DNA of 20,000 nucleotides from an uncultured virus (IMG/VR IMGVR_UViG_3300032334_001252) (taxonomy: Duplodnaviria; Heunggongvirae; Uroviricota; Caudoviricetes), in the IMG/VR virus record IMGVR_UViG_3300032334_001252, one strand, 5' to 3'. The translations under genes and the position numbers were made by a program. The notes below the pieces were generated by a model. It was not told the origin of the DNA and did not search any database. It saw only the letters and a list, made by a program, of their open reading frames with translations. Shown piece by piece: positions 1 to 20,000 of this stretch. Positions within the stretch are counted from its first letter, which is position 1. Each line of letters starts with the position of its first letter.

Positions 1-20
1 AGTATAGTAAATTACAGCAG

Positions 21-101
21 TCATTTTAAGATCTCAGTAACAAATACTTCAAATTTCTTCTCATCAGACCACTCGGCAATTTCTTTAATTCGTTCGTTCA
101 T
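21..101 (-). CDS. tiny hypothetical protein (MNERIKEIAEWSDEKKFEVFVTEILK)
   Basis: Hand-translated 26-aa ORF, below ORF-track cutoff; overlaps upstream ORF as in a packed operon. Confidence 0.35.
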   Translation of the reverse strand: MNERIKEIAEWSDEKKFEVFVTEILK

Positions 102-231
102 TTTGTTTTATCCATTTAAATAATCTATAATAGTACTTGAACTGAATCGGGTGGTGTTCTGGGTCTGGTAGTTTATCACCAAACTGTTCCACCATACTAC
201 TGTAGACTTCTAATACTTCCGTATCTGTCAT
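85..231 (-). CDS. small hypothetical phage protein (48 aa, MTDTEVLEVY...LPDPEHHPIQFKYY)
   Basis: Hand-translated; start overlaps stop of 231..419 (TGATG coupling). Confidence 0.6.
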   Translation of the reverse strand: MTDTEVLEVYSSMVEQFGDKLPDPEHHPIQFKYYYRLFKWIKQNERTN

Positions 232-419
232 CAATATGTTCCACTTGCGTGTTGCATTAAATAGTTATAAACTTTGCTTAAATCTTGTTTAGACATTTGT
301 TCTGGTGTTATATTATCAAAAGCTAAGTTATTACCAGTCCACCATTTGCAAGCCATATGTTTACCTACTAGTGCAACAACTAATACTTGACAACGCTTTA
401 ACATAACGTCGTGGTTCAT
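231..419 (-). CDS. Xre/MbcA/ParS antitoxin C-terminal-like small protein
   Basis: LVG..A.KWW...N.AFDNITPEQM resembles the lfG..a..W..pN.alg..tP motif. Confidence 0.5.
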   Translation of the reverse strand: MNHDVMLKRCQVLVVALVGKHMACKWWTGNNLAFDNITPEQMSKQDLSKVYNYLMQHASGTY

Positions 420-622
420 TAGTATGCTCCCATGCTGTTGTCTACTGCATGACTAATTTCAGGCAAAAACATCTCCAACACTTTATCCAAGTCGCCGTCG
501 CCATGCTTTTGTGAACTACGCACAGCATTGTAAATGTCGTCTAGTAGTGCAAGATATTGAGGTCCGTTAAGATAAACGCGAGCATCTTCAGCACTTTCAC
601 ATTTAATTGTAATATCAAACAT
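419..622 (-). CDS. hypothetical protein
   Basis: ORF track 419..637; ATG at 622 has a GGAG RBS. Confidence 0.7.
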   Translation of the reverse strand: MFDITIKCESAEDARVYLNGPQYLALLDDIYNAVRSSQKHGDGDLDKVLEMFLPEISHAVDNSMGAY

Positions 623-821
623 ATTTAACATCTCCACCTTTAGAATTAATACCGACTAAATCACGCATATTGTAAATAGGCACATAGTTGCTTTTGTGCA
701 TAGGTACAATGGTGTGTTTGTGAGCACGCGCACGCAACTCGCCACACTCCATGCAAAAATGATGACCCAAAGCCCAACGAGCTTTAGCTACTTCACGACC
801 ACAAGCTACACAGCAATACAT
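615..821 (-). CDS. DksA/TraR-type C4 zinc-finger protein
   Basis: CxxCG.EV..AR..LG..FCxxC; first gene after the 849-877 promoter. Confidence 0.65.
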   Translation of the reverse strand: MYCCVACGREVAKARWALGHHFCMECGELRARAHKHTIVPMHKSNYVPIYNMRDLVGINSKGGDVKYV

Positions 822-848
822 AAGGTTCTCCGATTAATTTATAAATAT

Positions 849-877
849 ATTATAAATGATTTGACCCTAAGCCGCAA
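849..877 (-). promoter_or_regulatory. sigma70-type promoter
   Basis: TTGCGG-17 nt-TATAAT on minus strand. Confidence 0.75.
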
Positions 878-879
878 GA

Positions 880-1242
880 CTAAAGTTGTCGACCTAATCT
901 GATTAGTTGTTCATGAAGCTGACGAATCACTTGTTTATAATGATTGACTGCTTGACGTTGACCTGGCAGCCAATCTGGACGTAGACTTAGTGCCAACTCT
1001 TCATTTGGTGTAACCAATATGGTTTTGAGTGTATCATCACGCCAACGTAATTTTTCACAAAATATTAACACAGTTTCCAACTTAAATTTAGATACGTCAA
1101 TATCATCACTATGCAACAACTCAGGCGGTAGTGATACAGCAATGCGTGCTCCGCCATTCTTTTCCATTTGTTCTAATAACCATACAGGTAGATCTAATAT
1201 GGTTATTGGCTCAAACTCCGTTGTGTAAAGTACTACTTGCAT
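880..1242 (-). CDS. hypothetical protein
   Basis: 120-aa ORF in operon context. Confidence 0.75.
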   Translation of the reverse strand: MQVVLYTTEFEPITILDLPVWLLEQMEKNGGARIAVSLPPELLHSDDIDVSKFKLETVLIFCEKLRWRDDTLKTILVTPNEELALSLRPDWLPGQRQAVNHYKQVIRQLHEQLIRLGRQL

Positions 1243-1396
1243 CTTTTTTCCTTAAAGTGTAGCTACCATCACCATTGTCATCCCACATAATGGTATCGCC
1301 AATTTCCCAGCCTAAGGTATCCCACAACTCATCAGGAATCTGAAAGTATGCTTCACCACTAGGATCCATTTCAATCTTGGTTGTGTAGGTTGTCAT
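1211..1396 (-). CDS. AbrB/MazE/SpoVT-family DNA-binding protein
   Basis: YFQIPDELWDTLGWEIGDTIMW...GSYTLRK swapped-hairpin pattern. Confidence 0.7.
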   Translation of the reverse strand: MTTYTTKIEMDPSGEAYFQIPDELWDTLGWEIGDTIMWDDNGDGSYTLRKKDASSTLHNGV

Positions 1397-1397
1397 A

Positions 1398-1988
1398 TTA
1401 TTTATAGTTTAATGCTAATGAAATTCTAGGAACAGTATTTGTACCTTGCTCTACTAAATGTCGTAAATATGATCTAAAAATCAACAATAATCCTTGACGT
1501 GCAGGAAATTTAATTCTAGTAATATTTAGTTTATTTTTATATTTAATATCTTTTAGCGGAAACATATCAGGTTCCTTAGGATCTTCAAACATAATATTAC
1601 CTGAATTTTCTGGCGCACTAATATAGTACACTGCACTAAATACATTTGCATTGTGTGCATGAAATTCTTGGTAACTACCACTATCCGCTACATTAAACCA
1701 ACCTGTATGTGGAGTATAGTTGCCTTCACAACCACTAATACGTGCAAATTCGTTAACGTGTTGAGTAATTAAATTGACAAGTGGTTGAAACATTTTGTCT
1801 TGGTACAAGTCATGTGTGCCAAGAGTATTATAAGTATTGCCTAACCAACCTTCCCCACCTATAGCAGTATTTTGTTTTATTTGTAAACAATGTTTTGCTA
1901 ATTCATAATTTTGTTCTAAACTAACTAAATCTTCTTTAACATAAAAAGCTACTGGAAACCATTCCTCAATTGCTGTTGGTTCAATCAT
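1398..1988 (-). CDS. putative 2OG-Fe(II) oxygenase (TIGR02466-like)
   Basis: WFN...YQEFHAH...SAVYY...FEDP...GLLLIFRSYLRH...RISLALN. Confidence 0.8.
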   Translation of the reverse strand: MIEPTAIEEWFPVAFYVKEDLVSLEQNYELAKHCLQIKQNTAIGGEGWLGNTYNTLGTHDLYQDKMFQPLVNLITQHVNEFARISGCEGNYTPHTGWFNVADSGSYQEFHAHNANVFSAVYYISAPENSGNIMFEDPKEPDMFPLKDIKYKNKLNITRIKFPARQGLLLIFRSYLRHLVEQGTNTVPRISLALNYK

Positions 1989-2656
1989 TGAAATATACTT
2001 TCAGGAAAGAAAGCTTCAATGGTTACAGGTGCAATAAAACGCAAATCATGTAAAATTTGTTGTGCAATATCTCTGTGTTCTCGCTGAGTGCTAGGGTCTA
2101 GTCGTTGTTTAAGGTAAAATATCCAACTACGCATATTGCCATTCATGTACATTCTGCTCATGGTCAAACCTTCGGGCAAAATGGCACGGGCTTGCTCTTT
2201 GGCAATGCCTAAACTAAGTGCATAATCATAGTTTTCTTGAGCCTTTTTCATAATATTGCTTTGCAATTGTTCCCACTGATAAGCAATACGCCTATCATCA
2301 TCATTTTCACGAAGGTTTAATTGCATGCTGTTTTGACGATTTTTAGCGTCTTGCAGTCTAGCCTCTCTATGCACAAACTCGCCTAACTCACTCACATCTG
2401 CATAACGCTGTGAAAATTCTTGGAAACTAAACGATCTATGACGTAGTATTTGACGACCAATGTCACGTGTAGTATTAATCTCTACACAAACATTAGCCAT
2501 TTCAAAAGGACTAGTATGTCCCTCACGCATCATATATTTTAATAGTCCAGCAATTTGCTTATTAGTTTGATTATCAGGATTTGATACTCTAGCCATGTAT
2601 GCTATTTGTTTGTCAATGTCGGGTGTTGCCCAAATAATTTTTGTAGATTGTGTCAT
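1985..2656 (-). CDS. thyX: FAD-dependent thymidylate synthase
   Basis: ThyX motif RHRSFSFQEFSQRY, H.SPFE, ARAILP. Confidence 0.95.
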   Translation of the reverse strand: MTQSTKIIWATPDIDKQIAYMARVSNPDNQTNKQIAGLLKYMMREGHTSPFEMANVCVEINTTRDIGRQILRHRSFSFQEFSQRYADVSELGEFVHREARLQDAKNRQNSMQLNLRENDDDRRIAYQWEQLQSNIMKKAQENYDYALSLGIAKEQARAILPEGLTMSRMYMNGNMRSWIFYLKQRLDPSTQREHRDIAQQILHDLRFIAPVTIEAFFPESIFQ

Positions 2657-3429
2657 ACTGTAATTTGTAAGTGTGGATTGAATTCGTCTCTGGTTTCATA
2701 ACCGTAGTAACCATGTGGGTTGCATACTAATCTAGTGTCACCAATTATAATGTCTGAGGGATCATGAGTGTGACCATACAACCAAGTAGTATTTGATAAC
2801 CCACTAATATATTCACCAAGATCATTAGCAAAGTAGTTATTCAATAGGTCACTACCACGATAGCGTTCATGAATACACTCGATAGCTGGCAAAAAATGTG
2901 TAACAATTACTTTTTTGTATTCTGAGAATTCATTGTACACAAAGTCAATAGCATCTAAGTCCGCATAAAAACGCTTAGCGGCTTCGTTAGTGCTAAAGTC
3001 CCGAATAGTTTTAAAATCACTAATTCTGCTTTGACAAGCCATGTGTGCAATGTGGTCAGCACGAAAGTTAGTCCACAATGTGCCACCACAAAATACTACA
3101 CCATCAATAATAGTAAAGTTATCATTAGGATTAGTAAATGCGTACACACGATCCCAGTATTCACGATTACTAAGTATTGCGTCTAACTCATTATTAAATT
3201 CATTAATACTAGTGCCATAAAATTCATGGTTACCAGGAACGTACACAATTTTAGGAAAACCAGCTTCTAAGAATTTGTCTATAGTATGCGCTACATTATT
3301 AGCACCCACGGCAATATCGCCAGCCAAAACCAATACATCTTCACCTTTATATTCCATAAAAGTTTCAGTGTACATTGATTTTGAACGGAAAAATTCGTGG
3401 TGTAAATCACTTAGTAATCTGATCTTCAT
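2653..3429 (-). CDS. calcineurin-like metallophosphoesterase
   Basis: SDLH, AGD, GNHE, VTH, GHTH, NPHGY motifs. Confidence 0.9.
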   Translation of the reverse strand: MKIRLLSDLHHEFFRSKSMYTETFMEYKGEDVLVLAGDIAVGANNVAHTIDKFLEAGFPKIVYVPGNHEFYGTSINEFNNELDAILSNREYWDRVYAFTNPNDNFTIIDGVVFCGGTLWTNFRADHIAHMACQSRISDFKTIRDFSTNEAAKRFYADLDAIDFVYNEFSEYKKVIVTHFLPAIECIHERYRGSDLLNNYFANDLGEYISGLSNTTWLYGHTHDPSDIIIGDTRLVCNPHGYYGYETRDEFNPHLQITV

Positions 3430-3460
3430 TTTGGTTCTCTGTTAATTGTTTATAGTGTAT

Positions 3461-3489
3461 ATTATACTACAATAAGCTAGGGCTAGCAA
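3461..3489 (-). promoter_or_regulatory. sigma70-type promoter
   Basis: TTGCTA-17 nt-TATAAT on minus strand. Confidence 0.75.
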
Positions 3490-3509
3490 GTGTAAAATTA
3501 TTTTTGTTG

Positions 3510-3989
3510 TTAGCTATAAAATATATGATTGCCTATTTTAGCCACAATAGTTTTAGTTTTAGCCCATTTAGGCTTTATATCTTTAGCATGAAAGTAAAGG
3601 GCATTGGTAGTAGGTATTAGTATATATCCTTGTAATATACCTTTAGCTAAAAGCTGTGCTTCACGCCAAGCTATTCCATCTTTTACTTTTAATTTTTGAT
3701 CTGTCCAACTAAATTGTTTGTTGGCATATACCACTTTACAAACAGTTTTATCAAAAAGTGTATCGTGATTTGCACGATTTAGGGTTACTTTAGCAACATG
3801 AAGTTTACCAGTCATAGGCTCACCGCGTGATTCAAAGTAAATGTTTTTAGCTAAGCATACAATATCTTGTTGAGTGTAATTTTTATTTTTATAGAATTCA
3901 AATCCGTCTATGTACGGTATAGTTAGTGTTGTAGTAAAAAATGTAGTACTCAATATTGCTATGCTTGCTAACTTTTTATAAGTTAGCAT
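3510..3989 (-). CDS. cell wall hydrolase, SleB/Hydrolase_2 family
   Basis: CLAKNIYFESRGE, VTLNR, VVY...QFSW, ALYFH, IGNHIFY; start moved to ATG 3989 (AGAAAGG RBS, promoter lies within the longer ORF). Confidence 0.9.
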   Translation of the reverse strand: MLTYKKLASIAILSTTFFTTTLTIPYIDGFEFYKNKNYTQQDIVCLAKNIYFESRGEPMTGKLHVAKVTLNRANHDTLFDKTVCKVVYANKQFSWTDQKLKVKDGIAWREAQLLAKGILQGYILIPTTNALYFHAKDIKPKWAKTKTIVAKIGNHIFYS

Positions 3990-4047
3990 ATAAACCTTTC
4001 TATATAATTTTAAGGTTATTTCCTTAATGTCATGAAAATGAACTTTC

Positions 4048-4076
4048 ATTATAACAGTTAACCACAACATTGGCAA
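4048..4076 (-). promoter_or_regulatory. sigma70-type promoter (leftward of a divergent pair)
   Basis: TTGCCA-17 nt-TATAAT with extended -10 TG. Confidence 0.75.
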
Positions 4077-4118
4077 GTATAAATTTTGTATTTGCCTATA
4101 GCTTACACACAAATTTAC

Positions 4119-4147
4119 TTGAAAATTGTTGCCCCAAGTGATATAAT
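4119..4147 (+). promoter_or_regulatory. sigma70-type promoter (rightward of a divergent pair)
   Basis: TTGAAA-17 nt-TATAAT with extended -10 TG. Confidence 0.8.
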
Positions 4148-4170
4148 GTAGAGAATCACAGGATTAATTT

Positions 4171-4371
4171 ATGGCTCAACCAAACTATACAGAAGAACTA
4201 GAACGCATAGTAATAGAAGTACTACTGCCTGTTTTTGAACAACACGTTAAAGAACGAGGATATCCTATTATGCAAACGGAAATTCCTCCAGCTTATCTAC
4301 AAAAGTTTAAAACTAAGAAAGTTCTACCTAGGCTGCTTATGCCTAAAGAAAAATTAGACTTGAACCAATAA
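4171..4371 (+). CDS. hypothetical protein
   Basis: 66-aa ORF with AGGA RBS after promoter. Confidence 0.7.
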   Translation: MAQPNYTEELERIVIEVLLPVFEQHVKERGYPIMQTEIPPAYLQKFKTKKVLPRLLMPKEKLDLNQ

Positions 4372-4388
4372 TTAAATTATTGTATAAT
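4360..4388 (+). promoter_or_regulatory. sigma70-type promoter
   Basis: TTGAAC-17 nt-TATAAT; ATG only 6 nt downstream, so probably a leaderless mRNA. Confidence 0.7.
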
Positions 4389-4394
4389 ATAAAT

Positions 4395-4949
4395 ATGAAA
4401 CCAAATTACTTTTACATTAATAACATCTTAACAAAAGAAGATTGTGAACTAATAGTTGCAAAACAATTAGAACAAAACTTTGAAAAAGGTACTACTAGTA
4501 CAAAACAACAATCAATTTTTGAAAGAAATAGTTTTGTTAATTGGGTATTACCACAAACAATTTTAGACCCGTTAATGTATAGAATAATGGACGCGGTTAG
4601 ATTTCACACAATGAATGAGTTTGAATTTCCTGTTGGACAAGGAGAAATAATTCAATTTGGGGAATATGGATTTTTACAACATTATAGAGAACACATAGAC
4701 TGTAACATAACTAAACCTTATAGATTTATAAGTGCTACAGTACAACTTACTGACCCTAAACAGTATTTAGGGGGTAATTTACAAATAAAAAGAGGACCAT
4801 ATGATTGGGAAACTACACCTAAACAACAAGGTATTTTAACAGTATTTCCAAGTATGTTACCTCACAGGGTTACCCCAGTTTTATGGGGTAAAAGGCACTC
4901 ACTAGCACTATGGTTTGATATTGCTAGAGAGTATGAAGATGTTCAATAG
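4395..4949 (+). CDS. 2OG-Fe(II) oxygenase (prolyl-4-hydroxylase/PKHD-like)
   Basis: HID...YLGGNL...FPS..PHRVTPV..G.R.SL..W facial triad. Confidence 0.85.
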   Translation: MKPNYFYINNILTKEDCELIVAKQLEQNFEKGTTSTKQQSIFERNSFVNWVLPQTILDPLMYRIMDAVRFHTMNEFEFPVGQGEIIQFGEYGFLQHYREHIDCNITKPYRFISATVQLTDPKQYLGGNLQIKRGPYDWETTPKQQGILTVFPSMLPHRVTPVLWGKRHSLALWFDIAREYEDVQ

Positions 4950-4960
4950 AAATCTTCAAT

Positions 4961-4992
4961 TTTTCAATCTCGCTTAACAAGGAGAAAAAATG
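4961..4992 (+). promoter_or_regulatory. ROSE-like RNA thermometer hairpin over hsp20 RBS
   Basis: TCTC[G]CTT pairs with AAGGAGA (SD) with bulged G; contains U(U/C)GCU. Confidence 0.6.
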
Positions 4993-5406
4993 ACAAATCT
5001 TAGTTTGGGTCGTATTGACCAAGCATTACTTAGCCGTGCTTTAGTTGGTTTTGATAGAATGTTTGAGGACATTCAACATCTATCAGGAAACACTTACCCA
5101 CCTCATAACATTATTAAAATTGATGAAACTAATTATGAGATTGAAGTAGCTGTTGCAGGTTTTAAACGTGATGAAATCACAGTAGAACTAAATGAAACTG
5201 AACTAAAAATTACTGGGGATAAAGTAGACAAAGAAACATCAATCTATCTATACAGAGGCCTAGCTTCTCGCAGTTTTGTAAAAACACTACACCTTGCTGA
5301 AAATATTAAAGTAAATGATGTAGAGTTAGCAGATGGTATTCTTAAAATTAGTTTGGAGAAAGTCATTCCAGAAGAACTTAAACCACGAAAATTAAAAATT
5401 AAATAA
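4990..5406 (+). CDS. small heat shock protein (Hsp20/IbpA-like)
   Basis: GFDRMF, YPPHNI, EVAVAGF, YLYRGLASRSF, DGILKISL, IPEELKPRKLKI. Confidence 0.95.
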   Translation: MTNLSLGRIDQALLSRALVGFDRMFEDIQHLSGNTYPPHNIIKIDETNYEIEVAVAGFKRDEITVELNETELKITGDKVDKETSIYLYRGLASRSFVKTLHLAENIKVNDVELADGILKISLEKVIPEELKPRKLKIK

Positions 5407-5409
5407 ACA

Positions 5410-5433
5410 AAAGGGCAGGGAAACCTGCCCTTT
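5410..5433 (+). terminator. intrinsic terminator
   Basis: AAAGGGCAGG-GAAA-CCTGCCCTTT. Confidence 0.75.
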
Positions 5434-5450
5434 CTTATCTATATATTATT

Positions 5451-5831
5451 ATGCCAAAAGAAAATATTGAACAATTAGAATTAGCAGCAGTAGTAGGTAA
5501 CTATGTAACCACTCCTAAGCCCACAGGTACAGCATTAAAATTTGATGATGGTAAATTGCCATTTCACCTACTTAGTACCGAAGCAATGAATCAAACAGCA
5601 GCAGTACTAGCTTTTGGTGCAGAAAAATATGCTGAACATAATTGGCGTAAAGGTTTTGCATGGAGCAGACCTTTAAGCGCAGCAATGCGACACATCACCG
5701 CATTTAATGCAGGTGAAGATAAAGACCCTGAGTCAGGACTATCACATTTAGCTCATGCAGCTTGTTGTATCATGTTCTTGCTCGAATTTGAGAAAACTCA
5801 TCAAGAGCTAGATGACAGATATAAGCCTTAA
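5451..5831 (+). CDS. dATP/dGTP diphosphohydrolase N-terminal domain protein (DUF5664-like)
   Basis: KFDDGK..., VLAFGAEKYAEHNWRKG, AAMRH, DPESGLSHLAHAACC. Confidence 0.8.
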   Translation: MPKENIEQLELAAVVGNYVTTPKPTGTALKFDDGKLPFHLLSTEAMNQTAAVLAFGAEKYAEHNWRKGFAWSRPLSAAMRHITAFNAGEDKDPESGLSHLAHAACCIMFLLEFEKTHQELDDRYKP

Positions 5832-6045
5832 TTATAAAAGACTTGCTAAAACATTAAATAAAACACGCAAGTCTTTGACCCAAACCTGTTACGATTTGGG
5901 CATAGATATAGATGAAATAGAAGACCATGTACTAGTAAGCATAATAGATCAATGCTCACATTGTAATATATGGTCGCAACAATTAGTACAAGATTTAGAC
6001 GACAACCCAATTTGCCCAACCTGTGTAAGACTAACAGGGCTTTAA
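5812..6045 (+). CDS. hypothetical Zn-ribbon protein
   Basis: CSHC...CPTC. Confidence 0.7.
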   Translation: MTDISLNYKRLAKTLNKTRKSLTQTCYDLGIDIDEIEDHVLVSIIDQCSHCNIWSQQLVQDLDDNPICPTCVRLTGL

Positions 6046-6054
6046 GAGAATAAA

Positions 6055-6477
6055 ATGACATACTTTCAAGAAGGCACAAAAAACGCTGCAATCTTTCGTA
6101 CAAGCGCCCCTTACAACAATCCTTATCAAGGTAATCAAGAACGTTGGCTTTTTGTGTGCAGCGCTGGATTACTACGTAGTCCAACAGGTGCCGCACTAGC
6201 CATTCAACGTGGTATTAATGCACGCAGTTGCGGATCAAACTTTAATTACGCACTAATTCCTTGTAGTGCCAATTTGATTGCTTGGGCTGATAAAATAATC
6301 TTTGTTAATTGGGAGAACTTACACCAATTAGAAGATAATTATATAGGTCATCCACATATACTAGAAGCAATTGAACAAAAACAAGTTGTGTTAGATATTC
6401 CTGATAACTATGAGTACATGAGTCCTAAACTTCAACAACATTTTCAAGAACAATTGTTTGAACCATTAGAAAAGTAA
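6055..6477 (+). CDS. low-molecular-weight protein-tyrosine-phosphatase-like protein
   Basis: LFVCSAGLLRSPT (CX5R), WAD.I, LDIPD.Y. Confidence 0.8.
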   Translation: MTYFQEGTKNAAIFRTSAPYNNPYQGNQERWLFVCSAGLLRSPTGAALAIQRGINARSCGSNFNYALIPCSANLIAWADKIIFVNWENLHQLEDNYIGHPHILEAIEQKQVVLDIPDNYEYMSPKLQQHFQEQLFEPLEK

Positions 6478-6485
6478 CATAAAAT

Positions 6486-6562
6486 CTGTCCTTAGCTCAG
6501 TTGGATAGAGCATCGGTCTTCTACACCGTTGGTCGGGGGTTCGAATCCCTCAGGGCAGGCCA
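6486..6562 (+). tRNA. tRNA-Arg(UCU)
   Basis: CTGTCCT/AGGGCAG acceptor, loop CT-TCT-AC, TTCGAAT, encoded CCA. Confidence 0.92.
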
Positions 6563-6574
6563 ATAAATATTGAC

Positions 6575-6603
6575 TTGATTTCTTCAACAAATAATAGTAT
6601 AAT
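6575..6603 (+). promoter_or_regulatory. sigma70-type promoter
   Basis: TTGATT-17 nt-TATAAT. Confidence 0.75.
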
Positions 6604-6624
6604 ATATACTTATTGGAGAAAACT

Positions 6625-6822
6625 ATGGCAGGATATACTAAAGAATTTTTAATTGCAGCTTTTGTTAGCCGTTATGAGTGTTTAGGTTTAGAAGCTGTAG
6701 AGCAACAATATCGATTAGCATCAAAAACATGGGATATGTACCCTGTAGAAAAGTTTAGACAATATTGCAGTTTAGATGCTAATGCAATTAAACTTTATAA
6801 AGAAAAGTTAACACAACAATAG
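6625..6822 (+). CDS. hypothetical protein
   Basis: ATG after GGAG; last base of stop TAG is G1 of tRNA-Leu. Confidence 0.7.
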   Translation: MAGYTKEFLIAAFVSRYECLGLEAVEQQYRLASKTWDMYPVEKFRQYCSLDANAIKLYKEKLTQQ

Positions 6823-6904
6823 CCCCGATGGTGGAATTGGTAGACACGCTGGTCTTAGAAGCCAGTGCGCAAGCATCCGAGTTCGAGTCTCGGTTGGGGC
6901 ACCA
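6822..6904 (+). tRNA. tRNA-Leu(UAG)
   Basis: GCCCCGA/TTGGGGC, CT-TAG-AA, long variable arm, ACCA. Confidence 0.95.
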
Positions 6905-6915
6905 AGGAATTTTAA

Positions 6916-7533
6916 ATGCAAACAATAGTAAATGACTATTTATATAGTTTTCAATTAGATAATATTGATAATAATGCACTATTCAACAAGTGTTTAGTTA
7001 TTGAAGATATTATTATTCAAACCACACCGGCTGCTGAAAAAGGTTGGTATGGTAATCTTACTAGTGCTAAAAATCAAAGTTATAATTTATTTACTTTTCC
7101 AGTAAAAGAGTTACACGAACTTTATCAAGCAATGGTAAAAAATATTACACCACTACTAGATAAAGATACCAGCTATGTATTAAAAAGCTGGATGAATGTA
7201 TATCGTAATGGTGATAAAGTAAGTTGGCATCAACATTGGCCTCCTAAAGATAAAGTATGGCATGGTTTTTATTGTGTAAATGTTGGCAAAAATGAAAGTG
7301 CTACCAATTATAAAATACCAGGAATTAAAGAAATTATTAATGTTCCTAGTATTGATGGATTATTGGTAGTAGGCAAAAGCGATGACGATAAACACAGCAG
7401 TACAGAGTGGCAAGGTAATAAACCACGTATTACATTAGCATTTGATATTGTTCCTATGTGGGCAGTAAATCCTAATGAAAATACAGATATGCATCATTTA
7501 CAACTATACCACTATATACCATTTAAAGCATGA
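6916..7533 (+). CDS. divergent putative 2OG-Fe(II) oxygenase (TIGR02466-like fold)
   Basis: SWMNVY...WHQH...HGFYCV...GLLVV...HSS...RITLAFD. Confidence 0.6.
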   Translation: MQTIVNDYLYSFQLDNIDNNALFNKCLVIEDIIIQTTPAAEKGWYGNLTSAKNQSYNLFTFPVKELHELYQAMVKNITPLLDKDTSYVLKSWMNVYRNGDKVSWHQHWPPKDKVWHGFYCVNVGKNESATNYKIPGIKEIINVPSIDGLLVVGKSDDDKHSSTEWQGNKPRITLAFDIVPMWAVNPNENTDMHHLQLYHYIPFKA

Positions 7534-7820
7534 CACAAAAAATAGCAATTAATACAGATTTTGGCGGATTCGGTCTTAGTGATGAAGCAATAGACCTTTA
7601 CAAAATCTTAACGGGAATCCCTCCCGCTGAAGATGTATATTACTGGGAAATTGACAGAGATAACCCAGTACTTATACAAATCATAGAACAACTAAATGAA
7701 CGTGCTGGCGGAAAATACAGTAGTTTAAAAGTTGTAGAAATTCCTGATGGTGTCGAATGGCACATTCATGAGTATGACGGCATGGAACACGTAGCAGAAA
7801 ATCACAGAACATGGCACTAA
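7530..7820 (+). CDS. conserved hypothetical phage protein
   Basis: IN..FGGFGLS...RDNPVL...EYDGME. Confidence 0.75.
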   Translation: MTQKIAINTDFGGFGLSDEAIDLYKILTGIPPAEDVYYWEIDRDNPVLIQIIEQLNERAGGKYSSLKVVEIPDGVEWHIHEYDGMEHVAENHRTWH

Positions 7821-8824
7821 CACACACATTTAATCAAAACATTCAACGTATCGGTTTTGCTTGTAAAATCCAAGATAGTACAGGCAAAGCTGACCCTAAA
7901 CTGAACACAAAGACCACAACACTAACTTGGTTAAACAACCAACCACGCGATAAAAGTGTGCAAAAGCTAGAATTAATCATGGAAAGCAACTGCAATGCCA
8001 TGAAACAGCAAATGCACTGGCTAGCGAAACAGCCTAACAATCAGCGTATGTTTCGCATTAGTAGTGATCTTTTTCCTGCGTATACCCATGACGACTGGAC
8101 ATGGTGGTATTACGAACAAAATCAAATCAAATATTTAGAAAAACACTTAGCAGAAGTTGGCGAGTTGGCTAGACAGAATGACATTCGTCTTAGCTTCCAT
8201 CCTGGTCAATTCTGCGTATTAGCATCGGAAAATGATGGAATTGTTGATAACAGTATCAGGGAGTTTGAGTATCATACTGACGTGGCCAGGTATATGGGCT
8301 ATGGCAAATCTTTTCAAGACTTTAAGTGCAATGTACACATCGGTGGTAAACGCGGACCTGCTGGCATTCAAAGTGCTCTAAAGAAACTTAGCACTGAAGC
8401 ACGTAATATCTTAACTATCGAAAATGCCGAGTATACATGGGGTCTAGACGCTAGTCTAGAACTTATGCTTGACTGTGCCTTAGTCTTAGACATTCATCAC
8501 CACTGGATTGCTAGTGGTGAATATATTACGCCAGAGGATGACCGTTTTAAAGCTGTTATCGAATCATGGCGTGGTGTACGTCCTGCCATGCACTATAGCG
8601 TTAGTCGCGAAGATGTAATCGTAGATCATGACCCTAACACAAAGCCTAATCTAATGGAACTGAAAGCTCAGGGTTTTACGTCGACTAAACTACGAGCACA
8701 CAGTGAATACTACTGGAATGAGGCAAGTAATAATTGGGCCTTGACATTTTTGCCTTATGCTGATATAATGTGTGAATCAAAACAAAAAAACTTGGCAAGT
8801 CAACAACTAGCCAATATGTTATAA
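7811..8824 (+). CDS. uvsE: UV damage endonuclease (UvsE/UVDE)
   Basis: RIGFAC, FRISSDLFP, RLSFHPGQF.VLAS, TIEN, LVLDIHHH, HYS, AHS, DIMCESKQK. Confidence 0.92.
   Translation: MALTHTFNQNIQRIGFACKIQDSTGKADPKLNTKTTTLTWLNNQPRDKSVQKLELIMESNCNAMKQQMHWLAKQPNNQRMFRISSDLFPAYTHDDWTWWYYEQNQIKYLEKHLAEVGELARQNDIRLSFHPGQFCVLASENDGIVDNSIREFEYHTDVARYMGYGKSFQDFKCNVHIGGKRGPAGIQSALKKLSTEARNILTIENAEYTWGLDASLELMLDCALVLDIHHHWIASGEYITPEDDRFKAVIESWRGVRPAMHYSVSREDVIVDHDPNTKPNLMELKAQGFTSTKLRAHSEYYWNEASNNWALTFLPYADIMCESKQKNLASQQLANML
8741..8769 (+). promoter_or_regulatory. perfect-consensus sigma70 promoter inside uvsE, upstream of the main tRNA array
   Basis: TTGACA-17 nt-TATAAT plus extended -10 TG. Confidence 0.85.
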
Positions 8825-8878
8825 GTTTAACATGGCCCCCTTATGTTTGTTATTAGCAAGCATCTTGGGGGTTCTTCT

Positions 8879-8955
8879 CCGTGTATAGCGCAGTCTGGTA
8901 GCGCATCTCGTTTGGGACGAGAGGGTCGCAAGTTCGAATCCTGCTACACGGACCA
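8879..8955 (+). tRNA. tRNA-Pro(UGG)
   Basis: CCGTGTA/TACACGG, TT-TGG-GA, ACCA. Confidence 0.95.
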
Positions 8956-8956
8956 T

Positions 8957-9031
8957 GGGCTGATAGTGATAATGGGAGCACAGTGGCTTTGCAAGCCTCG
9001 GGTGGGAGTTCGATCCTCCCTCGGTCCACCA
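8957..9031 (+). tRNA. tRNA-Ala(UGC)
   Basis: G3:U70 pair, TT-TGC-AA, ACCA. Confidence 0.92.
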
Positions 9032-9047
9032 ATTTAAAAGGAAAATT

Positions 9048-9170
9048 ATGAAAACACGAAAACCTAGAAACCACATTATAATTGCTTTAATGAAACGCAA
9101 TGGTAGTGGTTCACATAAAAAAACCACAAAGCAGCTTCGTGGTAAATGGAAGCGCATAACGGACGTATAA
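9048..9170 (+). CDS. 40-aa basic peptide, weakly ArfA-like
   Basis: AAGGA RBS; MKTRKPRNHIIIALMKRNGSGSHKKTTKQLRGKWKRITDV; stop lies inside tRNA-Lys. Confidence 0.6.
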   Translation: MKTRKPRNHIIIALMKRNGSGSHKKTTKQLRGKWKRITDV

Positions 9171-9235
9171 CTTAACGGCTAAAGTAACTGGCTTTTAACC
9201 AGTAAATCAGAGTTCGATTCTCTGTGCGTCTACCA
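9161..9235 (+). tRNA. tRNA-Lys(UUU)
   Basis: GGACGTA/TGCGTCT, CT-TTT-AA, ACCA. Confidence 0.92.
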
Positions 9236-9311
9236 TATAAAAACACATTGTCCTAGGCTGTGACCTAGTCCATCAGAAGTCCTTGTAGACAGAAGCAGTG
9301 TGTTTCTATAT
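9236..9311 (+). ncRNA. stem-closed RNA cassette 1 (unknown)
   Basis: TATA-A-AAACACATTG / CAGTGTGTTT-C-TATA stem enclosing CTAGG-CTGTGA-CCTAG hairpin. Confidence 0.5.
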
Positions 9312-9403
9312 GGAAAGTAATGCAGTGGGGTTGGTCCCGCGACTGGCCTTGAAAACCAGGTTCTCCTAACGGGGATGGGGTTCGACTCCTCTGCTTTCCG
9401 CCA
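9312..9403 (+). tRNA. tRNA-Ser(UGA), 8/4-type
   Basis: 8-bp acceptor GGAAAGTA/TGCTTTCC, 4-bp T-stem, long variable arm, G73, CCA. Confidence 0.85.
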
Positions 9404-9404
9404 T

Positions 9405-9480
9405 GCAACTTTAGCTGATGTGGTCATAGCGGTGGTCTGAAGAACCATTGAACTAGGTTCGATTCCTAGAGGTTGCACCA
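9405..9480 (+). tRNA. tRNA-Phe(GAA)
   Basis: GCAACTT/AGGTTGC, CT-GAA-GA, ACCA. Confidence 0.92.
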
Positions 9481-9485
9481 TATAC

Positions 9486-9573
9486 GGAAGATTACCCAAG
9501 CGGTTACGGGAGCAGTTTGCTAAACTGTCGTTGAGAAATCGGCGCATTGGTTCGAATCCAATATCTTCCGCCA
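9486..9573 (+). tRNA. tRNA-Ser(GCU)
   Basis: GGAAGAT/ATCTTCC, TT-GCT-AA, long variable arm, GCCA. Confidence 0.95.
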
Positions 9574-9584
9574 GTATTTTTAGG

Positions 9585-9657
9585 TGTGACCTTAGTGTAA
9601 CGGTTAGCACCCGAGATTGTGATTCTTTTAGTATGGGTTTGATTCCCATAGGTCACC
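9585..9657 (+). tRNA. tRNA-His(GUG), U-1, no encoded CCA
   Basis: GTGACCT/AGGTCAC, C73, TT-GTG-AT; T-loop TTTGATT and 3' CCT are atypical. Confidence 0.8.
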
Positions 9658-9679
9658 CCTAAGGGTATTAAGGAAAAGT

Positions 9680-10000
9680 ATGGATAGCTTATACACACAA
9701 AAATTACAACAGTATACTGAAGCACTACAAACAATTATTGAAAAAGCAGAAACTTTTAAAACTGGTGACAGTGTTAGCTGGGGTAGTAGTGGTGGTAAAG
9801 CACGCGGCAAAATTACTAAAATTATTAAAAATGGTAGCGAACAAGTACCTAACAGTAGTTTCAAAATAACTGGTACACCCGACGATCCTGCAGCACTAAT
9901 TCGTGTTTATCGCCCCGATAGTGATGGCAAATATAAACCTACAGATACTATTGTAGGACACAAAACTAGTTCACTAACAAAAATATCAGGATTAAATTAA
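9680..10000 (+). CDS. DUF2945/Hva1 Tudor-like domain protein
   Basis: FKTGDSVSW.SSGG..RGKITKI...TPDDPA..I...VGHK.SSL. Confidence 0.65.
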   Translation: MDSLYTQKLQQYTEALQTIIEKAETFKTGDSVSWGSSGGKARGKITKIIKNGSEQVPNSSFKITGTPDDPAALIRVYRPDSDGKYKPTDTIVGHKTSSLTKISGLN

Positions 10001-10002
10001 AT

Positions 10003-10302
10003 ATGCCGTGTATTAAATGTAGTAACGGCAAATATAAATATGGCGAACATGGCAATTGTCAGTTTGATACGCTAGCCTCCTGCAAAGCTGCAGCAGCGGC
10101 TATACATATTCCAAAGGAAGAGAGTATGAAACCTAAAAAGAAACCTCCACTTTCGGCTATTAAACCTGAAGCTGGACCACATGGACCAATCCCAGAAGGA
10201 AAAGATATGCAACCTATTCAACCAGTTCAACCTATGAACCCACATCATGATGCTACTTGCCAATGTGCTAGTTGCAAAGGTATGTATCCTAAATATAAGT
10301 AA
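10003..10302 (+). CDS. hypothetical Cys/Pro-rich protein
   Basis: 99-aa ORF; internal AAGGA+ATG (MKPKKK) may be a second start. Confidence 0.6.
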   Translation: MPCIKCSNGKYKYGEHGNCQFDTLASCKAAAAAIHIPKEESMKPKKKPPLSAIKPEAGPHGPIPEGKDMQPIQPVQPMNPHHDATCQCASCKGMYPKYK

Positions 10303-10310
10303 GGAATTTT

Positions 10311-10526
10311 ATGAAACTTAAACCAACAAATGTTCGTGAACCACAGCTAACCGCAATTGGTAAACCTTATGACGAAGGATTTGCTGAAATTCGTGACCCT
10401 AAAACTGGTGCTGATGTAGGCGATATTCTTCCTGGAAGTATTGAGCTTTATCCAGTAGATATGCCTGATCGTGATGGTAGTACTACTCACCAAGGCGATA
10501 TGGGTCGACTAGGTAAGTCAGAATAA
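10311..10526 (+). CDS. hypothetical protein
   Basis: AAGGA RBS, 71 aa. Confidence 0.7.
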   Translation: MKLKPTNVREPQLTAIGKPYDEGFAEIRDPKTGADVGDILPGSIELYPVDMPDRDGSTTHQGDMGRLGKSE

Positions 10527-10530
10527 TATT

Positions 10531-10568
10531 AGCCCCCATAGTCGTGTTAAGGCTCAAAAAGACGCGAC
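10531..10568 (+). promoter_or_regulatory. putative H-type pseudoknot in 5' leader
   Basis: S1 AGCC/GGCT, S2 GTCGTGTT/GACGCGAC, A-rich linker CAAAAA. Confidence 0.45.
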
Positions 10569-10599
10569 CTTTCTATCACACACATCACAAGGAAATTAT

Positions 10600-10827
10600 A
10601 TGAACCCGTTTGAAATTCGTGCCGAAATGCTTAAAATGGCACAAGATTATTTGACAAAACAACAAGAAATCAATACTGATTTTGCCATGCAAACTTTTCA
10701 GCAATTAGTTGCTCAAGGTAAGAAAACTGCAGACGAGTGGCAAACTTATGCTCCTAAAATGTACACATTTGAAGATGTACTAAAAGAAGCTAATAAGTTG
10801 TATGGATTTGTCAAAGATGCTAAGTAA
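10600..10827 (+). CDS. hypothetical helical protein (MNPFEIR family)
   Basis: AAGGA RBS preceded by CA-rich tract. Confidence 0.75.
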   Translation: MNPFEIRAEMLKMAQDYLTKQQEINTDFAMQTFQQLVAQGKKTADEWQTYAPKMYTFEDVLKEANKLYGFVKDAK

Positions 10828-10924
10828 ACTATATAGCGGCATAGTCCGTTTTATTGAAATTATGCAAGACGTTCAAGCTGAGCGTGCTAAAGCCTATGCC
10901 AAATATGGAAGGGTTTCAGAATGA
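10817..10924 (+). CDS. 35-aa hypothetical protein
   Basis: Hand-translated MLSKLYSGIVRFIEIMQDVQAERAKAYAKYGRVSE; overlaps both neighbours (ATGA coupling at 3' end). Confidence 0.5.
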   Translation: MLSKLYSGIVRFIEIMQDVQAERAKAYAKYGRVSE

Positions 10925-11094
10925 CAGCTATAACCGAAATGGTAGAACGATTAAAAGAAATTTTAGAGTGTAAACCTTACAGTATGGATCAGTTTATTGC
11001 TGATAATGATCCTAAGGATCATAAAGATGTTCAAAGACTAGAAGAACAGTGGATGCAATATCACAATCGTAAATTTTTTAGCACAAATTATTAA
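10921..11094 (+). CDS. 57-aa hypothetical protein
   Basis: Hand-translated MTAITEMVERLKEIL...FIADNDPKDHKDVQRLEEQW... Confidence 0.6.
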   Translation: MTAITEMVERLKEILECKPYSMDQFIADNDPKDHKDVQRLEEQWMQYHNRKFFSTNY

Positions 11095-11099
11095 TATAT

Positions 11100-11175
11100 C
11101 GCGGGGTACGTCAGCGGCAGACTGTCAGGCTCATAACCTGGAGGACGTGGGTTCGAGTCCCACCCACCGCAACCA
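11100..11175 (+). tRNA. initiator tRNA-fMet(CAU)
   Basis: C1:A72 mismatch, CGCGGGG start, CT-CAT-AA; extra A in 3' acceptor strand. Confidence 0.85.
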
Positions 11176-11222
11176 ATGGTAGGCTTTAACTAGCTGAAGC
11201 AGGTGAAAGCCCTGTCCTAAAC

Positions 11223-11269
11223 TAAGGTTTAGGTTTGCTAACAAAAAGCAAACCTAAGCCTTATTTTTT
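11223..11269 (+). terminator. long hairpin terminator / processing stem
   Basis: 17-bp TAAGGTTTAGGTTTGCT/AGCAAACCTAAGCCTTA followed by T6. Confidence 0.7.
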
Positions 11270-11282
11270 CTGGAGAATAACA

Positions 11283-11513
11283 ATGAGTGATGGTGGAAAA
11301 GGTTCAAAAGCAAGACCCTTAACTGTATCAAATGAAGAGTATGCTAATCGTTGGGATGCTATTTTTGGTACAGATCAAAAAACAAAACAAGAACGTGCAT
11401 TAGATGAAATGGTTCGTATTAGCCAAGAAATGGGTTTGTACGATGAGTTTGAAGATAAACCTACTAGAAATAACAAAGAGACACAAACAGTAAAGATTGA
11501 GTATGTCAAGTAA
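11283..11513 (+). CDS. hypothetical protein (MSDGGKGSKARP family)
   Basis: ATG 11283 after GGAG RBS. Confidence 0.7.
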   Translation: MSDGGKGSKARPLTVSNEEYANRWDAIFGTDQKTKQERALDEMVRISQEMGLYDEFEDKPTRNNKETQTVKIEYVK

Positions 11514-11838
11514 GTTTAAAGAATTGTACTATCAATATACTATTGAAGTATATCAAACTATTTGCGTATTTTTATTTGTTGTAATAGTAATGCTATATGG
11601 TGTTATAGAGTTTAAAACTGGAGTTATGGAAGGTTATAAATCTACACTAGCACTTTTAAAAACACGCAGTGATGAACAAATTAGAGAAATCGCTGTGTTA
11701 CAAGAGCAGTACAAATATCAGACTCAAGAGATTGTTTTGCTAAAAGCTAAAGTAGCGCACGCAGACAATACAATGCGTAAAGACATTGAAGATTTAAAAC
11801 AACAACAAAATCCAGTAGTTAAACATCTTAGAAAATAA
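11503..11838 (+). CDS. membrane-anchored coiled-coil protein
   Basis: Hydrophobic ICVFLFVVIVMLYGVI then heptad-rich region. Confidence 0.65.
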   Translation: MSSKFKELYYQYTIEVYQTICVFLFVVIVMLYGVIEFKTGVMEGYKSTLALLKTRSDEQIREIAVLQEQYKYQTQEIVLLKAKVAHADNTMRKDIEDLKQQQNPVVKHLRK

Positions 11839-11912
11839 ATCTCCTTGGTGTAATGGCAGCACTGCAGTCTCCAAAACTGTAAGTGGGAGTTCGAGTCTCT
11901 CAGGGGATGCCA
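11839..11912 (+). tRNA. tRNA-Trp(CCA)
   Basis: ATCTCCT/AGGGGAT, CT-CCA-AA, GCCA. Confidence 0.92.
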
Positions 11913-11922
11913 AAATTTTCAT

Positions 11923-11951
11923 TTGATTTCATAATTGAATTTCTGTATAAT
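11923..11951 (+). promoter_or_regulatory. sigma70-type promoter
   Basis: TTGATT-17 nt-TATAAT. Confidence 0.75.
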
Positions 11952-11960
11952 TGATATATT

Positions 11961-12047
11961 GGGTAACGAGAAGCATTGGTGACTTCAGCAGACTGTAAAT
12001 CTGTCGCCTCTAGAGGCAACGGGGTTCGATTCCCTGGTTACCCACCA
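11961..12047 (+). tRNA. tRNA-Tyr(GUA)
   Basis: GGGTAAC/GTTACCC, CT-GTA-AA, long variable arm, G at position 8. Confidence 0.92.
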
Positions 12048-12053
12048 AATAAC

Positions 12054-12138
12054 GCGAGTATGGTGGAATAGGTAGACACAAGAGACTTAAAATCTCTCGC
12101 CGCAAGGTGTATCGGTTCGACTCCGATTACTCGTACCA
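12054..12138 (+). tRNA. tRNA-Leu(UAA)
   Basis: GCGAGTA/TACTCGT, CT-TAA-AA, long variable arm. Confidence 0.95.
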
Positions 12139-12154
12139 AATTTGAAAGTTGACA

Positions 12155-12766
12155 ATGAAAGTAGATGGATTGTGGGCAACACCAATATATCACAGTAGAT
12201 TAGATAACCAAAGTATACTTTTAGTACAAGAAGAATTTAAAAAAGTATATGATAGTTATATATTAAATGCTACATTTAATAAAAGATCAGATTGGGAAAA
12301 CAGAAGCCATAGTTTAAGCGATATTAGTTTTAATAGTAACTTTATTGAAGAATTTAATTTAATTCATTTTAAAAAAGTTATTGAAATTGCTTTAAAACAA
12401 TATATGTTTAGTATTAATCAACCAACTGATTACAAGTATAAATTATATGAATCTTGGATGACATTAACAAAACATAATGAATTTGCTATTCCACACAATC
12501 ATCCGCCTGCGGATATTTCAGGCGTATATTACTATCAAACAAATGGTAATGATGGAGATATTACTTTTATAGCACCTCCTTTGGGAGGTAGCTGGGTACC
12601 AAAATCAGGAAGCTTACTAGCTAATATTAGTTATAAACCTGAAGTAGGCAGATTATTATTGTTCCCAGGTTGGTTAACACATTATGTAAAAGCAAATGAA
12701 ACATATAATAATAGAGTTAGTGTTTCATTTAATATTAAGTTTCACAGAGAAAAATCGGTCTTATAG
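12155..12766 (+). CDS. putative 2OG-Fe(II) oxygenase (TIGR02466-like)
   Basis: SWMT...HNH...ISGVYY...PEVGRLLLFPGWLTHYV...RVSVSFN; stop inside tRNA-Asp. Confidence 0.8.
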   Translation: MKVDGLWATPIYHSRLDNQSILLVQEEFKKVYDSYILNATFNKRSDWENRSHSLSDISFNSNFIEEFNLIHFKKVIEIALKQYMFSINQPTDYKYKLYESWMTLTKHNEFAIPHNHPPADISGVYYYQTNGNDGDITFIAPPLGGSWVPKSGSLLANISYKPEVGRLLLFPGWLTHYVKANETYNNRVSVSFNIKFHREKSVL

Positions 12767-12832
12767 TGTTAGCGGTAAGCACGCGAGCCTGTCACGCTTG
12801 TAGGAGGGATTCGAATTCCCTTAAGACCGCCA
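12757..12832 (+). tRNA. tRNA-Asp(GUC)
   Basis: GGTCTTA/TAAGACC, CT-GTC-AC, GCCA. Confidence 0.93.
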
Positions 12833-12837
12833 AATAT

Positions 12838-12913
12838 TCCTCAGTAGCACAGCGGTAGTTGCACTTGACTGTTAATCAAGTTGTCCGTGGTTCGATCCCA
12901 CGCTGAGGAGCCA
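12838..12913 (+). tRNA. tRNA-Asn(GUU)
   Basis: TCCTCAG/CTGAGGA, CT-GTT-AA, GCCA. Confidence 0.95.
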
Positions 12914-12988
12914 GGTAATGTAGGACAATGGTAGTCTACCTCCTTCATACGGAGATTGTTAGTGGTTCAAATCCACTCATTACCACCA
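12914..12988 (+). tRNA. tRNA-Met(CAU), probably elongator
   Basis: GGTAATG/CATTACC, TT-CAT-AC, ACCA. Confidence 0.85.
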
Positions 12989-12991
12989 AGT

Positions 12992-13217
12992 TTTGTTAAA
13001 GTGTTAGCAAGAGAATGTCACGCTAGTAAGGTTTCTTCGAAGGACTGAGCTAGTAAAAGGTTGCGGGTTCGATTCCCGACTGATCGCCGTTTACGGTGGC
13101 GGTATACAGGTGGCGTATCAACTGGACTAGTATCCCAAGTAATGTACCCCCACCCGTCCGGACTATATACTCGGTGTGAATGGTTTCGATAAATCAGGGC
13201 GAAACTACTTTAACAAA
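12992..13217 (+). ncRNA. ~230-nt structured RNA with permuted tRNA-like domain (unknown family)
   Basis: 11-bp closing stem TTTGTTAAAGT/ACTTTAACAAA, GC-rich, no ORF, several helices, T-loop TTCGATT. Confidence 0.7.
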
Positions 13218-13226
13218 TTCAATTGT

Positions 13227-13300
13227 TGGGGTATAGTGTAATGGTAGCACTACGGATTTTGATTCCGTCAGTTGGGGTTCGAGTCCCTATACCCCTGCCA
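13227..13300 (+). tRNA. tRNA-Gln(UUG)
   Basis: TGGGGTA/TACCCCT, TT-TTG-AT, GCCA. Confidence 0.93.
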
Positions 13301-13301
13301 C

Positions 13302-13378
13302 ACGATCTTAGCACAACGGATTAGTGCACTTCGCTACGAACGAAGAGGTTAGGAGTTCAAATCTCTTAGATCGTACCA
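13302..13378 (+). tRNA. tRNA-Arg(ACG)
   Basis: ACGATCT/AGATCGT, CT-ACG-AA, ACCA. Confidence 0.93.
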
Positions 13379-13380
13379 TT

Positions 13381-13455
13381 AGCCTTATAGCTCAGAGGCA
13401 GAGCAATCGCTTGATAAGCGATAGGTCGACATCTCGGAATTGTCTAAGGCTACCA
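13381..13455 (+). tRNA. tRNA-Ile(GAU), atypical T-arm
   Basis: AGCCTTA/TAAGGCT, TT-GAT-AA; T-arm GACA-TCTCGGAAT-TGTC. Confidence 0.85.
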
Positions 13456-13467
13456 ATTTTTATTTAA

Positions 13468-13543
13468 GTCCCGTTCATCTAGCGGCCAAGGATAGTGCCC
13501 TTTCACGGCATTCACACCAGTTCGAATCTGGTACGGGACTCCA
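13468..13543 (+). tRNA. tRNA-Glu(UUC)
   Basis: GTCCCGT/ACGGGAC, CT-TTC-AC, CCA. Confidence 0.93.
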
Positions 13544-13552
13544 CTTATTACT

Positions 13553-14023
13553 ATGAAAACTTTTAATATTGAAGAAGTAAAAAATTATATTCGTGCTCAA
13601 AGTCCTGAAACTAAAATTTATTTAGGTGCAGATAGCGAGCGAATTAATATTAAAGGTATCTGGTATGCAGACTATACACTAGCCATTGTTGTTCATATTA
13701 ATGGCAACAGTGGCTGTAAAATTTTTGGAGACGTACACAGAGAGCGTGATTACGATCAAAAGTCTAATAAACCTAGTATGCGACTAATGCAAGAAGTTTA
13801 TAAAGTAGGCGATCTATTTCATGAATTAGCAGATGTATTAGAAGATAGATATGTAGAAGTACACTTAGACATTAACCCTGACGAAAAACACAAATCAAGT
13901 GCAGTAGTGCAACAAGCTGTAGGATATATCAAAGGTACTTGCAATATTGATGCGCTAGTAAAACCACGAGCATTTGCAGCAAGCTATGCTGCAGACCGAT
14001 TAAAATTTGTACTTGCAAACTAG
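13553..14023 (+). CDS. RNase H-like YkuK (DUF458) family protein
   Basis: KIYLGADS, RLMQEV, EVHLDINP, KP.AFAASYAAD. Confidence 0.8.
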   Translation: MKTFNIEEVKNYIRAQSPETKIYLGADSERINIKGIWYADYTLAIVVHINGNSGCKIFGDVHRERDYDQKSNKPSMRLMQEVYKVGDLFHELADVLEDRYVEVHLDINPDEKHKSSAVVQQAVGYIKGTCNIDALVKPRAFAASYAADRLKFVLAN

Positions 14024-14024
14024 T

Positions 14025-14171
14025 ATGAAAACAATTACAATACAACTTGACATTAATTTAGTTAAACAATTAAAATTTATAGCTAAACAGCGAAAACTTA
14101 CACTAAGCGAATTAGTAAACGAAATACTTAAACTTAAACTACAGGAGTTAGAAGATGACCGACCGTTTTGA
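14025..14171 (+). CDS. ribbon-helix-helix (CopG/Arc-like) small protein
   Basis: Hand-translated MKTITIQLDINLVKQLKFIAKQRKLTLSELVNEILK... Confidence 0.6.
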   Translation: MKTITIQLDINLVKQLKFIAKQRKLTLSELVNEILKLKLQELEDDRPF

Positions 14172-14379
14172 TTTAGAACAACAAATTATGCAGTGCTGGA
14201 CGATTACTGAAGACATTAAGTTATTGAATACTTATGTACTGGAAGGTAAGATCGAAGGTGGAGAAATGACTCAGGATGAGATTTCAAACTACCTCTTGGG
14301 ATTAGAGTCGATCTATAACCTAAAATTTGAACAAATGTTTCACACATTCAGTACACTAGTTCACGACAAGAAAATTTAA
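14155..14379 (+). CDS. hypothetical phage protein (DRFDLEQQIM family)
   Basis: AGGAG RBS, 74 aa. Confidence 0.75.
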   Translation: MTDRFDLEQQIMQCWTITEDIKLLNTYVLEGKIEGGEMTQDEISNYLLGLESIYNLKFEQMFHTFSTLVHDKKI

Positions 14380-14380
14380 T

Positions 14381-14456
14381 GTACGCGTGACCCGAATGGT
14401 TAGGGCTCGGATTGCAAATCCGCACTATGCAGGTTCAAGTCCTGTCGCGTACTCCA
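14381..14456 (+). tRNA. tRNA-Cys(GCA)
   Basis: GTACGCG/CGCGTAC, TT-GCA-AA, U73, CCA. Confidence 0.93.
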
Positions 14457-14459
14457 TTT

Positions 14460-14532
14460 AGTCAGTTCCCAGATGACTTTAAAAATGTGGGCTGCTCAAT
14501 GGCCAACGCAAAGAGCATAAGGTAACAGTTGG
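14460..14532 (+). ncRNA. putative tandem pseudoknot RNA
   Basis: AGTCA/TGACT + CCCA/TGGG; TGCTC/GAGCA + CCAAC/GTTGG. Confidence 0.45.
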
Positions 14533-14536
14533 ATTT

Positions 14537-14611
14537 GCCGACTTAGCACAGTGGTAGTGCAATCGCCTTGTAAGCGATAGGTCATCAGTTCGAATCCGAT
14601 AGTCGGCACCA
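14537..14611 (+). tRNA. tRNA-Thr(UGU)
   Basis: GCCGACT/AGTCGGC, CT-TGT-AA, ACCA. Confidence 0.95.
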
Positions 14612-14625
14612 TATAGAAAGTTTAT

Positions 14626-14754
14626 ATGATCGGTAATTTAATCTTAGTTGCTATAATTATAGGACTGCATGGTTATTGGATTTATGCAATAGCTACCTAT
14701 GACTGGTCTAAACATGATGAAGATAAAACTACATACGACAATGATATGTGGTAA
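14626..14754 (+). CDS. 42-aa single-pass membrane peptide
   Basis: Hand-translated MIGNLILVAIIIGLHGYWIYAIATYDWSKHDEDKTTYDNDMW. Confidence 0.55.
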   Translation: MIGNLILVAIIIGLHGYWIYAIATYDWSKHDEDKTTYDNDMW

Positions 14755-14755
14755 C

Positions 14756-14863
14756 TATAACAAAACACACTACTTGCCACTTAATAAATATACGCGGAGT
14801 ATCGTACGTAAACCTTCCGCGGGTAACTAGGTCGCACCTAGCATAGGTAGTGTGTTTTCTATA
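14756..14863 (+). ncRNA. stem-closed RNA cassette 2 (unknown)
   Basis: AAAACACACTAC/GTAGTGTGTTTT stem; inner CGCGGA/TCCGCG and CTAGGT-CGC-ACCTAG. Confidence 0.5.
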
Positions 14864-14947
14864 TTTAAACACTTTGGTCAGCACTGTGGGAAGCGCAGAT
14901 GGACAACACTAGAACAAGGTTCGAATCCAAACTAGGGTGTTTAAATA
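14862..14947 (+). ncRNA. stem-closed RNA cassette 3 with T-loop sequence (unknown)
   Basis: 17-bp TATTTAAACACTTTGGT/ACTAGGGTGTTTAAATA; inner CTGTG/CGCAG hairpin and GGTTCGAATCC. Confidence 0.5.
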
Positions 14948-14948
14948 T

Positions 14949-15275
14949 GGTTGTATGAAATAGACAGAAAAGCGTTGTGGACGCGGGTGCAAATCCCGCC
15001 AGCTCCACCATAAAGTATATTGAAGCGATCGATAGCTGTGGGACGCGTTCCGACTTTAAGTGCGATATACTTTTTGATGGGGCTGTTATAGATTCGACAT
15101 GGCGACAAGTACAAAAGTGGACAACTCGGAAAAGTGGAATCCGTTAGGACTGGGGAATCCTGGTCGCAGAACACACCAAAAGTAAACGCAAACGACTCAC
15201 AGTTCGCATTGGCAGCCTAAACGCTGACTAGGGTTTTGTCAAGTTTTCCTCGTAACAGAATAAACTTGACCCTAA
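14949..15275 (+). ncRNA. ssrA: circularly permuted (two-piece) tmRNA; tag (A)NDSQFALAA
   Basis: T-arm and CAGCTCC-ACCA (ends 15010) precede GGGGCTG..ATTCGAC (starts 15079); G3:U70; tag ORF 15188-15220. Outer ends approximate. Confidence 0.92.
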
Positions 15276-15293
15276 ATTTAACAAGGTAACACA

Positions 15294-15884
15294 ATGACAG
15301 AAGATATTAAAATTACAACACCTGCAGAGTATTTTACTAAAAATACTGGCAATCAATATGAGTTTTACCTTAGCGGTCAAATTGAGTCTGCTGATAATTA
15401 TATTCAATGGTTTGATGTAATCAGAAATGCTAGGGAACAGGACACAGTAAAAATCTATATTAATAGCCCTGGTGGTGACTTGTATACTGCACTACAATTT
15501 TTGCGTGTAATGGGTGAGTGTGAAGCGCACTTGGTCACCAGTGTTGAAGGTTGTTGCATGAGTGCAGCTACCATGATATTTTTAAGTGGTCATGAGTATC
15601 AAGTAACTCCACACAGTTTATTTATGTTTCACAATTACAGTGGTGGCGTATTTGGTAAAGGCGGTGAACAATACGATCAAATTCAGTACGAACGTGCTTG
15701 GTCTGAAAAGTTTATGAACGAAGTCTACAAAGACTTCTTAACCACTGACGAAATCAAGTCTATGTTAGATAACAAAGATATTTGGATGACGTCGGAACAA
15801 GTATTAGAACGTATCGAAAAGGTAATGAAAAAGTTACATGAAGAACAACAAGCTATGGAAGCTGCTAGCCAAATCGCTGGGTGA
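15294..15884 (+). CDS. clpP: ClpP-like serine protease (peptidase S14)
   Basis: IYINSPGGD, CMSAATMIFLSG (Ser), FMFHN (His), KDIWMT (Asp). Confidence 0.88.
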   Translation: MTEDIKITTPAEYFTKNTGNQYEFYLSGQIESADNYIQWFDVIRNAREQDTVKIYINSPGGDLYTALQFLRVMGECEAHLVTSVEGCCMSAATMIFLSGHEYQVTPHSLFMFHNYSGGVFGKGGEQYDQIQYERAWSEKFMNEVYKDFLTTDEIKSMLDNKDIWMTSEQVLERIEKVMKKLHEEQQAMEAASQIAG

Positions 15885-16002
15885 TAAATCTGGTTGGGAT
15901 GAGCGTTCTAGTGATCAAATTGCACTAATTAGATTAGCAGTTGTTTTAGTATACATTATAACTAATATTTTTATCATCAGTGGTGTTATACATCACTGGT
16001 AA
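15838..16002 (+). CDS. 54-aa membrane peptide
   Basis: Hand-translated MKNNKLWKLLAKSLGDKSG...IALIRLAVVLVYIITNIFIISGVIHHW. Confidence 0.6.
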   Translation: MKNNKLWKLLAKSLGDKSGWDERSSDQIALIRLAVVLVYIITNIFIISGVIHHW

Positions 16003-16004
16003 TT

Positions 16005-16080
16005 GCAGGTAAGGTGTTTATGGATACACGCAAGTCTTCCAAACTTGAGTAGACCAGTTCGATACTGGCTACCTGCTCCA
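16005..16080 (+). tRNA. tRNA-Gly(UCC)
   Basis: GCAGGTA/TACCTGC, CT-TCC-AA, U73, CCA. Confidence 0.9.
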
Positions 16081-16086
16081 AATAAT

Positions 16087-16162
16087 GCGTGCTTAGCTCA
16101 GTTGGTAGAGCGGAACGTTGCCAACGTTCAGGTCGCAGGTTCGAACCCTGTAGCCCGCACCA
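16087..16162 (+). tRNA. tRNA-Gly(GCC)
   Basis: GCGTGCT/AGCCCGC, TT-GCC-AA, A73. Confidence 0.9.
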
Positions 16163-16163
16163 A

Positions 16164-16238
16164 GCCCAGTTAGCTCAGTGGTAGAGCAATGCTTTTACAC
16201 GGCGGAGGTCGGCAGTTCGAAACTGTCACTGGGTACCA
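16164..16238 (+). tRNA. tRNA-Val(UAC)
   Basis: GCCCAGT/ACTGGGT, TT-TAC-AC, weak anticodon stem. Confidence 0.9.
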
Positions 16239-16251
16239 CAAAGGAAAACAA

Positions 16252-16830
16252 GTGTCTAATATATTTTTTTGTAGCGATCATCACTTTCATCATGCCAACA
16301 TCCTAAACTTTAAGCGCGATGATAGTACACCACTTCGCACATTTGATGATGTTAATCACATGAATGAGTACATGGTTATGCAACATAACCGAGTGGTTAA
16401 ACCTAATGATAAAGTATATTTTTTAGGTGACGTTGCTATGCCAAAAACGGCAGAAGCATTAAAAATCTTGGCTAGAATGAATGGCGAAAAGATTTTAATT
16501 AAAGGCAATCACGATATATGTAAACCTACACAATACCTAGAGTATTTTAAAGATATTCGTGGTGTATATCATATTGATGGATTTGTAATGAGCCATGTGC
16601 CATTACATCCAGACTCATTACAACGATGGGGTATTAACATACACGGACACTTACATCAAAGAGAAGTATTGCTAGACAATAAACATCCAGATACTAGATA
16701 CTTTAGTGTTTGCATGGAACGATTAGATGACTATCAACCCATTTCACTAGAACAAATTAAAAAGCAATGTTTGGTGCGCAAACAGCACTCGCATCATTAT
16801 TTTGATTATGATAGAAATTTGGGCCGGTAG
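16252..16830 (+). CDS. calcineurin-like metallophosphoesterase
   Basis: SDHHFHH, YFLGD, KGNHD, SH.P, NIHGHLH; GTG start after AAGGA; stop inside tRNA-Ile2. Confidence 0.88.
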   Translation: MSNIFFCSDHHFHHANILNFKRDDSTPLRTFDDVNHMNEYMVMQHNRVVKPNDKVYFLGDVAMPKTAEALKILARMNGEKILIKGNHDICKPTQYLEYFKDIRGVYHIDGFVMSHVPLHPDSLQRWGINIHGHLHQREVLLDNKHPDTRYFSVCMERLDDYQPISLEQIKKQCLVRKQHSHHYFDYDRNLGR

Positions 16831-16895
16831 CTTAATGGTAAAGCAGGCGACTCATAATCGCTTGAGTGGGAGTTCAATTCTCTCTCGGCCCACCA
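16821..16895 (+). tRNA. tRNA-Ile2(CAU), lysidine type
   Basis: GGGCCGG/TCGGCCC; anticodon arm GGCGA-CT-CAT-AA-TCGCT as in enterobacterial ileX. Confidence 0.85.
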
Positions 16896-16898
16896 CTA

Positions 16899-16925
16899 CA
16901 ACCCAGCTTTAAGCTGGGTTTTTTG
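16899..16925 (+). terminator. intrinsic terminator ending the tRNA region
   Basis: AACCCAGC-TTTAA-GCTGGGTT followed by T-tract. Confidence 0.85.
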
Positions 16926-16942
16926 TTTGTTGAAATATTCAC

Positions 16943-16971
16943 TTGAATCAACAAACTGTTTTTGATATAAT
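16943..16971 (+). promoter_or_regulatory. sigma70-type promoter
   Basis: TTGAAT-17 nt-TATAAT with extended -10 TG. Confidence 0.8.
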
Positions 16972-17007
16972 ATATGTTCTGAAACAAACTTTAACAGGAA
17001 ACACAAC

Positions 17008-17373
17008 ATGAAAATTTATTTTGGTCAAGTATCACAAGATGACGTAGATGCCTTTGGTGAAGATGGGCTAATTGGCCCAGATTCTAATGGTAACTTTTAT
17101 GGACAGTATGTAGAGTATGGAACTAACCCAGGCGGTTTAGATGAAATTGTTATTGCAGATGGATGCAATCGCATGGTTCCAATTACTGTTGAGTCATTGA
17201 CAGACTTGATTGTAGCATTGCAAGATATTCAAGAAGCTAATGAAAAGATTGCACAAGCTAAAAAACTGAAAAAACATATGAAAAGCGATGGTATTAAATA
17301 TGTGGAAGACGAAGAAGTATTTTGGGACATCGAAGTCGACTACCAACAATCCTTTAAAGGTACTGGTTGGTAA
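17008..17373 (+). CDS. hypothetical protein
   Basis: AGGA RBS, 121 aa. Confidence 0.75.
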   Translation: MKIYFGQVSQDDVDAFGEDGLIGPDSNGNFYGQYVEYGTNPGGLDEIVIADGCNRMVPITVESLTDLIVALQDIQEANEKIAQAKKLKKHMKSDGIKYVEDEEVFWDIEVDYQQSFKGTGW

Positions 17374-17584
17374 TCTTTCCACAGAGTGGAAAGTAGTATC
17401 TATAGATTACTTAAGAGAAGTACACGACACTGTTAATGCTGGATTGGCATCTCCTATAATTAAAACTTATGGAGATGCTTTTGAAGTGTTAGAGTTTTTA
17501 GATACTAATAAGGTTGTAGAACTACAACCCTTAGAGGGTGAAAATGGTATTTTTAAAATAAGAAAGGTAGATTATAGTGGCTAA
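17288..17584 (+). CDS. hypothetical protein (start uncertain)
   Basis: Fills gap between neighbouring ORFs. Confidence 0.55.
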   Translation: MVLNMWKTKKYFGTSKSTTNNPLKVLVGNLSTEWKVVSIDYLREVHDTVNAGLASPIIKTYGDAFEVLEFLDTNKVVELQPLEGENGIFKIRKVDYSG

Positions 17585-17972
17585 ATCAGGCAGTAAGTCT
17601 CAAGAAGGTTATTACAGCAGTTATAAGTCTAGCAACAAGTGGCAGAGTAATCGTAAACGCAAATTAGAAAAGTTGCTAAAAACTCAGCCTAATAATGAAC
17701 AAATTAAACAAGCACTAAAAAATCTAAAATACAGACGTAAAATTCCACAAGGTAAATCTATGTGGACAAAACAAAATATTCAAACTGCTAAACTATTTAA
17801 ATTGTTTACTGGTCGTGCAAGTCATGATCTATTTAGTAGTAATCCTCAAGTGCAAGCCGCTGCTTTGATGACTCGTAGTGACTCCTCAAAGCATAAAGTT
17901 CCCGAAGGTAAAGTTAGCTTTAGTTTAGGTGCTCGAGCGCACGATTCTAAAGGTAACTTAATATGGGGTTGA
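17577..17972 (+). CDS. basic hypothetical protein
   Basis: GTG start after AAGG; Lys/Arg-rich. Confidence 0.7.
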   Translation: MAKSGSKSQEGYYSSYKSSNKWQSNRKRKLEKLLKTQPNNEQIKQALKNLKYRRKIPQGKSMWTKQNIQTAKLFKLFTGRASHDLFSSNPQVQAAALMTRSDSSKHKVPEGKVSFSLGARAHDSKGNLIWG

Positions 17973-18226
17973 TTGAGTATTATATTATATTTGCTCTAAC
18001 TACAGGACTATCTAGTTGTTATTTATTTTTAGTACCAGCTATTAAGAAAGCAAAAACACAAGGAATTATAAATAGTTTTACTATGAATACCAACCTAAGT
18101 TATTTAATTTACATATTAAGTAGTGCTATTTTTGCTCCACTAACAATTTTTCCTATCATATTTGATACTAGTGGCACAAAATTTATGACTGGTATTGAAC
18201 GAGTAGTATTAGAACAAGACAAATAA
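17963..18226 (+). CDS. membrane protein (2 TM)
   Basis: Two hydrophobic segments. Confidence 0.7.
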   Translation: MGLIEYYIIFALTTGLSSCYLFLVPAIKKAKTQGIINSFTMNTNLSYLIYILSSAIFAPLTIFPIIFDTSGTKFMTGIERVVLEQDK

Positions 18227-18236
18227 AAATTTACAT

Positions 18237-18265
18237 TTGACGCTAAACCTCAAACACTATATAAT
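18237..18265 (+). promoter_or_regulatory. sigma70-type promoter
   Basis: TTGACG-17 nt-TATAAT. Confidence 0.8.
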
Positions 18266-18297
18266 ATATACTTAATCGAAATAAAGAAAGGCAAACC

Positions 18298-18570
18298 ATG
18301 AAATTTGTAGAATTTAGATATACTAAAGCTGACGGCTCAGTTTCTGATCGAGCTATTATCGAATTGGTAACACCTACCAAGTATGTTGAAGGTATTGATG
18401 TTACACAAATGCCAGAGTCAGACTTTGCAGCTTTTACTGTTGCAATGAGCAATCTCAAGCGTACTCAACACGAACAAACCATGCAATTGCTCGCAGATTT
18501 TGATTTAAAACACAACTATCGCAAATTTATCCCTGAACAAATGACTAACGTCATTTCAGACTTCGTATAA
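18298..18570 (+). CDS. hypothetical protein
   Basis: F.YTKADGSVSDR N-terminus; AAGG RBS. Confidence 0.75.
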   Translation: MKFVEFRYTKADGSVSDRAIIELVTPTKYVEGIDVTQMPESDFAAFTVAMSNLKRTQHEQTMQLLADFDLKHNYRKFIPEQMTNVISDFV

Positions 18571-18593
18571 ACACAACTAAGGAAATATTAAAA

Positions 18594-18953
18594 ATGGCAA
18601 CTTGGACAGAAGAACTCAAAGCAAAAGTTATTGAAATGTATGAAGGTGCAGGTCCTACACCTGAGTCTAGTACTGAAATCATCAAAGATATTGCAGAAGA
18701 AATTGAAATGTCGCCTAATGGCGTTCGCATGGTACTAGTGCAAGCTGGTGTCTATGTTAAGAAAGAAGCAAGCACTTCACCCAGTAAAACAAAAACTACC
18801 AGTGGTGAAGGCACAAAGCGTGTTAGCAAAGAGTCTAGCATTGCTGAATTGACTGCCGCTATTGAAGCAGCTGGTAAACCTGTTGACGAAGATATTCTCA
18901 GCAAGTTGACTGGTAAGGCAGCAGTATACTTCTTGAGCGTACTGAAGGCGTAA
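18594..18953 (+). CDS. T5 D3-like DNA-binding protein
   Basis: WTEEL...S.EI..DIA....SPNGVRM.L..AG.Y.KK...KLTGKAA.Y, recalled similarity to T5 D3. Confidence 0.7.
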   Translation: MATWTEELKAKVIEMYEGAGPTPESSTEIIKDIAEEIEMSPNGVRMVLVQAGVYVKKEASTSPSKTKTTSGEGTKRVSKESSIAELTAAIEAAGKPVDEDILSKLTGKAAVYFLSVLKA

Positions 18954-18957
18954 GTTT

Positions 18958-18981
18958 AGGCGGCCTTGTGCCGCCTTTTTT
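18958..18981 (+). terminator. intrinsic terminator
   Basis: AGGCGGC-CTTGT-GCCGCCT then T-tract. Confidence 0.8.
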
Positions 18982-18998
18982 ATTTGAAAGGAATTGAC

Positions 18999-19616
18999 AT
19001 GGCACGTAAACGTAGTGAAATTGAAGAAGAAAGAATGACAGATGCTAATATTGCAAAAGTTATTAAACTACTAGAACCCGAAGAAGGTAAAGCTATCACT
19101 AAAAAAGATGCCTGTCAAATCCTTGGTATGGCATATAATACTACTCGTTTAGGTACTATTATTGAAGAATTTAAAAAGAAACAAGAACGTACTGCTAAAC
19201 GTAAAGCCGAGTTGCGTGGTAAACCTGCAACTCAAGACGAAATTGTGTATATTATTACAGAATACCTTAATGGTGAAACTGTAGATAGTATTACTAAGTC
19301 TACTTATCGCGGCCCTGCTTTTATTAAACAAATCTTAGAAAATAATAGTGTTCCTATTCGGCAAACTTCGCACGACTATTTCAATCCAGAACTTATTCCT
19401 GATGGAGCAACTCGTGAACGATTTAAAATTGGAGAAATTGTCTACAGCGCTAGATACGACTCCATTGCCAGAATTGACAGTGAGCAACGAGATAGTAGAT
19501 ATGGGTGGATTTACCGAGTATGGCTACTTGCCGAAAAGTGGAAACAAAGTGCATATCAAGAAGCATACGAACTAGCCAGTCTAGAACACTTGCGTGAAAT
19601 TGGAGTGCGAATATAA
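18999..19616 (+). CDS. T5 D5-like transcription regulator
   Basis: KVI..LE...TKK.AC..LG...N...IEE...RG...I.EYL.G...YR, recalled similarity to T5 D5; ATG after AAGGA. Confidence 0.7.
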   Translation: MARKRSEIEEERMTDANIAKVIKLLEPEEGKAITKKDACQILGMAYNTTRLGTIIEEFKKKQERTAKRKAELRGKPATQDEIVYIITEYLNGETVDSITKSTYRGPAFIKQILENNSVPIRQTSHDYFNPELIPDGATRERFKIGEIVYSARYDSIARIDSEQRDSRYGWIYRVWLLAEKWKQSAYQEAYELASLEHLREIGVRI

Positions 19617-19891
19617 TGGATGACAATATTCACTATAACAAACTAATCGAAGAAAACATGGAAAAAGGTTTTCAAGTTAGATTAGTAGTAAATGAATTTA
19701 GGGATGTTCAGTATATTCAGTTACGAAAATATTTCCTTACCTATGAAGGCGATTGGCAAGCTAGTCGTGAGGGTATCTCAATCCCTGCTAGTACTGAGAA
19801 TATCTATAGTCTGCTGGACGGATTATTTGATATTTGCAGTAAAGCAGAGGGTGAAGATATTATCAGACACTACGCTGAAAAATTGTCTTGA
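19616..19891 (+). CDS. PC4/p15-like ssDNA-binding protein
   Basis: VNEFRDVQYIQLRKYF...GDW...REGISIP. Confidence 0.75.
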   Translation: MDDNIHYNKLIEENMEKGFQVRLVVNEFRDVQYIQLRKYFLTYEGDWQASREGISIPASTENIYSLLDGLFDICSKAEGEDIIRHYAEKLS

Positions 19892-19916
19892 TCTTTAGAC
19901 CCTAAACTGGTATAAT
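19888..19916 (+). promoter_or_regulatory. sigma70-type promoter
   Basis: TTGATC-17 nt-TATAAT. Confidence 0.75.
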
Positions 19917-19941
19917 ATATCTTCTTTAAAATAAAATCACT

Positions 19942-20000
19942 ATGAACAAACTTGAACAATACTTAAATTTAGCAAGCCGAATGTATTATGCTGGTACTCC
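19942..20000 (+). CDS. probable NAD-dependent DNA ligase N-terminus (runs off window)
   Basis: MNKLEQYLNLASRMYYAGT; YY motif and T5 synteny after PC4-like gene. Confidence 0.55.
   Translation, partial: MNKLEQYLNLASRMYYAGT

Follow-up and report, generated by a model that had tools for sequence, protein, structure and literature searches.

The window, that is, the whole 20,000-nucleotide stretch of DNA analysed here (IMG/VR record IMGVR_UViG_3300032334_001252), is part of the genome of an uncultured phage of the Caudoviricetes whose closest near-complete relatives measure about 100 kb. ARAGORN and Rfam identified 25 tRNAs in this phage DNA, arrayed together with a two-piece tmRNA. Small protein genes are interspersed among the tRNA genes and the tmRNA, all on one strand, an arrangement suggestive of a common transcript. 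The features relevant to the analysis were as follows:

6575..6603, + strand: promoter-like site directly 5′ of the 65-aa ORF (consensus match only)
6625..6822, + strand: 65-aa conserved ORF, function unassigned; the last base of its TAG is G1 of tRNA-Leu
6822..6904, + strand: tRNA-Leu(tag) (ARAGORN; Rfam 55.5 bits)
8741..8769, + strand: promoter-like site, TTGACA, 17 nt, TATAAT, with TG; 12/12 (consensus match only)
9048..9170, + strand: 40-aa basic peptide gene; its TAA is tRNA-Lys positions 8–10
9161..9235, + strand: tRNA-Lys(ttt) (ARAGORN; Rfam 66.7 bits; acceptor pairing from sequence)
12155..12766, + strand: 2OG-Fe(II) oxygenase (TIGR02466-like); its TAG is tRNA-Asp positions 8–10
12757..12832, + strand: tRNA-Asp(gtc) (ARAGORN, Rfam)
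14906..15311, + strand: two-piece (permuted) tmRNA, tag ANDSQFALAA (ARAGORN 14918–15311; Rfam)
15294..15884, + strand: ClpP-like protease gene; start within the 3′ end of the tmRNA as called by ARAGORN
16252..16830, + strand: metallophosphoesterase (phrog_547); its TAG is positions 8–10 of the CAT-anticodon tRNA
16821..16895, + strand: CAT-anticodon tRNA (Met or Ile2) (ARAGORN, Rfam)
16900–16920: terminator-like hairpin after the CAT-anticodon tRNA

Four same-strand ORFs end at or inside the 5′ ends of tRNA genes (at positions 6822, 9170, 12766 and 16830), as had been reported in the initial annotation of this DNA. Specifically, positions 8–10 of tRNA-Lys, tRNA-Asp and the CAT-anticodon tRNA are the stop codons TAA (9168–9170), TAG (12764–12766) and TAG (16828–16830), and the TAG of the 65-aa ORF (6820–6822) takes in G1 of tRNA-Leu. 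The four overlapped tRNAs scored 53–69 bits with the Rfam tRNA model (gathering score 29), and in all four acceptor stems, as read from the sequence, the +1 base pairs with position 72. The tmRNA that the annotation had placed in the same array was also recovered. The frame of its ARAGORN-predicted tag ends in a stop, and it matched RF04321 with 111.7 bits over 14949–15220 (gathering score 47) and RF01849 with 57.9 bits over 14906–15271.

Judging by their sequences, all four overlapping ORFs are real genes. The oxygenase matched PF13759 over 1–101 of 101 positions (E 9e-19) and also phrog_81, and the phosphoesterase, which probably starts with GTG, matched phrog_547 (E 5e-51). The 65-aa ORF has a GGAG 8 nt 5′ of its ATG and 24 relatives on viral contigs, with no family found in Pfam or PHROG, and the 40-aa peptide had 11 relatives in the database and over 100 loci. 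The layout is that of T4 segB: in same-strand genes of a tRNA cluster, the RNase P site comes after the last complete sense codon but before the stop codon is finished. For segB and tRNA-Arg, where tRNA maturation cuts after the last sense codon and ahead of the stop, the authors proposed that the cut lowers expression and gives a premature product, so the processing idea is not new here (Brok-Volchanskaya et al. 2008, PMC2330249). T4 segB and the F-Tfl ORFs of T5 are described there as homing endonucleases within same-strand phage tRNA clusters, whereas the window genes encode an oxygenase, a phosphoesterase, the 65-aa ORF product and the 40-aa peptide; as far as that description goes, the window also differs in that three of its four stops lie 8–10 nt inside the tRNA and that its array also encodes a tmRNA.

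A stop at tRNA positions 8–10 is not beyond chance, because 17 of the 25 window tRNAs carry TAG, TAA or TGA there; for the same reason, a read-through ORF in the matching frame stops at these positions. The ten gene-to-tRNA junctions of the window comprised four overlaps, three spacers of 0–2 nt, two of 6–8 nt and one of 54 nt, and across the phage group spacers cluster at 0–10 nt and overlaps occur in all three frames. Among 127 distinct junctions in relatives with an ORF of at least 60 aa, 46 stops began at −10 to −2 and 26 overlapped the tRNA, with the overlapping ORFs distributed 11:7:7 by frame. When the ORF was at least 100 aa (n = 113), 19 overlapped, 50 ended at −12 to −2 and 44 lay further away. 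Junction geometry was typical of each tRNA type: tRNA-Cys was preceded by an ORF with a 1-nt spacer and no overlap in 6/6 arrays, and the junction at tRNA-Gly(gcc), likewise non-overlapping, was kept in 5/5. Conserved adjacency alone proves little, because such non-overlapping junctions are equally conserved. The terminal CAT tRNA was overlapped by each of four unrelated types of ORF lying upstream of it; these overlaps account for 13 of 21 distinct junctions and for 12/12 of those at tRNAs beginning like the window's type.

Comparison with relatives indicated that the overlaps of the 65-aa ORF, the oxygenase and the phosphoesterase are labile and better explained by compaction. Only 2 of the 24 relatives of the 65-aa ORF overlapped a tRNA, at positions 13–15; 20 ended 97–2764 nt ahead of the next tRNA and two had no downstream tRNA. 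For the oxygenase, overlap was found in 0 of 55 scorable relatives, and its homologues finish about five residues sooner, the last five residues of the window's protein being an extension past the usual end. Eight phosphoesterase relatives at ≥60% identity were compared, of which one overlapped at positions 8–10, three overlapped in another register at positions 5–7, and four had their own stop 138–1265 nt ahead of the next tRNA.

The 40-aa peptide behaved differently from these three genes and is the exception among the four overlaps. Its family, which is unnamed, shares the core KPRN...GxGxH.K..K..R, and a profile of the family recovered 104 representatives at E ≤1e-3 in a search of 1.84 billion proteins. 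A pN/pS of 0.25 over 26 distinct core sequences indicates purifying selection. The predicted RNase P site falls between 9160 and 9161, two bases past peptide codon 37. The peptide stop could be evaluated in 69 distinct close relatives: in 63 it lay inside tRNA-Lys (58 of them at positions 8–10) and in four it lay 1 nt before the tRNA, so that the peptide abutted tRNA-Lys in 67. This junction has been remodelled several times (stops at 8, 6, 1 and −3) with a spacer never above 1 nt. It was kept where the phosphoesterase junction changed (contigs L148/L030, L156/L006 and L166/L004) and where the 65-aa ORF junction changed (L153/L038 and L159/L050), and the gene 5′ of the peptide differs among relatives. 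On this evidence the peptide and tRNA-Lys form a conserved unit. The promoter-like site at 8741..8769, upstream of tRNA-Pro, tRNA-Ala, the peptide and tRNA-Lys, suggests a single transcript for these genes, and the peptide and a permuted tmRNA occur together in all near-complete phage relatives (5/5). In a distant phage subfamily (22 distinct members), 20 had ordinary stops, each followed directly by the start of the next gene with no hairpin, and two stopped inside tRNA-Lys. The tail after KQLRG was 8 residues long in 57/63 tRNA-stop forms and 19/20 own-stop forms, and the tails were similar; the stop supplied by the tRNA thus falls at the codon where free-standing homologues stop, as would be expected if the fusion preserved length and the full-length product is functional.

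The peptide is homologous to small betaproteobacterial proteins, with hhalign of the phage alignment against the bacterial one giving a probability of 98.9% and E 3e-17. These bacterial homologues adjoin no tRNA. A custom scan found a hairpin with a T-run inside the ORF, 1–29 codons ahead of the stop, in 8 of 17 bacterial loci, and of the 14 terminator-like sites on the plus strand in 19.3 kb, these in-frame hairpins accounted for 10; a separate terminator scan called 0 of 3 tested hairpins on the plus strand. Ordinary stops were present in 8/17 bacterial loci, and only 11 of 98 family representatives carried FF behind the core, the signature of a T-run.

The hallmarks of ArfA, an alternative ribosome-rescue factor of E. 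coli, are RF2-dependent peptide release from stop-less ribosome complexes and synthetic lethality with loss of tmRNA. ArfA is small and basic like the window peptide, and its truncated product retains all conserved residues. No sequence relation between the two was found: PF03889 gave no match for the peptide, for two sets of family members (14 and 31) or for a wider set of 20 relatives, and hhalign of the peptide family against E. coli ArfA or an ArfA alignment detected no similarity (E 0.18, 0.39 and 0.31). Profile searches of all solved chains likewise detected no similarity to any of them and gave no rescue-factor match at E up to 10, BrfA (structure entry 6SZS, cited in the review PMC8012679) included. 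ArfA is made from a stop-less mRNA, its message being cut before the stop, hence its repression by trans-translation (PMC8012679), and BrfA is made from a stop-less mRNA by way of a rho-independent terminator that precedes the stop within the coding region (PMC6881298). Truncation occurs through RNase III or a terminator hairpin in ArfA, whereas for the peptide we propose RNase P at the tRNA. The terminator of BrfA, which is confined to Bacillus, has its likeness in the terminator-like hairpins within the coding regions of 8/17 bacterial homologues, whereas the window gene has no internal terminator and is followed by a tRNA instead.

The explanation we favour, at a probability of roughly 0.5, is that three overlaps are a by-product of packing and that the 40-aa peptide is gated through a stop-less message. 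Gene ends would be pressed against tRNAs, and a gene without its own stop would run to the first tRNA stop, usually U8-A9-R10. For the 65-aa ORF, the oxygenase and the phosphoesterase, the overlap would be a tolerated consequence of this tight packing, and RNase P cutting at +1 would leave some stop-less fragments that act as a trans-translation load and not as a switch. The initial annotation had raised compaction with this first available stop as a caveat, and it is the better account of these three genes. The peptide would be translated largely from stop-less message; as long as trans-translation has spare capacity it would be tagged and degraded, and once that capacity is exhausted it would build up, by analogy with ArfA and BrfA. 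The overlaps, their conservation or lability, the bacterial homology and the in-frame terminator-like hairpins are observed, whereas co-transcription, the kinetics of RNase P cleavage and tagging are inferred. The tRNA-Lys overlap kept in most close relatives, together with the putative internal terminators of the bacterial homologues, makes expression coupled to processing and tmRNA plausible for the peptide gene, and for this gene only. Against gating of the peptide speak the ordinary stops of many family members, the four close members that stop 1 nt before tRNA-Lys among them, the rarity of the T-run signature, the equal tail lengths, the equally conserved junctions with no overlap, the separate scan that called none of the three bacterial hairpins, and the lack of similarity to ArfA or any solved chain.

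It is also possible, though we consider it the lesser prospect, that all four overlaps, the peptide's included, reflect compaction and inheritance, with stop-less fragments of no regulatory meaning. A deletion at a short similarity would once have fused the peptide 3′ end to tRNA-Lys, a change harmless and hard to reverse. The likeness of tail lengths and residues in tRNA-stop and own-stop peptides agrees with this, as do the equally conserved non-overlapping junctions, the characteristic geometry of every tRNA type, the distant subfamily that functions with ordinary stops, and the absence of the T-run signature from most family representatives. However, it leaves the in-frame hairpins of the bacterial loci unexplained, a feature otherwise known from ArfA and BrfA, and a single inherited fusion sits poorly with a peptide junction that was reshaped repeatedly and still kept its minimal spacer.

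A more specific extension of gating through a stop-less message, which we offer tentatively and regard as rather doubtful, is that the peptide represents a new family of small basic rescue factors, or at least of trans-translation-gated proteins, analogous to ArfA, BrfA and ArfT. The stop-less message would arise via an internal terminator in bacteria and via RNase P at tRNA-Lys in phages, whose tRNA array would include a back-up factor as well as a tmRNA; any ribosome-rescue activity is conjectural.

We think it improbable that the peptide is instead a working partner of tRNA-Lys, for example against host nucleases that cut tRNA-Lys, kept beside it for co-expression and not as a client of trans-translation. 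The link is specific to tRNA-Lys, both in the close relatives that abut it and in the two distant members that stop inside it, and phage tRNA-Lys is described as a counter-defence tool (PMC11464382, PMC10264068), but bacterial homologues and 20/22 distant phage homologues are not beside any tRNA, and the proposal is wholly inferential, with no domain or motif in the peptide suggesting nuclease inhibition.

Least probable by our estimate, and very unlikely, is the processing-coupled switch that the initial annotation had suggested for all four genes, in which only unprocessed transcript yields each protein intact and each overlap is selected: all four stops lie at or past the RNase P site, the same array encodes tmRNA, four unrelated ORF types overlap the terminal CAT tRNA and a similar idea was put forward for T4 segB (PMC2330249), but homologues of three genes mostly lack the overlap, frame and stop position vary (5–7, 8–10, 13–15) with all three frames used by overlapping ORFs, the C-terminal extensions of the phosphoesterase and oxygenase are not conserved, and genes with 0–2 nt spacers would equally lose their mRNA upon cleavage. 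The switch thus falls for the 65-aa ORF, the oxygenase and the phosphoesterase and stays plausible for the peptide; homologues that usually stop before the tRNA, named beforehand as evidence against it, were found for those three genes and not for the peptide.

Other systems share parts of this arrangement. In animal mitochondria tRNA punctuation leaves incomplete stop codons, and the message of the 65-aa ORF would similarly end in UA after tRNA excision. Stop completion by polyadenylation is not known from bacteria or phages. In E. coli, RNase P separates mRNA and tRNA of the secG-leuU co-transcript, and the secG mRNA then has a half-life below 30 s (Mohanty and Kushner, PMC2241853). As in the window, where co-transcription is presumed, a message and a downstream tRNA share one transcript there, but secG is a host gene that ends in a stop of its own before the tRNA. 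The OM43 phage Melnitz resembles the window phage as an aquatic phage with a permuted, two-piece tmRNA of alphaproteobacterial type; it differs in having four reported tRNAs, and tRNA-overlapping genes are not mentioned in the parts of the account drawn on here (PMC9004378).

Stops borrowed from tRNAs appear to be a routine cost of gene packing in phage tRNA arrays, and annotators should not take them for switches unless comparative data support it. Should trans-translation gate the peptide, processing of a tRNA by RNase P would be a third deliberate device for making stop-less messages, after RNase III hairpins and internal terminators. On the same condition, its bacterial homologues would be candidate betaproteobacterial rescue factors in genomes where an ArfA match (PF03889) was absent (5/5 of those checked, all holding peptide homologues), and these phages would be seen to combine a tmRNA with a back-up factor in managing ribosome rescue.

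The window was AT-rich (G+C 33-42%), and every gene beyond about 4.1 kb was on the plus strand. Between 6486 and 16895, ARAGORN placed 24 tRNAs together with a permuted tmRNA whose tag is ANDSQFALAA; these calls were borne out by Rfam, in which the tmRNA reached 111.7 bits (gathering score 47). Two-piece tmRNAs are already known in phages (PMC9004378). Phage-type proteins were interspersed with the tRNAs, including a UvdE endonuclease, a ClpP-like protease, an RNase H-like protein, 2OG-Fe(II) oxygenases, ThyX, Hsp20, MazG, an endolysin and a helicase. Searches of GenBank phages returned no close DNA-level relative of the window, single tRNAs being the sole matches, and five IMG/VR relatives of ~100 kb were 94-100% complete.

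Features of the tRNA array and of the four genes under study
6575 and 8741, promoter-like sites (consensus scan)
6625..6822, plus strand, 65-aa ORF; tRNA-Leu(tag) starts at 6822 (ARAGORN)
9048..9170, plus strand, 40-aa basic peptide; tRNA-Lys(ttt) starts at 9161 (ARAGORN)
11223 and 16900, terminator-like hairpins (consensus scan)
12155..12766, plus strand, 2OG-Fe(II) oxygenase; tRNA-Asp(gtc) starts at 12757 (ARAGORN)
13381-13452, extra tRNA, Rfam 51.9 bits, absent from the ARAGORN output; brings the array to 25 tRNAs
16252..16830, plus strand, phosphoesterase; CAT-anticodon tRNA (Met or Ile2) starts at 16821 (ARAGORN)

The initial annotation placed the stop codons of these four genes at or inside tRNA genes, and the ORF ends and tRNA starts agree with it. 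Positions 8-10 of the tRNA are the stop in three of the four ORFs, and the stop of the fourth shares a G with tRNA-Leu +1. In each of the four tRNAs, position 72 pairs with the +1 base, as read from the sequence. All four ORFs are real genes; family matches exist for two, and numerous relatives for the two that lack a family. The promoter-like and terminator-like sites are compatible with long mixed mRNA-tRNA transcripts, which a consensus scan does not prove.

Several other features of the array were recorded. The stretch at 9312-9399, between tRNA-Lys and tRNA-Phe, resembles a tRNA with a long extra arm; it reached only a sub-threshold score (tRNA-Sec model, 37.1 bits vs. a gathering score of 47) and may be a serine tRNA overlooked by both finders. 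The ClpP-like protease gene (15294-15884) starts inside the 3' end of the ARAGORN tmRNA call (14918-15311). A tmRNA-ClpP module was rejected, as of 76 related ClpP loci only 6 had a tmRNA directly upstream. Within 12 kb there are four 2OG-Fe(II) oxygenase-like genes (1398-1988 on the minus strand, 4380-4949, 6916-7533 and 12155-12766).

RNase P cleaves every pre-tRNA at +1, and the initial annotation proposed that the four overlaps form a switch in which this cut leaves a stop-less mRNA whose product is then tagged through tmRNA. In the phage, ribosomes that finished before the cut would terminate normally at the tRNA-borne stop, and those caught on the cut fragment would stall on reaching its 3' terminus, becoming substrates for trans-translation. 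The mRNA freed by an RNase P cut from the E. coli secG-leuU transcript has a half-life under 30 s (PMC2241853). Brok-Volchanskaya et al. 2008 (PMC2330249) proposed that expression of T4 segB is restrained because tRNA-Arg maturation severs its last codon from the stop codon, and T5 endonuclease ORFs are mentioned likewise; the general processing idea is therefore already published.

The stop position at 8-10 is nothing special, because TAG, TAA or TGA occupies these positions in 17 of the 25 window tRNAs and an ORF entering such a tRNA in that frame must stop there. Among the 10 gene-to-tRNA junctions in the window, four overlap, three have a 0-2 nt spacer, two a 6-8 nt spacer and one a 54 nt spacer. 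A census of the window and 134 related loci (302 tRNAs) gave 127 distinct junctions for ORFs of at least 60 aa, where the stop begins at −10 to −2 in 46 and 26 overlap (positions −1 to 58). Frames among these overlapping ORFs were 11:7:7, and a frame preference is thus absent. For ORFs of at least 100 aa there were 113 junctions: 19 overlapping, 50 at −12 to −2 and 44 more distant; a second 60-aa census was set aside as inflated by peptide loci, where the frame is open through upstream tRNAs. Given the tight spacing and the lack of a frame preference, the overlaps form the extreme end of a spacing distribution that is very tight, and are confined to sites where constrained tRNA sequence offers a stop. 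The end of a putative ~70-aa ORF, a few hundred bases past tRNA-Lys, falls recurrently at position 8 or 12 of tRNA-Phe(gaa) (loci L139, L147, L151, L265, L283, L302, L143, L163 and L296).

For three of the four genes, homologues usually stop before the tRNA, and the overlap is labile. Only two of 24 relatives of the 65-aa ORF enter tRNA-Leu(tag), with stops at positions 13-15; 20 end 97-2764 nt ahead of the next tRNA and two have no downstream tRNA. In its closest long relative, the ORF ends at a TGA of its own that is 2031 nt away from the next tRNA. The window arrangement of the phosphoesterase recurred in one of eight relatives at 60-96% identity; three overlap the CAT tRNA in a different register (TGA at 5-7), and in four the gene ends at a stop of its own, 138-1265 nt short of the following tRNA. 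C-terminal tails vary, and more distant relatives have no adjoining tRNAs. The oxygenase of the window carries five extra residues, its homologues stopping directly past the conserved motif. A single-protein scan of viral contigs found no oxygenase relatives and an alignment-based scan found 79 loci; 55 of these were scorable, with no tRNA overlap in any and an end 1-3 nt short of a tRNA in two.

Four unrelated types of upstream ORF (the phosphoesterase and ORFs of 139, ~51 and 46 aa) overlap the terminal CAT tRNA and make up 13 of its 21 distinct junctions. Three unrelated genes share the TGA at positions 5-7 as their stop, namely the phosphoesterase, the 139-aa ORF and the ~51-aa cysteine-rich ORF (loci L337, L338, L339, L340, L342, L003-L005 and L009). 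We read these overlaps as a result of strong packing against a tRNA in which TGA is available at 5-7 and TAG at 8-10, and this oddity is the best remaining argument that overlap itself is selected.

The 40-aa ORF starts 16 nt past tRNA-Ala and has a Shine-Dalgarno sequence. It is a real protein; its amino-acid sequence is kept among relatives while the DNA drifts (mean pS 0.52, mean pN 0.13, ratio 0.25; 26 distinct core sequences). A Lys-codon leader peptide was ruled out by the conserved non-Lys residues and this ratio. Peptide loci numbered 123 (the window, 42 viral and 80 metagenome), with 94 distinct sequences; the close subfamily had 72 distinct members, 69 of which were scored after three with too little downstream DNA were dropped.

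Position of the peptide stop relative to tRNA-Lys in 69 close members
Positions 8-10, 58/69
Positions 6-8, 4/69
Positions 1-3, 1/69
1 nt ahead of tRNA-Lys, 4/69
Elsewhere, 2/69

The overlap with tRNA-Lys is therefore kept in 63 of 69 close relatives, and one truncated close member, wrongly sorted among the distant ones, likewise ends inside tRNA-Lys. The junction persists on contigs where that of the phosphoesterase is lost (locus pairs L148/L030, L156/L006 and L166/L004) or that of the 65-aa ORF is lost (L153/L038 and L159/L050), and the upstream neighbour of the peptide gene differs widely among loci. In a distant phage subfamily of 22 distinct members, tRNA-Lys contains the stop in only two; in the remaining 20 the stop is ordinary, with the next gene starting 1 nt past it, and a search for hairpins or terminators at the 3' ends of this subfamily found none. 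Where the stop lies 1 nt before tRNA-Lys (L153, L160, L162 and L165), the last codons resemble the tRNA's own 5' end, as though a duplication of the shared bases had undone the overlap. The ends of two intermediate homologues (L324 and L325) also resemble the tRNA-Lys 5' end at sites where no tRNA is called, and may be decayed tRNA.

The peptide had no matches in Pfam, PHROG or NCBIfam and none among solved chains; tblastn against GenBank phages with the low-complexity filter on gave no match, and an Atlas search gave unnamed clusters only. A 9-residue match of peptide residues 16-24 (window 9048-9167) to the ribosome-bound segment of SERBP1 was not significant (E 0.4-0.7); the resemblance to this eukaryotic protein is curious given that the peptide is a candidate ribosome binder. 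A phage-peptide profile found 104 representatives at E ≤1e-3 among 1.84 billion proteins, several of them 55-101 aa long with the conserved core followed by unrelated tails.

Relatives were encoded at 17 bacterial loci, from Neisseria, Neisseriales MAGs, Burkholderiales MAGs, Burkholderia stagnalis and Herminiimonas species according to record titles. In scanning bacterial genomes, a phage-only alignment found none, alignment A5 was too diverse and the narrower A6 succeeded. Phage and bacterial alignments matched with a probability of 98.9% (E 3e-17), and gene neighbours of the bacterial homologues were unrelated from locus to locus. At eight of the 17 loci, a hairpin and T-run lie within the reading frame, 1-29 codons ahead of the stop, making up 10 of the 14 plus-strand terminator-like sites in our own scan of 19.3 kb of loci; a ninth has its stop codon in a hairpin loop, and the other eight have no such hairpin. 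A simple terminator scanner called none of three bacterial hairpins tested on the plus strand and one on the minus strand, which we think reflects pairing of the A-tract with the T-tract, swallowed into the stem. Only 11 of 98 core-bearing representatives have FF, the translated T-run, after the core, and the internal-terminator device therefore belongs to only part of the family. Terminators in Neisseria arfA were reportedly described by Schaub et al. in 2012.

Among bacterial ribosome-rescue factors, the stop-less message of ArfA arises via an RNase III or terminator hairpin and that of BrfA via an internal rho-independent terminator (PMC8012679, PMC6881298); both proteins accumulate only upon failure of trans-translation. 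ArfT is given there as ~40 aa, and the three factors are described as unrelated in sequence, with further such factors expected (PMC8012679, PMC6881298). In size, charge and gene architecture, the window's peptide family is like these factors; in sequence it is not. Alignment to ArfA with hhalign gave E 0.18-0.39 over a short GxGS...RGxW stretch, and no solved chain matched the family. By sequence it falls outside the ArfA family. ArfA (PF03889) itself had no match in five of five bacterial genomes checked, which may be incomplete; the E. coli control was found. Within the main texts of the literature, we found no account of the peptide family or of a tRNA-made stop-less rescue factor.

For three of the four genes, the general switch reading is not supported; stop-less fragments of the 65-aa ORF, oxygenase and phosphoesterase would be a small tolerated cost. 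For the 40-aa peptide, whose overlap is conserved in relatives, the switch is still plausible, and the comparative data add new support. Against gating specific to the peptide, non-overlapping junctions are equally conserved (tRNA-Cys in 6/6 and tRNA-Gly(gcc) in 5/5 arrays), and tmRNA is still present in the two phage genomes in which the peptide gene ends at a stop of its own. At tRNA-Cys (14381), a 67-74 aa ORF (window 14155-14379) adjoins the tRNA with a 1-nt spacer, as it does in all five near-complete relatives (L337-L342); at tRNA-Gly(gcc), another ORF abuts the tRNA, the spacer being 0-1 nt. The stop taken from tRNA-Lys falls at the same codon as that of free-standing homologues, and the tails are alike, which fits a length-preserving fusion with a functional full-length product. 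If the switch does act on the peptide, the cut message would still encode all 36 conserved residues, and peptide yield could therefore track spare tmRNA capacity.

Follow-up and report, generated by a model that had tools for sequence, protein, structure and literature searches.

The window (the whole 20,000-nt stretch of DNA analyzed here) derives from an uncultured lake phage and carries a tRNA/tmRNA array, in which all the elements described below are co-oriented with the tRNAs (Table 1). The + strand arrays are bracketed by promoter-like and terminator-like sites, and none of the cassettes scores as a terminator; the window also holds a separate promoter-like repeat family (D1). ARAGORN made no call at 9312..9404, which is probably a tRNA-Ser(UGA) gene, judging from its anticodon loop (CTTGAAA) and long variable arm. 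The tmRNA gene is permuted, with the Rfam tmRNA_permuted model (RF04321) scoring 111.7 bits over 14949-15220, and its coding piece is 95.6% identical to that of the closest relative, L001.

Table 1. Coordinates of tRNA, tmRNA and cassette features in the window.
Feature	Position	Strand	Basis or detail
tRNA-Lys(UUU)	9161..9235	+	ARAGORN; Rfam tRNA, 66.7 bits
cas1, 76-nt cassette	9236..9311	+	Fold z -2.7; IMG/VR copies; clamp pattern
Type-II tRNA	9312..9404	+	Rfam tRNA-Sec model, 37.1 bits (weak, below gathering score 47)
238-nt structured RNA	12989..13226	+	Between tRNA-Met and tRNA-Gln; IMG/VR loci
cas2, R1 family member	14760..14860	+	Covariance model R1, 97.8 bits
cas2 closing helix	14762-14775 / 14845-14858	+	
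cas2 invariant single strand GCCACTTAAT	14776-14785	+	
cas2 hairpin 1	14793-14799 / 14815-14821	+	Loop palindrome CGTACG, 14803-14808
cas2 hairpin 2	14827-14831 / 14837-14841	+	
cas3, 86-nt cassette	14862..14947	+	IMG/VR loci; pair changes; L001 indel
tmRNA acceptor piece (permuted gene, CCA-ending)	14949..15010	+	ARAGORN permuted tmRNA; Rfam
tmRNA intervening segment, hairpin closed by AAAGTATATTG / CGATATACTTT	15011..15078	+	Inverted-repeat scan; fold z -2.4
tmRNA coding piece (tag ANDSQFALAA)	15079..15290	+	ARAGORN; Rfam

Structured RNA families in the array

The first-pass annotation had grouped cas1, cas2, cas3, the tmRNA intervening segment and the 12989-13226 RNA into a single family of stem-closed cassettes. 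All five elements lie where it had placed them: cas1 (9236-9311) and cas2 (14756-14863) have a common 5' end, TATAA(C)AAA(A)CACA, and a common 3' end, GTGTGTTT(T)CTATAT; the stem of cas3 is a perfect 12-nt inverted repeat (14861-14872/14937-14948), and the arms of the repeat closing cas2 span 14762-14773/14847-14858; and the similar closure proposed for the intervening segment and the 12989-13226 RNA is borne out by complementary ends located in both, those of the segment spanning 15000-15020/15065-15085 with 86% complementarity. When each element was compared with 200 dinucleotide shuffles, folds as good were obtained in none of the shuffles for cas2 (z -3.8), in one for cas3 (z -3.9), in two for cas1 and in five for the intervening segment, and in 51 for the 12989-13226 RNA (z -0.7), which is not significant on its own. 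The pattern is confirmed as real and far beyond chance. The grouping itself does not hold, since cas1, cas3 and the intervening segment give no match to the covariance model of R1, the cas2 family (E<=10); what the five elements have in common is a style of closure only, with cas1 and cas2 also sharing stem sequence. A CTAGG...CCTAG hairpin is indeed present in both cas1 and cas2, as had been noted, but the likeness is a coincidence, given that this hairpin covaries freely in the cas2 family and that cas1 fails the model of that family.

R1 is a family of approximately 100 nt with 57 covariance-model hits, 45 of them distinct. In the alignment fitted to the covariance model 98.4% of cells are paired, versus 75.1% in shuffles and 39-50% with partners slid, and both sides have changed in 22 of 31 pairs, including all 16 closing-helix pairs and all five hairpin-2 pairs. 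An alignment made with MAFFT, not fitted to the model, has 99.6% paired, and in 14 of its 31 pairs both partners have changed. Compensatory changes also separate cas2 from its L001 counterpart. More than 30 positions are invariant, part of them fixed by the search pattern; since this pattern prescribes hairpin 1 as well as the unpaired core, ascertainment accounts for part of the invariance of both. The helices are specific to one strand, because their G.U pairs (GU at 17-71 in 45/45 and at 41-62 in 45/45, UG at 35-68 in 44/45 and at 15-125 in 24/36) become C.A mismatches on the opposite strand. The R1 pattern occurs at 57 IMG/VR loci versus one match in 596 Gb of prokaryote genomes, a distribution by which the family is phage-specific. 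By an acceptor-stem test, R1 constitutes the intervening segment within a permuted tmRNA gene at 22 of the 57 loci, two of which are doubtful on inspection.

The cas3 cassette combines a closing helix with an inner hairpin and a T-loop-like GGTTCGAATCC, and the tmRNA acceptor piece follows directly on its 3' side; L001 lacks the cassette through a clean indel. The cas3 family comprises 17 IMG/VR loci with 11 distinct sequences, across which 11 of 21 predicted pairs have changed on both sides. The element occupies the tmRNA intervening segment in 4 of 14 distinct contexts and the position 5' of the acceptor piece in 6 of 14. The 12989-13226 RNA, closed by TTGTTAAAGT/ACTTTAACAA through a helix at 12993-13002/13207-13216, contains a T-arm-like GGGTTCGATTCCC and an apical-loop palindrome, GTCCGGAC, at 13156-13163; no Rfam match was found for it at E<=1. 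Its family comprises 13 IMG/VR loci and 10 distinct sequences, the window included, with 11 of 59 predicted pairs changed on both sides, and in one member (L264) the closing helix has been wholly replaced with pairing kept. The first-pass annotation had taken the absence of covariation, together with that of stable RNAs, as the mark of purely transient processing spacers; covariation was found in all three families. By this comparative evidence, RNA structure is under selection in the R1, cas3 and 12989 RNA families, and the array includes at least three conserved, undescribed families of RNA.

The apical loops of R1 are palindromic in 32 of 35 distinct loops (mean of 5.1 and maximum of 13 in 2000 shuffles), with 19 different palindromes represented. 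In the 12989 RNA family all 10 sequences have a palindrome of 6 nt or longer at a matching position, and in nine of them it reaches 8 nt or more (shuffle mean 0.94); one group of clamp-cassette cargos, cluster 0, has the loop palindromes CCCGGG, TCCGGA and GCCGGC. Palindromes are not enriched across cargos generally (51/94, shuffle mean 49.3). Since the palindrome varies in sequence while self-complementarity stays, these loops suggest symmetric kissing homodimers, which by sequence look the same as a palindromic DNA site. Retroviral dimer-initiation hairpins likewise have a self-complementary hexamer in the apical loop, flanked by unpaired bases, which varies by strain and stays self-complementary; those hairpins belong to the genomic RNA of animal viruses, whereas the putative dimer here would be formed by a small phage RNA.

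The clamp cassettes and their cargos

The clamp of cas1, TATAAAAACACA...TGTGTTTCTATAT, is near-invariant among its matches, an invariance imposed by the search pattern, and in the same group of phages other cassettes are closed by different stems. The arms of the cas1 clamp, TATAAAAACACATT / AGTGTGTTTCTATAT, pair with one A.C mismatch around a cargo of 45-50 nt that consists of two small hairpins. The clamp is lengthened by the tail of tRNA-Lys, as ACCA (9232-9235) and the following TATA (9236-9239), read from the sequence, are complementary to TATATGG at 9307-9313; on its 3' side cas1 is bounded by the first base of the next tRNA. The shared termini were found at 121 or more IMG/VR loci, with 126 cassettes among the matches listed, and 27 times in 596 Gb of prokaryote genomes, once with the hallmark flank. 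Among those 126 cassettes, CCATAT[AG] lies directly upstream of 111, CCATATA upstream of 105 and GGT downstream of 105; 93 begin within 3 nt of the CCA 3' end of a co-oriented tRNA, which for 72 of the 93 is tRNA-Lys(UUU), and for 44 the next tRNA lies no more than 3 nt from the cassette end.

The idea of a constant scaffold around variable cargo fits these data well, since among the matches listed one clamp encloses 58 unrelated cargo clusters. Thirty-seven of these clusters are found behind tRNA-Lys(UUU), 16 clusters in the exact slot between tRNA-Lys and tRNA-Met, and six clusters occur behind more than one kind of upstream tRNA. Four copies of cas1 in IMG/VR (L183, L242, L159 and L231) are 95-97% identical across the whole 76 nt and sit behind tRNA-Glu, tRNA-Thr or another cassette, the cas1 cargo being seen in five contexts altogether. 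Both flanks could be aligned in five pairs of loci and were at least 96% identical in one, the only pair of near-identical phages with differing cargo; in this pair (L177 and L253) the flanks are 96-98% identical, the clamps are identical and the cargo between them is unrelated. In the cassette next to the swapped one, a 4-bp inner hairpin has been wholly replaced and still pairs, within DNA otherwise 96-100% identical. By these comparisons, cargos are swapped among slots and among phages. Across the 58 clusters the folding of cargos exceeds that of shuffles only slightly (mean z -0.47; z>0 in 21), and many cargos may be unstructured.

Comparison with known systems

RNA C and RNA D of phage T4 belong to the tRNA cluster of that phage, from which they are excised along with the tRNAs. 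They are described as 'RNAs of yet unknown functions' (PMC9697503) and resemble the cassettes in being small non-tRNA RNAs of a T4-type phage; here, however, there are many cassettes per array, with a shared clamp, swapped cargo, residence in a permuted tmRNA gene and loop palindromes. No similarity in sequence to the T4 RNAs emerged when 9000-15400 was compared by blastn with 50,697 phage records: among the 40 of 655 matches listed, the targets were tRNA genes with annotation, features called hypothetical proteins or DNA lacking annotation. The segment at 15011-15078 is a permuted-tmRNA intervening segment, a position that R1 and cas3 RNAs hold in other phages. The tmRNA database notes an intervening segment with a tRNA-Ala gene once and with a repetitive element once, and the sections of that source drawn on here do not mention a conserved covarying RNA family in or next to the intervening segment or between tRNAs (PMC11915505). 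PeSLs (promoter-early stem-loops) are short conserved repeats at which recombination shuffles modules among close T4-type phages; they consist of a sigma-70-like promoter and a terminator hairpin flanking protein genes (PMC2839356), whereas the repeats here pair with each other as the two sides of a single RNA helix around an RNA cargo, inside a tRNA transcript. GOLLD and ROOL are RNAs of phages and prophages that have no known function, commonly lie close to tRNA islands and self-assemble through covarying intermolecular kissing loops; they form large cages, are far larger (many GOLLD RNAs exceed 800 nt) and have Rfam models (PMC12286853), whereas the RNAs described here span 76-238 nt, their dimerization is conjectural and an Rfam scan of the window gave no GOLLD or ROOL match.

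Interpretation of the cassettes

We favor, with a probability of roughly 60%, the explanation that the cassettes are end-clamped small RNAs, which tRNA processing sets free and which recombination at the cassette ends shuffles. A different reading, which we consider unlikely, is that they are transient processing spacers, in which the helix organizes or insulates the precursor (for instance by offering RNase III a site or by covering the upstream CCA) and the cargo is filler that is degraded, leaving no functional stable RNA. It would account for the many unrelated cargos within one clamp and for their weak folding, as well as for the intervening segment of the window, which has no homologue among 317 fetched loci and is replaced in L001 by a different segment of 122 nt; moreover, mature tmRNA lacks the intervening segments of permuted genes (PMC11915505). 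Conservation and covariation of inner hairpins are, however, not expected of filler: R1, cas3 and the 12989 RNA keep their sequence and inner structure at 55-65% identity of a ClpP-like protein, and R1 retains an extended unpaired stretch that does not vary, together with a loop palindrome fixed in position. Cargo G+C is also 0.49, against 0.37 for the window and 0.28-0.37 for its ORFs, and, together with the invariant positions of R1, this indicates that the cargos are not neutral filler. That the near-invariant clamp serves as a handle for a host or phage protein, in the style of Y RNAs, with the cargo tethering or presenting something, is decidedly improbable. The clamp is kept in sequence beyond pairing, including the fixed A.C mismatch, over 58 cargos. 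Y RNAs and YrlA also combine a terminal helix formed by the 5' and 3' ends with a variable or tRNA-like module, and several cargos have a T-arm-like motif, as do tRNA-mimicking Y RNAs (PMC4201824). The clamp invariance is nevertheless imposed by the search pattern, and all 16 closing-helix pairs of R1 covary, so that no sequence is required there. Ro/TROVE genes are absent from all five complete related phage genomes, no Rfam Y RNA or YrlA match was obtained, and the RNase H-like gene (PF04308) within the array of the window is present in only one of the five relatives.

Host anticodon nucleases are known to attack tRNA-Lys(UUU), and an arms race over anti-defence decoys or guides would account for the hypervariable slot behind this tRNA, where 37 cargo clusters have been placed; the differing cargo of near-identical phages and the replaced yet paired hairpin beside it point the same way. 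We regard this reading as very unlikely: given the ascertainment by pattern, the link to tRNA-Lys may only mirror a clamp that travels with its tRNA flank, no cargo resembled the tRNA-Lys anticodon arm on inspection, and no defence or counter-defence gene is tied to the cassettes. Least probable of the readings considered is that the cassettes are miniature mobile DNA elements, with terminal inverted repeats and a TA duplication, which a transposase or homing enzyme would move and whose folding as RNA would be incidental. Inverted-repeat ends with TA at each side, clean presence/absence indels and one cargo in differing contexts would fit such elements, as would, weakly, lake-metagenome contigs that join across modules at 85% or greater likeness (e.g. 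12914 to 13226, with four letters between). Against them stand the adjacency of most listed cassettes to a co-oriented tRNA 3' end, the strand specificity that G.U pairs confer on the helices, the presence of the same ends on unrelated cargos, which is the opposite of copies of one element, and covarying inner hairpins, for which DNA mobility has no need.

On the favored explanation, the cassettes would be small structured non-coding RNA genes on the + strand of long phage tRNA/tmRNA precursors, each exactly filling the gap between the CCA of one tRNA-like gene and the first base of the gene that follows, be it an inter-tRNA spacer or the intervening segment of a circularly permuted tmRNA gene. 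Of the release by flanking tRNA processing proposed in the first-pass annotation, the exact filling of gaps has been observed; because the gaps are filled exactly, maturation of the neighbors would free the cassette, with RNase P acting at the downstream +1 and 3'-end maturation upstream. RNase III, whose gene was not found in the five complete related phage genomes, may cleave the helix of 14-22 bp. This terminal helix is long and AU-rich and would leave the cargo with paired, exonuclease-resistant ends; in the commonest cassette type it would also pair the ACCA tail of the upstream tRNA with the downstream TGGT. The cargos would then be independent RNAs, and R1, the 12989 RNA and one further family may homodimerize through loop-loop kissing. 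The near-identical cassette ends would double as short homology for recombination, so that whole cargos may be exchanged across slots and phages.

Cassettes in the gaps of the tRNA array

The + strand of the window carries 24 tRNA genes together with a tmRNA gene of the circularly permuted, two-piece kind, as identified by ARAGORN, and the tmRNA is borne out by Rfam, which also matched two further tRNAs, one of them weakly (see table). Among the proteins encoded around the array are ThyX, a UvdE-like endonuclease, Hsp20, several 2OG-Fe(II) oxygenases and a ClpP-like protease. With the ClpP-like protein as query, 80 related IMG/VR loci were fetched, among which L001 alone is close (87% protein identity). 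No INPHARED record spans at least 80% of positions 9000-15400, and the best 40 of the 655 INPHARED matches are short and tRNA-sized, and coincide with annotated tRNA genes, with features labelled as hypothetical proteins or with DNA that has no annotation. Sequencing runs sharing words with the window are labelled lake metagenome, freshwater metagenome or simply metagenome, each with a small share, a hint that the phage lives in lakes or fresh water. One metagenome contig of a relative joins position 12139 to 12757, leaving out the 2OG-Fe(II) oxygenase-like ORF that lies inside the array.

All the RNA elements that the first-pass annotation had proposed, namely the cassettes cas1, cas2 and cas3, the 12989 RNA and the intervening segment between the acceptor and coding pieces of the tmRNA gene, were found where it had placed them. 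Folded against shuffled sequences, cas1, cas2, cas3 and the intervening segment obtained z scores of -2.7, -3.8, -3.9 and -2.4, respectively, and the single-sequence fold of the 12989 RNA alone was no better than that of its shuffles (z -0.7).

Coordinates of the elements, genes and signals discussed in the text
Feature	Coordinates	Strand	Remarks
2OG-Fe(II) oxygenase-like ORFs, four in 20 kb	1398-1988, 4380-4949, 6916-7533, 12149-12766		one weak; one within the tRNA array
Five-copy direct repeat	4350-4392, 6565-6607, 11913-11955, 16933-16975, 19878-19920	+
Promoter-like site	8741-8769		perfect consensus; 5' of tRNA-Pro
cas1	9236-9311	+	closed by the clamp helix
Type-II tRNA, probably tRNA-Ser(UGA)	9312-9404	+	weak match to Rfam tRNA-Sec model, 37.1 bits; missed by ARAGORN
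Hairpin region behind tRNA-Met	11172-11267		small hairpin, then 17-bp hairpin and T run, a strong terminator-like site; part of the region 95% identical in L001
Terminator-like site	11223-11263
Promoter-like site	11923-11951
12989 RNA	12989-13226	+	238 nt
tRNA, Ile(GAU) by reading	13381-13452		anticodon loop TTGATAA; Rfam tRNA, 51.9 bits; missed by ARAGORN
RNase H-like ORF	13553-14023		within the tRNA array; PF04308, E 1.6e-16
tRNA-Cys/tRNA-Thr spacer	14457-14536		80 nt; 95% identical in related locus L085; without a stable fold (z +0.6)
42-codon ORF	14626-14754		between tRNA-Thr and cas2; hydrophobic N-terminal half; without counterpart in L001
cas2	14760-14860	+	member of the R1 family; 14756-14863 in the first-pass annotation
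cas3	14862-14947	+
tmRNA	14949-15220	+	RF04321, 111.7 bits
tmRNA intervening segment	15011-15078	+	68 nt; three 6-nt palindromes (CGATCG, ATCGAT, ACGCGT), by eye
Terminator-like site	16900-16920

The termini common to cas1 and cas2, used as a search pattern, matched at least 121 IMG/VR loci and yielded 126 cassettes, 94 of them distinct, each consisting of a clamp, the near-invariant closing helix of the cas1 type, and the cargo enclosed by it. The invariance of the clamp is in part imposed by this pattern. Outside the pattern, among the matches listed, CCATATA precedes 105 of 126 cassettes and GGT follows 105 of 126. Since ACCATATA is, by inspection, complementary to TATATGGT, the clamp helix reaches over the ACCA tail of the upstream tRNA and so measures about 17-18 bp, a single fixed A.C mismatch included. 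As a control, 596 Gb of prokaryote genomes gave 27 matches to the clamp pattern, of which just 1 presents the hallmark flank. This sole hallmark cassette (L284) comes from a contig of 2.8 kb assigned to a Polynucleobacter MAG, and either belongs to a phage fragment placed in the wrong bin or hints at the host. Searched with a shorter pattern, 4 of 5 complete related genomes (175-365 kb) contain 1-2 matches judged to be cassettes, and the fifth (167 kb) contains none.

Placement relative to tRNA genes is precise. Among the matches listed, 93 of 126 clamp cassettes start no more than 3 nt from the 3' end of a co-oriented tRNA, which is tRNA-Lys(UUU) in 72 cases and tRNA-Gln in 11, and 44 of 126 end no more than 3 nt from the next tRNA, a tRNA-Met in 30 of them. 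The cargos of the matches listed fall into 58 clusters by BLAST, 37 of which occur behind tRNA-Lys(UUU) and 16 in the exact Lys-to-Met slot; 6 clusters follow tRNAs of two or more kinds. The cargo of cas1 itself recurs in four other contigs at 95-97% identity, behind other genes. Among five pairs of loci with different cargos and both flanks alignable, both flanks are at least 96% identical in one: the flanks of L177 and L253 agree at 98% upstream and at 96% downstream, their identical clamps enclose unrelated cargo, and L253 carries a tRNA-like gene that L177 lacks. Comparison of these loci establishes that cassettes fill CCA-to-+1 gaps exactly and that their cargos have been exchanged. In the next cassette downstream (L177 480-560), the 4-bp inner stem is wholly replaced in L253 and still paired, the hairpin reading TAGC-AGTT-GCTA in one locus and GAGA-GTAA-TCTC in the other within surroundings 96-100% identical; either micro-conversion or targeted diversification could have produced this replacement.

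Conserved RNA families around the tmRNA gene

Kinship among the five elements, which the first-pass annotation had read as a single family, did not withstand comparison. The covariance model of R1, the RNA family of cas2, matches the window, L001 and L013 alone among 81 sources at E<=10, and cas2 is its match in the window; hence R1 does not include cas1, cas3 or the intervening segment of the window. The CTAGG/CCTAG hairpin ascribed to both 9236-9311 and 14756-14863 is indeed present in each, its sharing being a coincidence. A scan of Rfam 15, recommended at that stage as a check, retrieved tRNA and tmRNA families alone, at the gathering score and also at E<=1, with nothing over 9236-9311, 14756-14947 or 12989-13226 and no match to any cassette.

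In L001 the counterpart of cas2 stands immediately after tRNA-Cys and immediately before the tmRNA acceptor piece, and both inner hairpins differ from those of cas2 by compensatory changes. A pattern made of the conserved core matched 57 IMG/VR loci, one of which (L096) was dropped as a coding-region false positive. Minimum-energy folds give R1 a closing helix of 14-22 bp, followed by the invariant unpaired GCCACTTAAT...ATA.AT, hairpin 1 (G.GGAGT-loop-ACCTTCC.C), GGGT and a variable hairpin 2. In an unfitted MAFFT alignment of 16 members, 99.6% of cells are paired and 14 of 31 pairs are changed on both sides, and none of 500 shuffles did as well. The covariance model built from this alignment recovered 57 matches, 45 of them distinct. 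In the resulting alignment, which is fitted to the model, 98.4% of cells are paired, versus 75.1% in shuffles and 39-50% with partners slid, and both-side changes affect 22 of 31 pairs, including 16/16 closing-helix and 5/5 hairpin-2 pairs; the search pattern had already dictated hairpin 1 and the core, so the invariance of the core is partly imposed. The fold is specific to the + strand, given its frequent G.U pairs. In the 596 Gb of prokaryote genomes, the core pattern has 1 match, on a 1,963-nt MAG contig; judged by this distribution, R1 is phage-specific, and a host origin from the intervening segment of a bacterial tmRNA was rejected on the same count. A 6-nt complementarity between the invariant strand of R1 and tmRNA, noticed by eye, was judged to be within chance.

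Across the window and 56 loci, ARAGORN located a tmRNA beside or around the R1 element in 35 of 57 places, and an acceptor-stem closure test added 6 further places. In a rough classification containing many duplicate loci (57 hits, 45 distinct), the element forms the intervening segment of the permuted tmRNA in 22 places (two of them, L092 and L109, doubtful on inspection), immediately 5' of the acceptor piece in 12 and 3' of the coding piece in 1. The remaining 22 places comprise the window, where cas3 intervenes between R1 and the acceptor piece, and loci of which several have a tmRNA placed just upstream by ARAGORN and the rest carry R1 between tRNAs.

The cas3 RNA is absent from L001 as a clean indel and present in 17 IMG/VR loci; its 11 distinct sequences of 86 nt share 21 predicted pairs, 11 of them changed on both sides, and cas3 includes a T-loop-like GGTT[CT]GAATCC. 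Among 14 distinct contexts, cas3 is the tmRNA intervening segment in 4, lies immediately 5' of the acceptor piece in 6 (including the window) and elsewhere in 4. In the window both cas2 and cas3 sit 5' of the acceptor piece and not in the intervening segment, which homologues of each do occupy in other loci. These alternations establish, at the level of gene arrangement, that inter-tRNA spacers and the tmRNA intervening segment are equivalent as slots. The window's own 15011-15078, lying between the 3' CCA of the acceptor piece and the 5' end of the coding piece, is an intervening segment by definition; it was rejected as a conserved cargo, having no homologue among the fetched loci.

The 12989 RNA was identified in 13 IMG/VR loci, and 9 of its 10 distinct sequences (window included) follow a tRNA CCA. 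The family has 59 predicted pairs, 11 of them changed on both sides, and in L264 the closing helix is swapped for different arms with complementarity kept. Its RNAalifold structure is complex and could not be assigned to a known class, and a reading of it as tRNA or as permuted tmRNA found no Rfam match. In contigs of relatives from lake metagenomes (one contig per run, two runs, one study) the module of tRNA-Met plus 12989 RNA is skipped, with 4 other letters instead, a weak indication that relatives lack the module. Taken across these alignments, comparison of homologues demonstrates selection on RNA structure on the + strand. A conserved tRNA-Phe/tRNA-Asp spacer of 112-114 nt (L013 5310-5421, L070 12311-12424) has a T-arm, a 7-bp end helix, a 3' CCA and an oversized interior, and could represent either an atypical tRNA-like RNA or a tRNA that carries an insertion.

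Cargo, filler and palindromic loops

Cargos might be no more than filler between processing sites. In keeping with this, cargos folded on their own are just slightly more stable than shuffles: the mean z is -0.47, and among the 58 clusters 16 score below -1 and 21 above 0. Filler does not account, however, for the conserved, covarying interiors of the three families R1, cas3 and 12989 RNA, nor for the covarying hairpins of cargo cluster 0 (7 distinct members), one of the 58 clusters enclosed by the clamp, and cargo G+C is 0.49 versus 0.37 for the window. We read the cargo set as containing functional RNAs alongside others that are possibly inert.

Palindromes recur in particular loops of these RNAs. 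A perfect 6-10-nt palindrome is present in 32 of 35 distinct loops of R1 hairpin 1, compared with a mean of 5.1 and a maximum of 13 in 2000 shuffles; 19 different palindromes are represented, CGTACG being that of the window. In the 12989 RNA, a hairpin loop has a palindrome at the same place in 10/10 sequences (GTCCGGAC in the window), of at least 8 nt in 9/10, versus a shuffle mean of 0.94 and maximum of 5, and one loop of cluster 0 reads CCCGGG, TCCGGA or GCCGGC. R1, the 12989 RNA and cluster 0 therefore each keep a self-complementary tract while its sequence varies, as kissing-loop hairpins do. Palindromes were rejected as a general property of cargos (51 of 94, against a shuffle mean of 49.3), the enrichment being confined to the fixed loops of these three families. 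A mini-hairpin inside the loop fails to explain the palindromes, since their middle bases are self-complementary too. A kissing dimer, in which two molecules form a symmetric duplex, would explain them; a palindromic DNA site would leave the same trace and is indistinguishable from a kissing dimer by sequence alone.

Proposed expression, likeness to known systems and significance

Consensus matches to promoters (8741-8769 and 11923-11951) and terminators (11223-11263 and 16900-16920) bracket the arrays, and the cassettes would be co-transcribed with the arrays between such sites. The copies of the five-copy repeat resemble promoters of the sigma-70 type (TTGA...17 nt...TATAAT plus ATAT). Release would then fall to the processing enzymes of the neighbouring tRNAs and tmRNA, the paired ends may protect the released RNA, and palindrome-bearing RNAs may dimerise. 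RNase III could cut the closing helix, which measures 14-22 bp, or about 17-18 bp with one A.C mismatch in the clamp type, set against a requirement of about two turns of double-stranded RNA. Recombination at the 14-18-nt identical cassette ends may exchange the cargos. Neither a phage RNase III (PF14622) nor a Ro/TROVE protein (PF05731) was found in the 5 complete relatives; host enzymes or some other protein would be needed. The RNase H-like ORF of the array was rejected as a candidate partner, being kept in just 1 of the 5, where the PF04308 homologue lies about 2.4 kb from a cassette; the other 4 have none. In its fullest form, the reading is that lake phages maintain a recombination-shuffled library of end-clamped RNAs in every CCA-to-+1 gap, the tmRNA segment included, that several of these RNAs are loop-palindrome homodimers and that the tRNA-Lys(UUU) slot is hypervariable through conflict with host defence. 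We regard this as a long shot, with a probability of about 0.15.

Several known systems resemble the cassettes in part. Among the closest are T4 RNA C and RNA D, whose function is still unknown (PMC9697503). The cassettes have the layout expected of stable RNAs in a T4-type tRNA cluster: they share the orientation of the tRNAs, sit within the array and end at sites of tRNA processing. Equally close are the intervening segments of permuted tmRNA genes (PMC11915505) and the shuffling of modules mediated by PeSLs (PMC2839356). PeSLs combine a G+C-rich hairpin and T run with a sigma-70 promoter, whereas none of the 10 terminator-like sites found in our scan is a cassette, and on this terminator scan the clamp and cassettes were rejected as intrinsic terminators or PeSLs. 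GOLLD and ROOL are phage RNAs near tRNA islands which assemble by kissing loops (PMC12286853). The combination of features described here is absent from T4 RNA C/D, intervening segments, PeSLs and GOLLD/ROOL as these sources present them. Y RNA and YrlA are marked by a terminal helix plus a tRNA-like module; the terminal helix and T-loop-like motif of cas3 and several cargos give an equivocal likeness to them, no Rfam Y RNA match was obtained, and the partner gene Ro60/Rsr (TROVE) is present in 0/5 complete related phage genomes. The terminal inverted repeats would fit a miniature inverted-repeat transposable element, but the cassettes have 58 unrelated interiors, 93 of 126 lie at a co-oriented tRNA 3' end (among the matches listed) and their helices carry strand-specific G.U pairs. 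No account of these cassettes or families was found in the literature covered, most subscription journals and old T4 papers lying outside it.

Phage tRNA arrays are usually assumed to assist translation, and little attention is paid to the DNA that separates the tRNAs. Here the gaps house a second, diverse cargo, consisting of at least three conserved structured RNA families without an Rfam match and dozens of swappable ones, and a conserved RNA can make up the "discarded" part of a permuted tmRNA gene. This offers a comparative handle on the role of non-tRNA RNAs in T4-type tRNA clusters. Natural small-RNA homodimers are rare, and the covarying loop palindromes provide a directly testable prediction of them. 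A clamp that stays constant while the cargo varies points to a route for the exchange of RNA genes between phages and also to a natural design by which arbitrary small RNAs are expressed from a tRNA precursor. If the reading as a shuffled library were true, it would amount to the counterpart, at the level of RNA, of a gene-cassette system, one whose expression device is the tRNA-processing machinery.

What the first reader, a model, noticed from the sequence alone, without database searches (positions are those of the whole stretch)
12992..13217. Unknown ~230-nt RNA carrying a circularly permuted tRNA mimic
Seen: inside an 11-bp closing stem, 13059-13123 reads GGTTG / T-arm CGGG-TTCGATT-CCCG / acceptor-like helix CTG[A]TCGCCG-TTTA-CGGTGGCGG closed by a loop / UA (like U8-A9) / D-arm TAC-AGGTGGC-GTA / CAACT pairing back to GGTTG. 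So the order is T-acceptor-D, with the anticodon stem leading into the rest of the molecule, which has further helices (GCTAGT/GCTAGT arm, CACCCG/CGGTGTG, GGTTTCG/CGAAACT). Known: this topology defines the tRNA-like domain of bacterial YrlA Y RNAs, but those are much shorter and linked to Ro60, not seen here. Inference: a non-chargeable tRNA decoy fused to a larger, possibly catalytic or scaffold domain. Best candidate for an undescribed system.
Basis: partly seen in the sequence, partly recalled or inferred. Interest (0 to 1): 0.85.

Follow-up and report, generated by a model that had tools for sequence, protein, structure and literature searches.

The report
New tRNA-mimic RNA family in phages
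The flagged stretch is a real gene for a roughly 225-base structured RNA that carries a back-to-front, sealed tRNA look-alike inside a conserved scaffold; it belongs to a large family found in freshwater phage tRNA clusters that matched nothing in the RNA family catalogue searched, and its loops suggest it sticks to copies of itself.

Summary
Observation confirmed; interpretation supported and extended. Window 12990-13220 (+) lies between tRNA-Met and tRNA-Gln. It matches no Rfam 15 family, YrlA included. It is absent from two 78-88% identical syntenic relatives. Pattern scans found at least 98 distinct full-length homologues in uncultivated viral contigs of up to 524 kb, mostly inside tRNA islands.

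On 72 sequences, a 48-pair, 10-helix structure pairs in 97.3% of cells against 28-49% for slid controls. 28 pairs show compensatory changes.

The fold has these parts:
- a sequence-conserved terminal stem and a long-range helix;
- a hairpin with an invariant UUCGAA loop;
- a circularly permuted tRNA-like module (T arm, optional sealed acceptor arm, D-like arm with GG);
- two 3' hairpins.

One loop carries a covarying 6-nt palindrome in 92 of 98 members, which cannot pair within one chain. I therefore predict homo-oligomerisation, as argued for OLE and GOLLD loops.

RNA-library contigs from three studies cover the family. No TROVE or RtcB gene occurs in 5 near-complete carrier phages. A possibly Ro60-like DUF2828 gene is only loosely linked. 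Function is unknown. Sequence look-ups in earlier scan notes found nothing on this family.

The parts
12990..13220 (+). Whole RNA gene (about 226 nt from P1 to P1, plus a few conserved flanking bases). It is an accessory cassette in the tRNA array.
   Evidence: Window blocks 12827-12995 and 13220-13300 abut in relatives L065 and L066, where tRNA-Met is followed by tRNA-Gln after 5 nt. One RNA-library contig joins 12986 to 13220. Full-length homologues.
12992..13002 (+). P1, 5' strand of the 11-bp terminal stem. It pairs with 13207-13217.
   Evidence: Helix 1: 11 pairs, 8 with changes on both sides, 98.4% of cells paired. The sequence itself is at least 90% conserved at most positions.
13207..13217 (+). 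P1, 3' strand.
   Evidence: helix 1
13003..13006 (+). P2, 5' strand (GUUA). This long-range helix pairs with 13140-13143 (UAAU) and encloses Ha, the tRNA-like module and the mini-hairpin.
   Evidence: Alignment column 23 with column 176: U-A 36, C-G 34 of 72. In 98 sequences: U-A 41, C-G 48, U-G 8.
13140..13143 (+). P2, 3' strand.
13007..13021 (+). Conserved single-stranded junction (AGCAAGAGAAUGUCA C).
   Evidence: Nearly invariant columns. Part of this block was fixed by the pattern, so its conservation is partly by construction.
13022..13054 (+). Hairpin Ha. Outer stem 13022-13026 with 13050-13054, inner stem 13030-13035 with 13042-13046 (one U bulged), apical hexaloop UUCGAA at 13036-13041.
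   Evidence: Helices 3 and 4. In members collected without fixing this block, the loop is always UUCGAA and its closing pair covaries: C-G in 84, G-C in 14 of 98.
13059..13123 (+). Circularly permuted tRNA-like module. Anticodon-like stem 13059-13063 with 13119-13123, T arm 13064-13078, sealed acceptor-like hairpin 13080-13102, UA 13103-13104, D-like arm 13105-13117.
   Evidence: T-stem pair C-G 33 / U-A 29 and anticodon-like pair U-A 41 / C-G 13. Of 89 members parsed out of 98: T stem of 4 bp in 82, D-like hairpin with GG in 84, acceptor hairpin of 4 bp or more in 59. 18 T-arm variants, 17 anticodon-like stem variants and 26 D-stem variants.
13124..13135 (+). Mini-hairpin GGA...UCC.
   Evidence: Helix 7: 93.1% paired, no compensatory change. 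This is the weakest helix.
13151..13178 (+). Hairpin Hb, whose loop starts with the palindrome UCCGGA at 13157-13162 (GUCCGGAC at 13156-13163).
   Evidence: Helix 8. Palindrome helix 9: outer pair G-C 28 / C-G 24 / U-A 14, second pair C-G 40 / U-A 24, inner pair C-G 65, with the two inner columns adjacent. A perfect 6-nt palindrome is present in 92 of 98 members, with 9 different hexamers.
13182..13206 (+). Hairpin Hc (GGUUUCG / CGAAACU) with an 11-nt loop.
   Evidence: Helix 10: 5 of 6 pairs change on both sides. Strongest mutual information.
12914..12988 (+). Flanking tRNA-Met (CAU), ending 1 base before the cassette (12990) and 3 bases before P1 (12992).
13227..13300 (+). Flanking tRNA-Gln (UUG), starting 9 nt after the 3' end of P1.

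Best explanation
The stretch is a gene for a stable structured non-coding RNA on the + strand. It belongs to a family, seemingly undescribed, of RNAs of about 205-240 nt that sit as single-copy cassettes in the tRNA islands of large uncultivated freshwater phages.

Shown: the conserved fold.
- A sequence-conserved terminal stem (P1) stacks on a long-range helix (P2).
- P2 encloses a hairpin with an invariant UUCGAA loop and a YrlA-type circularly permuted tRNA body: T arm, loop-sealed and dispensable acceptor arm, and D-like arm whose GG can meet the T loop to form a tRNA 'elbow'.
- Two further hairpins follow. One carries a covarying palindrome in its loop.

Inferred:
1. It is transcribed with the neighbouring tRNAs and released by the enzymes that trim them.
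2. It cannot be charged or decode.
3. The palindromic loop, and perhaps the palindromic UUCGAA loop, pairs with the same loop of another copy. The RNA would then act as a homodimer or a higher symmetric assembly.
4. That assembly displays tRNA elbows, and so binds, sequesters or recruits a factor that recognises the tRNA elbow. It would be a tRNA-mimic platform and not a translator.
For: No known family fits. The Rfam gathering scan and the E<=10 scan give only a 15-16 nt T-arm match in the element. Seven members give nothing at E<=1.

The family is large. Three of 4, 7 of 14, 96 and 91 pattern matches in viral contigs gave 101 distinct sequences, 98 after trimming. Two further members lie on short MAG contigs.

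The structure is supported. 97.3% of cells are paired against 28-49% for slid controls. 28 of 48 pairs are compensatory, and 0 of 500 shuffles reach the observed values.

The fold belongs to the + strand. Near-invariant G-U pairs (70, 72 and 69 of 72 sequences at three pairs) would be C-A mismatches on the other strand.

The context is tRNA arrays.
- A same-strand tRNA lies within 30 nt upstream in 58 of 94 members and within 40 nt downstream in 64 of 97.
- The RNA lies among 21-30 tRNA genes per 10 kb in 5 huge phages.
- It is single copy in 5 of 5.
- No terminator-like site lies in 11800-14400, and promoter-like sites are not above chance.

The palindrome points to self-pairing. 92 of 98 members have a perfect hexamer palindrome at the start of the Hb loop: GCCGGC 27, UCCGGA 26, CUCGAG 22, CCCGGG 9, GUCGAC 3 and four rarer ones. 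The central C and G are adjacent, so pairing within one chain is sterically excluded. Kretsch et al. 2025 used the same argument for OLE L9.3 and GOLLD L21a (PMC12286853, passages read).

The acceptor arm is not needed for function. A hairpin of 4 bp or more was found in only 59 of 89 parsed members.

The family appears in RNA libraries. In three metatranscriptome runs of three studies, contigs at least 85% alike cover 13010-13071. Their summed word depth is 1267-1370, 649-829 and 11759-12324, against at most 127 over the neighbouring tRNA-Asn bins.
Against: - Folding energy is unremarkable (z = -0.68).
- The cassette is missing from the two closest relatives, so it is dispensable.
- Self-association is inferred from sequence only. 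No tool here models RNA complexes.
- The UUCGAA loop with its closing pair is equally explained as an ordinary hairpin or a T-loop-like motif.
- No partner protein was found.
- The family was collected with sequence patterns that fix some blocks, so the conservation of those blocks is partly by construction.
- The sequences are related, so counts are not independent events.
- RNA-library contigs can hold DNA, give no ends, and their depth is a poor measure (the tool's own warning). tRNAs are also under-represented in such libraries.
- The mini-hairpin has no compensatory change.
- My D-arm parser mis-assigns some stems.
Confidence: 0.55

Rival explanations
1. It is a Y RNA in the functional sense: a monomeric tether. 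The conserved terminal stem would dock a Ro60-type ring protein, either the host's Rsr or a phage DUF2828/DUF7788 protein. The tRNA-like module would recruit a second factor such as PNPase, as in the Ro60-Y RNA-PNPase machine.
For: - The T, sealed-acceptor, D order on a stem is the defining topology of YrlA (PMC4201824, sections 5 and 6 read).
- P1 is conserved in sequence, not only in pairing, as expected of a protein-binding stem.
- In huge-phage contig G011, a 471-aa DUF2828+DUF7788 ORF lies 2.9 kb downstream on the same strand in the tRNA island. PHROG 850 names it 'RNA-binding protein'.
- With its own families excluded, 27 of the 30 nearest named clusters in the protein atlas are TROVE plus vWA_Ro60 clusters, scores 0.91-0.93 (a lead only).
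- In 8 of 80 DUF2828 loci the RNA lies 1.1-9.2 kb upstream on the same strand.
- Related phages have sub-threshold YrlA matches of 32-42 bits in their tRNA arrays.
Against: - RF02553 finds nothing in the window at E<=10 or in 7 members at E<=1.
- GNCGAAN0-1G is in 0 of 98 members.
- TROVE is in 0 of 5 near-complete carriers and 0 of 5 relatives of the window phage. RtcB is in 0 of 5.
- DUF2828 is in only 3 of 10 carrier contigs.
- Only 7 of the 35 DUF2828 loci with at least 6 kb of upstream sequence hold the RNA. For YrlA, nearly all best matches lay within 4 kb of Ro60.
- The Ro60 likeness of DUF2828 rests on language-model features alone. PDB sequence search found nothing, and the single-sequence AF2 model was too poor to compare (pLDDT 43.5).
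Confidence: 0.2
2. It is a selfish or cis-acting cassette. Either it is a small mobile insert whose ends are inverted repeats, or it is a spacer that only helps to process or insulate the tRNA array, with no function of its own as a free RNA.
For: - Presence/absence polymorphism with clean junctions between close relatives.
- The flanking tRNAs differ from phage to phage.
- Similarity is mosaic: the 5' part is most like L230 (0.93), the 3' part most like L208 (0.88), and 0.74 overall to the nearest member.
- The 11-bp terminal inverted repeat.
Against: - Ten internal helices covary, not just the ends. P1 tolerates G-U pairs (12 of 72 at one pair), which are selected at the RNA level only.
- Long single-stranded stretches and loop sequences are conserved.
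- It is single copy per genome. The end motif is not repeated elsewhere in the window at zero mismatches beyond the two arms.
- RNA-library contigs with very high word depth lie on it.
Confidence: 0.1
3. It is a ribozyme or a ligand-binding RNA whose conserved junction strands form an active site or pocket.
For: Unusually strong conservation of unpaired junction nucleotides around two multi-helix junctions.
Against: No match to any ribozyme or riboswitch family in Rfam. It is not in a 5' UTR. No cleavage-site signature was seen, and nothing here tests catalysis.
Confidence: 0.07
4. Chance, or the remains of decayed tRNA genes.
For: The energy z-score is not significant. The length is about three tRNA units. 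Tandem tRNAs can mimic the T-then-D order (noted by Chen et al.).
Against: Full-length conservation with compensatory changes in at least 98 distinct sequences. The acceptor strands are complementary to each other. No tRNA model fits.
Confidence: 0.01

Closest known systems
YrlA (Y RNA-like A; Rfam RF02553; Chen et al. 2014, PMC4201824)
   Same: A tRNA-like domain in circularly permuted order (T arm, loop-closed acceptor-like stem, D arm) carried on a stem that replaces the anticodon arm. It is non-decoding and also occurs in phages with tRNA arrays.
   Different: No covariance-model match. No GNCGAAN0-1G motif (0 of 98). No TROVE gene in carriers. About twice as long, with some 150 nt of extra conserved scaffold (P2, Ha, Hb, Hc). 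No V loop or arm in the window copy. The acceptor arm is dispensable. The loops are palindromic.
GOLLD and ROOL RNAs (Kretsch et al. 2025, PMC12286853, passages read)
   Same: Phage-encoded and often in tRNA islands, with unknown function. Self-complementary loops whose palindromes covary, which in GOLLD and OLE mark intermolecular bridges of RNA-only homo-oligomers. GOLLD sometimes holds tRNAs in its linker.
   Different: Those RNAs are about 600-800+ nt against about 212 nt here. There is no Rfam match to either. Their assemblies are solved structures, whereas oligomerisation here is only predicted. Here the tRNA-like body is an integral, non-canonical part of the fold.
tRNA-like domain of two-piece (permuted) tmRNA (Rfam RF04321)
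   Same: The same gene order: helix strand, T arm, acceptor 3' strand, loop, acceptor 5' strand, D analogue, helix strand. A genuine one lies in this window at 14918-15311.
   Different: No encoded CCA. The acceptor hairpin has a 3-5 nt loop or is absent. There is no tag reading frame and no alanine identity pair. Only the T arm scores (11.1 bits).
Stable 'species 1 and 2' RNAs of the phage T4 tRNA cluster (recalled from memory; not checked in any call)
   Same: Small stable RNAs of unknown function encoded among phage tRNA genes and cut out by tRNA-processing enzymes.
   Different: No sequence relation was tested. A search of 50,697 phage records with the window stretch found only tRNA matches among the 30 best rows listed.

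Membership tests
YrlA / bacterial Y RNA | Permuted tRNA-like domain: T stem-loop, acceptor-like stem-loop, D stem-loop on a closing stem | tested here: met
YrlA / bacterial Y RNA | Match to covariance model RF02553 (gathering score 69 bits) | tested here: not met
   No match at E<=10 in window 12950-13260. No match at E<=1 in 7 members.
YrlA / bacterial Y RNA | GNCGAAN0-1G (Ro60-contact motif) near the 5' end | tested here: not met
   0 of 98 members. The nearest thing is UUCGAAG in the Ha loop.
YrlA / bacterial Y RNA | Encoded within about 4 kb of a TROVE/Ro60 gene on the same strand | tested here: not met
   No TROVE in the 28 window ORFs scanned. TROVE in 0 of 5 near-complete carriers. A possibly Ro60-like DUF2828 gene is within 4 kb in a few contigs only.
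YrlA / bacterial Y RNA | Length 80-130 nt | tested here: not met
   About 226 nt here. Family median is 212 nt as trimmed.
YrlA / bacterial Y RNA | Bound by Ro60/Rsr; tRNA-type modifications (pseudouridine 55, dihydrouridine) | not testable with these tools
   Needs immunoprecipitation and modification mapping.
tRNA | Cloverleaf in canonical order with anticodon loop and free acceptor ends | tested here: not met
   ARAGORN and RF00005 call nothing in 12989-13226.
permuted tmRNA | Acceptor stem ending in CCA, tag reading frame, match to RF04321 | tested here: not met
   Only the 15-nt T arm matches, at 11.1 bits. No CCA follows the acceptor 3' strand.
ROOL / GOLLD | Match to the Rfam models | tested here: not met
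   No match.
ROOL / GOLLD | Phage tRNA-island location | tested here: met
ROOL / GOLLD | RNA-only homo-oligomer held by symmetric loop-loop bridges | tested here: inconclusive
   The covarying palindrome in the Hb loop predicts it.

The most novel reading that the evidence does not exclude
This would be a new class of self-assembling phage RNA. Protomers of about 212 nt carry two self-complementary loops: the covarying Hb palindrome and the invariant UUCGAA loop. They would build RNA-only symmetric assemblies (a dimer, ring or small cage) that present sealed tRNA elbows. In 30 of the 89 parsed members the acceptor arm is capped by a GNRA tetraloop (GGAA 26, GAAA 3, GCAA 1). It would be a compact, highly expressed counterpart of ROOL and GOLLD in freshwater phage tRNA islands. 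It might trap or organise tRNA-binding factors, or tRNAs themselves, during infection.
Probability: 0.35. Interest if true: 0.9.

Novelty: new variant of a known kind. Interest (0 to 1): 0.8.

Why it matters
- tRNA islands of large phages are already known to hold the enigmatic ROOL and GOLLD RNAs and Y-RNA-type tRNA mimics. This family joins features of both in one small molecule: a YrlA-type permuted tRNA body and covarying self-complementary loops.
- At about 212 nt it is easy to transcribe and to study by cryo-EM, SEC-MALS and mutagenesis.
- It has at least 98 natural variants with a swappable tRNA-like module. That makes a natural experiment on which parts matter.
- It seems abundant in lake metatranscriptomes.
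- It therefore makes an open question testable: what do non-coding RNAs of phage tRNA islands do, and is self-assembly a common theme?
- For annotation, it fills unexplained gaps of about 230 nt in phage tRNA arrays that Rfam 15 and tRNA finders leave blank.

Tried and rejected
- **Whole-genome look-ups.** None is held for this window.
- **Exact 31-mer scan of viral contigs.** 0 matches; the pattern was too strict.
- **blastn and megablast against 50,697 phage records.** Only tRNA-sized matches.
- **Neighbour-gene routes.** 50 viral loci around relatives of the downstream RNase H-like gene held no copy by blastn; the only match was a 17-nt T arm. The upstream 2OG oxygenase gave no loci.
- **DNA search of 5 relatives' contigs.** Only T-arm-sized matches.
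- **Anticodon reading of Ha.** I first read the Ha loop as a 7-nt anticodon-like loop (CUUCGAA, 'UCG'). I dropped this when members collected without fixing that block showed a UUCGAA hexaloop with a covarying C-G or G-C closing pair.
- **RNAalifold's local GUG/CAC hairpin.** Replaced by the long-range P2 helix, which alone covaries.
- **RNase P RNA, group I intron and 11-nt receptor likenesses.** These were seen by eye from recalled consensus sequences. No tool supports them and I make no claim.
- **First palindrome scripts.** They under-counted because of poor anchors. One search supersedes them.
- **DUF2828 protein.** PDB sequence search found nothing. The homologue search returned only relatives 86-96% identical, useless for a deeper profile. 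The single-sequence AF2 model had mean pLDDT 43.5, so no fold search was run.
- **YrlA matches in DUF2828 contigs (29-39.5 bits).** They may be tandem-tRNA false positives, since the control rings in 6 of 14 genomes. I do not use them as evidence.
- **RNA-run bins without cover** (13165-13226 in most runs). No conclusion is drawn.
- **Library adapters joined at 13007, 13011 and 13018 in three runs.** They may mark RT stops or fragment ends. This is not interpretable from contigs.
- **Literature.** Five searches found no description of this family. This covers only the held open-access library and proves nothing about subscription journals.
Full report
**1. The observation**

The window is a phage-like region. 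ARAGORN tRNA genes and Rfam 24, largely the same genes: Rfam alone finds 13381-13452, ARAGORN alone finds tRNA-Tyr at 11961-12047. There is also a permuted tmRNA. Between them lie ORFs such as ThyX, Hsp20, UvdE and several 2OG-Fe(II) oxygenases.

The flagged stretch fills a 238-nt gap between tRNA-Met (12914-12988) and tRNA-Gln (13227-13300). No tRNA, Rfam family or ORF of 50 aa or more is called there.

Thermodynamics alone does not set the stretch apart. The MFE is -64.4 kcal/mol against -61.3 +/- 4.5 for shuffles, and 51 of 200 shuffles fold at least as well. A permissive Rfam scan (E<=10) of 12950-13260 returned five matches:
- the truncated flanking tRNAs;
- one chance match (Plastid-rps12, E 7.2);
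- the T arm alone, as tRNA-Sec (13 bits) and as permuted tmRNA (11.1 bits).

YrlA did not appear.

**2. An accessory cassette**

No whole genome is held for the window. The phage collection holds no relative beyond tRNA-sized matches.

I looked for relatives through the RNase H-like gene downstream (13553-14023, PF04308). This gave 50 viral loci without the element and 56 metagenome loci.

The two closest, L065 and L066 (94% protein identity), are syntenic with the window at 78-88% nucleotide identity. They even carry the same tmRNA tag. In them tRNA-Met is followed by tRNA-Gln after 5 nt. Window blocks 12827-12995 and 13220-13300 abut. One RNA-library contig also joins 12986 to 13220.

So the roughly 230 nt form a cassette that is present or absent, in the same way as whole tRNA genes differ between these arrays. 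The relatives have an extra tRNA-Ser and lack the window's tRNA-Arg(ACG).

**3. A large family**

- A two-anchor pattern (T loop plus D loop) found 4 stretches in viral contigs. Three are full-length homologues.
- The D-arm 17-mer found 14 stretches, of which 7 are true and 7 are coding false positives.
- The Ha block plus T loop found 96 stretches.
- A pattern on the 5' junction, which leaves Ha free, found 91 stretches.
- Pooling gave 101 distinct sequences, 98 after trimming.
- The same pattern in 185,579 species genomes found 5 stretches. Two are true members, both on 3-5 kb MAG contigs. Three are coding false positives.

Carrier contigs reach 524 kb. In five near-complete (94-100%) contigs of 340-525 kb, the RNA is single copy and 75-81% identical between them. 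It lies on the tRNA strand in the middle of islands of 21-30 tRNA genes per 10 kb.

Across the family, a same-strand tRNA lies within 30 nt upstream in 58 of 94 members with enough flank, and within 40 nt downstream in 64 of 97. The neighbours' identities vary.

The window copy is at most 74% identical to any other member and is mosaic. Its 5' part is closest to L230 (0.93) and its 3' part to L208 (0.88).

Seven members scanned against Rfam at E<=1 matched only their flanking tRNAs. Five literature searches and two sequence look-ups in this scan's earlier notes found no description of the family.

**4. The structure**

RNAalifold on 72 sequences predicted 33 pairs, 18 with compensatory changes. 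Mutual information added a long-range pair, column 23 with column 176 (U-A 36, C-G 34). This defines helix P2 and displaces an invariant local GUG/CAC pairing.

The refined model has 48 pairs in 10 helices. 97.3% of 3314 cells are paired, against 28.0-48.6% when partners are slid by 1-3 columns. 28 pairs change on both sides, and 0 of 500 column shuffles reach the observed values.

In window coordinates:

| Element | Position |
|---|---|
| P1 | 12992-13002 with 13207-13217 |
| P2 | 13003-13006 with 13140-13143 |
| Conserved junction | 13007-13021 |
| Ha | 13022-13054, loop UUCGAA at 13036-13041 |
| tRNA-like module | 13059-13123 |
| Mini-hairpin | 13124-13135 |
| Hb | 13151-13178 |
| Hc | 13182-13206 |

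Near-invariant G-U pairs show that only the + strand folds this way. P1 is conserved in sequence as well as in pairing.

Three caveats apply. The sequences were gathered with patterns that fix some blocks. They are related to each other. The MAFFT alignment is poor in the variable centre.

**5. The tRNA-like module**

I parsed the module in 89 of the 98 members.

- The T arm has a 4-bp stem in 82, with loop UUCGANN. There are 18 stem and loop variants, for example CGGG/CCCG, UGGG/CCCA and AGGG/CCCU.
- A D-like hairpin with GG in its loop was found in 84.
- The anticodon-like stem has 2-5 bp and covaries at its third pair (GGU/ACU 26, GGC/GCU 19).
- The acceptor-like hairpin has 4 bp or more in only 59. 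The rest were 3 bp or fewer, or were not parsed.
- Where present, it is always loop-closed. The loop is a GNRA tetraloop in 30 members (GGAA 26, GAAA 3, GCAA 1).

So the constant feature is the T-loop/D-loop elbow on a stem. An aminoacylatable end is not part of it.

This is the YrlA topology (PMC4201824, sections 5 and 6). However, the defining tests for YrlA membership fail:
- no CM match;
- GNCGAAN0-1G in 0 of 98;
- no TROVE gene in the window ORFs, in 5 relatives of the window phage or in 5 near-complete carriers;
- RtcB in 0 of 5;
- length about twice the 80-130 nt stated for Y RNAs.

Related phages that lack this family do carry shorter elements with sub-threshold YrlA scores (42 and 32 bits) in their tRNA arrays. 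The family may therefore be an enlarged offshoot of such mimics. That is inference.

**6. Palindromic loops**

The first six loop bases of Hb form a perfect palindrome in 92 of 98 members, at the same offset in 82. Nine different hexamers occur: GCCGGC 27, UCCGGA 26, CUCGAG 22, CCCGGG 9, GUCGAC 3, GCUAGC 2, and CAGCUG, GUGCAC and CCUAGG once each. A random hexamer is a palindrome 1 time in 64.

On the 72-sequence alignment the three pairs read G-C 28 / C-G 24 / U-A 14, then C-G 40 / U-A 24, then C-G 65. The two inner columns are adjacent. Adjacent bases cannot pair within one chain. Covariation that preserves a palindrome therefore points to pairing between two copies.

Kretsch et al. used this same argument, later borne out by their cryo-EM structures, for OLE L9.3 and GOLLD L21a (PMC12286853, passages read).

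The Ha loop UUCGAA is also self-complementary and invariant. Its closing pair switches between C-G (84) and G-C (14). That fits either a hairpin closing pair or an 8-bp intermolecular duplex, so Ha is ambiguous.

Two different self-complementary contacts per protomer allow a dimer or a dihedral ring or cage. This is a prediction, not a result.

**7. Expression**

Public runs holding parts of the stretch are lake or freshwater metagenomes by their labels; most hold only a small share of its words.

I laid four metatranscriptome runs from four studies on 12700-13600 at 85% likeness or more. Three of them hold contigs on the conserved 5' half. Summed word depth over 13010-13071 was 1267-1370 (X15), 649-829 (X16) and 11759-12324 (X19). 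Over the tRNA-Asn bins it was at most 52, 127 and 37. X19 also covers 13103-13164 at about 4500-4800. X17 holds nothing on the element.

The tool warns that such contigs may include DNA, give no ends, and that depth is a poor measure. tRNAs are also poorly captured in such libraries, and the depth sums many related phages. I take this as good evidence that family members are present in RNA preparations at high level. It is not proof of a discrete transcript.

No terminator-like site lies in 11800-14400, and promoter-like sites are not above chance (13 against 8.9 +/- 3.2). This fits co-transcription with the array.

**8. A loosely linked, possibly Ro60-like gene**

Among array-strand ORFs of about 150 aa or more within about 5 kb of the RNA in the five huge phages, most had no family or unrelated ones. 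One 471-aa ORF in G011, 2.9 kb downstream, is DUF2828 (PF11443) plus DUF7788 (PF25043).

- DUF7788 weakly overlaps VWA_2 (E 0.15).
- PHROG 850 names the protein 'RNA-binding protein'.
- With its own families excluded, 27 of the 30 nearest named clusters in the protein atlas are TROVE plus vWA_Ro60 clusters, scores 0.91-0.93 (by the tool's own figures a lead only).
- PDB sequence search found nothing.
- The single-sequence model was too poor to compare (pLDDT 43.5).

The gene is present in 3 of 10 carrier contigs. Of 80 DUF2828 loci with up to 10 kb of flank, 8 hold the RNA, always upstream on the same strand. That is 7 of the 35 loci with at least 6 kb upstream. The link is real but loose, far from the near-obligate adjacency of YrlA and Ro60.

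**9. Verdict**

This is a genuine RNA family that is apparently uncatalogued. It combines a YrlA-type permuted tRNA mimic with a conserved multi-junction scaffold and self-complementary loops.

I rank the readings as follows.

| Reading | Confidence |
|---|---|
| Stable, array-processed, self-associating tRNA-elbow platform | 0.55 |
| Y-RNA-like tether for a Ro60-type protein | 0.2 |
| Selfish or cis-acting cassette | 0.1 |
| Ribozyme or ligand-binding RNA | 0.07 |
| Chance or decayed tRNA genes | 0.01 |

The biological function remains unknown.

Noticed in passing
window 14918-15311 (+): A permuted (two-piece type) tmRNA gene with tag ANDSQFALAA* (RF04321, 111.7 bits; ARAGORN 'tmRNA*'). The same tag is in relative L066, and a permuted tmRNA also sits in the tRNA island of huge-phage contig G009 (L330 8304-8717).
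   Followed up: partly
window 13381-13452 (+): A tRNA found by Rfam (51.9 bits) but not by ARAGORN. By eye its anticodon is GAU (Ile), and its T loop departs from the usual UUCGA.
   Followed up: no
L051 1501-1565 (-) and L052 1501-1614 (-): Shorter elements with the YrlA-type permuted order, at 42 and 32 bits (below the 69-bit cut-off). They have a 7-bp closing stem (AGGAU.../...AUCCU) and lie in tRNA arrays of phages related to the window phage. No TROVE gene is on those contigs. They may be simpler relatives of the family described here.
   Followed up: partly
L332 940-2352 (-); also G013:C1 about 259.8-260.6 kb and G016:C1 about 136.4-137.2 kb: A 471-aa DUF2828+DUF7788 protein (PHROG 850, 'RNA-binding protein') at the end of phage tRNA islands. 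Its nearest named clusters by language-model features are TROVE/Ro60 clusters. It is very widespread: 410 stretches in viral contigs, and 7961 proteins at E<=1e-10, many 86-96% identical. It is a candidate phage Ro60 analogue worth its own study.
   Followed up: partly
window 13553-14023 (+) and 106 related loci: An RNase H-like gene (PF04308) is embedded in tRNA arrays across many freshwater and marine phage contigs. It usually sits directly beside a tRNA-Met gene.
   Followed up: no
window 1398-1988, 4380-4949, 6916-7533, 12149-12766: Four 2OG-Fe(II) oxygenase-type ORFs within 12 kb. One match is below Pfam's cut-off. One lies between tRNA genes.
   Followed up: no
window 13007, 13011, 13018: In three metatranscriptome runs, contigs carry sequencing-adapter letters joined directly at these places. 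Many library fragments therefore end inside the conserved 5' junction. This could be an RT stop, a modification or a processing site.
   Followed up: no
window 12757-13543 versus L066 1366-1935: tRNA array turnover between 78-88% identical phages. The relatives have tRNA-Ser(GCU) between Asp and Asn. The window has an extra tRNA-Arg(ACG) and the RNA cassette.
   Followed up: partly
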